Assembly: GCA_951406725.2 (NCBI GenBank) | Contig: OX597819.1 | Span: forward strand, 26,164,001 to 26,228,000 | Origin: Octopus vulgaris | Taxonomy: Eukaryota | Length of the DNA: 64,000 bases | Direction of reading: 5' to 3' | In this document: positions 1 through 64,000 of the stretch, piece by piece | Numbering within the stretch: position 1 is the first letter of the stretch | Layout: every line of letters starts with the position of its first letter | Notes under the pieces: model-generated | The model's input: the letters and a program-made list of their open reading frames with translations, nothing else | What the model was told of the DNA's origin: nothing | The model's database searches: none | Made by a program: the position numbers and the translations under genes

Positions 1-479
1 TGTGAATGTATGTATCTTTGTATATATCTACATACGCATGGATGTAAATATGTAAGTGTGTTCGTAAGCATGTGCATGTGTGTTTTATAATGTCTCTGCA
101 AGCTATGAGCTCGTGACGTCCAATTGTCTGAATCTTTATCAGATAACCAATTTGATATGCGGAGAATCGCTGCATTCTGTGAATAAGAATTGCTAGGTGT
201 CACTAAGAAACAAAAATCATCATTTAATGTTGCACTATACACAAACACGCTGACACACAACGGATTTACATATTACAACAATAATATTATTATCAGCGTT
301 TCTATGATATTGGCAAAAGTAGAACGATGAGTGCTCAACACTGCAATGGTGGATAAATGCCTTGATTCTCAAATAAATAAATTATATGTATGTATGTGTG
401 TGTGTATCTAAGTTTGTATGTATGCATATATGTAGGTATACATATGTATGTATGTATGAATGTATGTATGCATGTATGC

Positions 480-543
<64 letters not shown>

Positions 544-544
<1 letters not shown>

Positions 545-895
545 GAGGCGCAATAGCCCAGTGGTTAGGGCATCGGACTCGCGGTCGTAGGATCGCGGTT
601 TAGATTCCCAGACCGGGCGTTGTGAGTGTTTATTGAGCGAAAACACCTAAAGCTCCACGAGGCTCCGGCAGGGGATGGTGGTGATCCCTGCTGTACTCTT
701 TCACCACAACCTTCTCTCACTCTTACTTCCTGTTTCTGTTGTACCTGTATTTCAAAGGGCCGGCCTTGTGTCACGCTGAATATCCCCGAGAACTACGTTA
801 AGGGTACACGTGTCGTTAATTTCACGAGCAGGCTGTTCCGTTGATTCGGATCAACCGGAACCCTCGTCGTCGTAACCGACGGAGTGCTTCCATCC
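544..895 (+). mobile_element. tRNA(Arg)-derived SINE, octopus OR-type
   Basis: Head GGAGGCGCAATAGCCCAGTGGTTAGGGCATCGGACTCGCGG has an A box, a TCG anticodon-like loop and a degenerate B box (GGTTTAGATTCC). Homologous copies at 6080, 19700, 60282 and 62462. Flanked by microsatellites. Confidence 0.85.
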
Positions 896-944
<49 letters not shown>

Positions 945-1030
945 CGAATGGTTTACACCTGGTTTTTTACTGGTAAAGCACGGTCACTTTCAAAGTGATC
1001 GTTAGGTATATAGAAGAAGATGGAATATAC

Positions 1031-1398
1031 GAGAATTTATTAATCACGACAATTGTTTCGATACATCTAGCATCAATTCCTGTTGGGTGGGACACTCAAC
1101 AACTGATTCAGGAGCATCCAGTGGTGCAGATGTATCTCGTCGGGTGATAAATAAATACAACTCGGTAAAATGACTGTTCCGCTATGTAACTTACCGTTTT
1201 GTAGAGAGAAAATCAGCCAGTGGGAGGAAGTATCCTGCTTTTCTCTCTACAAAACGGAAAGTTACATTGCGGAACAGTCATTTTAACGAGTTGTATTTAA
1301 TTATCATCTGGCGAGATACATCTGCATTACCGGATGCACTGAATAGGAATAGATGCTAGATCTGTCGAAACAATTGTCGTGATTAATAATAAATTCTC
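1031..1398. repeat. Foldback (about 160-180 bp inverted arms) carrying degenerate hammerhead halves; probable inverted PLE terminal repeats
   Basis: 1031-1212 is the reverse complement of 1238-1398. Both arms carry GAAAC-AATT-GTC-GTGATT. Confidence 0.85.
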
Positions 1399-3233
1399 TC
1401 TATTTGGTGCAATCCTATCTCCTTTTTGTTCTCAGCTAAATTCTAAATGTACAATGAATTTGTATAATATTAATCGTTATTAAGACACGTAACCTAGTTT
1501 CTAAGTGGCTGAGCACACGATCGTTAAATCAGGGGGCCTCGATTTCTCGACTGGGTGACTGCGTTTTTCCAGGAGCAAACTTCTTTATTTCACTTTGGTG
1601 CAGTATACCCTACTGAAAAAGAATACTATCAGTATCAGTTGGCCCCTTCTCCGGGGAGTCCGTGATTAACATAAATTAACATAAATCTCGATCTTATGAA
1701 CTTGTAAGCACGAAACAGACTGTATATCAACCCTTGCACTGCTTACTTTAATAAAACGGTGGGCTTCCTGAAGCATTGATAGATTATCAACAAACGTGAA
1801 TTGAACTATTTAAGTACCTCATCTTACATGGCCGACTTTGCCTTACATCACGAATGTTTCACTAGACTTGTAAATAAGTGTTGAGCTACATTTAATGAAA
1901 TATACTATCCTCTAAAATGTTTAAATTTATGGTAAAGCCAGAAATAAATCTTCTCTTAAGTAAGTTGGATCTAGATTGACAGAAACGTTTAGAGTATCTT
2001 ACTGGACTGGACGCATTTATGCATTAACTTCCAGTCTATCCGAAGTCAACGTAACGTTTCAGCCATCAGAAATCATTAACATAAGTATCAGTTTAATAGC
2101 AGTTTTGGTTTAATCGAATAACCCCTTTCGCAAATTTGGGAGACGTATAACTATTTTAGAAATCTGTATTATTTGCAGCATGCTATTCTAATAGTCGGAC
2201 TCCCAACATATGTCATTCTTCAGGAACGATTGACAAGAAAGTCATGAAATATTCTTTCTTACTCATAAAAGTCCTTGTATTTAGTTTTAGGTAAATGACC
2301 TGCAAGATGTTTACATTAAACTTCACTTATATAAAGATTAATGCTACAACTTGAAAGAAATGTTTTCGAAATTTTACAAAATGATCAACCTTAATAGCAC
2401 ATTTAGCTTGGGCTGAGTAGACTTTTGTATTAAAAGAAGAATGGAGTATTGTTAAAATTGCTTTCTTAATTGTTATAGCATACAAATCTATTGCGGATGG
2501 AAACAATTATTGTTCGAACAGCTTTCTGAGATGCCTGACCACTGCCCAACTCTCTATGACCTTTACATATTCTTCTTGGGTGTATCAAAGTTTATATGAA
2601 TATTATCCAAATTAATTTCGCACAACATATATGGTAGCGATATAGGAGAACAGTAAATCGTGATTTATTCATGTACATAACAATTCCATTGCTACGGAAA
2701 TTGTTTTCCATCAGCAATGTTTGACAAATTCTGGAATCATTTAGGGAGATTCTAATGGTTTGTTGTACACAAATACCCTGTCACTTGTAACGAGATTTAA
2801 CGATAAGGAAGATGTATATTGTGTCGTCGGGTAGCTTATTGGAGCATCCGCTTTTTTCTTAATCGAAATTTTCTGTACTTTCAGTTTTGTGTTTGTATTT
2901 TTTCTGCAGGGACCAGTTCATTTTATTGTGTAGCTCCAAAGAAGTCTGAGTGAGTAATCTTATTTTTTAAAGCTTTCTCGTTATGACAATTCTATACTTC
3001 TTTTGGATATTGTAAATCTGGTATTACATTTTCCAAAGTGGCACTCCTTATAATACGGTAGAGCGTAATTTGAAGATGACGCTGCCATTTTTTCACAGTT
3101 CGAGCGTCCATTTCGAAGAGTGTTTCTCAACCGTTTTTACCTATGGAACCCTTTCATTTCTATTTTAATCGGATGGACCCTCACAGCATTTAGATGTTTA
3201 AAAATTCCTGCATCACGAGATGCAGCACGGAGT

Positions 3234-3284
3234 TTAGTCAGTGAACAGGTCGCGGTCTCAAAGCGAGGAAAATATTTTAACAAA
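3234..3284 (+). ncRNA. Minimal hammerhead ribozyme motif, G3:C8 core variant (diverged copy)
   Basis: TTAGTCA-GTGAACA-GGTCGC..GCGAG-GAAA-ATAT-TT-TAACAAA. Lies in a repeat (about 3220-3360) whose second copy is at 42171-42300 on the minus strand. Confidence 0.6.
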
Positions 3285-4164
3285 TTAAATTTCAATGTTG
3301 AAGTGAATCTAACGGTTTTGTGTGTTTCTTAAATGGGTTATAAACACCTTCCACGCTGCAATTGTTTTCGTTCCAGCACACGATCTCAGATCAAGTCACT
3401 CGCTATGTTTTGTTTTTATTTACGATTCAATTACCTTTTAATTGCTTTTTATAATTAGTATATAATATTTCTAATTATAGTTTTATCAATATAATACCTT
3501 TATTTTACGGTTTTATATTAGCTTCTTCATAGCCATTCATTATTTTCCAAATCCCGTAAATGATCCTACTATCGTTTTCATCATTAAAGCCCTATCTATC
3601 CAAGTTCTTTTATCTATCTGAATTCTTCTGTCTCAATATAATATATTGCTCTCATACCATGGTAATGAATACACTTTTAATAATTGACTTTCCCTTTTTC
3701 ACCCTTTTTCTTTTATTCTCTCTATTCCTTTTCTTTTTCGTCCTTCTTCGTTATCGTTTAAGAAAATAAAGTCTGATTGTTTGGTTCTCATCAAAACTGT
3801 TCTAATAATTTAGTAGCTGCTATATACTCATAATTCATTGATCCTTACTCTTTTTTCCTTTGACATTGAAACTGTTGTTGAATTGTATCTTAGGTAAATC
3901 AAGCCATCTCTTTCTTTATTGTTGAAAGGAGTAACAATGGTTTTCCTTTACCCTTACAACTTGCTACGAAACTAAGTAACCCCTACTAAGGCTATAAATT
4001 CTAAAATATCCCCCTCCTGTTTTGTTCCCTCCCACTTGAATGCACATTGGCGTTTTTGGTTAAACTCATTCTACGGTAAGAGCAAGTTGCGGCATAAAAC
4101 GAAAAATATGTTCGTGCTGCGGATTTTGAATTATTTTAACTGCCTTTGATTGTAAGATTCATGT

Positions 4165-4252
4165 ATTCATCTGACGAAGACAGTTTTTTTAATAATGATA
4201 TGAGGTACTCATTGATCAATCAAAAAATTTGTTAGAAACAGCTGTAATGAAT
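4165..4252 (+). ncRNA. Minimal type-I hammerhead ribozyme motif
   Basis: ATTCAT-CTGACGA-AGACAG..(long loop)..TTGTTA-GAAAC-AGCT-GTA-ATGAAT. Stem I has 6 bp, the stem III loop is palindromic, and the cleavage triplet is GUA. Confidence 0.75.
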
Positions 4253-4992
4253 TGACACCTGTCCATCAATTGTTACTTACCTTTCTATTTATAAAATTCT
4301 TTGTCTCTTCTCTCTGTCTGTCTATTTCCTATGCATTCTGAAAGAGCTCAACCAAATCAAATGAAATTTTACAAGGTAATAGTATTAGACCCCGCGAGCG
4401 TCAACGTGTAATTTTATCTTCAATTGGATTAAAACAATATAGCATTTTATCTAACATAATCTTTCTATGGTCAACTATATAGTGAAGGACAATTTATACC
4501 ATGACTTCGACGACGATAACGTCACATTTTGTATATGAGTGTTTGTGTGCGTGTTTGCGCGTTTGTTACGTAAGTTAGGCCTCCGAGAATTAAACAGACG
4601 CATACATTTACACATACATGAAAACTGACAAGTATATATGTGTGTGTGTGTGTATGTGAGAGTGCTTGTTGGAGTGAGTATACATACATTTTTGTGACGT
4701 CTGACACACTGATACACACATATAAAGAGATACAGACACAAACAGAGGGAGCGAGATAGACCTTTATACAGTGAGATACAATTAAAGTATTAGATATTCA
4801 GAGAGAGAAAGAGAGAGGGAGGAAGAGAGATTGTGTGTGCGTGTGTCTTACCCTGAGGTGTGCGTGAACATGTGTCTGTTTTGGTACATGTATATAAGTG
4901 AATGTGAGAGTGTGTGTGAATGTATGTGACTGTTTGTGAGTGTATGTGTGTGATGTGCGTGTGTGTATGCGGTCAAATAGTACTTTCTCATA

Positions 4993-5882
4993 GATCTTAC
5001 GGATAAAGCATTTCCTAATTTATCTGTCAATTACACTGATGTAAGCTGGCTATGTGAAAGAGTCATATTGGTTCTAACTAATGAAATGGCTGATAAACTC
5101 AATCATGAATTTCTCCAAAACTTAATAGTTACATCAGAAATGACTTTTTGATCAATTCACACAACAGTCGATCAGAATCAGGCTGTTCATTTCTGAACAC
5201 ACTTAAACCCACTGGTATGCCACCGCATAATTTGACACTAGATCTGGGTGCTTCCATTATGTTTCTTAGTAATCTTGACGCACCTCGTCTGTGTAATGGA
5301 ACTAGCTTAATTGTTACTTCCATAAAGCCCATGTCTTGGAAGCGGCAATCATAGCAGATAGTCACAAAGGAGAAAATGTCTTCCTCTCGTACCTACAGAT
5401 GTTCCGTTTGAATTTAAGAGGCTTCAGTTTCCAGTGAAATTAAGTTTTGCCATTTCAATTAACAAATATTAGGGTCAGTCTCTCAAGGTAGTTGGACATG
5501 ATCTCTCTATTGCATGCTTATCTTAGGGTCAGCATTATGTTGCTTGCTCACGAGTTGGAAGTAGCAACAGTTTATTTATTTGGACACCAACAAAAAATTA
5601 CACAATGAATATATATATTTCTTTACTACACACAAGGGGCTAAACACAGAGGGGACAAACAAGGACAGACAAAGGGATTAAGTCGATTACATCGATCCCA
5701 GTGCGTAACTGGTACTTAATTTATCGACCCCGAAAGGATGAAAGGTAAAGTCGACCTCGGCGGAATTTGAACTCGGAACGCAACGACAGACGAAATACGG
5801 CCACGAATTTCGCCCGGCGTGCTAACGCTTCTGCCAGCTCGCCGCAATGAATATAGTTTATCCTGTGGTGCTTCAAGATTGA
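4993..5882 (+). pseudogene. Helitron PIF1-family helicase C-terminal remnant, interrupted by a SINE
   Basis: WLCERVILVLTNE, FLNTLKPTGMPPHNLTL, LDAPRLCNGT, FKRLQFPVKLSFAISINK, GQHYVACSRV, then NIVYP after the SINE. Contains stops and frameshifts. Confidence 0.9.
5617..5844 (-). mobile_element. Meta-domain tRNA-SINE with target-site duplication
   Basis: Reverse strand reads GGCGAGCTGGCAGAAGCGTTAGCAC..CCTTTCATCCTTTCGGGGTCGATAAATTAAGTACCAG. TSD CAATGAATATA at 5603 and 5845. Confidence 0.9.
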
Positions 5883-6079
5883 CAGATTTTCCGTTTTATA
5901 TTCTATTATCATTACAATTTGGATATTTTTGATGCAATATTGATGTTTTGAAATAATTATGAGAAACCAAATGCGTCTTCATATTCATTGTTTATTCATC
6001 TGAATAAGAACAGTAGTAACCCGGGCAACGCCGTATCATACAGTTAGTTTATATATATATATATATTTGTATGATTGTA

Positions 6080-6365
6080 TGGAGGCGCAATGACCCAGAC
6101 CGGGCGTTGTAGGAATTTTTTGAGCGAAAACACCTAAAAGCTTCACGAGGCTCCAGCAGGGGTTGGTAGCGAACCCTGGTGTACACATTCACCACAACTT
6201 TCTCTCACTCTTGCTTCCTTTTTCTATTGTACGTGTATTTCAAAGAGCCATCTTTATCACACGTGTCTGTGGGCTGCTCAGCCACTTGCACATTAATTTC
6301 ACGAGCAGGCTGTTCCGTTGATCGGATCAACTGGAACCCTCGTCGTGAGCGACGGAGTGCCACGA
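6080..6365 (+). mobile_element. OR-type SINE with a deletion in the tRNA head
   Basis: Colinear with 544-895. Confidence 0.8.
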
Positions 6366-6637
6366 CATGAGTGTATAAATGAATATATTTATTCATATGA
6401 ATGTATACGGCCATATGGAACTTGTTTTTAGATAGGAGGGGATATTAAAACCTGAGTGTTAGCGCGCATGTAATGAAAGTTATCGAAACATTGTAAATTT
6501 CTCCTTATATTTAGGTTAATATTGAAGTTTGAATCAAACATACCTGCATAAAACAAAATGCAAACCGTGAGTTCTCTGAGAAAATACCCTGCAATATCTG
6601 TAACTAGGAAGGCGTTAACTAAAATTTGTAACATATA

Positions 6638-7645
6638 CGAGGGGGTCCCCAAAAGATGCCGGAATTGTGCAATATTGTTTTATTCACTTGGTTTTAGATG
6701 TTTTCACAGTTATCTCCTTCAAAGTACTCTCTATTCGATGCAATGCATCTGCCCAGACACGTTTCCCACTGTTCGTTTGTTTCTTCACCTCTTCCACATA
6801 TCCGAAACGTTTTTTTCTTAAGAACTTTTTTCATTCGGGGAAAAAAGGGTCGCAAGGAACAAGATCGGGTGAATATGGGGTTGGGGTGTAAGCGGAGTCA
6901 CACATTCAGTTGTGACTGGTTTTGATCTTCCTTGAGCAAGCGAGGAAAAATTTTGCTGCAACTCTTTTCATTCGCAATTTCTCGCTCAAAATTCGTTGGC
7001 AGGTGCTCCAAGACACATCAAACTTATCAACATGTTCGACAATTGATCGGCGATGGTCTTCCAAGATCAGTTCATGTATTTTGAGATGTGTTTATTCATG
7101 AAGAGCGTTGAGGTCACCCTGAACGAGGCTGTTTTTCAAGCGACAAATGACCATTCTTATTTCTTATTTCTTTATTGCCCACAAGGGACTAAACATAGAG
7201 GGGACAAACAAGGACAGACAAAAGGATTAAGTCGATTATATCGACCCCAGTGCGTAACTGGTACTCATTTAATCGACCTCGAAAGGATGAAAGGCAAAGT
7301 CGACCTCGGCGGAATTTGAACTCAGAACGTAGTAGCAGACGAAATACCGCTAAGCCTTTCGCCCGTCGTGCTAACGTTTCTGCCTGCTCGCCACCAAATT
7401 GCCATTCTTGAAGCATTAAAGTCATTCGTAAACTTGTGTTTTGCGCATGGCAGATTCCTTGTAAGATGTTTGAAGCATGTCAACTGTATCGGCCGCCGCT
7501 GTACCCAGCACAAAACAGAATTTCATGGAAGCACGCTGTTTCTTCGTTTCTGCCATCGCAAAAATCGACGAAAAGGGGAGATCCATGAACTGCAATAGGC
7601 CCGTCCCTCACAACGCGTTTCCGGTTACTTTTGAGTACCTCATTG
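6638..7645 (-). mobile_element. Internally deleted mariner transposon
   Basis: TA-flanked imperfect TIRs (CAAAAG..CCGGAA). Minus strand encodes the HTH QRASMKFCFVLG..DTVDMLQTSYKESAMRKTQVYE and the motif PYSPDLVPCD. Confidence 0.85.
7159..7394 (-). mobile_element. Meta-domain SINE nested in the mariner element
   Basis: Same family as 5617-5844. TSD CAAATGACCATTCTT / CAAATTGCCATTCTT. Confidence 0.9.
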
Positions 7646-7872
7646 TATAGCAAAATATCAATTGCATTTCTTCATTATATTAAGAATTATTAATAAAAAA
7701 AAGTATTAGGAAATAGATAATTGGTCATCAAACCAGGTAAAATCTTCTAAAATTATTTTCTTTGTTCCCATTTCGGTAGGCAGATTCTAGAAAAAGATTA
7801 ATCAGATTTATTTTGTAATGCCATTCTCTGTATAACCAAGAAATGTAATCTTTCTTATGTCATTCTTGACAG

Positions 7873-8074
7873 AAGAACGTTTTAATCGTTTTGCTCGAGA
7901 AAATGCTTCTGTAGCCTTTGTAGATATGGCAGGATATACAAGTCGAAGTTGCCAAATTCTACGAATGCCTGATTGCCATTGGCTGCGTTTTTCATTCGGA
8001 GGGTTATATTATCAGTTTAAAAAGCAGTGGACTTTTTTTTATGGAAACTTCAAAAAGACAGATACAACTATGTG
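7873..8074 (+). other. Candidate host exon, product unknown
   Basis: Pyrimidine-rich acceptor TCTTTCTTATGTCATTCTTGACAG, donor GTAAG, and an open frame (EERFNRFAREN..KKTDTTM) in non-repeat sequence. No homology recognised. Confidence 0.25.
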
Positions 8075-8174
8075 GTAAGAAGTAAATCCCCAAAAAAAAA
8101 AGAACAAACACAACAACGTGAGGACGTGGTACATGTAAAGCATTAACAGACGCTCGGGGAAGGAAAGAAGGTTG

Positions 8175-8209
8175 GTTTAACTTTTCAAGCAACGCTCTTC
8201 TTCAGAAAC
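8175..8209 (-). ncRNA. Minimal hammerhead ribozyme motif
   Basis: Reverse strand reads GTTT-CTGAAGA-AGAGC-GTT-GCTT-GAAAA-GTT-AAAC. Confidence 0.65.
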
Positions 8210-8283
8210 AGAGTAAAGTCCAATAGAAAGGAAGACGGAGGAAGAAAATCGCCAACGATTCACATGTGGTTACATTTTCAAAA

Positions 8284-8645
8284 TGTGGTAAGAAGCTGGT
8301 TCAGTTCCGTTGCTCAACATCGCGAGCCATTGACCTCCACTATAGACACGGATTGACCAAAGGTTCTCAACGGATTTGGTACGCGGAAACTGAAAATAGA
8401 CCGGTGTGTGTGTGTGCGTGTGTGTATTTATGTATGTATATATATATTCTGTGTTTGCGTCTTTGTGTGTGGGTTTGTGCTCCCCCACCGCTTGAGAGCA
8501 GGCGATTTTTGTTTACGTCACTTTAGCTTAGAAGTGCCAAACTGAGAAATAAGTACTGGTGTTGATTTGTTCCAGTAAACTTTTCAATTAGGTACACCAG
8601 CATGGCCGCTATCCAAGGACCGAAACTAGTAACAGATAAAGAAGA
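8284..8645 (+). mobile_element. tRNA-SINE with internal (TG/TA)n (third family), diverged
   Basis: TGTGGTAAGAAGCT head, GGATTTGGTA..GGAAACTGAAA, and a CCAGCATGGCCGC tail. Shared with 12735-12932, 14444-14535, 15020-15272, 43857-44153, 58167-58332 and 59279-59420. Confidence 0.75.
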
Positions 8646-8814
8646 AAAGATAAGCTACTCGAGGTTCAGCTATGAAAGAATTAGTGGCAATATTTTACCA
8701 GCGTTTTTGTTTTTATAATTCATTTCTGATGAGGGATTATCGTTAAGTATCACTATTCAAGTGGCTTCAACACTGCATATATCTTATAATTCATCTTATA
8801 AAAAAAGAAAACTA

Positions 8815-9378
8815 CCGGGTTGTCCGGAAAGTTCGTGCCGATTTTTAAAGGAAAGAAAAAGGTCAATAAATACTTGCCCTTACATTTGTAATCAACCAAA
8901 TATGAACCATTTTGTTGCACAATGCGTCTCTATCGTTCCTTTAACTTGAAAATACCCTCTTCTCAGGATTGAAGTGGTTTCATAGCAAAGAAGTCATCAA
9001 GGTATCTTTTTATGTCATCCAAGGAATTGAAAGTGTTACCTTTAAGACTATTCTGCAGAGACCTGAATAAGTAAAAATCCGAAGGAGCAACATCTGGTGA
9101 ATATGGAGGATGAGGTAACACATCCCAGCCGAGCTACAGCAATTGTTGTTTGGTTCCCAAAGCATCAAGTGCCGAAAATGAACTTTCTTATCTTCCATTT
9201 CAAACGATTACAGAATTAATACAGATTATAGGAACAAACCTTCTTCCACGAAAAGATAGCTTAAACTGTGCTCTAAATGGAGGTGTAGTCAAATCCTATT
9301 TTATGGACTCAACCATGTTCTAAAATAAGTGGAAAGCTAAGCTACTATAAATCGGCACGAACTTTCCGGACAACCCAA
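8815..9378 (-). mobile_element. Non-autonomous mariner deletion derivative
   Basis: TA-flanked TIRs GGGTTGTCCGGAAAGTTCGTGCCGATTT. Minus strand reads MEDKKVHFRHLMLWE joined to HPPYSPDVAPSDFYLFRSLQNSL. Confidence 0.92.
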
Positions 9379-9399
9379 TATTTAGAAACAAAAAAAAAT

Positions 9400-9600
9400 T
9401 TCTGTGGGTTGAAATATATGTCTCTGAAATGGTCTCGAGCTGGAGATGGAATTGCATTTTCTGTTATTCATATTTGGATATTTCTAGTCTCCATTTGCAA
9501 CCTTATTGATATATGTTCCGAGACGAAAGGGCGTGCCTTAACCTTCTGCATATCATCAAACAAGGCATCAAATGACTCTTCATTTGTGATAGCTAAGCAA
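9400..9600 (-). pseudogene. Possible hAT transposase fragment
   Basis: NEESFDALFDD..ARDHFRDIYFN resembles hAT C-terminal regions. Weak match by eye. Confidence 0.3.
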
Positions 9601-10050
9601 CAATATAACAATATGTGTGTATGCGTGTGTATGTGTCCATGTATAAGTGCATGTGTATGAATGCTCATTTTTATGTTACGTATGAATGTTTGTATGTATA
9701 GGACAAGCTTGCACAGTTTCACTCTACCAACTTTGAACCCGAAACCGTGAGACAGCAAAACGAACATCTTAATCACATAGCTATGTTTACGCATGTAACA
9801 GAAATTTGGTGATAGTGGTTGATTCGAAGACCAAATATACTGGCGTGGATTAAGATAATGAAAGTGAAACTAATAAGAAATATCTATCTGTAAATGAAAT
9901 GGCGCAGTTTGGTCTGCTTCAGCAGACGATGAACAGGAACCAATTTATTTCCTGGGAATAATTTATCGTTTATTGCTTATTACCATAAGTACAGTTGCAT
10001 AATAATCTTATTAAACATAGATTTATCTATACACACACATATATACATAG

Positions 10051-10113
<63 letters not shown>

Positions 10114-10140
10114 AACATACACTCTGGTGCGCGCGTACTT

Positions 10141-10195
<55 letters not shown>

Positions 10196-10228
10196 TATAT
10201 GTATGTATCTCTTTATCTCTCTACCTTT

Positions 10229-10294
<66 letters not shown>

Positions 10295-10713
10295 GTGTAT
10301 GCGTGAGTGTTATATTTTCAGCAGACATTCGGCATATTACTGGAATGTATTAGCTTGAAATGTTAAATGTTTTAATCCAACAGACATACGATATATTATA
10401 TGGACACTTATCATACTGATGATAAGTGTAGAGCAGACAGGGATTCCTGTACAATTGTTAAGAACAAAAACACATCATTCTTACTCTTCATTTGATTCTA
10501 GATCAAAGCTGTATATTTACTAAATTTTGTTGTCAAAACCTGCTCTAATTGAGATTTGTGAGAAGTAATATTTTACATTCACTAGCAGTTTCAGCTGCTA
10601 CGTGAAAATATATACGAGGTTATTTTCGAAAAACTAATTTTACAAATTTCTCACCGTGACCTGTATAATTTTGTCCGCCATTTTATTAGTGTATTTTTCA
10701 ACTTATAAAAACG

Positions 10714-10960
10714 TGCGGCCTAGTTAGTAGTTAGAGTGTTCAGCACCTGATCGTAGGTTCGTAGTATGAATTCCTGCACTGAGTGGCGCAGTATGTCCTT
10801 GAGCAAAGCATCTATTGCATGTTTTTATAGCTGCAATTTACGTGGGAGTAATTAGTATCAGCCGGGTGTTGGTGCAGCCATACCTTTCATCAGTGGTCAC
10901 GTCTTAGATATATTCTACTGATTGAAGTGTAAGAGAACCCGAAAGTATGTTTATGTGCAT
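10714..10960 (+). mobile_element. Old CORE-type tRNA-SINE
   Basis: tRNA-like head followed by TGTCCTTGAGCAAAGCA. Related to 55784-56043, 14603-14730 and 1500-1620. Confidence 0.55.
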
Positions 10961-11597
10961 TCGCGCTTTTTTATGTATTGCTCCGCCTAAAACAAAATTT
11001 AAAGCCATGGCACATTCTCACAAACGATACACTTTGGCAAATGAAGGCTGATTGTACTTCACAGTACTTACTATATCTTCGTTGCATAAACAGCTTTATT
11101 TCATGAAACCAATTTGTCCTTTCTTTACAAAGCCGAAATTCAGGTCTGATAGAATTAAATGAGACACTAACATGAATAGCTATTCCCATCAGAAACAAAA
11201 GAAACATAACCAATAATAATCTAAATGAATTATTTGCTCAGTAAAATAAGAGAAATCTGGGAAATCATTAGTTATTTTCTGCAATCTATACCACAGAGCC
11301 TCATTATTTTACCTCCAGCTTTTCGTATGTATGTAATTGCTCCACCCACATACACACGCACACGCACGCTCGCGAAAGTATATGCGGAGGCGTTGACAGT
11401 TATACATTACTGTTGTATTTATTTTGAAAACCTTCGTCATTATATACATTCGCACACGCATACATGTATGTACATAGACACAAGTTCGTGCTAATATTTT
11501 CTTTCATTACTCGGTCAATTAAAAAAAAACATCATACATACAGCATACTTACATATCTATCTAGCTGTCTATCAATTTGTGTCTCGCTGTGTATACT

Positions 11598-11629
<32 letters not shown>

Positions 11630-11782
11630 TACAATGTGTTCACCCGTTGTTTAATGTTCATGTGCAAAAGCGTTGCGCGAGCTAATAAGGAGTATAGGGT
11701 GTTGTTAGGGCTCACTGAAACTGCAAGTAGTTGTCAGTGTAGAAGAAAAAGAACGGTAGGTTGAGAATATTAAGGTTAAGGT

Positions 11783-12004
11783 CGCTGGCGAACTGGCAGA
11801 AACGTTAGCACGCCGGGCGTAATGAGTAGCCGCATTTCGTCTGCCGTTACGTTGTGAGTTCAAATTCCGCCGAGGTCGACTTTGCTTTTCATCCTTTCGG
11901 GGTCGATAAATTAAGTACCAGTTACGCACTGGGGTCTATGTAATTGACTTAATCCCTTTGTCTGTCCCCTCTATGTTTAGCCCCTTGTGGGCAACAAAGA
12001 AATA
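11783..12004 (+). mobile_element. Meta-domain SINE
   Basis: Near full-length match to the reverse complement of 5617-5844. Confidence 0.9.
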
Positions 12005-12219
12005 TATCTTTGATATGTGAAACAAAGTAAACATAAGATTTTGTTATGATTTTACCTGTGACATGTATGTTCCCAACAAGTATTTCTAATAGAAAATTCA
12101 GGTAAGTCGAAAAGAGTGTACATAGGGTTCTCGTTATTCAACAAAACTTGAGCAGTAATGATGATAAAACTGGCAATCTGAAGCATACATATTCATTCTG
12201 AATATCTGCTTACTTTATT

Positions 12220-12730
12220 GCGGAGAGTGGCAGAAACGTTAATACGCCGGGGAAAGTGCATAGCAGCATTTAGTCCGCCTTCACGTTCTGAATTCAAACT
12301 TCACCGAGGTCGACTTTCCCCTTAAGATTTTGAGGTCGATAAAGTAAGTAACAGTTCATCACTGGCGTCCATATAACTGACGTAGATACTCATCCAAACT
12401 TGCTGGCATTGTGCAAAATATATAAAAGCAATATTTAATTAATCTAAGGTGAGCTGGCGGAATCGTTAGCATCTAGAAAAAATTGCTTAGTGTTATTATT
12501 TCTGCTTTTGTGTTCTGAGTTCAAACCTCACGAGGTTGACTTCGCAATTCCTCCGTTCGGGGTCGATTAAATATGTACCAATCAAGCACGTGCGCGGGTG
12601 TAATCCACTTGCCACCGTCCACAGAATTTCAGAACTTGTGCCTGCAGTAGAAAGGAATGTTTAATATTCTAAGGTGTCGAGCTGGCAACTCGTTACTGCG
12701 TCACAAAAATGCTTAGCGGCTTTTCTCTTC
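12220..12730 (+). mobile_element. Three head-to-tail diverged Meta-domain SINEs
   Basis: Heads at about 12220, 12447 and 12672. The first two retain TTCTGA.TTCAAA..GAGGT.GACTT..GGTCGAT. Confidence 0.75.
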
Positions 12731-12861
12731 TATTTGTTCCATCCATTGGACAGCAGCGAGGCTAGGACACCACCTTGAAGGGTTCAGTCGAGAGAATTGG
12801 TCCCGCTACTTATATTTTCAAGCTTAGTACTTAATTCATCGCTCCCTTTTACTAAAGCGGT

Positions 12862-12941
12862 AAATTACGGGAACGCATGCAGATCAACGCAGGTTGTCAA
12901 GAAGTGGTGGGGGGCACAAACAAGTAGCAATAAATTATATA

Positions 12942-13024
<83 letters not shown>

Positions 13025-13094
13025 TTTGATACTTGTTTGTGCCCCCCACCACTGCTTGACAACCTGCTTTGATCTGCATGCGTTCCCGTAATTT
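12862..13094. repeat. Inverted duplication of a SINE segment around (TA)n(TG)n
   Basis: Arms of about 70 bp, AAATTACGGGAACGCATGCAGATCAA.. and ..TTGATCTGCATGCGTTCCCGTAATTT. Confidence 0.9.
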
Positions 13095-13120
13095 ATATAT
13101 ATATGTATATACACTTATAC

Positions 13121-13151
<31 letters not shown>

Positions 13152-13434
13152 AACAAAAATAACTTTCGGCTACATATACATATATACCATACACATGAAC
13201 AATCTTTGGTCAAACACATACACACACGCACACACACATCATTTTCATTCACACCACGCACGGGTACCTTTCTTTGTTGGGATCACTAGCATCTTATTAT
13301 CTCCCTTTCATCCAACCTCTTTTGTTAGTATTATCTCATTTTCATTCAATCTTGTTTTTCCAATTATTCGCCATGCGGGGCTGCTGAAATCTACCAGCTT
13401 CGTTCATTCTCTATGTTTATTTTGTCTTATTCCT

Positions 13435-13468
13435 TCCTTCTGAAGAGCGTAGGCTCGAAACATAAATT
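13435..13468 (+). ncRNA. Degenerate minimal hammerhead motif
   Basis: CTGAAGA-GC-GTAG-GCTC-GAAAC-ATA. Stem I is poor. Confidence 0.5.
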
Positions 13469-13619
13469 CTTTCACTTGTTTGCTATTCATACACCGGCCT
13501 TCGTCTTTTGTTTTTCTATAAATTTCTACTGTATTTATATCAGTTGAATAAAGTTACAACATGGTCTGATTTTCACGTTTTCTATTATTGTATTTAAAAA
13601 ACATTTTTTTTTTACAAAG

Positions 13620-14200
13620 TTAGGGCAACTCGAGAAAGACGAACCCATGAATGGAACACAATACCATTTCTAGTATCACACATGTATCACCAAAACATTT
13701 TTTAACATCATCAAAACAAATTTGCCATTTATGAAACAAAGGGACAAATTAACAAAGACAAACTTCAACATGTCAAACAGGATAAAACATTCACAGTATC
13801 CAAATGTAATGATAACAGATGTGAAACGTGTAAATACATGCATACTGGTAGATCCATTAGAACAAAAAATGGACAGATTTTTCACAAATGCAGATATGAA
13901 ATGCAAAAGCAGAAATTTGATATGCTGCATTAAATGCCCTAATGGCGAGGAACTATATACATTGGCAAAACAGGGAATGGATTATCGGAACGCTCACGTG
14001 TTCACAGACAACAAATCCGTAACACTGTTGTTCTCCAAATTCCATTGCGCGAAGATATAGAACCATGTAATAAAAAGATGGTTCTAATTTTTCTTTTCCA
14101 CACACGCCATAACACAAAGGAGATTGGAAGGCAGATAAAAAAAAGACTTTCATTAAAATTTTCAAAACTGTAGTGAACGGAAGTAACAACAAGAATATAA
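13620..14200 (+). pseudogene. Penelope-like GIY-YIG endonuclease remnant
   Basis: DMKCKSRNLICCIKCPNGEELY, then after a frameshift YIGKTG..LSERSRVHRQQI, preceded by a Cys-containing linker. Confidence 0.75.
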
Positions 14201-14240
14201 CAACCAGTTAATGATGTTTATTAAAAAATATCGTTTTCTA

Positions 14241-14272
<32 letters not shown>

Positions 14273-14371
14273 CTGCGTGTGCTGTAGCTTGTAGCCCCAG
14301 GAAGCTGGCTATTGATACATTTTCTGTGATCTATCAGTATTTGCAAAGGACAGTCATCCTTCCCATCTCCA

Positions 14372-14412
14372 GCCTGACGCGAGTTTCTGGGTATTGACCC
14401 GTCATCAGCGTG
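14372..14412 (-). ncRNA. Minimal hammerhead motif
   Basis: Reverse strand reads CTGATGA-CGGGT-CAAT-ACCCA-GAAAC-TCGC-GTC. Stem I is diverged. Confidence 0.6.
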
Positions 14413-15390
14413 TGACACCCACCCAATGCATATATATATGGACATCTACCCAAGATGCCACGCAGTAGGACTGAACCCAGAATCATCTGGTTGGGAAGCA
14501 AACCTCTACCCACAACGCTACACCGTTGCCTCTACACATACATATATGTAGAAATAATCATACGTTTGTGCGTACGAAACCGCGCGCGCGCGTGTGTGTG
14601 TGAAGGAGCAGGGTTCGGTGGTTAGAGAGTCGAACTCACAATACTGAGATATTGAGTTCGATTCCCGATAGGGGTGGGGTGGTGAGCTCGAGCAAGACAA
14701 TTTATTTCACGTTTCTCCAGTTCATTGATCAGATAAAAGGCTTAAATAGTCTTGACTATTAATTCTGCCATGAAGGCAAACCATTGGGCCGGCGGATTTC
14801 CAAGATATAGCCCCCCACCCCAGATCATCATAGATCCTCCTCCAAGTTTAACGGTTGGAAGAAGGTAGCCTGGGTCAAATGCTTCTTTTGGCTGTCTCTA
14901 CACGTATACTCGGCGGGTGGTCGGAAATAAGGTAAACGATGACTCGTCCGAGAAAATAACATTCTTCCACTGCTCTTTATCCGTTATTTTGTCCAACCTT
15001 TGTATATACATGTACACATCTTTCTATGTGTTTTTGTGTCTGTGTATGTTCCCCCCATCACCGTTTGACAACGGTTGTTGGTGCGTTTACATCCCCGTAA
15101 CTTAGCAGTTCCAGAAATGACACCGATAGAATAAGTATTCGGCTTAAAATTGATCTCAGGACCTTTTATTTAAAAACAATATGTAAGTCCTGGGTTTGAT
15201 TTGTTCGACTAAAGCCGTTCAAGTCAGTGCTCCAACATCACCGCAGTCAAATGACCGAAACAAGTTAAGGAATACAAGTATATGTATGTATATTGTGTAT
15301 TATGTTTGTAGTTGTGTATCCAATATTTTGCACTTGCGATGATTTCTATACAACACAGAATATTCCCAACGCACGAACTCCAATACACAC

Positions 15391-15432
<42 letters not shown>

Positions 15433-15723
15433 ACACACACACACACACATACATACAGAGTTATATATCAGACTTTTTTGAAAACCGTTTCAAGCATTGT
15501 CATATAGGTGACTTAAATAACTATCAGCAATTTTTTTTATAAATGCAAAGAAATAGAAAAAATATTTTTATTAATTTGCATAGGTTATTTAGTGATCCTA
15601 AATGACTTCGGGAAACATTGCCCTCTTTTCAACCAGAAATGTGAAAACAATGAAAGACTTCTGAGAAACAAGTCGTTAACAGGAGGGCGTTTCCAGTTTG
15701 AGCTCACATGCTGTTATCTCCCA

Positions 15724-15761
<38 letters not shown>

Positions 15762-15841
15762 GCAATGATAAAGTAAAACTATGTATATATATATATATAT
15801 ATATATATAAACACATGTGTGTGTGTCTATATGTATTTATG

Positions 15842-15878
<37 letters not shown>

Positions 15879-16013
15879 GTGTGTATGCATGTTTGTATGT
15901 ATGCATGTATATATATGTATGTATCTATGTTTGTATGCCTGTATATATGTATACATATATATATATAAGGCATATAGATACTCATGTGTATCTATATACA
16001 CAAACACACACAC

Positions 16014-16047
<34 letters not shown>

Positions 16048-18567
16048 AGGCATCCCCCCACACACATATTGTGGGTTTCAGAAAGATCAGTGTCACACAT
16101 TTAGTAAGGCTTAGTGCAATGCGGAGATCTCTGAACAATAATATTGTCTCTTGTGCTTTGGATTAGTTATAACTTAGTACTTCATGATTAGTAATATATC
16201 TCTGAATGCTCGTGTGTTTGTTTTTGATGCATATGTTGTTACCACCAAATGTGTACTTAAAATATACGTTGACATCCAAGATCGATTTGTAAAGCAGATG
16301 GAACTCCTGAGAAATTAATGAGGCGGCACATACATCAGTAAATTTGAGAGGTGAATAGTTTTTCATTGCATTTGAATGAAATATCCATATTGAATAGAAT
16401 TAGTACAAATGATAATACTGGCAACATAACAACCATTACCATTACGAACATAATCACTTCATTTTATCATCGATGTTGCTGTGCTAATGTAACATATAAG
16501 GTGTTATCGTGTTGCGACGATTATGAAATAGATCTCACTAAACTGTGCATGCGAGCCGGTTTCAATTTCCGATTGTTGGATTTTCATTTCCTTTTAGTTG
16601 GCAATGTTTTCCTTCTTTTTTTTATCATTATTTCACTAGAAGCATATTCGTTGTACAATCTCATTTCCTTTGAGCTAAGTAGTTGTGGCTCTCCATGAAA
16701 TCGTTAAATGAACACGACAAAAATAAATAGGTAGCTCTGAGAAGCAGAATTAATGATTGTTAAACAACAGCTCGTGTCAGTTATATAGTGAATAAACATT
16801 TTTGATGAAGAGCAGACATGATCCAGCTCAAATTATCAACGCAGTGGAAAGCGATGAACATTATGACAATGATCAATGACTAATACTGGGAATCAAAGAC
16901 TTCACTGTACTTACTGCAGTATTGAGAAGAGAAACATTAAATGTGGTTACAGTACTGCAACCCGAGTACGAAAAATCAAATCCCTAAATTCAAATAGTCA
17001 CGGGCGCCATCTGCATGGAAATCTAGAGGTATATCGTCCTGCTTTGAACCTTATAATTTCATATAGCACCGAGGCCGTCTTTGCTTTTCATCCTATCGCG
17101 ATCGATAAAATATGTGCGACATGAGCCCTAAGGTCGATGTAATCGACTAAACCCTTCCTTTTAAATTGCTTGCTGTGTCAAAATTTGAAACAATGTAATG
17201 AAAATTCTAATTTTCATACATTGTCTCCCATACTCAGTGAAATTATTTTTTAAAAAATCACTGAGTAATTAACCATGTTTGTTGTTGTTGATGCTTATTC
17301 TTAACAAACCGCGCAGTCAATTATCTATATTCATTTCAAGGTGCAACAGTTAATCTCATTGCAGGCCTTACATCTCATTTGCCAGGCGTTCATTAATATT
17401 AAATACATAATCCACATTCTAGAAACACATACTTTTTCCTGTTCCTTTCCACAACCCTTTCCTACACGCAACCACTTCATTTGTCTGCCAACAGGGCACT
17501 TAATTTTCATTTACAGTACTCCACCTATCGAAGGGAGATACTGCGAAGAACATAGAACCTGTAAGAGCAAAGTAACTTTTGCTCAGTTCGTAGCTAGGAA
17601 GCCGAAATTGTAAAATCAATGTCAACCTTTCCTTGTATATATTAACATGTGCTCTATAAAAAAAATATATTGAAAGAGTTTTCAATTTAATATTAAATGA
17701 TTTTCATTGTTAAATCGTTGGTGTCTGACGTTTGAGTTGTTATTTTTTTGTATTTGTATCTTTAGAATTGTCTGTTTTTTCTATTGCATATCAAAAAAAA
17801 AAAAATACCAGCATTATACCAGGTCACTTTTATGACGGTAACAAAATGTAAACATACAAAACTACAATAGCTGACTGAAAATATTTTAGTAACTATCAGC
17901 CAATAAAACAAAATTGACATTTTTTCTGTTCGTCATCTCCGCTAAATTGTGTACATGATCAAAGTAACTTCACTATTAAGTGCACACGTCATTAGGGTAA
18001 TAAATAATGGCTGCAACGTGAAATTGCAGTTGTAACCACTCACTGAATCGTGTCACTGACGTGTGTTTTGTTATTAGCCTGTGATAATTACCCTCAAAAT
18101 GGTCCTGAGCCGTAACTTGGAGGGCGTAGGTCCTTCGCAATTGTTTACTCGGCCGAGTGACTACTCGTGAATGAGAAATTTTGAAAGGGATCTCGCTGGG
18201 ACAATATTTTTTTTTCTTTTTCTTTCCTTGTCACTTTATGAGTAAAACATTTCTGTGATCAGAATATTGAAGATAAAATTAGCAGTCTCAATTAATTATT
18301 TCCTATGAGTCAGCAAAATTAAAAAGGGTGATGAATTAGGGAAAAGAAAAGAAAACACTATTAGGGTTTTTCTATATAGTTAACAAGTTTGCCTCATAAA
18401 CACACAACTATGCGTTCGACCCGGAGTCTCCTGACAGGGATCAAACGAGTTTAAACAATGAGTACATGGGATCTTTCGGTTTTCCTCCAGGACCAAAAAG
18501 TAAACAAAAGAATGACAGATGGTTATATAGAAACCTGAATGAGGACCCAATAATCAGGCATACTACG

Positions 18568-18825
18568 GTTTTATATTTAAATGAGGAATCATGTACATTG
18601 TTTACATTATTTACAATTAACGGATATTTGTCCTCATCCTGTTTGTTGTTAACACAAAGTTTCGGCTGATGTACCCTCAAGCCTTCATCAGGTGTATTGG
18701 GTAAATTTCGAACGGGGTTCTCATTCCTAAGGTATGTTTTGATGTTGTGGTTGTTATTCAGATCATTGCCTGGAATCAAACTCGGAATCTTGGGGTTAGT
18801 AGACCGCGATCTTAACCATATGCCC
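18568..18825 (-). mobile_element. tRNA-headed, hammerhead-bearing short retroelement, copy A
   Basis: Reverse strand reads GGGCATATGGTTAAGATCGCGGTCTACTAACCCCAAGATTCCGAGTTTGATTCC, then an AAC/AAT spacer and an HHR. Confidence 0.8.
18652..18695 (-). ncRNA. Minimal hammerhead ribozyme motif
   Basis: Reverse strand reads ACAC-CTGATGA-AGGCT-TGAGGGTACATC-AGCC-GAAAC-TTT-GTGT. Confidence 0.75.
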
Positions 18826-18834
18826 ACGTTTATA

Positions 18835-19071
18835 TGATGTAGCGGTCAAGAGTGCTGACTACTAACCCCTAGTGCTGTAAATTCTAGGTAGTGACCTGAA
18901 TAGTAATAATAATGATAATAATAACGACAACAACATTGAAAAATACCTTAGGAACGAAAACCTAGGTTCGAAATTTCCCCAAGACACCTGATGAAGGCTG
19001 AAGAGTGTAATAGCCGAAACGTTGTGTTAACAACAAACAAGATGAGGACAAATATCCGTCAATTGTAAATA
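18835..19071 (+). mobile_element. tRNA-headed, hammerhead-bearing short retroelement, copy B (inverted relative to A)
   Basis: Diverged head (GACTACTAACCCC), (AAT)n spacer, HHR, and the shared tail AACAACAAACAAGATGAGGACAAATATCCG. Confidence 0.8.
18984..19027 (+). ncRNA. Minimal hammerhead ribozyme motif
   Basis: ACAC-CTGATGA-AGGCTG-AAGAGTGTAA-TAGCC-GAAAC-GTT-GTGT, with palindromic AACGTT forming stem III. Confidence 0.82.
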
Positions 19072-19612
19072 ATACTACGTTGTCAGCAACTCTGATGATC
19101 CTGAGAGTCGTCAGCCTCCTCACTTATTTTCATAAGGCTTAAGAGTTAATACCGCTGACTACACAGAGATGCTGGGGAAACGTATGAGGCCCCGCGTCGA
19201 CAGAGTGCGCAAAGGAAGACCGTATTCTTTCCAACAAGACTCTGCGCCGTCTCATATGGCTTGGACAACAAGCGTGAATAAGTGCCAGTCTCGATGGTCA
19301 TGCTCTCCTCAAGACATGGCCTTCTAGCTCACCAGACTTCGATCCACTAGATTATTACCTATGGGGTATGGTTGAGAGAGAGACCACCATAACTAGCACA
19401 ATGTCCAAGATTGATAATTTGATTTGGACATGTCAACGCCCCCGATCCTTATTGAAGCTGACAGTGGTGTTTAACAGTGAATTCATTGAATAGGCGTAAT
19501 AAAATTATTCTCATTATTATTTGTGCCAATTTGTTTTCGAATGCAGCTGTTCTTTGATGAGCTTTGCGTCTTTTTCTAAATGCAACAAAAATCTGATGCA
19601 CATTGTATACAT

Positions 19613-19648
<36 letters not shown>

Positions 19649-19746
19649 TAGATAGATAGATAGATAAGACAGCTAAAATAGATAGATAAACACTCACAAC
19701 GACCGGTAGTTCGTTGCTCCAACCACTGGGCCATTGTGCCTCCACT

Positions 19747-19817
<71 letters not shown>

Positions 19818-20111
19818 ATACAGGGATCGAGGTGTAGGAAGACGTTAGCTTTAAGCAATCCGTAGTAAATATACAAAGCAACTTTCAGGGACAATAGTGG
19901 TTTATTGAGACGGAAGGTTGTCTATCTTTTTTTATTCTGATTGAATCTTCCATGTGTAAACATGTACCGCCTTGCGATATTCTAAACGATATCCTTGGCC
20001 TAAAAGGTAGCCAGCGATATACACCTCGCTTGGATATTTAACACTTCCGAGGTTCCGCTCGCTATGAAACGTATGTAGCCGGATCTTATCTCTACTCCAT
20101 TCCTTAACTCT

Positions 20112-20178
<67 letters not shown>

Positions 20179-22427
20179 ATCACTACATATTTTCTTTACA
20201 TCTATTTCTTGAATGGATATGAGGAATATGTTATTGACTATTCAAATTTGAGATTCGTCTTGTCATATTATTTTGCACAAACTTGTGCGAAGATATCTTA
20301 AGAAGGATTGCCATTGTTATAAATTATTATTCTTTTCTTGAAATGTCATTCTTTAACTAATAATGTAAACTCAAATAACTTTTAATGTAGAGAATCGACA
20401 TGACGGTGAATCGAGTGGCAGAAATGTTAGCTAGTGGATCGAATATATTTTGATAATTGTCTCTGTTATTTGTATTCTGATTTCAAATTCCATATAAGGC
20501 AACCTTGTCTTTTATCTTTAAGTGGTTGATATATAAAGTACCAATAGATTTCTGAAGTTAACTTCTTTCACCCTTTTCTGTCCCTCCATTCTCTTTCCCT
20601 CTTTCAGAATCGGTTATGTGTCTTGTTGAGAGTTTTAATGTAAGAGGAAATCTCTTGTAGTGTCTCTTTCTTCCGCAAAATAGATAAGAGTTGTGTGAGT
20701 AACGAATAACTTTTGTTTCTAGAATGCTGTAAAAGAAGAAAAACAAAAGAAAAATCCGCAGGAATCAGAAACTAGAAATGGTAGTGTAAATGGGCCGGCG
20801 TGTCGTACAACACAGAACAGTTTAAAAAATTCAATAGCTCACATTTCATATGGAACCATTCGTTATCATGCTTTAAACTGATCGCAAATTGTTATTATTT
20901 CCGATATCAGTTATTAATTACTTGACCTTTTTACACTCAGGAAATATGCCGCCCAAATTCTTTTAAGCTCATTTCCGCCATTTGATTTCTTTATTTTCAT
21001 TGATGTTTTGATTGTTCACTGCTTTCCAAATTAAACGGTCGTGATCAGTTACTTCCTCCGAATGTGATGCAAATAAAGTAGAAACAATTACATCCATTTT
21101 ATGTATTTTCGCAGGTTTTGCTCAGTGTTTTTTTTTTGTTTTTGTTTTTTTTTATGCAGTTATCCACTGTATGTGATTTTATAAGCTCCAGTTGATCTGG
21201 AGTTTGTATGTTCCGCCTCTTCTTAACAAAACATTTTCGTCAGAATTTCTTGGGTGCATAGCTATTCAAGCTGTATTGCATGTTGTATGCCAGTGTATAT
21301 TACTCTCCTAAGTTAGATCCTTACTTTATGGAGAAATAGTTACACAAACACAAAACAGGTGAAAGCTGGTGAAACAGCTGACATGCAAGATAACCGAAAT
21401 GCGATATACATTTTTCTCATTTATTATTTCAATCACCTGATATTTGTTGAGAGATTCCCAACCTCATCCGCACACTGTCTATATATATATATATACATAT
21501 GTCAGCGTAATATATGTACATATATAAACCCCTATGTTTGTATATAAACATATATGTACGTACATACCCACGTATGTACATAAATACAAGTACGTATTTA
21601 TACCTACCTTTGACTTTTCTTTTTATACATTGCCAACATTTCATAAAACCGTTCACCTGCAATGATTTATTTTATAATATTGCTTTTGCTTTGAGATGCA
21701 AGCTCACCTATGCCATTCATGCCGTCAGAATTTGCAATGAACTAACGATCGATTCAATAAAAATCGCAAATGCAACCTCTTTTCTTGTACATATCTAGGA
21801 AAAGTTTTGTTCGTTTTAATCCATTCTTGTATGTCTCAGATACGCATCCTTGTGTTTGACATAGAAATCAATAGTATGATGCTTTATTTTATCATTTATT
21901 GTTGGTAAGTGCACACTGCGTAACGACTTAGAGTTAATTTCTATGGCACTTTAATGATAGTATTTATTAATGTATCACATAGAGGTGTGGGAAGAGGCAT
22001 AATTGTGTAGTGTTATGTGTTATGGTGTATGAACTGGAAAGTGATGGACCTAACGATTTCAATGTTATCCCATTGATTCAATGTTCAGTAAAATAATACT
22101 AGAGGGAGAACTCCACGTTTAAAGATTAAAAGCATGGCTGAGATGACTACACAATGACGATGAAAACCTAATAGACCGAATTATATACATGAATGTCTCT
22201 TGAACGAAAACAATGATTTACATTTCCGCACGCCACCCCAACACCCAATATGTAAATTAGCTTTAAGAGATTAATTTTTAATTTATTGAATTAGCCTACA
22301 CTTTTTCTTTCAGAGACGCCACAATTGATACAAGTTTTATTTATTTCTCTTCCGATTTATTGAAAAAGTATAATTTAGTTAAGGTTTGCTTCCCGTGTTC
22401 TTTTTGTATACATTATACCCTGTTGCT

Positions 22428-22520
22428 GATGTTGAAATTCCAATGAAGGACCATTGGATCTGGGTTAGAAACCGACTCCTTCTCTATTGGCAAGAAATCT
22501 TGAAATAAAATAATGACATA
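22428..22520 (+). repeat. Short (about 95 bp) interspersed hairpin repeat
   Basis: GATGTTGAAATTCCAATGAAGGA..CTATTGGCAAGAAATCTTGAAAT. Copies at 60186-60282, 60602-60693 and a partial at 59860-59917. Confidence 0.75.
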
Positions 22521-23388
22521 TATACGTATATATGTACATAGACATCAATTTAAATACAGAACTAAAAGAGCTACTAACAGTGTTATGCTTTCATGATATT
22601 TGAACAGGCGTATTTATAAAATACGCCATGTGTCTCAAAGCAATCTTTCAGGCTCTGTTTATGCATTGTACATAGCGAAAAATGAAAGAGCGCCAGAGGA
22701 CGGTAGAGAGAGAGAAAGGGAGAGACTTTTCCGTAAATGTTGTTATTGTATACGCTTACGTCAGCCATGATTAGAACGACCTGATCGAATGTTATCATCC
22801 CTTCTTAATCTTAAACGTTACTTCCAGGACCGCATCATTTAGTGTGCACCTCTTTAACGATTAAGTAGTATTTCAGGGATATTTAGCAACAAATACTTGC
22901 ACACTGAGCGATTATAAAGAGTCCCCCACTATCATAGATAATTATTTAATATCAAACTTGAGAATCGGTATAGCCTGCTGTATTTTATGAAGTTTTTTTT
23001 AAAGGCGTACTCATTCATTTTGTAATACGATGTTTAATGATTTTTAACGTAAAACTTGCATAACATGGCATTGTTAGGTATTGATTTATTATTTTGATAA
23101 GATGCCACTCATTTCGTTGGAGGTTACGATCGTTTATTGTACACCCAGAGATTGACTGGTTCTTTATTTTATCTATCTCAAACGGATGAAAGACAAATCT
23201 ACTTTTATCGACACCAGAACGATAAAGCCAATCTCGTGTTTTATGACCAGAATATGTGATTGAAGATACGACAGCTGAAATGTTTTGTTACCACTAATCA
23301 TGAGGAAGACATAACCTATACGCTTCAGATGTTGAAAAGTAACTATTCTAAGGCAATGTAATTAGAAGTTTAGAAGCTGATGTAAATA

Positions 23389-24285
23389 CAAGGTGTGCTG
23401 AAAAGTAATGTCGTCTTTCCAAGCAAATACTCAGAAGCTATACCACAAGAGTATCCGTGTTAAAGTATCGGGGATTTATTCCCTTTGCAATATTCATCTC
23501 AAGCAGATGAATATTGCAAGGGGAAGTGTATAGAGAAGGCAAATGGGTACCTCATGAGCTGTGCGTTTAACAATTTACAACTATCTGCTAATCAGGAATG
23601 AATGAAAAAACATCTTTCTTAAATCTAATTGTAAGAGGTGATGAGAAATGGATAGTCAATAACATCAATAAACGTAAAAAGCGGTGATTAACCCAAATAA
23701 AAATCTAGTTCCAACACTCAAATCATATCTACACCCACGGTAGATTTGACTGTGAGTTTGATGGAATACAATTGGTATTATTCATTTCAAACTACTAAAA
23801 CACGGATAGTTCATCAGCGCAGAAGTTTGTCAATGGCTTGAAGGTGTCAATCAAATTTTAGGCAAAATAAATAAACGACTGAATTAAATCAACAAAAAGG
23901 GAGTCATCCGGCAACAATAATATCAGACAACATTCAGAAAAGATAACCCAAGAAAAGATCAATTCTTTAGTTTGGGAAGCAGCTCTACCCCATTCTCTCT
24001 GCTCACCTTACATAGTACCATCAGATTTCAATTTATTCTGCTAATATCGATACTTTAATTGTGGTAAAAATATTCAGAAGTAGAGAAGATGTTGAAATAA
24101 CACTCCAAATATGTTACGCTCCTAAAGGATCTGACTTATCTTTTTCCCGAGGAATCAGAAAACTGATTTCGAGGTGGGAAAGTATTATTGCTAACGCGGT
24201 TCATTTAGAATGAATATTTACGGTATGTTTTGCATTTATTTGAACTCATTACGTGAAATACAACATGAAGTTTCAGTACTCCTAA
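23389..24285 (+). mobile_element. Old mariner (DD34D-type) transposon remnant
   Basis: IVRGDEKWI, WNTIGIIHFKLL and VPSDFNLF motifs with many stops. TA-CAAGGTGTGCTGAAAAGT left end. Confidence 0.8.
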
Positions 24286-25001
24286 CACTTGGCTTGCTAT
24301 TCTGATTTCAAACTGAAATCCGAGTTTGAGAAAAGCATTATTAACACAACCACAATTTTCTTTTTGTTTCATATACTCCATATATTCCTTGCCCACGAAA
24401 AAAGAATCCAATATACTTTTATGCATCGAATTTATATACGGTGGTGAGCTATCTGTGATTGGATGTTATGATACCGTTTCTATTTCTAATGAGTATGGTT
24501 TGAATTCCAGTATGAGCCGAATGCTTTCTATTAAAGAATATTAATTGTCCCATATTTCAACCTTTCCTTCAATCTAAACCCAATTACTAGCGCCCATTGA
24601 AAGGGTTTTCTTCTGATAATTCTAAGGATATTTATGATGCATCGTAGAGCTATAAACTACCCTTAATAGTGATACGTTATGATATCGATGTGTAAATATG
24701 AAAATAAAATTAGTCTCGATAGGAGGCAAGCTAAGAAGGTTAAGCGCTGTAACCAAATACATCAAAGAATAGTACCAAAATAATGTTCTCGAATGGGTGT
24801 GTTAAATCTGGTAATAGATTAAGATTAGCTGTACATTGCTATTCAGATTGTCGTATTAACATTCTACTTGACAGAGAAGCTCATTATTTAATAGGTAGTG
24901 AGTGATAAAATATATTAATGCGCATGTAATTCCAACTGAATATAGCAGTGAGAGTGAGGTAAATTCGCTTTCAATGATAATTACAATTATTGCGTCCGCT
25001 C

Positions 25002-25862
25002 CATTTGCCGGAATTCATTACGCTTTCTATCGCATGTAAAATGTTGGTTGGTGTTACAAAGTCTCATCTAAGTATTACTGACACATATATAATATAGCTC
25101 GTATTTAATATAGTATGCTGATGAACTCGCTATAATACATTGAATACGCATATAATATTTAGTTGGCGTTAATTTGATGTTCTATGCCAAATCATTCTTT
25201 AATATCTCCGAAGCTTTATTTGCCGGAATTCATTACGCTTTCTATCGCATGTAAAATGTTGGTTGGTGTTACAAAGTCTCATCTAAGTATTACTGGCACG
25301 TATATAATATAGCTCGTATTTAATATTGTATGCTGATGAACTCGCTATAATACATTGAATACGCATGTAATATTTAGTTGGCGTTAATTTGATGTTCTAT
25401 GCCAAATCATTCTTTAATATCTCGGAAACTTCATTTGCCGGAATTCATTACGCTTTCTATCGCATGTAAAATGTTGGTTGGTGTTACAAAGTCTCATCTA
25501 AGTATTACTGACACATATATAATATAGATCGTATTTAATATTGTATGCTGATGAACTCGTTATAATACATTGAATACGCATATAATATTTAGTTGGCGTT
25601 AATTTGATGTTCTATGCCAAATCATTCTTTAATATCTCCGAAACTTCATTTGCCGGAATTCATTACGCTTTCTATCGCATGTAAAATGTTGGTTGGTGTT
25701 ACAAAGTCTCATCTAAGTATTACTGACACATATATAATATAGATCGTATTTAATATTGTATGCTGATGAACTCGTTATAATACATTGAATACGCATATAA
25801 TATTTAGTTGGCGTTAATTTGATGTTCTATGCCAAATCATTCTTTAATATCTCCGAAACTTC
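25002..25862. repeat. Tandem array of four 215-bp units
   Basis: GCCGGAATTC recurs at 25007, 25222, 25437 and 25652. Only a few substitutions between units. Confidence 0.97.
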
Positions 25863-26238
25863 GAGTCAAAGATGGAGCCAATTCGTTGTCACTCAATTTG
25901 CTTGATATATAGGCCAAACATCACACCTTATTATTTCACACAGGTAAAAAATTGAATAATGTAGTCCGAGATACACAGTACTTGAGAAACTGAAGTGATG
26001 GCTACGATCGGAACACGTTAGTCATAGTAATGCTTTTTAAATTATTTTGTTAAAGTTATTTCAACAGATATTCTATAGAAATTATAGCCAGCACTGATCT
26101 TTGCTACAGCGTTCCCTATGGAGATGTCAGATATATGACATCGAAGTCCAAAATAGGTAATGATTGTATATGCCATATTTGGTTTTTTTTTTTGGCGTCT
26201 TCATCAGCATTCATCTAACTCATTCTCGCCTACTCATC

Positions 26239-26299
<61 letters not shown>

Positions 26300-26305
<6 letters not shown>

Positions 26306-26576
26306 TAGTTAAACAGGACGTCAAACATTGAGGCAAGGCAAATATCTCAAGTCATATACAATATTGTATGAAGAAATTCAAAAGCTTACAGCTGTTTCGG
26401 GGATGTCTCCGAGTATGAGATATTCCATCATCAGAGACAAGCATCGAAATATCTCATACTCGAGGATATCTCAGAAACAGCTGTATGATTTTGAATTTCT
26501 TCCTATAATAATTATGTATATAACTTGTGATATTTGCCATGCCTTAATGTTTGATGTCATTTATAACTATTATATA
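26300..26576. repeat. Foldback of PLE-type terminal repeats
   Basis: GACGTCAAACATTGAGGCAAGGCAAATATC.. mirrors ..GATATTTGCCATGCCTTAATGTTTGATGTC. GAAACAGCTGTA occurs in both arms. Confidence 0.85.
26383..26438 (-). ncRNA. Minimal hammerhead ribozyme motif
   Basis: Reverse strand reads GTCT-CTGATGA-TGGAATATCTC-ATACTCG-GAGACATCCCC-GAAAC-AGCT-GTA-AG. Confidence 0.72.
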
Positions 26577-26712
26577 TCCGCTGCATCATAAATCTGCAAT
26601 GGTTCCATAACTACCGTCTGGACTATAACCTTGGAGTACCAGTAATCCGTTACAGCACTTACCTTGTGTACGTAATCGTTTAGATCACCTGTGAGCTAAA
26701 CCGCCTCACTAT

Positions 26713-26758
<46 letters not shown>

Positions 26759-26796
26759 GTATGAGTAAGTATCTCATTTATTTCTTTTGCCACATG

Positions 26797-26849
26797 TATC
26801 ACTGACGAAGAGAGGGCTCTTAGTAGCTAACTCTGAAATCGGTCCGATA
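26797..26849 (+). ncRNA. Minimal hammerhead ribozyme motif
   Basis: TATCA-CTGACGA-AGAG..CTCT-GAAA-TCG-GTC-CGATA. Confidence 0.7.
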
Positions 26850-27053
26850 TGGTAATAATGGAATTTTTTAGAAATTTCTGTCGACCTTTTTTCGAGTAGC
26901 GTGCGTATTGTGAAAAAATTATATGGTTCATGGACAATATGTCCAATTTTTCGGCATATTTGGCATTAGAATTTTTTTTCTTTGCCCTCAGTTATGAATT
27001 ATATATATATATATATCTGTAAATGTAATATGTGACAATTATTGGGTAGCCAT

Positions 27054-27114
27054 GATAAAACTCCGAGTTTCGGATGCCGAGGTAGAAATCCACGTCGCCA
27101 TCTCTTCAGATATC
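27054..27114 (-). ncRNA. Hammerhead ribozyme motif
   Basis: Reverse strand reads GATAT-CTGAAGA-GATGGCGACGTGGA-TTT-CTACCTCGGCATCC-GAAAC-TCGGAG-TT-TTATC. Confidence 0.65.
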
Positions 27115-27139
27115 CGGCCATCGGAGAAATACTATCTTT

Positions 27140-27240
27140 GGAAAGCTTTCCATCTCATGCGCTTAATCAGGTCTATGATTTTCTCCAAAAGCTTATTAGA
27201 GTATAATTCCCTTGATTATATAGGTATGTTTATCATGCAC
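27140..27240 (-). pseudogene. N-terminus of a Penelope-like ORF
   Basis: NIP..NKLLEKIIDLIKRMRWKAF resembles the PLE N-terminal motif (IKRMRWKA). Lies directly upstream of an HHR on the same strand. Confidence 0.65.
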
Positions 27241-27345
27241 TAATCGCTGTAGTAAGCGTCCATATTGAGTTCCTCTGCGGGCAAAGTCCTCAACCGATAA
27301 GCTGTATTAGCCCTTAGGGAAAAATAGCGGTGTACGGAGGTAACT

Positions 27346-27443
27346 TATTGATAAAAATGGTAAGACAACAAAAGATTGAAAGAGACCACGATATTATGTA
27401 AATAGAGATCTCTTTCATTCTTTTGTTGTCTAACCATTTTTAT

Positions 27444-27448
<5 letters not shown>
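27346..27448. repeat. About 100-bp palindrome (MITE-like)
   Basis: ATTGATAAAAATGGTAAGACAACAAAAGATTGAAAGAGA pairs with TCTCTTTCATTCTTTTGTTGTCTAACCATTTTTATCAAT. Confidence 0.85.
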
Positions 27449-27522
<74 letters not shown>

Positions 27523-27573
27523 AATAAACATTGTGTACAGTACTCAGGTGCACTACAACATGATAATATGATA

Positions 27574-28468
27574 ATAAAGGGTAAAATTAATTAATTAATT
27601 AATTAATTAATTAATTATTAATTAATAATTCCACCAAGTAGTGTTCAGCATGTTAAAAGGACCATTTACGGTAAACTTAAACATTACTTTTTTTATAATT
27701 ATGACTGTAATTATAATTAGGGTTCAGCAAAAAGAAAATTTGCTTTGCCACATACCGAACTTTTAGAAATAGCAGCCAAAGAACTTAGCTATTTCTTCTA
27801 CTATAAGAAGAATCTCCCAGACAACGTATAATCAAAAACAATTCATGTAGGCATAGATGAAAAAATAACGAAAAATCACTCGGCATTTGAATACTTGTCG
27901 ACGCCTTTCTGAGTTAGATAGATATGGAGATGCAAGAATTACATCTTCATTTTACAATTCTCTTCATCAGCACAAAGATTTCAAGATTTTAAATCAGAGA
28001 GCACCGAAAAAATTGAACATACCTATCTGATTCAAGTAACATCAGACAATATATATCAAACATCCAGTACCAACGAATTCAAAATATACGAATGAGGTTT
28101 CGTATTCTCCCTCATCCACCCACGTGTGTTGTCGAGCAACAATTTCCTACAGAAAACACTGTAGTTTATTATCAAGGAAAGAATTATATTATCTATTACA
28201 ATAAAGGGTAAAATTAATTAATTAGTAATTAATAATTCCACCAAGTAGTGTTTAGCATGTTAAAAGGACCATTTACGGTAAAATTAAACATTACCTTTTA
28301 TAATTATGACTATAATTATAATTAGGGTTCGGCGAAAAGAATTTGTTTTGCCACATACCGAACTTTTAGAAATAGCAGCCAAAAAACTTGACTATTTCTT
28401 CTACTATATGAAGAATCTCCCAGACAACGTATACTCAAAAACAATTCAACATCCAGTACCAACGAATC
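27574..28468 (-). repeat. Partial tandem direct repeat of PLE pseudo-LTR type
   Basis: 27574-27845 is repeated at 28201-28448, and 28060-28078 at 28449-28468. An HHR lies in the segment missing from copy 2. Confidence 0.8.
27894..27976 (-). ncRNA. Minimal hammerhead ribozyme motif
   Basis: Reverse strand reads TTTGTG-CTGATGA-AGAG..CTCA-GAAA-GGC-GTC-GACAAG. Confidence 0.65.
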
Positions 28469-28523
28469 CAAAATAATACTTATAAAAAGTAATGTTATAT
28501 ATATATATTATACGATAGTGTAA

Positions 28524-28608
28524 AATTATACACACAAGGAACTTACACTTAGGGTGAAGATTCAGCACATTCTTTACCATAATTGTAGGTTCCTTGTGTG
28601 TATAATTA
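28524..28608. repeat. Short palindrome
   Basis: AATTATACACACAAGGAAC pairs with GTTCCTTGTGTGTATAATT. Confidence 0.8.
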
Positions 28609-29972
28609 ATATATAGTATTTTTGAGAAATTTTAACATACATATAATTAATATATAGTCTTTTTGACATACGTGTAATTAATATATAGTCTTTTTGACAA
28701 ATTTTTTTCACGTTAGACCACTGGAAATGTATATTTTAAATTTATTTAAATTCCATTTCCCTTTTGATATGATTAAGCATTATATGATTAAGCATTATAT
28801 ATATATATATATATATATATACAAATATATATGTGCATGTTTCCATATACATACAAATATACATACGTACATACATGCATAAATACATACGTACTCATCA
28901 CGTGCACAGATATATTAAACATATACATAGTTACTCACACACATGCATTCCTTTCCACATCTAAAATATATAACTTGTTATTCATTGTTGGAGAAATCCC
29001 GAAACTAATTTAGATAAGCAACAATTAGTTTATTTCTATAATAATTGTATTTTGTAACTATGTTAATTCTATTGTTTGTGGGTTGAACTTACAACGTCTA
29101 TGTGAATTCCTTGTATACTAATTATGCAATAATCATACAATTGTATAATTCATGATATTTTTATGAGGGTTTTTTCTTGACATTCAATCTGCTATAACTA
29201 TATTTCTAATTCTGGAGTAATTAGGAAACACCAGAATTCCCGTTTTTATCGTACCACCTATTAGAAATAACAAAGAAAAATGTTCTATTAATCAAATCCA
29301 AGCATCTAGAAAACAAATTAGTAACCATCAAGATTATGACTAGGTATGCTAGAATGGAAAAGTCCCAATGATGATGAACGATGTTTATGTTCATTAATGT
29401 AAAGTACAAAATAGAGACACGAATATTCTTATTTCATTAGCCTAACTCTCAAAGAAAACTTAAGGATTCTGGATACAAAAATGACTAACGGAATAGGTTC
29501 ATCTTTGTATTCTCTTTTTTTTTCCTGCTAGTTACTGTTCTCTGGTGTAGTTATTTATACGCTGTCTTTAAAATGACGGATTGGAAACACTTGGAATAAC
29601 TTTGATCATAGGCCGCACGAACACGGGTCTACCAACAACTTTGGGTTGTTACACTGAATGAAATGAAGAGATGATCTGACGAAACAAAGTCCTGAGGAGG
29701 TGTAGCCTTTTACGCCTTGGATATATGATAATGATCACACAACATCTCACCAATGTGTAAAGATGTGTCGAAACAATTGTAGGGATTTTAAATATAGCAT
29801 GTCGTTCATTCCATTTTCTATAAGTTATCCATTGATATCAGCTCAACGGATACTACGATATTCCTTACGTATATCCAGTAATAGGCGCATTTCCATTGTA
29901 TGATGACATCAGGTAGCCAATAGCTGCGAAAGAGCTTTGCATAGCATTCTACATATTGTTTTACTCGAATCT

Positions 29973-30006
<34 letters not shown>

Positions 30007-30046
30007 CATACATACATACATACATACATACAGGGAGTAATAAACT

Positions 30047-31160
30047 GTCGACAACCGAAGAGGAGTTTTGTTCCTTACTTGTCTCTCGTTACGTATTTTT
30101 CCTAAAATGTACAGGTAATGTCCTGTACCTATTGTATGTTTTTTTGTACTTTTCCCTGTACTTATCTCTCGTGTGTTTACGTATTTTACACTTGATGGTG
30201 AAGTCTTGTACTTGATGTGTATTTTTTATTTATTTATAATCGAACGCCACGCAGCCTTGTCCACAGTAAGTCCTTACCTTTATATATAATTTCTGAGACT
30301 ACACGGTCTGTTTTCTTTCCTTCTCTCTATCTTTCTATAATCCTTTTTATTTTCCGTTTCTCCCCTCCTTCTTCGCTGTCTCCTGCCTTCCTTCCACTCC
30401 CTACTATATTTCGTTCCTTCTCCCTTTTCCTCATTGCCTTTGTGTCTTTCCATCATCCTCTCTGTTGTGCCCCTACCTCTCTGTCTCATTATCATACGTG
30501 GCTACAGATCATTTTTCTCTCGTCTCTGCCTTTTCTGGACCCGATGTCATATCTCTAGTCATAACTAGACGTCATATCTCTTGCTTCCTGACATTTTTCT
30601 TTTCTACTATTTCTTCCCTTCTATTTATTCAATATCTTTTTTAAATTTCTCCCAGGCGTTAGGCGTTACCCATTACAATTCACTCATATATATACTTATA
30701 GGATCTTTTCGGTTTGAACGGTAGTTTTTTCTAGCGGTGTCATATGAAATTGTCACCCATAATTATGACCTCAGTATCGATCTATTACATTTCAATCTCT
30801 ATTAGGGTTAGCAATGGTTGTGGTTATGGTTAAGGGTGGAGGAAGGGTATCTTTTTTTCTTCACAATTAGTAACTCTGTACGTCCACTCTATCATTGTTT
30901 GTTCGTTCGAAGCCTTAACTCTCCACAAATTTTATATTCTAAAAATTTCTAGATGCTGCTGTCTTATGAATTTTTACTATTTTGTTGTTTAATGCTCGAA
31001 ACAGAAGTAATGATCGGTCGACAACTGAGGAGGTGTTAGACTTCTTACTGTATTTTGTCCCGTACTTGTCTTTCGTTATGTGCTGACGTATTTTTCATTC
31101 GTTGGTGATGTTCTGTACCTATTGTGTATTTTTTGTTATTTGTCCGGTATATATACCTCG
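30047..31160 (+). repeat. Two diverged direct copies of a roughly 130-bp repeat (30047-30180 and 31017-31160)
   Basis: Both contain GTCGACAAC.GA.GAGG..TACTTGTCT.TCGTTA..CTGTACCTATTGT. Confidence 0.65.
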
Positions 31161-31320
31161 TGTATATATATATATATATATATGCATGTATGTATGTATG
31201 TATGTATATATATATATATATGTATGTATGTATGTATGTATATATATATATATATATGTATGTATATATATATGTATCTGTATGTATATGTATGTATATA
31301 TATATGTATATGTATATATG

Positions 31321-31355
<35 letters not shown>

Positions 31356-31753
31356 GATATATGTATGTATGTATATATATGTATGTATATATGTATGTAT
31401 GTATATATATGTATGTATATATGTATGTATATATGTATATATATATATATGTATGTATGTATATATATGTATGTATGTATATATATGTATATATGTGTAT
31501 ATATATGTATGTATGTATATATATGTATATATGTGTATATATATGTATGTATATATATATATATATGTGTGTATATATATGTATATATATATATATATAT
31601 GTATGTATATATATATGTATATGTATATATATATATGTATATATATATGTATGTATATATATATATGTATATGTATATATATATGTATATATATGTATAT
31701 ATATATGTATGTATGTATATATGTATGTATGTATTTATATATATATATGTATG

Positions 31754-31784
<31 letters not shown>

Positions 31785-31789
31785 GTACT

Positions 31790-31840
<51 letters not shown>

Positions 31841-31856
31841 GTATATATAAAATGTA

Positions 31857-31887
<31 letters not shown>

Positions 31888-31892
31888 TTTTA

Positions 31893-31932
31893 AAGAAATT
31901 ACCCGTTTCGCGTGTAGCTTTTCAAATTTCTT
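31893..31932 (-). ncRNA. Minimal hammerhead motif, U3:A8 core variant
   Basis: Reverse strand reads AAGAAAT-TTGAAAA-GC-TACAC-GC-GAAA-CGGG-TA-ATTTCTT, with a 7-bp stem I. Confidence 0.65.
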
Positions 31933-32091
31933 GTGACGTTATGTTTATATTGCATGGACTTATCGTTGTTTTTATTTCCAGTGGAGATTTCTAAATAAGG
32001 GAGGTAGTGAGTGATTTCTTCCGGTGTAAGGGAGATAATCGCTTAAAAATAAAAACAACGATAACTCCATGCAATATAAACATAACGTCAC

Positions 32092-32131
32092 AAGAAATTT
32101 GAAAAGCTACACGCAAAACCGGTAATTTCTT
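32092..32131 (+). ncRNA. Minimal hammerhead motif, U3:A8 variant with G12A mutation
   Basis: AAGAAAT-TTGAAAA-GC-TACAC-GC-AAAA-CCGG-TA-ATTTCTT. Confidence 0.55.
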
Positions 32132-32362
32132 TAAAAATTTTAAAATTATGTCATCTTAAGGAAAGGAAAAAATTTTTCCAATATTCTCCAGACATTTTGA
32201 CACAAATATATATTTTTTTTAATATTTAAGCCTTCTGTCGTTTTTTCACAATTTACTATTTTCTTATATATTCACCCACGTGCTTTACCAAACAAACTTT
32301 CTTATCTATAAATATATATATATATATTTATATATGTATGTATATATATATATATATATATG

Positions 32363-32419
<57 letters not shown>

Positions 32420-32457
32420 ATATATATATATGTATGTATATATATATATATGTATGT

Positions 32458-32498
<41 letters not shown>

Positions 32499-33537
32499 TA
32501 TATATTTTTTTATTTATTATATAGAAGGAGCTTCTACAGGACTAGAACTGTTTCATTCAAGAGAAATCTTCAGGAAGCTAGTAAACAAGAATTGTATTGG
32601 CATTTATACATTTAGGCAGGTTTAAAGGGCTGGTGGAGGGGGACTTTTTGGGGGTAGGCATAGCGCAAACATATCATACTTGGGGGAGTGGTCAAGGAGT
32701 CAGTGGTAAATTAGATAAAAGAATAAATAAAAGAATAAAAAATATATAGAAGAATAGAGTTTTAGGTAAATAAGGAGATTCTCACTTATACCTATACACA
32801 TATGTATACATATATATATACACACACACACATATATATACATACACACATACATACACACACACACATATATACATACACATATATATACATACATACA
32901 TCTACACATATATATATATAAAAATATATATATATATACATATTCACACACACATGTATATACATATTCACACACACATGTATATATACACACACGACAA
33001 CACATACATATACACACAAAAAAACATATACATACACACACATACACATACACACATACACACACATATCCACATACACACATGCACACAACACACAAGT
33101 CCCTATATACACATATATACATATACACATACATACACATATATATACATATATATATATATATATACATATGTGTACCTATACATACCTACACATACAC
33201 ACATATATATACATACAAATACAAACCCATTCCCTAATTTTAATTTTATTATCTTCATTTATTACTTTTGTTATCTTTGACCGCTGGTCACAAGCATCTT
33301 GGCTACGGCAGCAAGTCCATTTATCTTTCTACTTGAACACAAGCACTCACTCACGCACGCACACTCATTAGCACGCACACTCACTCATTCGCACACTCAT
33401 ACACATACACGCACGTACGCGTTATATTCATACATACATACATCTACATACATTCACATATATACACATACGTACGCGTACCTACAGATTCATGTCTACA
33501 CGCTTAGAAGACTAGTCTATTATACACCTACATACAA

Positions 33538-33584
<47 letters not shown>

Positions 33585-33711
33585 TATATACGTATATATA
33601 CATACATACATACACCCATACATACATACATATATACACATACACACACCCACACGTATACATATACATACATATACGCGCATGCATACACACACACATA
33701 CACATATATAT

Positions 33712-33764
<53 letters not shown>

Positions 33765-34347
33765 TACATATACATACATATACATATATATACACACACA
33801 TACATACACATATACACATACACACACATACACATATACATGCGTACCCATACACACACACACACACGCGCATCCATATATACACATAAGTACACACATG
33901 CGTAAAAAGTATACATATATCTATACATATGCTTACACATACACACACACACGCGCGCCTCCTTATGTTCATACTTACATGCATACTCAAAAAATAAATA
34001 ATAAAATATATAATAAAATATATATACGTGCAGTTATTCATATACATACATGCATACTCAAAGAATAAATAATAAATATTAAGTATATATACGTGCAGTT
34101 ACCTATTATACAGACGGATACATACATATAAACTTACACACATATATATATATCTATACATATATATACACAAATACATACCTACACACATGTACATATA
34201 CATACACACATATATAACTCTACGTACCTACATATACATAAACACACGAGCGTACACGTATATGTATATATACACATACACATACACACACATATACATA
34301 CATACATATACATACACACACATATACATATATATATATACATATAC

Positions 34348-34404
<57 letters not shown>

Positions 34405-34475
34405 TATACACACATACACACACACATATACATACATATGCATACACACACATACACATACACACATATATACAC

Positions 34476-34526
<51 letters not shown>

Positions 34527-34635
34527 TATATATACATACACATATATATACATACACATACATATACATATACACACATACACACACACACAAATACATA
34601 TATACATACACACACACATACATATACATACACAC

Positions 34636-34677
<42 letters not shown>

Positions 34678-34805
34678 GTGTGCAAACATACATACATACT
34701 CATACACACATACACACTTACATATACATATATACACACACTTACACACATATATATATATATACATATATATACATATATCCACATATACACATATGTA
34801 CACAT

Positions 34806-34852
<47 letters not shown>

Positions 34853-34970
34853 CATATATATATACACATATACACATATATATACATATACATACATATA
34901 TATATATACCCGCACCTACACATGCACACATATATACATATATACATACATATACACACATACACACACA

Positions 34971-35070
34971 NNNNNNNNNNNNNNNNNNNNNNNNNNNNNN
35001 NNNNNNNNNNNNNNNNNNNNNNNNNNNNNNNNNNNNNNNNNNNNNNNNNNNNNNNNNNNNNNNNNNNNNN
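34971..35070. other. Assembly gap (100 N)
   Basis: Run of n characters. Confidence 1.
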
Positions 35071-36462
35071 TTACGTGTATATTTCTGCATAAATACTTCT
35101 TAAATAGTAGAAAATATCTCAAACACTTCTCTCTTCTCATGAAAATAAAATCCCTCATGCTTAATACTGTATATACAGTTCTTTGTGTATACACTCGAGC
35201 TTGCTTTCCATTGTTCTATTACTTTACTGCCATTCTACAATTACATTAAATATCCAACTACACCTCGTTTAGCCTTTATTTTTACGTGTTTTATGGTTTC
35301 TTACTTTGGAAATATTATTTAACTATACAATCTTACTGTGTAATTCGGCCTTCTCTACCACGGTTTTACTATACGAGCTAGCAGAATAGATATGGATCGG
35401 ACCAAAAACCTCAGCGGTATTTCGTCCATCTTTACTTTTTGGGTTAAATTTCCGGTGGCGTCGATTTTGCGCTCCATCGATGAAATAACTACCATTTGAA
35501 CACTATCGCTGATACGATCGACTTTACCCTCCCACTAAAACTTCTGGCATTTTTCCTATAGTAGAAAGGAACGATACTATTATAAATTGCATTATCCGAC
35601 CATTACTATTATTCTTGATGCCGGTATAAACATATCTCTCTTTCAAATTTTTTCTCGAAGAATAAAAAAAAAAAAAAAAAAGGAAATCATAAAAGAAGCG
35701 AAGTTATCTCCTCTCCAATTCGCAATCTTTTGAAAACAATCAAAAGCAATCTACATTTTATTTTCTGTTATCTCAAGTAAGGAAAATTTACTTTCCCTAG
35801 TATCCTCTGATAAATAAGCTATGAGATCCTTTTCTTCATATTCAAAGTATTCTTCCCTTCCTCTCTCTCTCTCTCTCTCTGTCATTCTCACAATTTCTTC
35901 CCCATTCTTATTCCACTTTACATTCAAGATACATTTTTTAGTTTCATTTTTCTCTTGTTTCTCCTTTCTTCATTCTTTACATATAAAGACTAAATTTCAC
36001 ACCGATCACTCTCTCTCTCTCTCTCTCTCTCTCTTCCTCTTTCTCCCTCTGTATACATACACACACACACACACACACATATGTATGTATGCGTGTGTGT
36101 GTGTGTGTGTGTGTATGAATGTGTGTATACTGATTTATCTGTGTGTCTGTAGGTTATTGTTTTCTGCTTACCTGTAAACACCAAATGTCTTTTCGAACAA
36201 CTTAATCCGGCGTCTTTATTTGAAATCCAACTTTTACAAAATGCCCTTATATAGAAACCTAAGAGATGCTCCGCCCTGAATATATGTCATTTTTGAATCT
36301 GTCAAAAAACTATATGCCTGCTCGCACGCTCACACGCACTCACGCAAACACACACGCACACACAAACAAACACGCACACATACGCACACGCATACACACG
36401 CTCTCTCTCTCTCACACACACATGTACATACGTGCGCGAGCACTCCCATATATCTGCAGATA

Positions 36463-36505
<43 letters not shown>

Positions 36506-37414
36506 ATACCTATAAGCATACACATATGTTTACATACTTTTCGTATAAAATTTATATTAATATACAATCATATATGCATGTGCCTATAATTATGTATATA
36601 TCTACTTGTTATATTTTTGTGTATATAAGATTCACATAATAGATTGCGAGAAATATAAGTCATTAGTTATCTATTGTGGAACAATGAAGGAGACGACGAT
36701 TATAGATGGCCAATTATGAAATGATAAAAGAAACCCGTGGATACTTTCGATTGTACCAGTTTGAAGGAGTATCATGCTGCGATTATCGAAATGTTCTCTA
36801 ACCAAATCCAGCTGCTACATTCTCACTTCTGGGTAGACAGGTTACTTAATTAGTGTTTTATTATTTGAAATAATTTCCTAATTTAATTATTGAGAGTTTT
36901 TTTTTAATGATCATATCTATGTGCTTCTCAGTGCAAGTAGCTCCAGTCACAGCTGAATCCGCTTTTCTTTTAGGTTTGTTCAATCTGCGTCAACTTGAGG
37001 CTAAATATTAATATTAGTGGTATATGCAGTCAGAGAGTTTGGGATTTGTCTTTCTTATAAAGGTATCATATTATCGGTGAATTGGCGAAGACGCTGGAGC
37101 GTCCTATCGAATGCCTCTTGGTAATGTTTTCGACTCTCTGCCCTTTGTTTAAAATCCTACCAAGATTAACTTCGCTTCTCATTTTCAAGGAGAATATAAG
37201 AAAGTAATAACACAATATAGTGTATTGGTGGAATGTATGGACGTTTGCATGGATATCTAGCAGTATTTCGTACAGATCTTCGCATTTTGAGTTCAGATCC
37301 CATTATAACCTGCTCGGTGTTATAGAGGTCGGAGGTCGTGGCTTCGCTCCTTGTTAAAGACAGAAATCTAAGCTCGTATAAACAGGGAACCTCAGCTCGT
37401 ATCGCAGCGACAAA

Positions 37415-37780
37415 TATTATTTGTATGCAAGAGAATGCTAATTTAGTTAACAGGTACTTTATCTTGAGGTTTGGTGACAACACGTCTCCTCACATCCCAA
37501 AAAGCTTCCTTACGATCCTTGTACAGTATAGGGTGGTAGTTTGCAGGTCGACAATGCAACGTTCAATTCAAATCTCTTTCAATTTTCTTTTAGGTAGAAT
37601 TTTGGATGTTGTTCCAAGTGCACTAATTACTACAAGAATAATTGTTGTCTTTTTCTTACTGTCTCCCCAGTTCTCTGGCTAGATCCTGATATTTCTCAGA
37701 TTTTTCAAATTGGTAGCGACTCTGTTAGCAGACGGAATTTTTTAAAATATATAATTTTACACTGTTCTTTTTTTTATTTT
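37415..37780 (-). pseudogene. Dong/R4-type LINE restriction-like endonuclease C-terminus and 3' UTR
   Basis: EKSEKYQDLARELGR..TTIILVVISALGTT..IVDLQ..RIVRKLL. Confidence 0.8.
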
Positions 37781-37804
37781 GTCCTCTTTAATCATAACCG
37801 GTCT

Positions 37805-38550
37805 TCTTGCTGGCAGAATCATTAGCATGCCAGGCAAAATGCTTAGCGGCATTTGGTCCGTATTTAGGTTCTGGGTTCAAATTTTCCTGAGGTTAGCTTT
37901 GCCTTTCATCTTTTCGGGGTCGGAATATTAAGCACCAGTTAAGTACTAGGATCGATGTAATTGACTTAACCAACCCCCACTAAAATGTGGGATAAGAAAT
38001 TTGTCGTTATTGTTGTTTATAGATAGAATTCTTGAGCGTCGGAAAAATTCATGAAAACCTACTTTGTTTTTAAATACTGAGTTCAACTGCCCTCTCTTCG
38101 TGAGTTCAGCTGTGCCTGTCATCTTTTCGGGATCAATTAAATAAAGTAGTAGTGAATTACTTTACTAATGTTATCGACTGACACTATTCCCTCTAAAGTG
38201 CTGATCTTACGCTGAAATTAGAAGCAGTTATTATTGTAATAGAGGATGAAAGATTCATTGAATGTAGAAAGCGTCGGAAATTGAGTCGTGTTACTCATTT
38301 CGGTTCTTCACATTCTTAGTTTGAAACCCCACCGAGATTTGATTTGCGTTGCATCATTCTAGAGTCTACAAAATGAAGTACAATTCAAAAACTGGATTTG
38401 GTTTAATCAGCCAAACTCTAAAATTAATTGCCTCGTATCTATGTTAGATATCATATATTAAAAATTTAGGGACTGGCGGAATCATTTGAGCGTCTGAAAA
38501 ATTCTTCGAGATATCGGTTTTAAGTTCAGAATCTGTTCCCCTGGGGTCAA
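37805..38550 (+). mobile_element. Cluster of about four head-to-tail old Meta-domain SINEs
   Basis: Repeated heads (GGCAGAATCATTAGCATGCC, GAGCGTCGGAAA) and GCCT.TCATCTTTTCGGG domains. Confidence 0.7.
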
Positions 38551-38665
38551 ATGTCCAGAATCAAGCCTCTATTTGAATCAACTATTATACATGAAATAAA
38601 GCTGAGGAATGGTTAAAACTAAGTGAATGTATTTGGTGAGATCGTTCAGGTTCAGCATGGGTCAC

Positions 38666-38697
<32 letters not shown>

Positions 38698-38864
38698 CTT
38701 CTTCTGCTTCTTCTTTTTCTTTTTTCTTCTTTTTCTTTTTTCTTCTTTTTCTTTTTCTTCTTTTTCTTCTTCTTTTTCTTCTTTTTCTTCTTCTTTATTA
38801 ATAAAACTATACTACTGATACAAATACTAGCACCACCACCTAATAATAATGATGATAATAATTA

Positions 38865-39795
38865 ACATCCAGTCATCAGAGTTTTCAGGTATGTGTCTAG
38901 GCCAATTGTGGCAAACTTCATTGTTAATTCCGGTTGTAAAAGTCCACGACCTCCCTCTTTTCTTGGCAGGTAAAGTCGTTCTATATCTGCCTTAGGGTTG
39001 TGCATTCTATGTATTGTCAACAATTTTCGTATTTTTCGGTCAAGATTACATAGCTTCAGTAATAGACCCGTTAATGATATTGAAACTGTAAATCAGGACT
39101 GGTATGGCTAAAGTTTTGATCACTTCTATCCTGTTTCTTGCATTCAGTTCTGTCTTGAGTATTGCTCTCACCCTGCGATAACATTCTCTTCTGATCCTTT
39201 TCCTCATCACTGAATATTTGATTCTGTTCCCTTTAAATACCCTTAGGTATTTGTAGCGCTCCACTGGTTCTAATTCCTTTATGACATTCTGCTAGTCAAG
39301 ATTAACGTTGGATATTTCTTTGATAAAGGTAGATTTTGCACATTTATCGAGGCCAAATTGCATCCTGATCTCATCCCTGAATTGTTTAACAATCGCTAGC
39401 TAGCCCTGTAGTTGGTGGTCATTTTTTGCAAAAAGCTTTAAATCATCCCTGTAAATAAGATGATTTATATTTTTATCAAACATTTTATACCCGTATTGTA
39501 CATCATCGAGCAATTTCGAGAGAGGTATTAAGGCTAGAGAAAAGAGGATATTCTTACATCTCCAACATTAAGAGATTCAATGTCACTGTTCAAAGTCAGT
39601 GTGTTTCTCCATGATCTCAAACTTACAGACAAGAAGATTCGCAGAGTATGTGCTATTTTATACATTTCTAGATTTTTATTAATCCAGCAATGTGGTAGAC
39701 TCTCAAAAGCTTTTTTATAGTCTATCCAGGCTACTGACAAGTTTTTTGTGTCTTTTTTGACAATCTTCCAGAATCATCGTATTGATGACTAGCTT
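38865..39795 (-). pseudogene. Dong/R4-type non-LTR reverse transcriptase remnant
   Basis: LSVAWIDYKKAFESLPH, INHLIYRDDLKLFAK, YKYL, YRRVRAILKTELNARNRIEVIKTLAIPVLIYSF and RLYLPRKEGGRGL. Flanked by TAA/TTA repeats. Confidence 0.9.
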
Positions 39796-39873
39796 ATCAT
39801 TATTATGACTATTATTATTATTTGTAGTAGTAGTAGTAGTAGTAGTAGTGGTACTAGTATCATCATCAGCAGC

Positions 39874-39913
<40 letters not shown>

Positions 39914-40442
39914 AAATGTACAGCCGCATCATTAGAAGGGATATCGACAATATTATCTACTGATCATCGATGTCTTTCGTCAAATGGCTTTGATGTATTA
40001 TTCATTTTCGTAGATTGCTCATAAAGATATCAAAATATAGATGTGCTATCATTTCCTAAATTAATTATGAAAATATTCCCATTGGAGATCAGCAGATCCA
40101 ATGTAAAGCTTTTCATGATAGCTTTTTTTCTCTCTCTCTCTCTCCCGTTCTTCCCTGATTCTCATTTAGCTTCTGCAAAAATGCCTACGGTATTTTGACC
40201 ATGAAGCAAATTATACATATTCTTTGAAGTAGGAAATCCATCCTCGGGATAGATTCATTAATAATATAGTTGTATTTTAAATTGTTCATCTATTTATATA
40301 TCTTTAACAAAGCTTGTACACGTTCAGACACGCTCATGCTTTACGTTTAGATTATATATGAATCTTATGTGCTTATTTCTAGCAAGACATTTCAAAATTT
40401 GATATTAATTTGCTGATATGTGTGTGTTTGTGGGTGTAGGTG

Positions 40443-40476
<34 letters not shown>

Positions 40477-42007
40477 TATATATACACATATATATATACA
40501 TATATATACACACACACATATATATACATATATATATATACGCACACACACATATATATATACACACACATATATATATACACACATACATATATATATA
40601 TATACACACATATATACACATATGTATATATATATACACATATATATATATATACATACATATATACACATATATATATATACACACATATATATATACA
40701 TACATATATACACATATATATATACACACACATATATATATACACATATATATATATATCAAATGATAGAAAAATTGTAAATGACTTCATGTCTTTATAA
40801 CTATTACTCGTAGCGATCTAGCGTTTGCTGTTGCTATAGTGTATGAAATTTAAGGCTGAACTTCTGAAGGAAAACGCTAATAGAGTTTGCTATGTGACAT
40901 TTTCAAAGTTCATTCCACAGTATTTTCTCGTGTCTGCTTCTTTCCATATTTTTAATATTGCGAATAGCCTTAATTAAAGCAGACAAATGGAAGGAAAAAA
41001 ATTATTCTTAAGCATAGTTACAATAATACCGTTCATTATAATACAGTTAAGATTACTTTTCAGATCTTTCTAATTTTCTTTCATAAAATTTTTGTTTACA
41101 ATACTTAACCGTGACAGCATTATTACTTGAAATGTAGCCGCAGGTCATGGATCTTGTAAAAATCATATTCCATTTGTACCGAGTTTGTGTGATTTTATAT
41201 CACGCGATGGAAAAAAAAGCAAATTGTCATATGATATATTTTTACTCAGGGGAAGGAAAATATATCCTAAACTAGATCGAAGAAAAGTGAATACACTACA
41301 TGATTGATGCTTAGTGATGGAAAACTACACAAATATCACTTTTATAACATGCATACATCAAATATTTATTATAATAACTGACGTATAAATTGCCAAACTC
41401 AAACAGCTGAGTCACACACATTTATGAAACATATATGTTGATCTATAACCCATTGATTGAATAGAAGAGGATCAAATGAAGAAGCAACCAGAAGTTACAT
41501 AAAAAAAAGGTACGGTAGAGTTTTCAGAAATTCCGATGCAATAAGAATTTCTTTTAAAGAAATGAAATAAATATGCCCGCATATATTATTTATTTTACAC
41601 AGATAATACATCTAATTATAGCTTTTTCAACATTGACCTTCGTCGGAATATTATGTAGGGAGAATAGGATAGGTGAGGAAATGTAGACCTGAACAATAAA
41701 GAAGAATTGAAGAGAAAATGCCCACGATAAGCATACTTACTTGCATGTATGTATGTTTGTATGTATGCATATATGTATGCATGCATGCAGGCATATATGT
41801 ATTTATGTATATACATACATATAAATTGAGGGAGAGAGATTTGTTCACATAAATGTATACATATGTATGTCTATATATACGTATATATGTATATGTATAT
41901 ATATATGTATATGTATATATATGTATATGTATATGTATATGTATATATATATATGTATATATATATATGTATATATATATGTATATATATATATATATGT
42001 ATATATC

Positions 42008-42038
<31 letters not shown>

Positions 42039-42240
42039 GTATATGTATATATATGTATATGTATGTATATGTATATGTATGTGTATATGTATGTATATAT
42101 ATGTATAGGTATATTTATGTATATGTATATATATATGTATATGTATATATATATATATGAATATATATGTGCAGCGTGGAAGGTGTTTGTAAGCCATTTA
42201 AGAAACACACAAAAGCCGTTCGATTCACTTCAACATTTAA

Positions 42241-42291
42241 TTTGTCAAAATATTTTCGTCGCTATAAGACCGCAACCTGTTCACTGACAAA
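42241..42291 (-). ncRNA. Minimal hammerhead motif, G3:C8 core variant
   Basis: Reverse strand reads TTTGTCA-GTGAACA-G-GTTGC-GGTCTTATA-GCGAC-GAAA-ATAT-TT-TGACAAA, with a 7-bp stem I and 5-bp stem II. Confidence 0.72.
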
Positions 42292-43814
42292 AATCCGTGA
42301 TGCAGCACAGGTTGTTCATTATCCTTAAACAACCATTCTTCAGAGACATTTTGAGGAATGTGAAGAAAACTTTAATTGGGCCCTGCCTGCAAGCTTATGC
42401 ACTGTTAACCTTCATATAAGGTCATCATGTCGTACACATATCGTTGTGAAGCATGTGACTAGAGTACCTTTATCAGAGGTGTAGTCGTGATGGGTAGATT
42501 GGGCTTCGTATATGCGTACTCCATTGTCACTTTGATGGCGTGTGCACTCTATTTTTGGCACAGGGCCTGTACTGTCGGGGAAGAGGGAAAGGTCGATTAC
42601 ATCGACTCCAGTGATCAAGTGATACTTATTTTATCAACTCCTTAAGGACGAAATGCCATTAATCATTTTGCCCGGCGTGCTAGCAATTCGGCTAATTTGC
42701 CGTTTTTGATATATCTAATATTACTCGTTTGTATTACTTAAATCTATTGTATCATTGAAATTATGTATTTGGACATATCGGCATTTTCGGATGCTGTTGT
42801 AGTTACTAGTGCCTTTTATTTTATGTCAAGATATATTACACAAAACAAAATTTAGTTAATATCGGCCACATCCACGTAGAATCTTACAAATGACACGGTT
42901 ATAAAAATGTGTTCATAGTCACGGGCATTACTGAGTCGATATGTAGTCAATATTTCTTCTTGAAATAGCAGTCAAAGCTCTCTCAAGTCTGATTGCATTA
43001 CCGCTAAAACAAAGCAGTGCATAATTTATCCTGCAGTTGACTACGACTGAAAAAGTCAGAATACTCATGGACAGAATACATCTGATCGTAAGTCAGCTCG
43101 TCCATAGTTAATAAAGAGTCAATCAGGAATAGTTATACAGTAACCGGATTAACCATAAGATGTTTAACGCTGTTGTACGCACAACATTTTTCAAACCAAG
43201 ACTAAATTCGTGAGGAAGGAAACTTCTCTAGTTTTCAGTTATCATTGTTAGACCAAAGTTTTCAACTGGCATGGAAATTTTTGCCAACGGACATAGAATT
43301 TGGCTTGGATTCTAATAGCATTTAGCAGCTAGTGTCCAACAATTTATTTAATGTTCAACTTAGCATTGAAATAGGCACCAACACCAGGTGGTTATCTTTC
43401 GCAATCAATAGAGAATGTACAATAGTAATATACGCGTTGTAAATAGCTAATGGGTAACAAAAGCAATGGAAGCATAATGCAGAAATATTATGGAACGCTT
43501 CGAATCATCTTCGTATAGAACATGGTCCGTTTATTCGCAGTTAAGTATGTGGCTGCAGCTGAAATTCATTGCATTCAACAAGTTGTCACTGGTGTTCACA
43601 TTTTTATCTAGATCAATGTCTCTTAATGTTCTTTATTAATATACGATTTCACTAGACAATCGAAAACTTGGTACAAGAGTATACTTTTGTTTTGTTTTTT
43701 TTCTTTTTTGCTTTGTTTTAAAATAACGATCACCACGTGGAATAAAAAAATTAAGGAATAAAAAAAGTAACGGTTGAATATAAGACGAAGTCAGTGATTA
43801 TCTCAACGCGGTTC

Positions 43815-43854
<40 letters not shown>

Positions 43855-43856
43855 CT

Positions 43857-44039
43857 TAACTTGTTTCAGTCATTTGGAAGAAATCGACCCCAGGACTTTT
43901 TCTTTTAAGCCTAGTTCTTATGATATCAGTCTCTTATGCTGAACCACTATGTTATGGGGACATAACTCACCAAAATCGGTGGTCAAGCAATGGTGGTAAC
44001 ACAAACACAAGCACAAAGACACACACAGATAAATACCCC

Positions 44040-44070
<31 letters not shown>

Positions 44071-44153
44071 CGACGATATATATAGAGAGAGTGAGACTGA
44101 ACCCTGTACCATGCAGTTGGGAAGTAAGCTTCTTACCACACAGGCACGCCTGC
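43857..44153 (-). mobile_element. tRNA-SINE (third family) with deletions
   Basis: Reverse strand head GCAGGCGTGCCTGTGTGGTAAGAAGCTTACTTCCCAAC and tail AAATGACTGAAACAAG. Confidence 0.8.
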
Positions 44154-44264
44154 ATATATATTCGGTCCCAATGAAAAAAGAAGCCTTATACTCACTAGAA
44201 TTATTCCTTTCATATTTGTACTAATAACCTTAATTATTTCCACACAAACAGGTATGTATCAATC

Positions 44265-44325
<61 letters not shown>

Positions 44326-44792
44326 GTTATTTGAAATTTATGGACTTTCATTTGAGTTGCAGTCTCAGAGAAGTAAAAACCAAACGTTTTGCTGTCGTTG
44401 ATGTACAGTGATAAAACTTCCATAATAATTCGTTGACGAATTGTAATGAGATCGACATATAATCAGATAAAGATAAGATTTTTTTTTTCTGCGTGATGTG
44501 TTGTTTGGATCATCATCGATGGGTTGTGTGATCTTTTCTCAGCCAGGAGGCATTTTGTGTCCGTTTGTAATGTATTTCATATCATATTGCTTCATATTGA
44601 TTCATATCCCTTTGTTAAAACTTATTTCAAGCTATATTTGGAAAGAGTTGGTCATGCCAGTAAAGCTTCGACCTAAAGAGACTGTAGATGTAAAATAGAT
44701 TTTTGCGTATCATCAACTGATTGTTAAATAATTTGAACTAGCTTGCCCCGTCCTGTCAAAAATGACGGCCAATTGTAGCATTTTATATAAAA

Positions 44793-45219
44793 ACTAGCAG
44801 TATCGCCCGGCGTTGCTCGGGTTTGTAAGGGAAATAACTATATATATATATATGTAAGGGAAATAACTATATAAGCATTTTTAGAGATGTAAAGTATAAT
44901 AGCCATCTCAATATGGCTAACAACAAAGGGGGGGGGTGTTACTGTTGCTTTTTGCGTTCTGAGATTTAATAATAAATTTTTAGAGAGTTACTTCCCTTAT
45001 ATATGCCAAAAATGCATTAAAAATGGGAAAAATTGATGGTAAATTTTTTTTAAATCGTAGACTCATCGTAGATGCGCGCTAGTACCCAGAAGGGCTAGAT
45101 ATGAATCACGACTATAAGATACCCGGTTTTGGTTAAACTGCACCGCAAAATGTGGAAGTAGTTAGGAATCTAAATCGTAGGAGACAGACAGCACACAACC
45201 TTACTTTTATATATAAAGA
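44793..45219 (-). mobile_element. Non-autonomous Helitron
   Basis: Reverse strand starts TCTTTATATATAAAAG and ends with the hairpin CCGAGCAACGCCGGG then CTAG, inserted between A and T. Confidence 0.85.
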
Positions 45220-46111
45220 TATAGATGATAAATCAAACTAATGCACTCGTCAATGATCACATACGTTCACATACTTCCTTTCTACATGCAGACACATACA
45301 GACATCAGAGTTCAAACACTGTTTGATTTTTCTTTTCAGCCTTAAATGTTCACCATCCCACCAGTTTACCATCATCTCTTCCTTCCTTATTCATTTAACA
45401 CCCCTTCCTTTCTCATTCATATGTTGCGACGGAGAAAAACACAAGAGTATAATTATAGTCCGATTATGTCTTTTGCACCTTTGTTTCGTTTAGTTAATAA
45501 TTGTCCTACATAGTTTACTTCTCTTCGTTAGGGTTATATAGTTGTCTAATTAAAGTATCCGTACGGCCACATTAACTTTGCCAGAGTGTATTGCATTATA
45601 CATTAGATAAAATGACTCATAACATTTGGATAGCCAAAGGATGGGCATTGCTGACATTTAGCATACATGATATTCCATATTAGTAAGTTGACCTTCTATT
45701 GCTCTGACATGTTTCTGTAATTCGCCTCCTGTGTATTTTCGAGTCCCATGTGGCATAAACTAGATTGATTTAATATTTTTAAAAAATGTTTCCCTGCTAG
45801 GAGACAAACACCGAATCTATTCACCCGAAATGTAATGTTGTTTTTGCATTATTTGCCAGCTGAAATGTTATAGTGTTATACATTTATTCATGTATACACA
45901 CACACATGTATACATAAAATAAATATATATATATACACATACACATATATATGCATGTATATACATATATACATAAATATATATATATATATGTATATAT
46001 CTTTATATATACATATATATATATATGTATATATATATATACATATATATATATGTATATATATATATACATATATATATATGTATATATATATATACAT
46101 ATATATATATG

Positions 46112-46142
<31 letters not shown>

Positions 46143-46212
46143 GAATATATATATATACATATATATATAAGAATATATCTCTATATATACATATATATAT
46201 ACACACACACAC

Positions 46213-46288
<76 letters not shown>

Positions 46289-48389
46289 GCCCACACACTC
46301 ACACACCCACATATATATACTGGTATATATCTATATTCGTGAGGGTGTAGATGTATGTATATGTATGTACTATATGCGCTTCTACTGGTTGTGTCTGAGA
46401 AAGTGGTAATCTTTGGGTTGTAAGGTATTGTATTTTCAGTATAACATTTATATGGCGGAATTTTTGAGATAAGTGCAGAAATTTGTTTGACTTTTTTCTA
46501 ACCTTTGCAACCAATAACGTCTACTGACTTCTATTAACATTACACGTGAGCCTTACTGATCAAAAATTCATGATTTCTTTTAAATGAAATTGAATCCGAC
46601 AGATGTCTTGTCAATTATGCACAGCTCTGTTACTTAAAAAATATCATTACGTTAGCACCGTTTCATATGGCCTATTGCACTGAATGGTTAAACAGTCATT
46701 TTTTTTTAACATATAAAGACGCATTAGTGCCCTTGGCTTCGGATATTCGACGTTTTGATTACTAGGCTGATAACATATCCATATCGACAAAATGTAGCAC
46801 TAGTAATGTTTTGTAAAATATTTTTTTAATCCTAACAATGACGATACTAGCTTACATTCCCTATTTATGCGAGCTTAGATTCCCTTATTTTAATAAGGAG
46901 GGAAGCCACGGCCCCCGACCCTTTATAGCCCCGAATAAATACAGCTAGATAATCCAAGCAAACGTCCATACATCCCACCAATATACTACCCTATGTTGTT
47001 ACTTTTCAATATTCCCCAGGAAAATGAGAAGCGAAGTTAACTTCATTGAGATTTGAATCAAAGAACAGCGAGCTGCAAAAATTACCAGGAAGCATTCTCC
47101 AGGGCACACCAACGTCTTCGCTAATTCACCGACAAGATGATAACTTTATAAAGAAGACAAATCTAAAACTCTGTGACTGTGCATACTGCTAGCATTAATA
47201 TTTAGCCCTAGGCTGACGCAGATTGAGCAGATCTAAAAAGAAAATCAGATCCAGCTGTGACTATATTATTAAATAGCAGCATCTAAGTAGCATATCTAGG
47301 ACGTCATGCAAAAAAAAATTTAAATTATTGGATAAATTAGTTGACTTTGAAGAATATGTAATCAGATAATTATTTCGTCACCAAACCTACATGCATTCTA
47401 ACTTATTCTGTAATTAGATACCATCTTATCGTTTGCACGTCCCCAAGAAAGGCTAATAAGAGCGACTCACATACGTCGTTCTTACAGTAATTACAAATGA
47501 TCATATTTACTCAGCCATCCCCTATCTGCTTACTTGGACTTAATCTTTGGCTAGTTAAACTTTTTGGAACTATCTTCCTTTACCATTTTATAGCTTAAGA
47601 GGACCCGCTCTACGCGCGGGTGAGGGTGTGGTTGTTGCTTTCTGTTGCTTCCTTTAAGTTTCTTATCGCCATATTCTCCCACTTTGTTTCTCTCTCCTTT
47701 CTCTCTCACTTTCCCACTCACTCTTTCTTTCTCTTGGACTTTCCCTTGCTTTCTCTTACTCTCTATCTTTCTCTATCTATCTTCCATTTATAAAAATCAA
47801 AAGATCTTGAGTAAGTTGAGAAAGAAATATTTTGAAAGATCAATCATAAATATCAGGCAGTGACAACGGAAAAGTCTGCTTCAAGGCAGACAGCAAAACA
47901 CTAACATTTAAAAGGGGCAGACGAACTTGCGAGCTGAATAGAAATAGAAAAAATATTGGAAACCAAAGTTTGAAGGGATAGAACCTCAGGATAGTAGACT
48001 CACCATGGCTGGCATTCAACACTTCTTAATGACGGACAGCAATGTACTGGCAGTTTAACGACTGGCGCAAAATCTTGAACTTGATGTAAAAGAAAATTCC
48101 TAAACACCAGGTTTTGAAGTGATTCTTTCTCACGACAGTAGACTCACCATGGCAGGCATTCAAAACTTCTTCATGACGGACGGCAACACATTGATCAGGC
48201 AAAAGGTGTCCAATCTAGACCCCCAAGCGTCCCCACAAATCAATAAAATCCCAGTTTTCACACCAAAGCAACTACTGCAGCGCCCCAAAACGTCTCCCAA
48301 TTAATTTCTCACCTCAAGTTACCATCTCCTGTAAATTTTAATCCCCTTCCAGCCACATGTAGACCCATTTTTACATAAAAATCTAATTT

Positions 48390-49480
48390 ATATCAACGTT
48401 CGGTTTCTTCATTTTATAGATTAGATTTATATTAGTGCAGATCTATATTTAAGAACAAGTAAAAAAAAAAAACGCACTAGAATACCAATAAGAAACTTGG
48501 TGGAAATGTTGACCTTCTGTGTAGAAACTACCTACTTCAGTATGAACACTGATATATATCGACATATAATGGGTTCACCATTATCACCGATAATAGCCAA
48601 TATATATATACATGGAATACTTTGAGAATTTGGCTTTAGGATCAAAAACTTCTAAAACCAACCCTATAGCTGCGATATGCTGAGGACACCTTCATACTCT
48701 GTCTCCCACAGGAAGATGTCCAAGTGCTGTTAGATCATGTGAACTTCATAAAGCCATCCGTACTGTTCACAATAGAAAAAGAAAAAGACTATCAGCTAGG
48801 ATTCCTGGACGTATTAATAACACGCACCAAGTATGGATTCAGGACATCCGTATACCGAAAGCCAACCTTCACCAGACGATACCTCAATTTAAACTCCCAC
48901 CATCGATAAAGAGAAGGATTGGTCAGTGCCTAAAACATCGTTCAATGAATATGAGAAGCGATCGTGATATCCACCACGAAGAAATGATCAAGATCCGTAA
49001 CAATCTATTAAGCAACAACTACTCCAAAAGCATACTCTCCACTCCAATTATGAAGAAAAGGCCTCTATGTGAAAGGCCTCTCCTGAAAAGATATGAATGA
49101 TATGCGACCCATATGACATCAGGGTAATATTAAAAAGTAATACAACACTTCGCAAATATCTCCGAGTAAAACCACCAATAGAAGAGAATATGACTAAGAA
49201 CTGCGTGTACTCCATCCCGTGCAGCTCTTGCAGGTTATACAAAGGCGAAACATGCCACCCTCTCAAAATAAGGGTAGAGGAACACTGCAAAGCTGTAACA
49301 CGAGGCGATATTGATAAATCAGGTATACCTGATCATGTATGGAAAAATGGAAACCTCCCCTGTGAGATGAAGTTTAGATAATAGACAGAGAACACCACGG
49401 GAAAATACGAAAACTAAAAGAAGCAGCACATATGTTAGGACACAACAACCTCCTAAGCAGACCGAGTGCAGATATGAAGG
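48390..49480 (+). pseudogene. Penelope-like RT plus GIY-YIG endonuclease, disrupted
   Basis: MGSPLSPIIANIY, LRYAEDTF (YxDD site), FTIEKEKDYQLGFLDVLI, SVYRKPT..YLNLNSHH and VYSIPCSSCRLYKGET..LKIRVEEH. Confidence 0.92.
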
Positions 49481-49526
49481 AAGGATAGGAGAATATTATA
49501 TTTATAAGCCCCAAAATTCACTCCCT

Positions 49527-49748
49527 GGGCGTATGGCTTAGTGGGTAAGAGCGCGGGCTACTAACCCCAAGATTCCGATTTCGATTCCAGACCGTGACCT
49601 GAATAATATTAATATTAATAATAATAATAATAATAATATTAATAATAATAATAATAATAACATCGAAAAAATACCTTATCAGCAGAAACGTTGTGTTAAC
49701 AACAAACTAGATGAGGACAAATATCTGTGAATTGTAAATAATGTAATT
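49527..49748 (+). mobile_element. tRNA-headed element copy C, with the 5' half of the hammerhead deleted
   Basis: A box TGGCTTAGTGG, B box-like GATTTCGATTCC, (AAT)n, then ATACCTT joined to ATCAGCAGAAACGTTGTGTTAAC. Same tail as 18835-19071. Confidence 0.85.
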
Positions 49749-49876
49749 TATATTAGTGTTTATAACTGTCAATCTCCTTACGGTTATAATTCCAGTTGAT
49801 TACAATTGTTCACCACAAAAATTCTGGTAAACTATACATTGATAGTTAATGACTGACTAATTTCTTTCTATAAGTG

Positions 49877-50239
49877 GGGGCAAATGCGGTTTCGCACCTC
49901 TCTTTGAAAAATGCATTTTTTGACATTTTTTTTCCTCGGATTCCTACGTTTTGGACGTCGCAGATTACGAATATGCAAAAAAGATTGTTTTAATTTCACC
50001 TGGAATCTCCGGAATATCCGCCATCTAAAAGCATAGGGAGAAAAATTTCGAAAAGTTGAAAATTTTTTAACGAGAGGTGGGAGTGGTGGTGGTGGTGGTG
50101 GTTGTGGTGGTGGGTGTCGGATGGGGTATTTTTTTTTTGCATATTCGTAATCGCCGACATCTAAAACGCAGGAATCTGAAAAGAAACTCTTCAAAAAAGA
50201 TGCATTTTTGAAAGAGAGGTGCGAAACTGCATTAGCCCC
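49877..50239. mobile_element. MITE with long terminal inverted repeats
   Basis: GGGGCAAATGCGGTTTCGCACCTCTCTTT pairs with AAAGAGAGGTGCGAAACTGCATTAGCCCC. Subterminal GATTACGAATATGCAAAAAA is also inverted. Confidence 0.85.
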
Positions 50240-53069
50240 AAATAGTGAGCTTATCCTCTTTTCTTCATTCACATTCTTGTGCTCCTGTCCCCAAAAGTAC
50301 AATATAATAGATGTTGTGCACTGAACACAAGCCAGCCCTCTTTTGACTTTTGCCTCTAAACGTTTTAACGTTAGAAAATATTCATTGAATGTGTTATTGT
50401 ATCAGTGTACATCCCATTAAATGATATTGCTAATTTGCAGGAAAGGATATCTTGAATAAGCCATGTCGATGGTTATTTTTTTTAAACGCTTAATCTTCGT
50501 TTTGATAAGGATTTCAATTAGGCGTAATTTGACGACAAACAAATAAATGAATAGACGTATTTATACAAGCTTTACCTTAATATGATTTCTTTTTTGAAAT
50601 TTTAAAGTAATGACGATGCTAGTAATCATATCTAGTATATTGAATAGGCAATGTAATGTGTTAGGAAAATGTATTCCAATTATGAAAATTATTGCAGTAC
50701 TCCATACCCTAATATTATATTACTATTTATCTGAAAACATTGAAAGACGTCAAGTATCTGAGGTGCTATATACTATGTTTTCTTCTGGTGGCTGACTAAT
50801 ATATTCTGCACATCAATATTATAAATAGAAAGCCAGATTTCTCTGTATTGGGAGACGAAATTAACAATGGTCGTCGAAAATATATTTTAACTGCTGTATT
50901 CATAGATGGAGAATTATGTCTAATCACTAATATTGTCGATGACCATCATGATTTATTGGAATTAGTGTAATAGTTAACATTTAGGATTCTTAATCTTCTG
51001 TTGTTAGTATTTGTTGGTTTTTTTCGATGTGGTATTTATTTATGTGATAAGTTAAATTTAATAGTTTTACTTCATAGAAAGAGTGCATAAAAATTGTAAA
51101 ACAACGCCATACATCCACTAGAAAACCAGAAAATTTTAATTCTAATTTTAGATTGACCTGCTCTCATATAAGTGTGTATTTGTTATATAGAATGTACATC
51201 GAATTATCCAAGCATGTGACATATAACAGTTGTAATAAGAAATGTTAGATAAGCTTTCAATTACATAATTAGATTATTTTTAGGGAAAAAAAGCATAATG
51301 CTGAAAAGCATAGAAATCAATTTCTATTCAAGATTTGTGACTAAGAGAATTAAATCTACTCTGTTTAAGTTTATTCGTCCAATCAATGTTACTTCTCATA
51401 AAAGTATGTTTCCTTTCAAAATAATTTTAACATTATCCATTGCTATGCGTCACTAACAATCAATGTGTCTAGAGTGGCCTGTGTTGATGGCCGTCACTAA
51501 AAGATTTTTGGTAATCGCATTATATATTATTCGATTCTACATCATGTTTCCAGCTACTCTCTGAAACATTTGTCTAAAGCATGGCAAATCCATAAAGATA
51601 TAACCATTAATCTATGTGCAAGCCTGGCTGGATATATATGTGTGTTCTTGGTAGGAAATGTGTTGACGTTCTACAAGCACACTCCACGTCCTTCTTCGTA
51701 AATAAGAGTAATTGAAAGATGGCATGCTATAAAACGGCGTTGCCTAGAAAGCAAATGTATTTCCTTAGAGAATAATAAACTTTTGAGAATGAAAACTCAA
51801 ATATAGAAAATAAAAAGACATTTGAATTTCTTTAATCAATCGTTGAAGAAACGCTAAACTTTCAAACTACTCCGTAGTTGGTGAATTGGACAGGAATTCT
51901 CAATTTAAAATAACAATGGAATATCACATCAAACCATTTTGCTTGGTTTGCCAACACATATGTCGTCATCAGAAAATACTTCTTCGGAAAGCAAATGCAA
52001 TTCACATGTCAGAATGGAGTAGAACTTTTTCATAATTTACCATTATTAATTGGAAAGTAAATAGCTACGCGCAAAAGCAGTTTGACACATGCAGTAGCAT
52101 TTGTAACACTTTTCACATATAATTCTGTGTATGTGCACAGCCATATTTAATGGAAGGGAGAAAAAAATATTCTGAGCTAGTTGTAGTTCTAATTGCTGGA
52201 ATATGATATGTTCATTATTAATTCAGATATTTCAAAATTAATATGGCATACAATGACTGATACATGTTTGTTTACAAACACATTATGAAAGAAAATACTG
52301 ATGAAATAATTAATACTGAATTTCATGTCGTAAGAAAATTTTAAGCCAGTTCCCATAGTGATCAGAATGAAGTGGAGGGCTATTATCACAGACAATATAA
52401 AAACACCAAGGTATTAGTTTACTAATTGATCAAATTTCTAAACGAAGAGCATTCAATCGCTTAAACATAAAGATCAACTATGCAAATATTTATGACAGCA
52501 AATCAAAAAATTATTCTGAAAAAAATTACTAATAGATTTGCCGCGGCAAAACACGTTAATACTAATCAATGAAGAAGTCAAAATAGTCTCTTCGTGATGT
52601 AATAGTCTTCTCCTGATGTAAGAGACTAACGCACAAATATGCTTCGAATGGCATCCTTACCGTTATAAAAGGAAATATCAGATAAAAGGATTTTGAGTAA
52701 GAATATGTTATGTACAATAAAGACTGCATGGGTATGGCTAGATTTTGATTGAAAGGTTGCACGATTGATGATGACCTCCGTGTCAAGAACAACGTTTAAA
52801 TACTATTTCAAAATAACAGGAGTCTACCTTATGGAAAATTACGTTTTACATATAGAGAGGTGTTTTTCTAATAGAAACAGTATTTTGTAAGAACACAAGT
52901 AAGAGTGTGTAACTTAGCGTTTATCTGTTGCTAGAGATCTTAGCGTTTATCTGTTGCTAGAGATCAACAAGTACTTGGATATAACTGTGCTTAAAAGACA
53001 AGATGTAAAAGACGATTAGGGTATGAAGATTATCTCATTGATATTATTTCACTGCCTCTCTCTTTCTCA

Positions 53070-53140
<71 letters not shown>

Positions 53141-54236
53141 ACTTATAAACAAATATTATTTCCATGCCAATATGCTGATAACAGAATTTAAGTCGTCAAT
53201 TTCCACATATCATTATACACTCGCTATAAATACACGTCGTGCTGAAATCGAGAAGCTAGTCAACAGAATTTTTTGAAAAAAAGTTCGTTATTTCTATATT
53301 GAATCAATTTCGGAATTAATTCCATGTATTATTTCCTCTTCAGTAGAAAATACGACAAGTAATAAATGAAATACTTACATGCACCCATGGAAAAAAGCAG
53401 AAGCAAAAGTCATGTGTACACAAAAGTACCCCAGTTATATCTAAATATAAAATCCTTTAAGTAGCCTCAGCACACGTGTGAACTATTCCAAGTCACAGCT
53501 TATAGTGGTTACCAGTCCCTAAGTGAAGGGTGATAAATCTACTATTAATATAGGATGAATTTTTTTTCAGAAAAAAATTTCATCAAAAAGTGGCAGCATA
53601 TTAAAATGCCTTTAAAGGTTAAAATTATAAACAAGAGCTAAAGAAACATTGCAACGTGTCTGGGGTAAATTGGCATTTATTTTAATATTGATATTCGTTC
53701 TGTCTAGTATATTTTCCTGGTATACCCTTTTATATATATTAGATTACTATATTTTCGTACTATTTTACCGTACTGCATAGTCTGAGTCTATTACATAAAG
53801 ATTTATTGAATGTTTCGTTGCAATTTATATGTGTTAATCTCCTTGTTTCTTAAACACTATATCCTGTATAAAAGCCGTGTGTGTGTGGTGTATGTGAGTG
53901 AGTGTTTGTGTGTGTCTGTATGTGCGTGCTTGTATCTGTGTGCGCTTCTTTTTGGTTATATCATATTCTACGCTGATTGTCTGAAAGACATTTAATCACC
54001 GCAAGGCAATGATGCTAGGTATAGTAGCAACATTACGAAACCGTCGATAATAATATGTATTAGCTTAAAAGATTGTTGCATGTACAAAACTCCGTTCCCC
54101 CACCACACTTATAATACTCAGGTGTAAATTGATATACGCTTTAATACTTATAATCATACTTTCACTTGTACAAGTATATTTCTTGAATATATATTACACT
54201 ACATTATACTTACGTACACACACACACACATATATA

Positions 54237-54291
<55 letters not shown>

Positions 54292-54520
54292 AAAATGTTA
54301 ATATATATATATGTATTAAACATTATTAAAGGTTGCTCACAGATTGAATTAAATGAAAGTAATAAAGTGGATTGGTCAGTTTCACTTAATACGTTAGTAA
54401 TTTTTATACAACTTCCAATGTTACGCATATTAGCACGCGAAAAATATCTTAAAATGTCAATTTCCTGGAACAAAAGCAAATATATTTCGTTTTCTTATAC
54501 TATATATTTGTAATCATTTA

Positions 54521-54661
54521 TTAGGTTGTCCCAAAAGTTCGTAAACACTTGCGAAAATTGAATTTTTAGTCGCCAAGTACTAACAAAAACAACAAAAATT
54601 ATTCCTCAAAATAAAGACCATTATTTTCCAAGACTTTCTACGAACGTTTGGGACAACCTTA
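54521..54661. mobile_element. Mariner-derived MITE (about 140 bp)
   Basis: TA-flanked TIRs AGGTTGTCCCAAA.GTTCGTA. Confidence 0.85.
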
Positions 54662-54899
54662 TATTAGATTCGTATTTCGATGGGGTTGAGTATGGTTGGC
54701 ATACTTTATCGTTTCAATCTCTCTCATGGGAGTAAAGATAAGGATGTTATATGCCTCAAGGATACTAAGTGGTAAAATTTGTGCTAGAAGAGGAATTGAA
54801 GGTGGATACAGTATACGGTATGTGCTAGTGTATATATACATAAATGTGTGTGTGTGTGTGTGTCCTCGTTACAATTTGGTTGCTGACTTCTTTTTATTA

Positions 54900-56770
54900 T
54901 AATATCCAAGAAAGGGAGATGCTCTTTGCTATATTCCATTGTAGGGTTTATATTGATTAGTTTTGATTTAAATACTAAAAGTTTATTAATGGTCTCATTC
55001 CAAATGATAAAGCACTCATCCAGATATCTTTTCGAAGTTATCTCTTATATAATGTTGAAATGGATGTCTATATTTTTGCAGTGACACTTCATATATGGTG
55101 AATTCAAAATATCTCCTAATTAGATTCGCAAGAATAAGGGCTGCTTTCGTTCCTATCGCAATTCCGCATTCTTGACGATAGTAGGTGTCATCAAATAGAA
55201 GGTAATTGTTCTGAAGAATAAATTTTAATGTTTCAATAATAAAAAAAACCTGGTTTCTACATCCCGGAAAATATTTAGGGTACTTTTCCAGCCATAGTTT
55301 TATTGCTTCTATTCCATAGTCATGTGGGATATTGATGTTAAGATTAATTACATCAAAGGAAACTAATAATATCACTTCATTAGTTGTTTTTGTAGATCGT
55401 CCGTGATGAAAATTTTGATGTATTTCAGCAAGGGTGTCAGTAGGATGTGTAGGAAATTGTTTAGGCGGTGGGTTTTACAGGTTGGGCTAGCTATAATGGA
55501 TCTTAACTTTAAATCTTCTGGTGCTTGGATATTTATGTATTTGCCTGGTGATTGTTTGCCGGCTTCATTAACTATCTTGATCTTATGTATTTTAGATAGA
55601 CCGTAAAAATGATTGTGCTTACGAACATTTAAAGTTCGTGATATAATCTTTATTGTGATACATTTATTTTTCTGTCAGGCCTTTTCATGTAGATGAATTA
55701 AATAGGCAAGGCTTTTCATTGTTTGTTGTTGTTTATAGTTAAACAACTTTTACGTGGAAGGTATCGTTCTCTAGCATAGATAAGAAGAAGAAGAAGAGGT
55801 GTTTCCTTCGCGAGATATGCCAGGCTCATAAGGGCCGGTTTCCTGGTTTCAGTGGCGTAGAAATTCCCCACCAGGACTGGACGCCGATCCGTCGCAAGAT
55901 TACACATTTTTGCCAGCTGAGTGGACTGGAGCAACGTGAAAGGAAGTGTTTTGTTCAAGAACACAACGCATCGCCCGATCCAGGAATTGAAACCACGATC
56001 TTACGATCATGAGTTCAACACCCTAACCACTAAGCCACACGCCTGGACCTAGCAAGGATAATACTAGGTTTTTGTAGTGTTCTGTGTCCATCAGGACTAC
56101 AGCACTTCCTTTGTCTGCGTCTTTCAATTGTTTGTTCTTTGTCGTTTTATATTTCAATTAGATTTTTCTATTTTAAATTGTTGAAGATTGAATAAATCTT
56201 TCGCTTATGGAAACTGATTAGGGAAATTTTGGATATGGCCGCAGAAGTCATCTAGGGTTTTATTCCTACCCTTAGGTGGGAGATAATTGCTTCTGTTTTT
56301 AACCAGTGATTCATCGTTGTTGTAGTCAGTTAGTGCTTCTGTAAGTTGTAGTTTCCTGCAGAATTCCGAAATATTGTCTTTAATTTCATTCTGGTTAGAT
56401 CTTCCTGGGGTAAATCTTAATCGTTTAGCTAGTATAGTGATTTTTGCTGCAGAGAGAGAGTTTTCTTTGATAAATTAATTACTTTGTGTTTCTCCAGTTC
56501 CAATGACTGTCTCTGTTTCTCTCCACTCCGTCTAAAAATGGTTGACTGTAATTTGGTTAGAAGATGATATCAATGTTATTAATTGTATTAAGGTTTCATG
56601 GAGGCTGGTTTTGTTGTCTGGGTAAATTGGGTAAATTTCGTCTCACTAATTTAGCTTTTGAGTCTTCGTATATTTATTTATTCCCTCCCCTTAGATATTT
56701 CTGTCTGTTCATTCACTTCATGCACAAACTCCCGTACACAACATGGACTAAATTCTTAAGAAAATACGAA
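54900..56770 (-). pseudogene. Second Penelope-like RT remnant
   Basis: INLSKKTLS..LRFTP, FYGLSKIHK, LVSFDVINLNINIPHDYGIEAI and FILQNNYLLFDDTYYRQECGIAIGT. The upstream boundary is approximate. Confidence 0.85.
55784..56043 (-). mobile_element. CORE-type tRNA-SINE nested in the PLE
   Basis: Reverse strand reads GGCGTGTGGCTTAGTGGTTAGGGTG..GTTGTGTTCTTGAACAAAACAC..(CTT)n. TSD CTAGCATAGATAA / CTAGCAAGGATAA. Confidence 0.88.
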
Positions 56771-56908
56771 ATTACAATAACGTCAGTGTCATGACTAAGA
56801 AAGCGAAAGCAGTCGACAAACACAATACCGTTTGACTTATGAAATATATTCAAAAATATATTGGAACAATGTAAGCTGTGTGCATTTTTTTTCTTTTATT
56901 ATATATAT

Positions 56909-56930
56909 ATAGATAGATAGATAGATAGAC

Positions 56931-57027
<97 letters not shown>
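56909..57027. repeat. (GATA)n microsatellite
   Basis: About 29 tandem GATA units. Confidence 0.95.
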
Positions 57028-57990
57028 TGACCGCGTGTGTATTATATATATATACAATAAAAAGGATTCATCAGAGAATCGTATACTTGGTTGATATGCA
57101 CTAGGTAAAAACAAAAAACAATTAATAGCAATTACACTAGATATCTAGTTACGTTTTATATTACTGCAAATCTGACATTTCAATATTAGTGTATATCTGC
57201 TGTAAGCTTCAATATATTTACTAATTATGGCGTATAGGCATGTGCATTTCGGTCAGAGTTGAATAGATTCGAAGATAATAGAATTCACTCTCTCCTCGCC
57301 CCTCACTCCCCCCATATATAGAGATATAGATAGACATATACATACACACACACATACATATACATATACATATATATATATATTTGTTCCACGTCCTCGC
57401 GTTCTTGTGTTTTTTTGTGTTTTCTTGTTTGGATTAACTTTACATATATATATATAAATATATATGCATCGCGATGCACAATATTCTTCTTTATGCATAT
57501 AGCATTGTAAAAGAAGGGTTCAAGGTAATATTGAAGCTCTATGAAAAAACAAATTGCATTTGTCTTTTTACCCGATTATTATATTTACCGTTGAAAGATA
57601 AGGCAATAGAAGGCATATAATACCACATATTATGCTTTTAGTCGATGGGAGTGGTGGTAAGGTCTGCCAGTAAAAAACCTTGACTTACCACAAAAAGATA
57701 GGCACAATTCAATAAGGCGTTGAGTAAAATATATAAAAACTAATTTAATAAAATATCTTTCTTCATATTGCCGCAGGATAAACGCTTACACAACTTTTAA
57801 AGGAAAGCACATATATAATATTACATTAAAAGAGGATAATTCTCATTCGATTTATGTTTGTAACTGAAGAATGTGTATCATCTTTCAGGTAACGAAATGA
57901 TAAATTATATTAATGCATGGATAGAATGAGGTGCTCCAGGAGGGTTACAGCCATTATCGCTTAAACGGGACACAGACGCGCGCGCGTACA

Positions 57991-58027
<37 letters not shown>

Positions 58028-59278
58028 ACGCACACACGCACACCTCGCTCTCTTTCTCTGTCTCCCTCTCTCTAAATATATATATAAACACATAAACGTA
58101 TGTATGCATGAATGTATGAATGAATGTATGTATGTATGTATGTATGTATATACGCGCATGTTGATATGGCGTATGTTTGTAATTTCGCTTCACAATTATG
58201 TGATTCTGGCTTCAATTTCAGTCTCATTTGGTCAGGATATTGGCTGCCTCTCCTCTAACCTTAGGTTGATTAATACCTTGTGTAAGGAACTTGGTAGTTA
58301 GACACAGAGCTTGCAGGGAAGCACATCGTATATGTGTCTGTGACTGTATGTGTGTGCGAGTGTGTGTCTCTCTCTGCCTGTCTATGTGCCTATGTGTGCA
58401 TGTATATATATGTGTGTGTGTGCGTGTATGTGTGAGTGTTGCTGTGCGTGATGGTGGGTGAGTTTGTTATCTCTGTATGTATTTATACATCGCGATGAAA
58501 CTTAGTGATGTTTTGTCCCAACCATGTCAACACTGCTCTTTGTGAAATCTAACATTAGCACTTAATAAAATAACCAAGGTTGAAATTAGTACAGATTGAA
58601 TAAGCTTCACCAAAATCCAAAGGAATATGGAAAAAGGAAGGAAATGTTCATTTAGATAGTCTACACAAATAACTATCTATTAGAGTTTAAGATGGTGTCT
58701 TAAACTAGACATGCTTGAAATAAAAGTTAAATCTCCAACATATATTTATCTACTCCTAGCCCTGTGGAAGATACCTTGGGGTTGAAAAGTCTATATATAT
58801 CCAGTGATACTGTTTAGTTAATGGCGATTTTTTAACTTTTTTTTCAATGAGTTGAACCTTTATTGTCTTTACAAAGTACATATATAATCACACACAAACG
58901 GGTTTGTGAGTGTGTATGAGCGTGTGTGTGTGTGTGTGTGTGTGTTTATGTTTTGTGTGTGTCTGTGTGTGTGTGTGTCTGTGTGTGTGTGTCTGTGTGT
59001 GTGTGTGTCTGTGTGTGTGTGTCTGTGTGTGTGTGTGCCTGTGTGAGGTTGTGTGTACATACATCTACATACATCTATATTACCTTTACTATTTGAAATT
59101 TGCAAAAAAATTTGGGACAACTCAGTAATCCAGCTGACTTTATGAGAAAACATAAGCAAACAAATAGAAGTTTTATTAGAAACAACAGAATACGTGGGTT
59201 TCATTGGATGGACTTAGGAAATAAATATAATAAATTATGCAAGTTTTAAAAATAACTTATGGAAAACATGTACATATA

Positions 59279-59420
59279 GGCGCAGGAGTGGCTGTGTGGT
59301 AAGAAACTTGCTTCCCAGCCTCATGGTTACTTCGGGATTCAGACCTACTGCGTGTCTTCTACTATAGCCAAGGCCTTGCGAGTGGATTTGGTAGACAGAA
59401 ACTGAAATAAGACCGTCGTA
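59279..59420 (+). mobile_element. tRNA-SINE (third family), 5' half
   Basis: GGCGCAGGAGTGGCTGTGTGGTAAGAAACTTGCTTCCCA. Confidence 0.8.
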
Positions 59421-60132
59421 TATATATATATGTGTATGTGTGTGTGTGTGTGTGTGTGTGTTTGCGTGTGTGTGTGTGTGCCCGCTTATATAATCAAAAT
59501 AAGCAACAAGGATATCCAGAGGTAATGCAGTACGATCGTTTCACGCAACTTCATTTAATTGAACAATGTAACCATTACATCGAGTTAAATGCAGAGCAAT
59601 CATCAGCTGCACAAAGACATAGAATTTAATTAAATTAACACAGATGGACACATTAGTATAATTTTGTCTATAATCTCCAAGAAGTTAAGGAGATAGACGA
59701 AGAACATTGTTGTCCTTCCTTCCACTTAGAAGCTACTAAGTTATCAGGAAGAAAGACTTGTAACGGGTTTTGCTTGTAACTTTTATATGGGGTCAGTGTT
59801 AATTTGTAGATTAGTTTTATCAAATCCTTGTATATCTGATCCAAGGCCGGGTCTGTTAGGGGTAGGGCTCTTTCTGTATTGGCAAGAAATCTTGAAATGA
59901 AACGGAACAATGACATAGATACTGTCTAAGTACCAGTTTTGAGAAATAAGGCTTCTCAAAACTAGAAAGAAGAAAGATGATTCAAAGACAACAGATCCAA
60001 GCCATTACTGGAACTTCCAGATGTTTAACATTTAAGTATATATGCACATGCCTAGACATGTAAGTGTAGGCATGAGAATACATACATAAGGCAAAACATA
60101 AAAATCTGCACATGCATTGATTCCAAATACTG

Positions 60133-60163
<31 letters not shown>

Positions 60164-60281
60164 ATACACAAATACACTAATGTCGATGTTGAAATTTCAA
60201 CGAAGGAAACTTGGATCTAGGTTCTAGAAAGCGGCTCCTTCTCTATGTCAAGAAACCTTGAAATAAAACTGAACAATGACA

Positions 60282-60584
60282 TTGTTCCTTCTTAATTGAG
60301 CCACGCTTAGCTCATAGTGTTGGTTTCCGGGTTTCCTTGGCATATAGGTTCCCCACCTAGACGGGGCGCCGGTCCGTCACAGGTGAGCTGCAAGGTGCAG
60401 GAGGAAAGAGTGAGTGAAAGTTGTGGCGAAAGAGTCAGCAGAAGTTTCGCCTTTACATTCTGCCGGAGCCGCGTGGAGCTTAGATGTTTCGCTTATAAAC
60501 ACACACATTGTCCGGTCTGAGATTCGAACACGCGATCCCTTGACCGCGTGTCCGCTGTTCTAACCACCAGGCCATGTGCCTCCA
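60282..60584 (-). mobile_element. OR-type SINE with an alternative tail
   Basis: Head and body resemble 544-730, tail resembles 55800-55895. TSD GAACAATGACAT at 60271 and 60586. Confidence 0.88.
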
Positions 60585-61317
60585 CGAACAATGACATACA
60601 AGATGTTGAAATTCATATGAAGGAGCCTTGGATTTAGATTACAAACCGACCCTTTCCTTATTGGCAAGAAATCTTGAAACAAAACTGAACAATAGATTTC
60701 CGATTTGTATGCATTTCGCGAGGCTGTAGATGTGAAACAGCGACCATACAAATATAGCTGTATTCTTTAGGTTTAATCTACAGGACATATGCACTTGACG
60801 TGATGACTTTTTTATTAATTAATTTTTAATAGCCTTTCGTTGCAAATGTATGCATCACCTTTGCAGTTAGTTAAATATCAATTATACATTCGTGATGATT
60901 GTAAGTGTATAAGCAAGCATGCTTACATCTCACTATGCATCTGTATGTGTTGCTGCCATATTCGTGTAAGCAATGGCTTATTGTGGTGCTAATATGTCTG
61001 TATATTAATAAGTGTGTGTATGTGTGTGTGTGTGTTTGTGTTCGTGCGTGTGTGAATGCTTTCCTATTTGTAATAGTTTGCATTTGTGTTTTTATATCAG
61101 TTGAATTGTATTTAAACTGTCGTGACATCATCATGTGTAGAAACAATGCGTGGGTTGCGAGATTTTCTGTCAACTGAAGTGAATTAAATTGATGAGAGTA
61201 TTGCCAGTGATTCTGCTCTGACGGTTGTGAGTAGGTGTTTATTTTGTCTCTTCTATTCGATCCTCTATGTATCATGCATACGTAAAGCGACAGTTGTATG
61301 TATGCACGTGTGTAGAC

Positions 61318-61365
<48 letters not shown>

Positions 61366-61572
61366 TGTATGTATGTATATATGAGTATATGTATATATGT
61401 ATATGCATATACATATGAAGAGAATGAGAGAGAGATAGAGAACGAGAGAGAGGTAAGGAAGAGCGTCATCAATTCGTAATAGTAAGCTCAAGATACGTCG
61501 TATGTCATAACGTCTCTCCTACGAATCAGTATGACGTTTAGAACCTAAGGCATGATGTGCATACGCACAGTA

Positions 61573-61603
<31 letters not shown>

Positions 61604-62461
61604 ATGTGTTGTATGTGTGTGCTTGGTTGTCGCTTTTACATCATATGTGCCATCATTACGACTTTGTTTTTATTTTCCATGCTGGATATTTTGTTCAATT
61701 TTATTAGGAAACTGAACTTGTGTATATCATGCTTTTTATTTTAATTCTATTATCTCTGAAAGATTATACTCTATCATTTAATATATTATCTTCGGGGATG
61801 ATTTTTAAGATTCACCAACGTTTTTTTTAAATTTTATTTTTTTTTTGCTGCTGATACTAGTTTACCGTTCCATGTGCAAAGGGGAAGTGAATTCACTCCA
61901 AAGCTTTAAGGCCTGGAAATTTCTCCTGTTGTACCAGGAGACTATTTCCTAAAGATTTTGCCTTCTCTAATATATTTCCTGCTTTATATGAGGCATACTG
62001 TTGGGAACTGATGTAAAAGATTAAATTCTGTGCAGTTCAAAGGAGTGATTCAAACAGAACGCATTTCTTTTGTCCTTACTGAGTGTAACATTAGATACGG
62101 CTCTTATTCATTTTCCCACATTTCAGCACTCTAAGTGGCCAGATGTATTATATCCATACTTATGATGAATAGATGAACTGCCTTTTTCTAATTTAGAGTT
62201 AATGACTACAATTAGTTGTCCTCTGCGTATATTTTCTTAGGTTTCCTATGAAGGAAATAAACTGATAAGTTAATATACTGGTTGACAGAGTTTGTTATGT
62301 GCTGGGTCCCATTTATAATTGCCGCCTCTGGCTGTCATCTTGTTTGAGCTATAATCCTTATGTCATACACATAGCTATTATTGAGTAATGTCGGGACAGG
62401 ATCTTTTCTGTCATTTCAGCACCAGAGACACTGACGAACTATTTAATTGCCTATATTTTCT

Positions 62462-62618
62462 TTGTTCCTTCTCGAGCCATGCCTGGCTCATAAGGGCCGG
62501 TTTTCCGGTTTACCTTGGCGTATAGGATCCCCACCTGGACGGGACGCCGGTCCGTCGTAGGTGAGCTACAAGATGCAGAAGGCGAGAGTGAGAGAAAGTT
62601 GTGGCGAAAGAGCCAACA
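62462..62618 (-). mobile_element. 5'-truncated copy of the same SINE
   Basis: Matches 60282-60440. Confidence 0.8.
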
Positions 62619-63184
62619 AATTTACTTTGAATTTGGTCGTTTATATTGCATTCTATTTCCTTTATATCTTGTATATTCTTGTATAAGTTGTAACAGATCT
62701 TTACAAACTTCATTTATATATTTCTTTACATAGAGCAAATTTTCTTTCTGCAATTGATGGAATTTATTATTGTTTTCAATCACATCACAGATTTGCTTAT
62801 GTTTCCAGCATGTCATCTTTCATAATGATTTGAAGGTCATGGCTCAGCTGTTGAGATAGCTCACTGATTTCAGATGGTATCAAGGAACTTTATTTTAGAG
62901 ATTTGCTTTTATTTATTCAGATTTATCAACATGAATCGTATGTTATTCTCGGGAATCAAGTTCTGTTAAAATTTCTTCTTCCGAAATATTTACTTGTAAT
63001 ATCCGAAGCCATACCTTTACCTATGGAGGTACACTGTATAGTATAGATATGTGCTACACTATACCGTATAATATGTGAATAGATGTTATCCACACATATT
63101 CTGTATTACAGTATAGTATTGATGCGAAATAATAATAATAACAGTTTATGCAGAGGAAATACAAATATATGATGCATATGTCAT

Positions 63185-63970
63185 GATTATCGGCGAGGAA
63201 CCAGTGTCATGTATATGAAGTGTTCGGTTTCCACACGCCACATCTCTCTCTCTCTGTCTTTTGCTGCATGCGCACAGTCAGCCAGACTCTTGTCTTCAAT
63301 CCACAACCGTCTTTGGCAGCTTATTGCTATCTTGCCCTCCACAGTTCTTGTTACAATGGTCTTGGGCAATGACACGAGACACAATGCCCTGTGAACTTGA
63401 TTCTCGATTATATATATGTATTTGGACTTTAAGTACTTCTAGTGCAGCAGCATTTGCTACGCTACTTTTTCGGATTATTCTGTCCAGCCTGTAAATGGTC
63501 CACATCTCAAAAGCATTTATTGTATTCTCCATTGATGTGTATATTGTCCACGTCTCAACCCACTACTGGATAATTTCCATATTACAGAAGTCAACTAGTT
63601 TCAATTTTAGGTGTAGTGTTTTGTCTCTTTGAAAGATACCGTTTTGTTCTTATAACTATAATTTTGACCTTATTCTTTGATTTCTTCACGGCGATCTTCC
63701 TAATTTATTATTTGTCTCAAATGCTTCATTTTTCTTTTTACTTACTCACGTTTCTGTCCATCTACCTTTCTATTTGCTGCATATTGTTCTGCCTTAGTAA
63801 TAACCCTTTTGGTGGCCTCTTTTATATTCCTATTGAAGCATTTTTACTGACTATACTCATTTACATTAACAATTTTTTTGCATTTTCTCATTAATCTCTG
63901 TCGATGATGCTGGATCGTCAGAATGTCATTTTGTTTGTGCACATGGCATTAACTGTAAGTGCTCTGATCA
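63185..63970 (-). pseudogene. RTE-clade LINE 3' remnant
   Basis: VETWTI..MENTINAFEMWTIYRL, VEGK..QRRLWIED and AAKDRE..WR. Confidence 0.75.
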
Positions 63971-64000
63971 CATTTGACAGCAACACATTTGTATCTGTAT

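What the first reader, a model, noticed from the sequence alone, without database searches (positions are those of the whole stretch)
18560..19079. tRNA-headed hammerhead retroelement inserted as one inverted pair with an 8-bp TSD
Seen: two divergently oriented units of about 250 bp, each with a tRNA-like head, an (AAT/AAC)n spacer, a minimal hammerhead and a common tail. The pair is flanked by ATACTACG (18560 and 19072), and removing it restores the Tc1/mariner reading frame (..IRHTT|LSATLM..). Known: PLE pseudo-LTRs carry minimal HHRs and often integrate with an inverted copy, and Schistosoma Sm-alpha is a tRNA-related SINE-like repeat with an HHR. Inference: this is a Pol III-driven, self-cleaving non-autonomous element mobilised by Penelope machinery. 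I do not know of a description of one in cephalopods.
Basis: partly seen in the sequence, partly recalled or inferred. Interest (0 to 1): 0.9.

Follow-up and report, generated by a model that had tools for sequence, protein, structure and literature searches.

The report
Penelope retroelement spawning its own SINE
This back-to-back pair of short repeats is the end piece of a Penelope jumping gene that carries a built-in tRNA-like promoter; that promoter likely lets the end piece be copied alone, which would make it a SINE-like parasite born inside its own helper, with tens of thousands of copies.

Summary
Observation confirmed: two head-to-head units (85% alike), an 8-bp TSD, and an uninterrupted Tc1/mariner site in a related copy. 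The unit is not a free-standing SINE that borrows Penelope enzymes. It is the pLTR end of an autonomous Penelope/Poseidon-type element: ORF stop, 29 nt, tRNA-like head, (AAT)n, then the first ~155 nt of the ORF with the minimal hammerhead. A decayed long copy lies in the window (48445-49745). Roughly 45,000 arms exist genome-wide. Of 144 sampled loci, 96 are head-to-head pairs and none tail-to-tail; 79 of 86 classifiable pairs have one long and one short 3' end (the Penelope 'tail'). Of 91 arms that reach the head's 5' end, 68 stop there, 10-20 times the truncation rate elsewhere, which points to Pol III-started short RNAs (inferred; a hairpin at that spot is a rival cause). No evidence that the ribozyme cuts: no covariation, a pre-registered cleavage-site test failed, and the pair's two ribozymes lie on opposite strands. 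I found no description of a tRNA promoter inside a PLE pLTR, but Repbase, Dfam and the 1994 octopus SINE paper could not be checked. New variant of a known kind.

The parts
18560..18567 (+). left copy of the 8-bp target-site duplication
   Evidence: empty site in related mariner copy
18568..18605 (-). Penelope-type 'tail' of the left (long) arm, body ~140-174; absent from the right arm
18568..18746 (-). left arm body = 5' start of the parent's ORF (ATG at 18724-18722)
18652..18695 (-). left minimal type I hammerhead; core kept, helix III palindrome lost (CG to CU)
18747..18755 (-). left (AAT/AAC)n spacer, short
18756..18825 (-). left tRNA-like head, A box deleted
18818..18836 (.). palindrome axis; 2-nt loop AC at 18826-18827, taken from the parent's leader
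18828..18901 (+). right tRNA-like head, B box damaged
18902..18931 (+). right (AAT/AAC)n spacer
18932..19073 (+). right (short) arm body, ends at body 142; start codon decayed to ACG at 18954
18984..19027 (+). right minimal type I hammerhead, core and CG palindrome intact; predicted cut between 19023 and 19024
19072..19079 (+). right copy of the TSD
18380..19490 (+). decayed Tc1/mariner-like relic that received the insertion (host element, both flanks; family name from recalled motifs)
48445..49745 (+). 5'-truncated, decayed long copy of the parent Penelope element: RT end, GIY-YIG-type endonuclease, head (49527-49604), spacer, body with the ribozyme deleted

Best explanation
The pair is one insertion of the terminal ~290 bases of a Penelope/Poseidon-type retroelement whose pseudo-LTR contains a tRNA-like head, and it likely arose from short RNAs started at that head by RNA polymerase III and likely copied from both ends of a staggered DNA break by the parent's own protein. 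Shown: parent order is ORF, stop, 29 nt, head, (AAT)n, ORF start with minimal hammerhead; short copies far outnumber long ones; pairs are head-to-head with one long and one short 3' end and a TSD. Inferred: (1) Pol III starts just upstream of the head; (2) the protein binds the ORF-start region and primes internally, so the RNA needs no defined 3' end; (3) one DNA end primes at body ~140-151 and the other at ~177; (4) the two cDNAs join at their 3' ends, helped by the 5-bp leader palindrome, giving whole palindromes, or join by microhomology when one is truncated; (5) the ribozyme is an inherited passenger in these insertions, since a cut would sever the head from the priming sites.
For: Parent link: 21 of 29 loci picked by the ORF end alone continue into the head on the same strand; a full-length decayed copy runs from body 119-177 straight into the ORF, through RT (PF00078, E 6e-8) and endonuclease, to head and body; 18 of 133 database candidates match the endonuclease part, with PF00078/PF26215. 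Step at the head: exact counts body 12,406, head 5,629, leader (-29..-10) 960, ORF (-227) 579, controls 0; 36 of 47 arms in sample 1 and 32 of 44 in sample 2 stop at the head start; stop rate 0.055 per nt against 0.002-0.006 elsewhere, and 13 of 206 at a similar hairpin in the body. Head: A box at 8 and B box at 53 as in tRNA; 41-47 of 73 identical to 6 tRNA genes of this genome aligned end to end, best local z 8.2 and 7.9 for two Arg genes of 20 tested. Two-ended priming: 96 of 144 loci head-to-head, 0 tail-to-tail, 6 tandem; 79 of 86 classifiable pairs long+short, p 8e-17 against free choice; TSD of 8 bp or more in 49 of 79, shuffled mean 1.0. Sister arms share 47 derived changes, 3.2 times the shuffled rate, 0 of 2,000 shuffles as high. 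PMC11167929 (main text read to the methods): a Poseidon protein cuts and extends both strands, starts internally at two sites that bound the tail, and does not need ribozyme cleavage.
Against: No direct sign of Pol III RNA: in two raw RNA-seq runs of a related label, family reads lie about 1:1 on both strands, with no pile-up of starts or ends and no rise in depth at the head (library strandedness unknown, and the reference copy's head is only 86% like the family, so head reads are undercounted). The leader hairpin is stronger than the control hairpin (-5.4 against -3.5 kcal/mol as RNA), so the control is imperfect. Head-start arms (65) and parent-linked arms (22) have the same age and no fixed differences, so an independent short lineage is not shown. 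Leader length at the 5' end is spread from 0 to 7 nt, with no single start (40 arms). Absence of T4 in the unit is uninformative, as the sampled ORF part has none either. PMC11167929 saw no difference in start site between strands, unlike the asymmetry here. Calibration of the exact counts is rough (match rates 15-79%).
Confidence: 0.62

Rival explanations
1. No Pol III step: all copies are 5'-truncated products of the long Penelope RNA, and the pile-up at the head is caused by snap-back or template switching at the leader palindrome. The head is then a dead tRNA-derived insert in the pLTR.
For: The palindrome sits exactly at the pile-up and fold-back junctions occur in 15 of 35 head-start arms of long/short pairs; same age and no fixed differences between short and long copies; no RNA start seen. 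5' truncation with an inverted copy is the norm for PLEs (PMC8557442, passages).
Against: 20 of those 35 arms show no fold-back; a hairpin of like shape in the body stops only 13 of 206 arms; the family consensus keeps both boxes at tRNA spacing and the stops fall at tRNA position 1.
Confidence: 0.28
2. One reading: an independent, self-cleaving tRNA-SINE (Sm-alpha- or retrozyme-like) whose ribozyme processes its RNA, possibly through dimers or circles.
For: The consensus has every min-HHR feature listed in PMC4209133 (sections read: results, discussion); 55 of 194 whole ribozymes keep core and palindrome; 9 of 43 body 5' ends fell at 90-96 in sample 1 (post hoc).
Against: Pre-registered replicate failed, 2 of 36, p 0.41, both internal deletions; tandem copies at only 6 of 144 loci; paired ribozymes are on opposite strands; no covariation; the unit is part of the parent.
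Confidence: 0.07
3. Pairs arise from two separate insertions, the second targeting the first, or by later DNA fold-back duplication.
For: Arms here differ by 15%; only 47 of about 385 derived changes per arm set are shared, and sister-arm ages do not correlate (rho 0.03, 73 pairs).
Against: One TSD brackets both arms, ends are strictly long+short, none tail-to-tail; a fold-back copy of a short arm could not gain the tail.
Confidence: 0.03

Closest known systems
Penelope/Poseidon PLEs, e.g. PAc of Anolis (PMC11167929; PMC8557442)
   Same: RT plus C-terminal GIY-YIG-type domain, ribozyme over the ORF start in the pLTR, 30-40-nt tail, inverted 5'-truncated copy, short priming site ~117-129 nt into the ORF here against 111-118 in PAc
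   Different: tRNA-like A/B-box head inside the pLTR; short head-started copies about 4- to 18-fold more common than copies reaching upstream; ATG upstream of the ribozyme, not inside it
Minimal hammerheads of metazoan PLEs (PMC4209133)
   Same: bulged base after A9, G10.1-C11.1, 4-bp helix I, palindromic 15.2-16.2; opposite-strand pairs 100-700 bp apart already noted in Schistosoma
   Different: no tRNA head reported there in the parts I read
Sm-alpha / Sj-alpha of Schistosoma (from review PMC6765202, passages; primary paper not held)
   Same: Pol III promoter followed by a hammerhead
   Different: tandem repeats with an active ribozyme and no named PLE parent in those passages; here head-to-head pairs, minimal ribozyme, parent identified
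Non-LTR retrozymes (bioRxiv 10.64898/2026.07.22.740005, first fifth read plus term search) and non-autonomous Chlamys such as MRC1 (PMC8557442, passage)
   Same: non-coding derivatives of PLE pLTRs or 3' ends
   Different: defined by tandem arrays; 'tRNA' and 'Pol III' occur 0 times in the preprint
Octopus tRNA SINEs OK, OR1, OR2 (Ohshima and Okada 1994; not held; names OK/OR1 recalled)
   Same: tRNA-derived heads in the presumed host group
   Different: OR2 is a CORE SINE (PMC4758252, passage); identity with OR1 or OK could not be tested

Membership tests
Penelope/Poseidon PLE (parent) | single ORF with RT | tested here: met
   PF00078 E 5.8e-8 over cut-off in L207; frame broken by stops in this copy
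Penelope/Poseidon PLE (parent) | C-terminal GIY-YIG endonuclease with CCHH, no extra CX2-5CxxC linker | tested here: inconclusive
   motifs seen by eye; Pfam gave no GIY-YIG hit; relatives carry PF00078/PF26215
Penelope/Poseidon PLE (parent) | pLTR from partial tandem, holding a hammerhead | tested here: met
   L207+L291 has body 119-177 before the ORF and head+body after it
Penelope/Poseidon PLE (parent) | 30-40-nt tail at one end and inverted 5'-truncated copy | tested here: met
   79 of 86 classifiable pairs
Penelope/Poseidon PLE (parent) | RT phylogeny within the clade | not tested
   no reference set fetched
tRNA-derived SINE | tRNA-related head with A and B boxes | tested here: met
   no cloverleaf call by ARAGORN on the window or by Rfam on 12 loci; isotype not settled
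tRNA-derived SINE | transcribed by Pol III from the head | tested here: inconclusive
   5'-end pile-up for; RNA lay shows no start
tRNA-derived SINE | short, non-coding, dispersed, high copy, with TSD | tested here: met
tRNA-derived SINE | LINE-derived 3' end or simple-repeat tail | tested here: not met
   3' end is the PLE ORF start; the (AAT)n is internal
tRNA-derived SINE | own lineage, separate from the partner | tested here: inconclusive
   no fixed difference, same age, 65 against 22 arms
Minimal type I hammerhead | conserved core, helices I and II, palindromic helix III | tested here: met
   the predicted lowest-energy fold keeps helices I and II but mispairs the core
Minimal type I hammerhead | covariation in stems | tested here: not met
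   4 compensatory, 79 one-sided, 98 broken of 1,705 cells in 194 arms
Minimal type I hammerhead | self-cleavage | not testable with these tools
   indirect genomic test negative
Non-LTR retrozyme / Sm-alpha type | head-to-tail tandem arrays of ribozyme units | tested here: not met
   6 of 144 loci with a tandem neighbour
Non-LTR retrozyme / Sm-alpha type | circular RNA intermediates | tested here: inconclusive
   no back-joint among the listed raw-read joints, 64 joints not shown

The most novel reading that the evidence does not exclude
An autonomous Penelope element captured a tRNA gene fragment in its pLTR and so encodes its own Pol III SINE: the first tRNA-SINE with an identified Penelope partner, able to re-amplify from palindromic copies whose leader hairpin regenerates the palindrome, and leaving tens of thousands of insertions that record an asymmetric two-ended priming mechanism for PLE inverted repeats.
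Probability: 0.4. Interest if true: 0.78.

Novelty: new variant of a known kind. Interest (0 to 1): 0.6.

Why it matters
SINEs are taken to depend on LINEs; a Pol III unit moved by a Penelope protein, and born inside that element's own terminal repeat, would be a new route of SINE origin. Internal priming explains why such an RNA needs no fixed 3' end. How PLEs form inverted repeats and tails is called open in PMC8557442; the strict long+short rule (79 of 86) and the 12-13-bp TSD mode give a sharp prediction for the existing in vitro system. It also warns that repeat libraries may file such copies as ordinary tRNA SINEs.

Tried and rejected
Rfam on the region and on 12 loci, and ARAGORN on the window: no tRNA or hammerhead. 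The young 781-aa GIY-YIG family was tested as partner: 0 of 20 loci match the unit. Pile-up of 5' ends at the ribozyme cut: seen post hoc, failed on replication; a GTTAAC palindrome there is a confound. Loop orientation against arm length: AC before the short arm in 6, before the long in 1, GT 1 and 1, 6 ambiguous; suggestive only. Ribozyme core conservation 2.7% against 4.0% change: not read as selection, as base composition differs. PDB search gave only weak RT hits. Three look-ups of earlier findings returned nothing. Ten paper searches found no tRNA-headed PLE or cephalopod case; the 2026 octopus repeat annotation has 0 hits for hammerhead or ribozyme in text and its one supplement. Four papers were not held. 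Supplements of PMC4209133, PMC8557442 and PMC11167929 were not opened and could list such a family. Dropped rows: sample 1 lost 5 duplicate loci and L144, L209, L210; sample 2 holds 62 loci from the 100 listed places (7 were already in sample 1, the rest not fetched), 19 of them only 800 bases long.

Full report
Observation. The window shows ATACTACG at 18560 and 19072, and between them two divergent units, 84.7% alike over 163 bases of body. Related mariner-like copies run through the site without a break, L314 most clearly. The right arm ends at body position 142; the left carries about 35 bases more. Rfam and ARAGORN detect neither tRNA nor hammerhead, but the ribozyme core is plain in both arms and intact in the right one.

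The family. From 60 loci I derived a 78-base head, an (AAT/AAC)n spacer and a 177-base body. A body 20-mer has 12,406 exact matches in the 2.8-Gb genome, control 0. With a match rate of 8 of 29 this is roughly 45,000 arms; 2 loci in 200 kb of arbitrarily placed sequence agree in order of magnitude. Median non-CpG divergence is about 4%; the window's arms are older, 17 of 192 and 16 of 222 sites.

The parent. Upstream of some heads lies sequence that reads as a Penelope endonuclease end. Searching with that ORF end alone gave 29 further loci, 21 of which continue into the head on the same strand, 29 bases after the stop. One full-length decayed copy (L207+L291) reads: inverted short arm, body 119-177, then without a break the ORF's N-terminus, RT, endonuclease, head, spacer, body. 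So the body is the start of the ORF, and the unit is the end of the pseudo-LTR. RT is confirmed by Pfam; the endonuclease and the absence of the Neptune-type linker are read by eye, against the clade description in PMC8557442 (passages). A second, decayed long copy lies in the window at 48445-49745. A different, young PLE family does not share the unit.

How the pairs form. Two samples were picked by body motifs in genome order on contig 1: 82 and 62 loci. Of 144 loci, 96 are head-to-head pairs, 0 tail-to-tail, 6 have a tandem neighbour, 48 are unpaired. Of 86 pairs whose two ends could be classed, 79 join a long end (165-177) with a short one (130-160); 5 are short-short and 2 long-long. TSDs of 8 or more bases flank 49 of the 79, mode 12-13, against 1.0 in shuffles. 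Sister arms share more derived changes than random arms. PMC11167929 shows that a Poseidon protein cuts and extends both strands and starts inside the RNA at two sites that bound the tail. I infer that each end of one break primes its own cDNA, at different sites, and that the two cDNAs are joined; a fold-back copy of a short arm could not supply the tail.

Is it a SINE? Exact counts fall from 5,629 in the head to 960 just upstream and 579 at -227. In the samples 68 of 91 arms that reach the head's first five bases stop there (36 of 47, then 32 of 44), 0.055 per base against 0.002-0.006 in body, head interior and ORF. The head has A and B boxes at positions 8 and 53 and aligns with tRNA genes of this genome; Arg scores best locally among 6 isotypes in 20 genes, Ala is equal end to end. 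The simplest cause is a Pol III start. The rival is the 5-bp palindrome formed by leader and head; fold-back junctions occur in 15 of 35 arms, a weaker hairpin in the body stops 13 of 206. RNA reads did not decide it: both strands about equally, no start pile-up, no step at the head. Short and long copies have the same age and no fixed differences, so the short RNAs may come straight from the parent's pLTR.

The ribozyme. It fits the minimal hammerhead of metazoan PLEs (PMC4209133). Across 194 arms the stems decay neutrally. A cut after body 92 would leave 5' ends at 93: 9 of 43 near there in sample 1, but 2 of 36 in the test set down beforehand. In a head-to-head pair the ribozymes lie on opposite strands, so no cis dimer can form. 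In PAc the ribozyme needs protein and is dispensable for insertion. I read it as inherited and likely idle in these insertions.

Known and new. Inverted truncated copies, tails, pLTR ribozymes, opposite-strand ribozyme pairs and non-autonomous PLE derivatives are all in print. A Pol III promoter with a hammerhead is known from Schistosoma (PMC6765202, passages). In ten searches I found no tRNA-derived promoter inside an autonomous PLE's pLTR, nor a tRNA SINE with a named PLE partner; repeat databases and the 1994 octopus SINE paper were out of reach. Verdict: real, explained as a Penelope derivative (about 0.97), Pol III start likely (about 0.62); new variant of a known kind; interest 0.6.

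Noticed in passing
L031:2307-4763: Young (98%) tandem array of a 359-bp unit, 5.6 copies, each with a type I hammerhead with palindromic helix III, plus two inverted copies: looks like a non-LTR retrozyme.
   Followed up: partly
L057, L062 and others: A young PLE family with a cysteine-rich linker (Neptune-like) and a 781-aa open frame in many copies; no minimal hammerhead found downstream by my pattern.
   Followed up: partly
L075, L083, L089, upstream of the body: 3' ends that resemble Dong/R4 elements (name from recalled motifs) sit in the unit's (AAT)n spacer, which seems to be a target for them.
   Followed up: no
window 13440-13475; L007, L034, L047, L062: Minimal-hammerhead-like motifs of other families with different stems.
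   Followed up: no
L080: Headless tandem and inverted copies of spacer plus the first ~310 bases of the ORF.
   Followed up: partly
L006, L097, just upstream of the head: Unpaired copies whose leader has the flipped loop (GT), as if copied from the second arm of a palindromic pair.
   Followed up: partly
L209, L210, L211: The same long inverted pair appears twice about 100 kb apart, likely a segmental duplicate.
   Followed up: no

Follow-up and report, generated by a model that had tools for sequence, protein, structure and literature searches.

A natural G3-C8 core pair in a minimal type I hammerhead motif of an octopus Penelope-like element

Hammerhead ribozymes are recognized by the core CUGANGA, in which nucleotides 3 and 8 are C3 and G8. 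A motif in Octopus vulgaris reads GUGAACA instead, with G3 facing C8. Pair 3-8 is specific to the active hammerhead conformation, as seen in the full-length crystal structure. The locus raises the question whether such a swapped core represents decay or a compensatory change shared by a family, and whether RNA carrying it could still cleave itself. The window analysed here is a stretch of 64,000 nucleotides (contig OX597819.1, positions 26,164,001 to 26,228,000) with one copy of the motif on each strand.

The motif and its second copy

The motif has the three-way layout of a minimal type I hammerhead, with stems I and II and the order stem I - core - stem II - GAAA - NUH - stem I. The features in the window are:

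42241..42291, minus strand: G3-C8 minimal type I hammerhead motif, from sequence, fold and descriptor scan
42291-42285 with 42247-42241, minus strand: stem I, 7 bp, Watson-Crick
42284-42278, minus strand: core GUGAACA (G3 at 42284, C8 at 42279)
42277, minus strand: extra G after A9
42276-42272 with 42262-42258, minus strand: stem II, 5 bp, one U-G wobble
42257-42255, minus strand: GAA
42254-42249, minus strand: palindromic stem III half AAUAUU
42248, minus strand: U17, triplet UUU; predicted cut between 42248 and 42247
42170..42308, minus strand: pseudo-LTR copy, short arm, 94% to the family over 145 bases and with the family anatomy
3234..3284, plus strand: second motif copy, decayed, G3 at 3241
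3219..3407, plus strand: pseudo-LTR copy of an older subfamily with most of the 3' tail present, 91% to the family over 190 bases

The preliminary description had identified the core, the 3-8 pair, the 7-bp stem I, the 5-bp stem II and the palindromic AAUAUU correctly, but missed the extra G at 42277. It also expected searches for the canonical core to overlook the motif, which they do. The literal consensus with C3 and G8 is absent, and Rfam finds no hammerhead at E 10 in 161 local bases. The motif is thus filed as a variant and not as a canonical member of the class. The Rfam scan of the window likewise contains no hammerhead, with only microsatellite-driven miRNA matches among the best 150 of 224 listed. 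Positions U4, G5, A6, A9, G12, A13, A14, A15.1-U16.1, G10.1-C11.1 and H17 hold the majority state in 92-99% of the copies. The stem III palindrome is present and conserved, with a duplex predicted at just about -0.2 kcal/mol compared to -8.3 for the ACCGGU of other families. The motif is real and well supported as a hammerhead fold under selection, with self-cleavage as a prediction.

Both window copies are dead-on-arrival, truncated and inert insertions, and selection acts only on the master elements. The copy at 42170..42308 has a (TA)n end, carries the remnant of a fold-back 5' and lacks 6 bases 3' of the hammerhead, and its U-G wobble in stem II is C-G in the family majority. In the copy with G3 at 3241, private changes break G10.1-C11.1 and two stem I pairs, and the predicted probability of stem I is 0.0. 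A 19-mer from the core region matches the window twice at up to three mismatches, against 0.00 expected from 100 shuffles. The shared core had initially been read as a family trait instead of decay. The trait is borne out by G3 with C8 in 154 of 169 copies, the remainder being scattered single changes or truncations, but the copy at 3241 is itself decayed. At 18691 (minus strand) and 18988 (plus strand), the window also contains a head-to-head pair from another pseudo-LTR family, both of them canonical C3-G8 minimal hammerheads with a triplet ending in U. An assembly gap of N lies in the region 34969-35070.

The carrier element

The motif is far more abundant than the two copies initially described. 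The genome contains 5,925 exact matches to a 22-base word covering stem I, core and stem II, compared to 0 for the control. Seven insertions in 80 evenly spaced 10-kb stretches extrapolate to ~24,000 genome-wide (2.8 Gb; Poisson range about 10,000-50,000). Copies are ~150 or 205 bases long, their (TA)n end falls at either of two fixed points ~55 bases apart, and a truncated inverted arm often faces them head to head. A search started from a distant copy returned mostly another repeat. An upstream-extension pattern is found at 490 places in the genome, and 12 fetched regions yielded a long element. In one of these (L301), the motif at 4538 is followed by an ORF at 5362-7692, frameshifted close to its end, and by the motif again at 8799, which defines a unit of 4,261 bases. 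The motif lies ~950 bases behind the RT/GIY-YIG ORF and is part of both terminal repeats of the unit.

The ORFs of the element encode 646-777 aa with YVDD and YIGET motifs and a CX3CX2C linker. The protein itself has no Pfam match at E 0.01. It aligns at a BLASTP E of 1e-9 with the protein of a genome neighbour (L092), which hits RVT_1 and, below cut-off, GIY-YIG, and it has 157 homologues; homologues carry the label of an RT domain. A single ORF with telomerase-like RT and C-terminal GIY-YIG is accompanied by pseudo-LTRs in partial tandems, an inverted truncated arm, an optional tail and a (TA)n target, an anatomy that matches descriptions of endonuclease-bearing Penelope-like elements (PMC8557442, PMC11167929). 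As judged from these features, the carrier is an endonuclease-bearing Penelope-like element. The ORF-bearing subfamily is young, with a median of 1 difference in 250 bases among 14 ORF 3' ends, some pairs of which differ by ~70, probably from indels. The G3-C8 swap is present in the youngest autonomous subfamily. The identity as a non-LTR retrozyme was rejected, as the fetched copies are dispersed or part of an ORF-bearing element and not non-coding head-to-tail tandems.

Several further observations concern the element and other repeats in this genome. Among 73 copies, 43 have starts that cluster to within a few bases, 13 bases ahead of stem I (L121; L301 4497-4523; family-wide), while 4 have an upstream extension and 26 are shortened further. 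In the long element, a branch-point-like CTAAC, a pyrimidine tract and an AG directly precede this shared start. Random truncation would hardly be expected to leave so constant a 5' end, which may stem from splicing or an RT stop. No GT-AG joint at the acceptor-like site occurs among the matches listed, in assembled contigs of runs guessed to be RNA. The motif and portions of the ORF are covered by these contigs, a type of data that reveals neither ends nor strand nor expression. In the window, degraded pieces of other Penelope-like RT and GIY-YIG ORFs are located at 13674-14060 (plus strand), 48684-49100 (plus strand) and 55016-55674 (minus strand). A tandem retrozyme-like array with a period of 353-359 bases and a canonical type I hammerhead is found at L111 3083-4513 and on the opposite strand, and L028 contains two type I hammerheads with a U3-A8 core, which are retrozyme-like and spaced by 370 bases.

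Conservation of the 3-8 pair

Evidence for selection is stronger between families than within the family. Within the family, changes in at least 10% of copies were taken as reflecting master elements. At this subfamily level, changes affect 0/18 core positions, 1/24 stem positions, 4/8 positions of loop II and 15/154 flank positions, or 19/162 for loop and flanks combined. The single stem change is A-to-G and keeps a U-G wobble. The contrast yields p 0.12 for the core alone and p 0.053 for core and stems, reaching p 0.0099 only without counting the wobble change, in a copy sample that is biased toward the queries used and in which inverted arms are not independent. Conservation of the core within the family is suggestive only.

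Private mutations follow a different logic. Among the 73 copies, which were found without a motif reference, their rates are 3.0% in the core, 3.9% in the stems and 3.8% in the flanks. The core is intact in 42 of these copies, and core and flank decay are similar (p 0.26). The preliminary description had proposed that a core varying as freely as its flanks would count against the motif. This check was mis-set, because dead copies decay evenly. Core-versus-flank decay misfires as a test of function for this reason and was dropped.

Comparisons between families carry more weight. The nearest element (P0001) has 57% protein identity and is placed as sister with an SH-aLRT of 100 in a quick tree. 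Its hammerhead sits at the homologous place with C3-G8, C at position 9, the same extra G and U17. The stems differ in sequence from those of the G3-C8 family, with pairing kept in stems I and II. Related ORFs at 11 metagenome loci come with four hammerheads, of which L343 and L345 have C3-G8, and L344 and L347 have U3-A8. The other 7 loci have no usable hammerhead, owing to short or missing 3' ends and one degenerate case. The octopus genome also contains more distant sister families, with U3-A8 in one (L092 group) and A3-U8 in the other (L099 group). A scan of 1.9 Mb with a descriptor left free at positions 3 and 8 recovered 8 multi-copy clusters, in each of which the majority state is Watson-Crick, and 18 single matches, 10 of which lack 3-8 pairing. 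The family count retained 3 singles tied to ORFs and left out the other 15 as neither repeated nor ORF-tied (10 non-pairing, 5 pairing).

Pair 3-8 is Watson-Crick in all 13 families thus compared, as C-G in six, U-A in five, G-C in one and A-U in one. Pairing in 13/13 was reached by 27 of 2,000,000 shuffles, which is not a true p since the families are related. The L092 family and the family upstream of L093 came from a pair-conditioned scan or were found by eye; without these two, 11/11 families pair (by hand, 6!3!/11! = 1e-4). Universal pairing among the compared families suggests that the tertiary pair of the active fold is under selection. The sequences require at least three double changes among families, two of which are transversion swaps. 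These two swaps would be separate events, as the U3-A8 and A3-U8 families are sisters. Since the sister element, L343 and L345 all have C3-G8, the G3-C8 pair is most simply a derived state on a tree that is unrooted and unresolved at these forks. The swap looks like a compensatory family trait.

Individual relatives show further peculiarities. The A3-U8 family (L034, L038-L040, L049, L055, L099, L103) is Penelope-like, with a GUC triplet and ACCGGU as stem III. A young element with a 753-aa ORF and a U3-A8 core (L092-L098, L104-L106, L109, L110) shows either an additional A or an alternative G17 register in the stem III region. In the sister element (L313-L342), which has an ORF of up to 1,312 aa and many near-identical copies, the conserved A9 is replaced by C and followed by G, and the same is seen in the metagenome relative L344. 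The hammerhead at about 4970-5015 of L343, behind a related ORF, carries an inversion to U15.1-A16.1.

Folding, cleavage and known systems

The 51-mer at 42241-42291 is predicted to fold into stems I and II with a z of -1.98, and 9 of 200 shuffles are as stable. In contexts of 86 and 118 nt, the window copy prefers a rival hairpin because of its 6-base deletion, and the probability of stem I drops to 0.03. Undamaged copies from the five larger subfamily groups have median probabilities of 0.84-0.99 for stem I and 0.93-1.0 for stem II. The predicted dimer (-23.0) gains no stability over two monomers (2 x -11.7). G3 is furthermore predicted to pair with U17 as a wobble, which lengthens stem I. 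This resembles the inhibitory C3-G17 trap discussed in PMC3884650, where a G3-C8 variant is stated to work better with G17 than C17 (data not shown). Such a preference is in line with a 3-17 trap, of which U17 would avoid the Watson-Crick form. U17 is common to relatives and older than the swap.

We assign a probability of about 60% to the reading that the minimal type I G3-C8 motif, in the pseudo-LTR of a recently amplified Penelope-like element, still self-cleaves weakly, as a dimer and probably helped by protein. RNA transcribed across two successive pseudo-LTRs would contain two motifs, whose AAUAUU halves could pair to form stem III by analogy with described elements (PMC4209133). Cleavage after U17 would then be carried out by G12 and the 2'-OH of nucleotide 8, which is kept in position by the pair that G3 restores. 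Such cleavage might free unit-length RNA from tandem or host read-through transcripts. An engineered C3G/G8C exchange partly restores cleavage in the Penelope-type hammerhead of the anole Poseidon element, which cuts only with bound protein (PMC11167929). The very weak stem III, the UUU site and the predicted G3-U17 wobble all speak against strong activity, and C at position 9 in the sister and L344 motifs is a sign of a loosened core. Cleavage is expected to be weak and assisted, given the weak stem III, the dimer without gain over monomers, the G3-U17 pairing and the protein need of the anole hammerhead.

The main rival to weak cleavage is that the fold, including pair 3-8, is kept as a structural handle for protein binding, RNP assembly or 3'-end processing, with little or no cutting. 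The weak stem III, the G3-U17 wobble, the UUU triplet, the extra G and C9 in two relatives would all suit such a role. In the anole element, hammerhead mutants are without effect on insertion in vitro, making cleavage dispensable there, and RNA-seq ends at the cut site are absent from the data described (PMC11167929); minimal motifs generally have low in vitro activity (PMC4209133). We consider a mere handle unlikely, as G12, A13, A14, A15.1-U16.1, U4, G5 and A6 are all kept across subfamilies. Pair 3-8 also belongs to the active conformation in particular. Rescue by the C3/G8 swap is moreover stated in a review (PMC8495972).

A loss of function in the family ancestor, with two core changes as neutral hitch-hikers that pair by luck, is less probable still. 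In its favour, the pseudo-LTR is conserved overall, given the few changes at non-core and non-stem positions, and core conservation alone is not significant. Yet both transversions would have had to strike precisely the two paired positions and spare the remaining core, stems I, II and III have diverged from the sister with pairing kept, and a like swap separates the U-A and A-U sister families. Chance hammerhead likeness in a repeat could be argued from the missing Rfam match and from the 10 isolated non-pairing matches of the loose descriptor. It is refuted by canonical hammerheads at the homologous position in the sister, L343 and L345, and the pseudo-LTR is the described site of such motifs (PMC4209133), which leaves coincidence with hardly any credibility.

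The findings can be joined into a broader reading, to which we give slightly better than even odds. Penelope-like elements would use all four Watson-Crick 3-8 pairs, having exchanged purine and pyrimidine independently at least twice (C-G to G-C and U-A to A-U), the G3-C8 form would be active with protein assistance in a currently amplifying element, and whole ribozyme classes would be missed by CUGANGA searches. Search descriptors should permit any 3-8 pair. The comparison adds phylogenetic evidence of selection, in Penelope hammerheads, on the tertiary pair that marks the active fold, and bears on the debate whether hammerheads are useful to the element or merely ride along. One genome with all four 3-8 pairs on young elements provides a ready test set. 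A catalogue by Lunse et al. 2017 reportedly covers many Penelope-linked hammerhead variants and may list G3-C8; the literature searched yielded no natural hammerhead with G3-C8 or A3-U8, and novelty is provisional. Natural U3-A8 is already known.

Among known elements, the Neptune/Nematis type (PMC8557442) shares the C-terminal GIY-YIG, the CX2-5CxxC linker, (TA)n targets, the inverted 5'-truncated arm and the optional tail. The octopus element differs by a long insertion between RT motifs A and B, by its lack of a Pfam match at E 0.01 and by a tail of ~55 bases. The tree of element proteins holds no named reference proteins, and the octopus element, with its CX2-5CxxC linker, is a candidate for the Neptune or Nematis clade. 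The metazoan Penelope hammerheads of Cervera and de la Pena 2014 (PMC4209133) are likewise type I motifs in pseudo-LTRs, with an extra nucleotide after A9, G10.1-C11.1, a palindromic stem III needing a dimer, a common U17 and an AU-rich 3' flank. The 56 motifs in Fig. S3 of that study comprise 53 C3-G8 and 3 U3-A8, with 0 G3-C8 and 0 A3-U8, and an extra G occurs in 1/56. The UUU triplet, initially called unusual, is indeed found in only 1/56 (oyster), but U17 itself is common (24/56). Natural U3-A8 covariants (Perreault et al. 2011, PMC3088659; PMC4209133) are also compensated exchanges of the 3-8 pair. They represent a double transition with wobble intermediates, whereas the octopus G3-C8 is a double transversion with purine and pyrimidine swapped. 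The engineered C3G/G8C hammerhead (PMC11167929, PMC8495972) has the same core in the same element class and is partly rescued. The octopus form differs in that it is natural, has become fixed in an amplifying family and occurs together with U17 and the extra G, so that a laboratory rescue mutant is found here as a natural, fixed allele.
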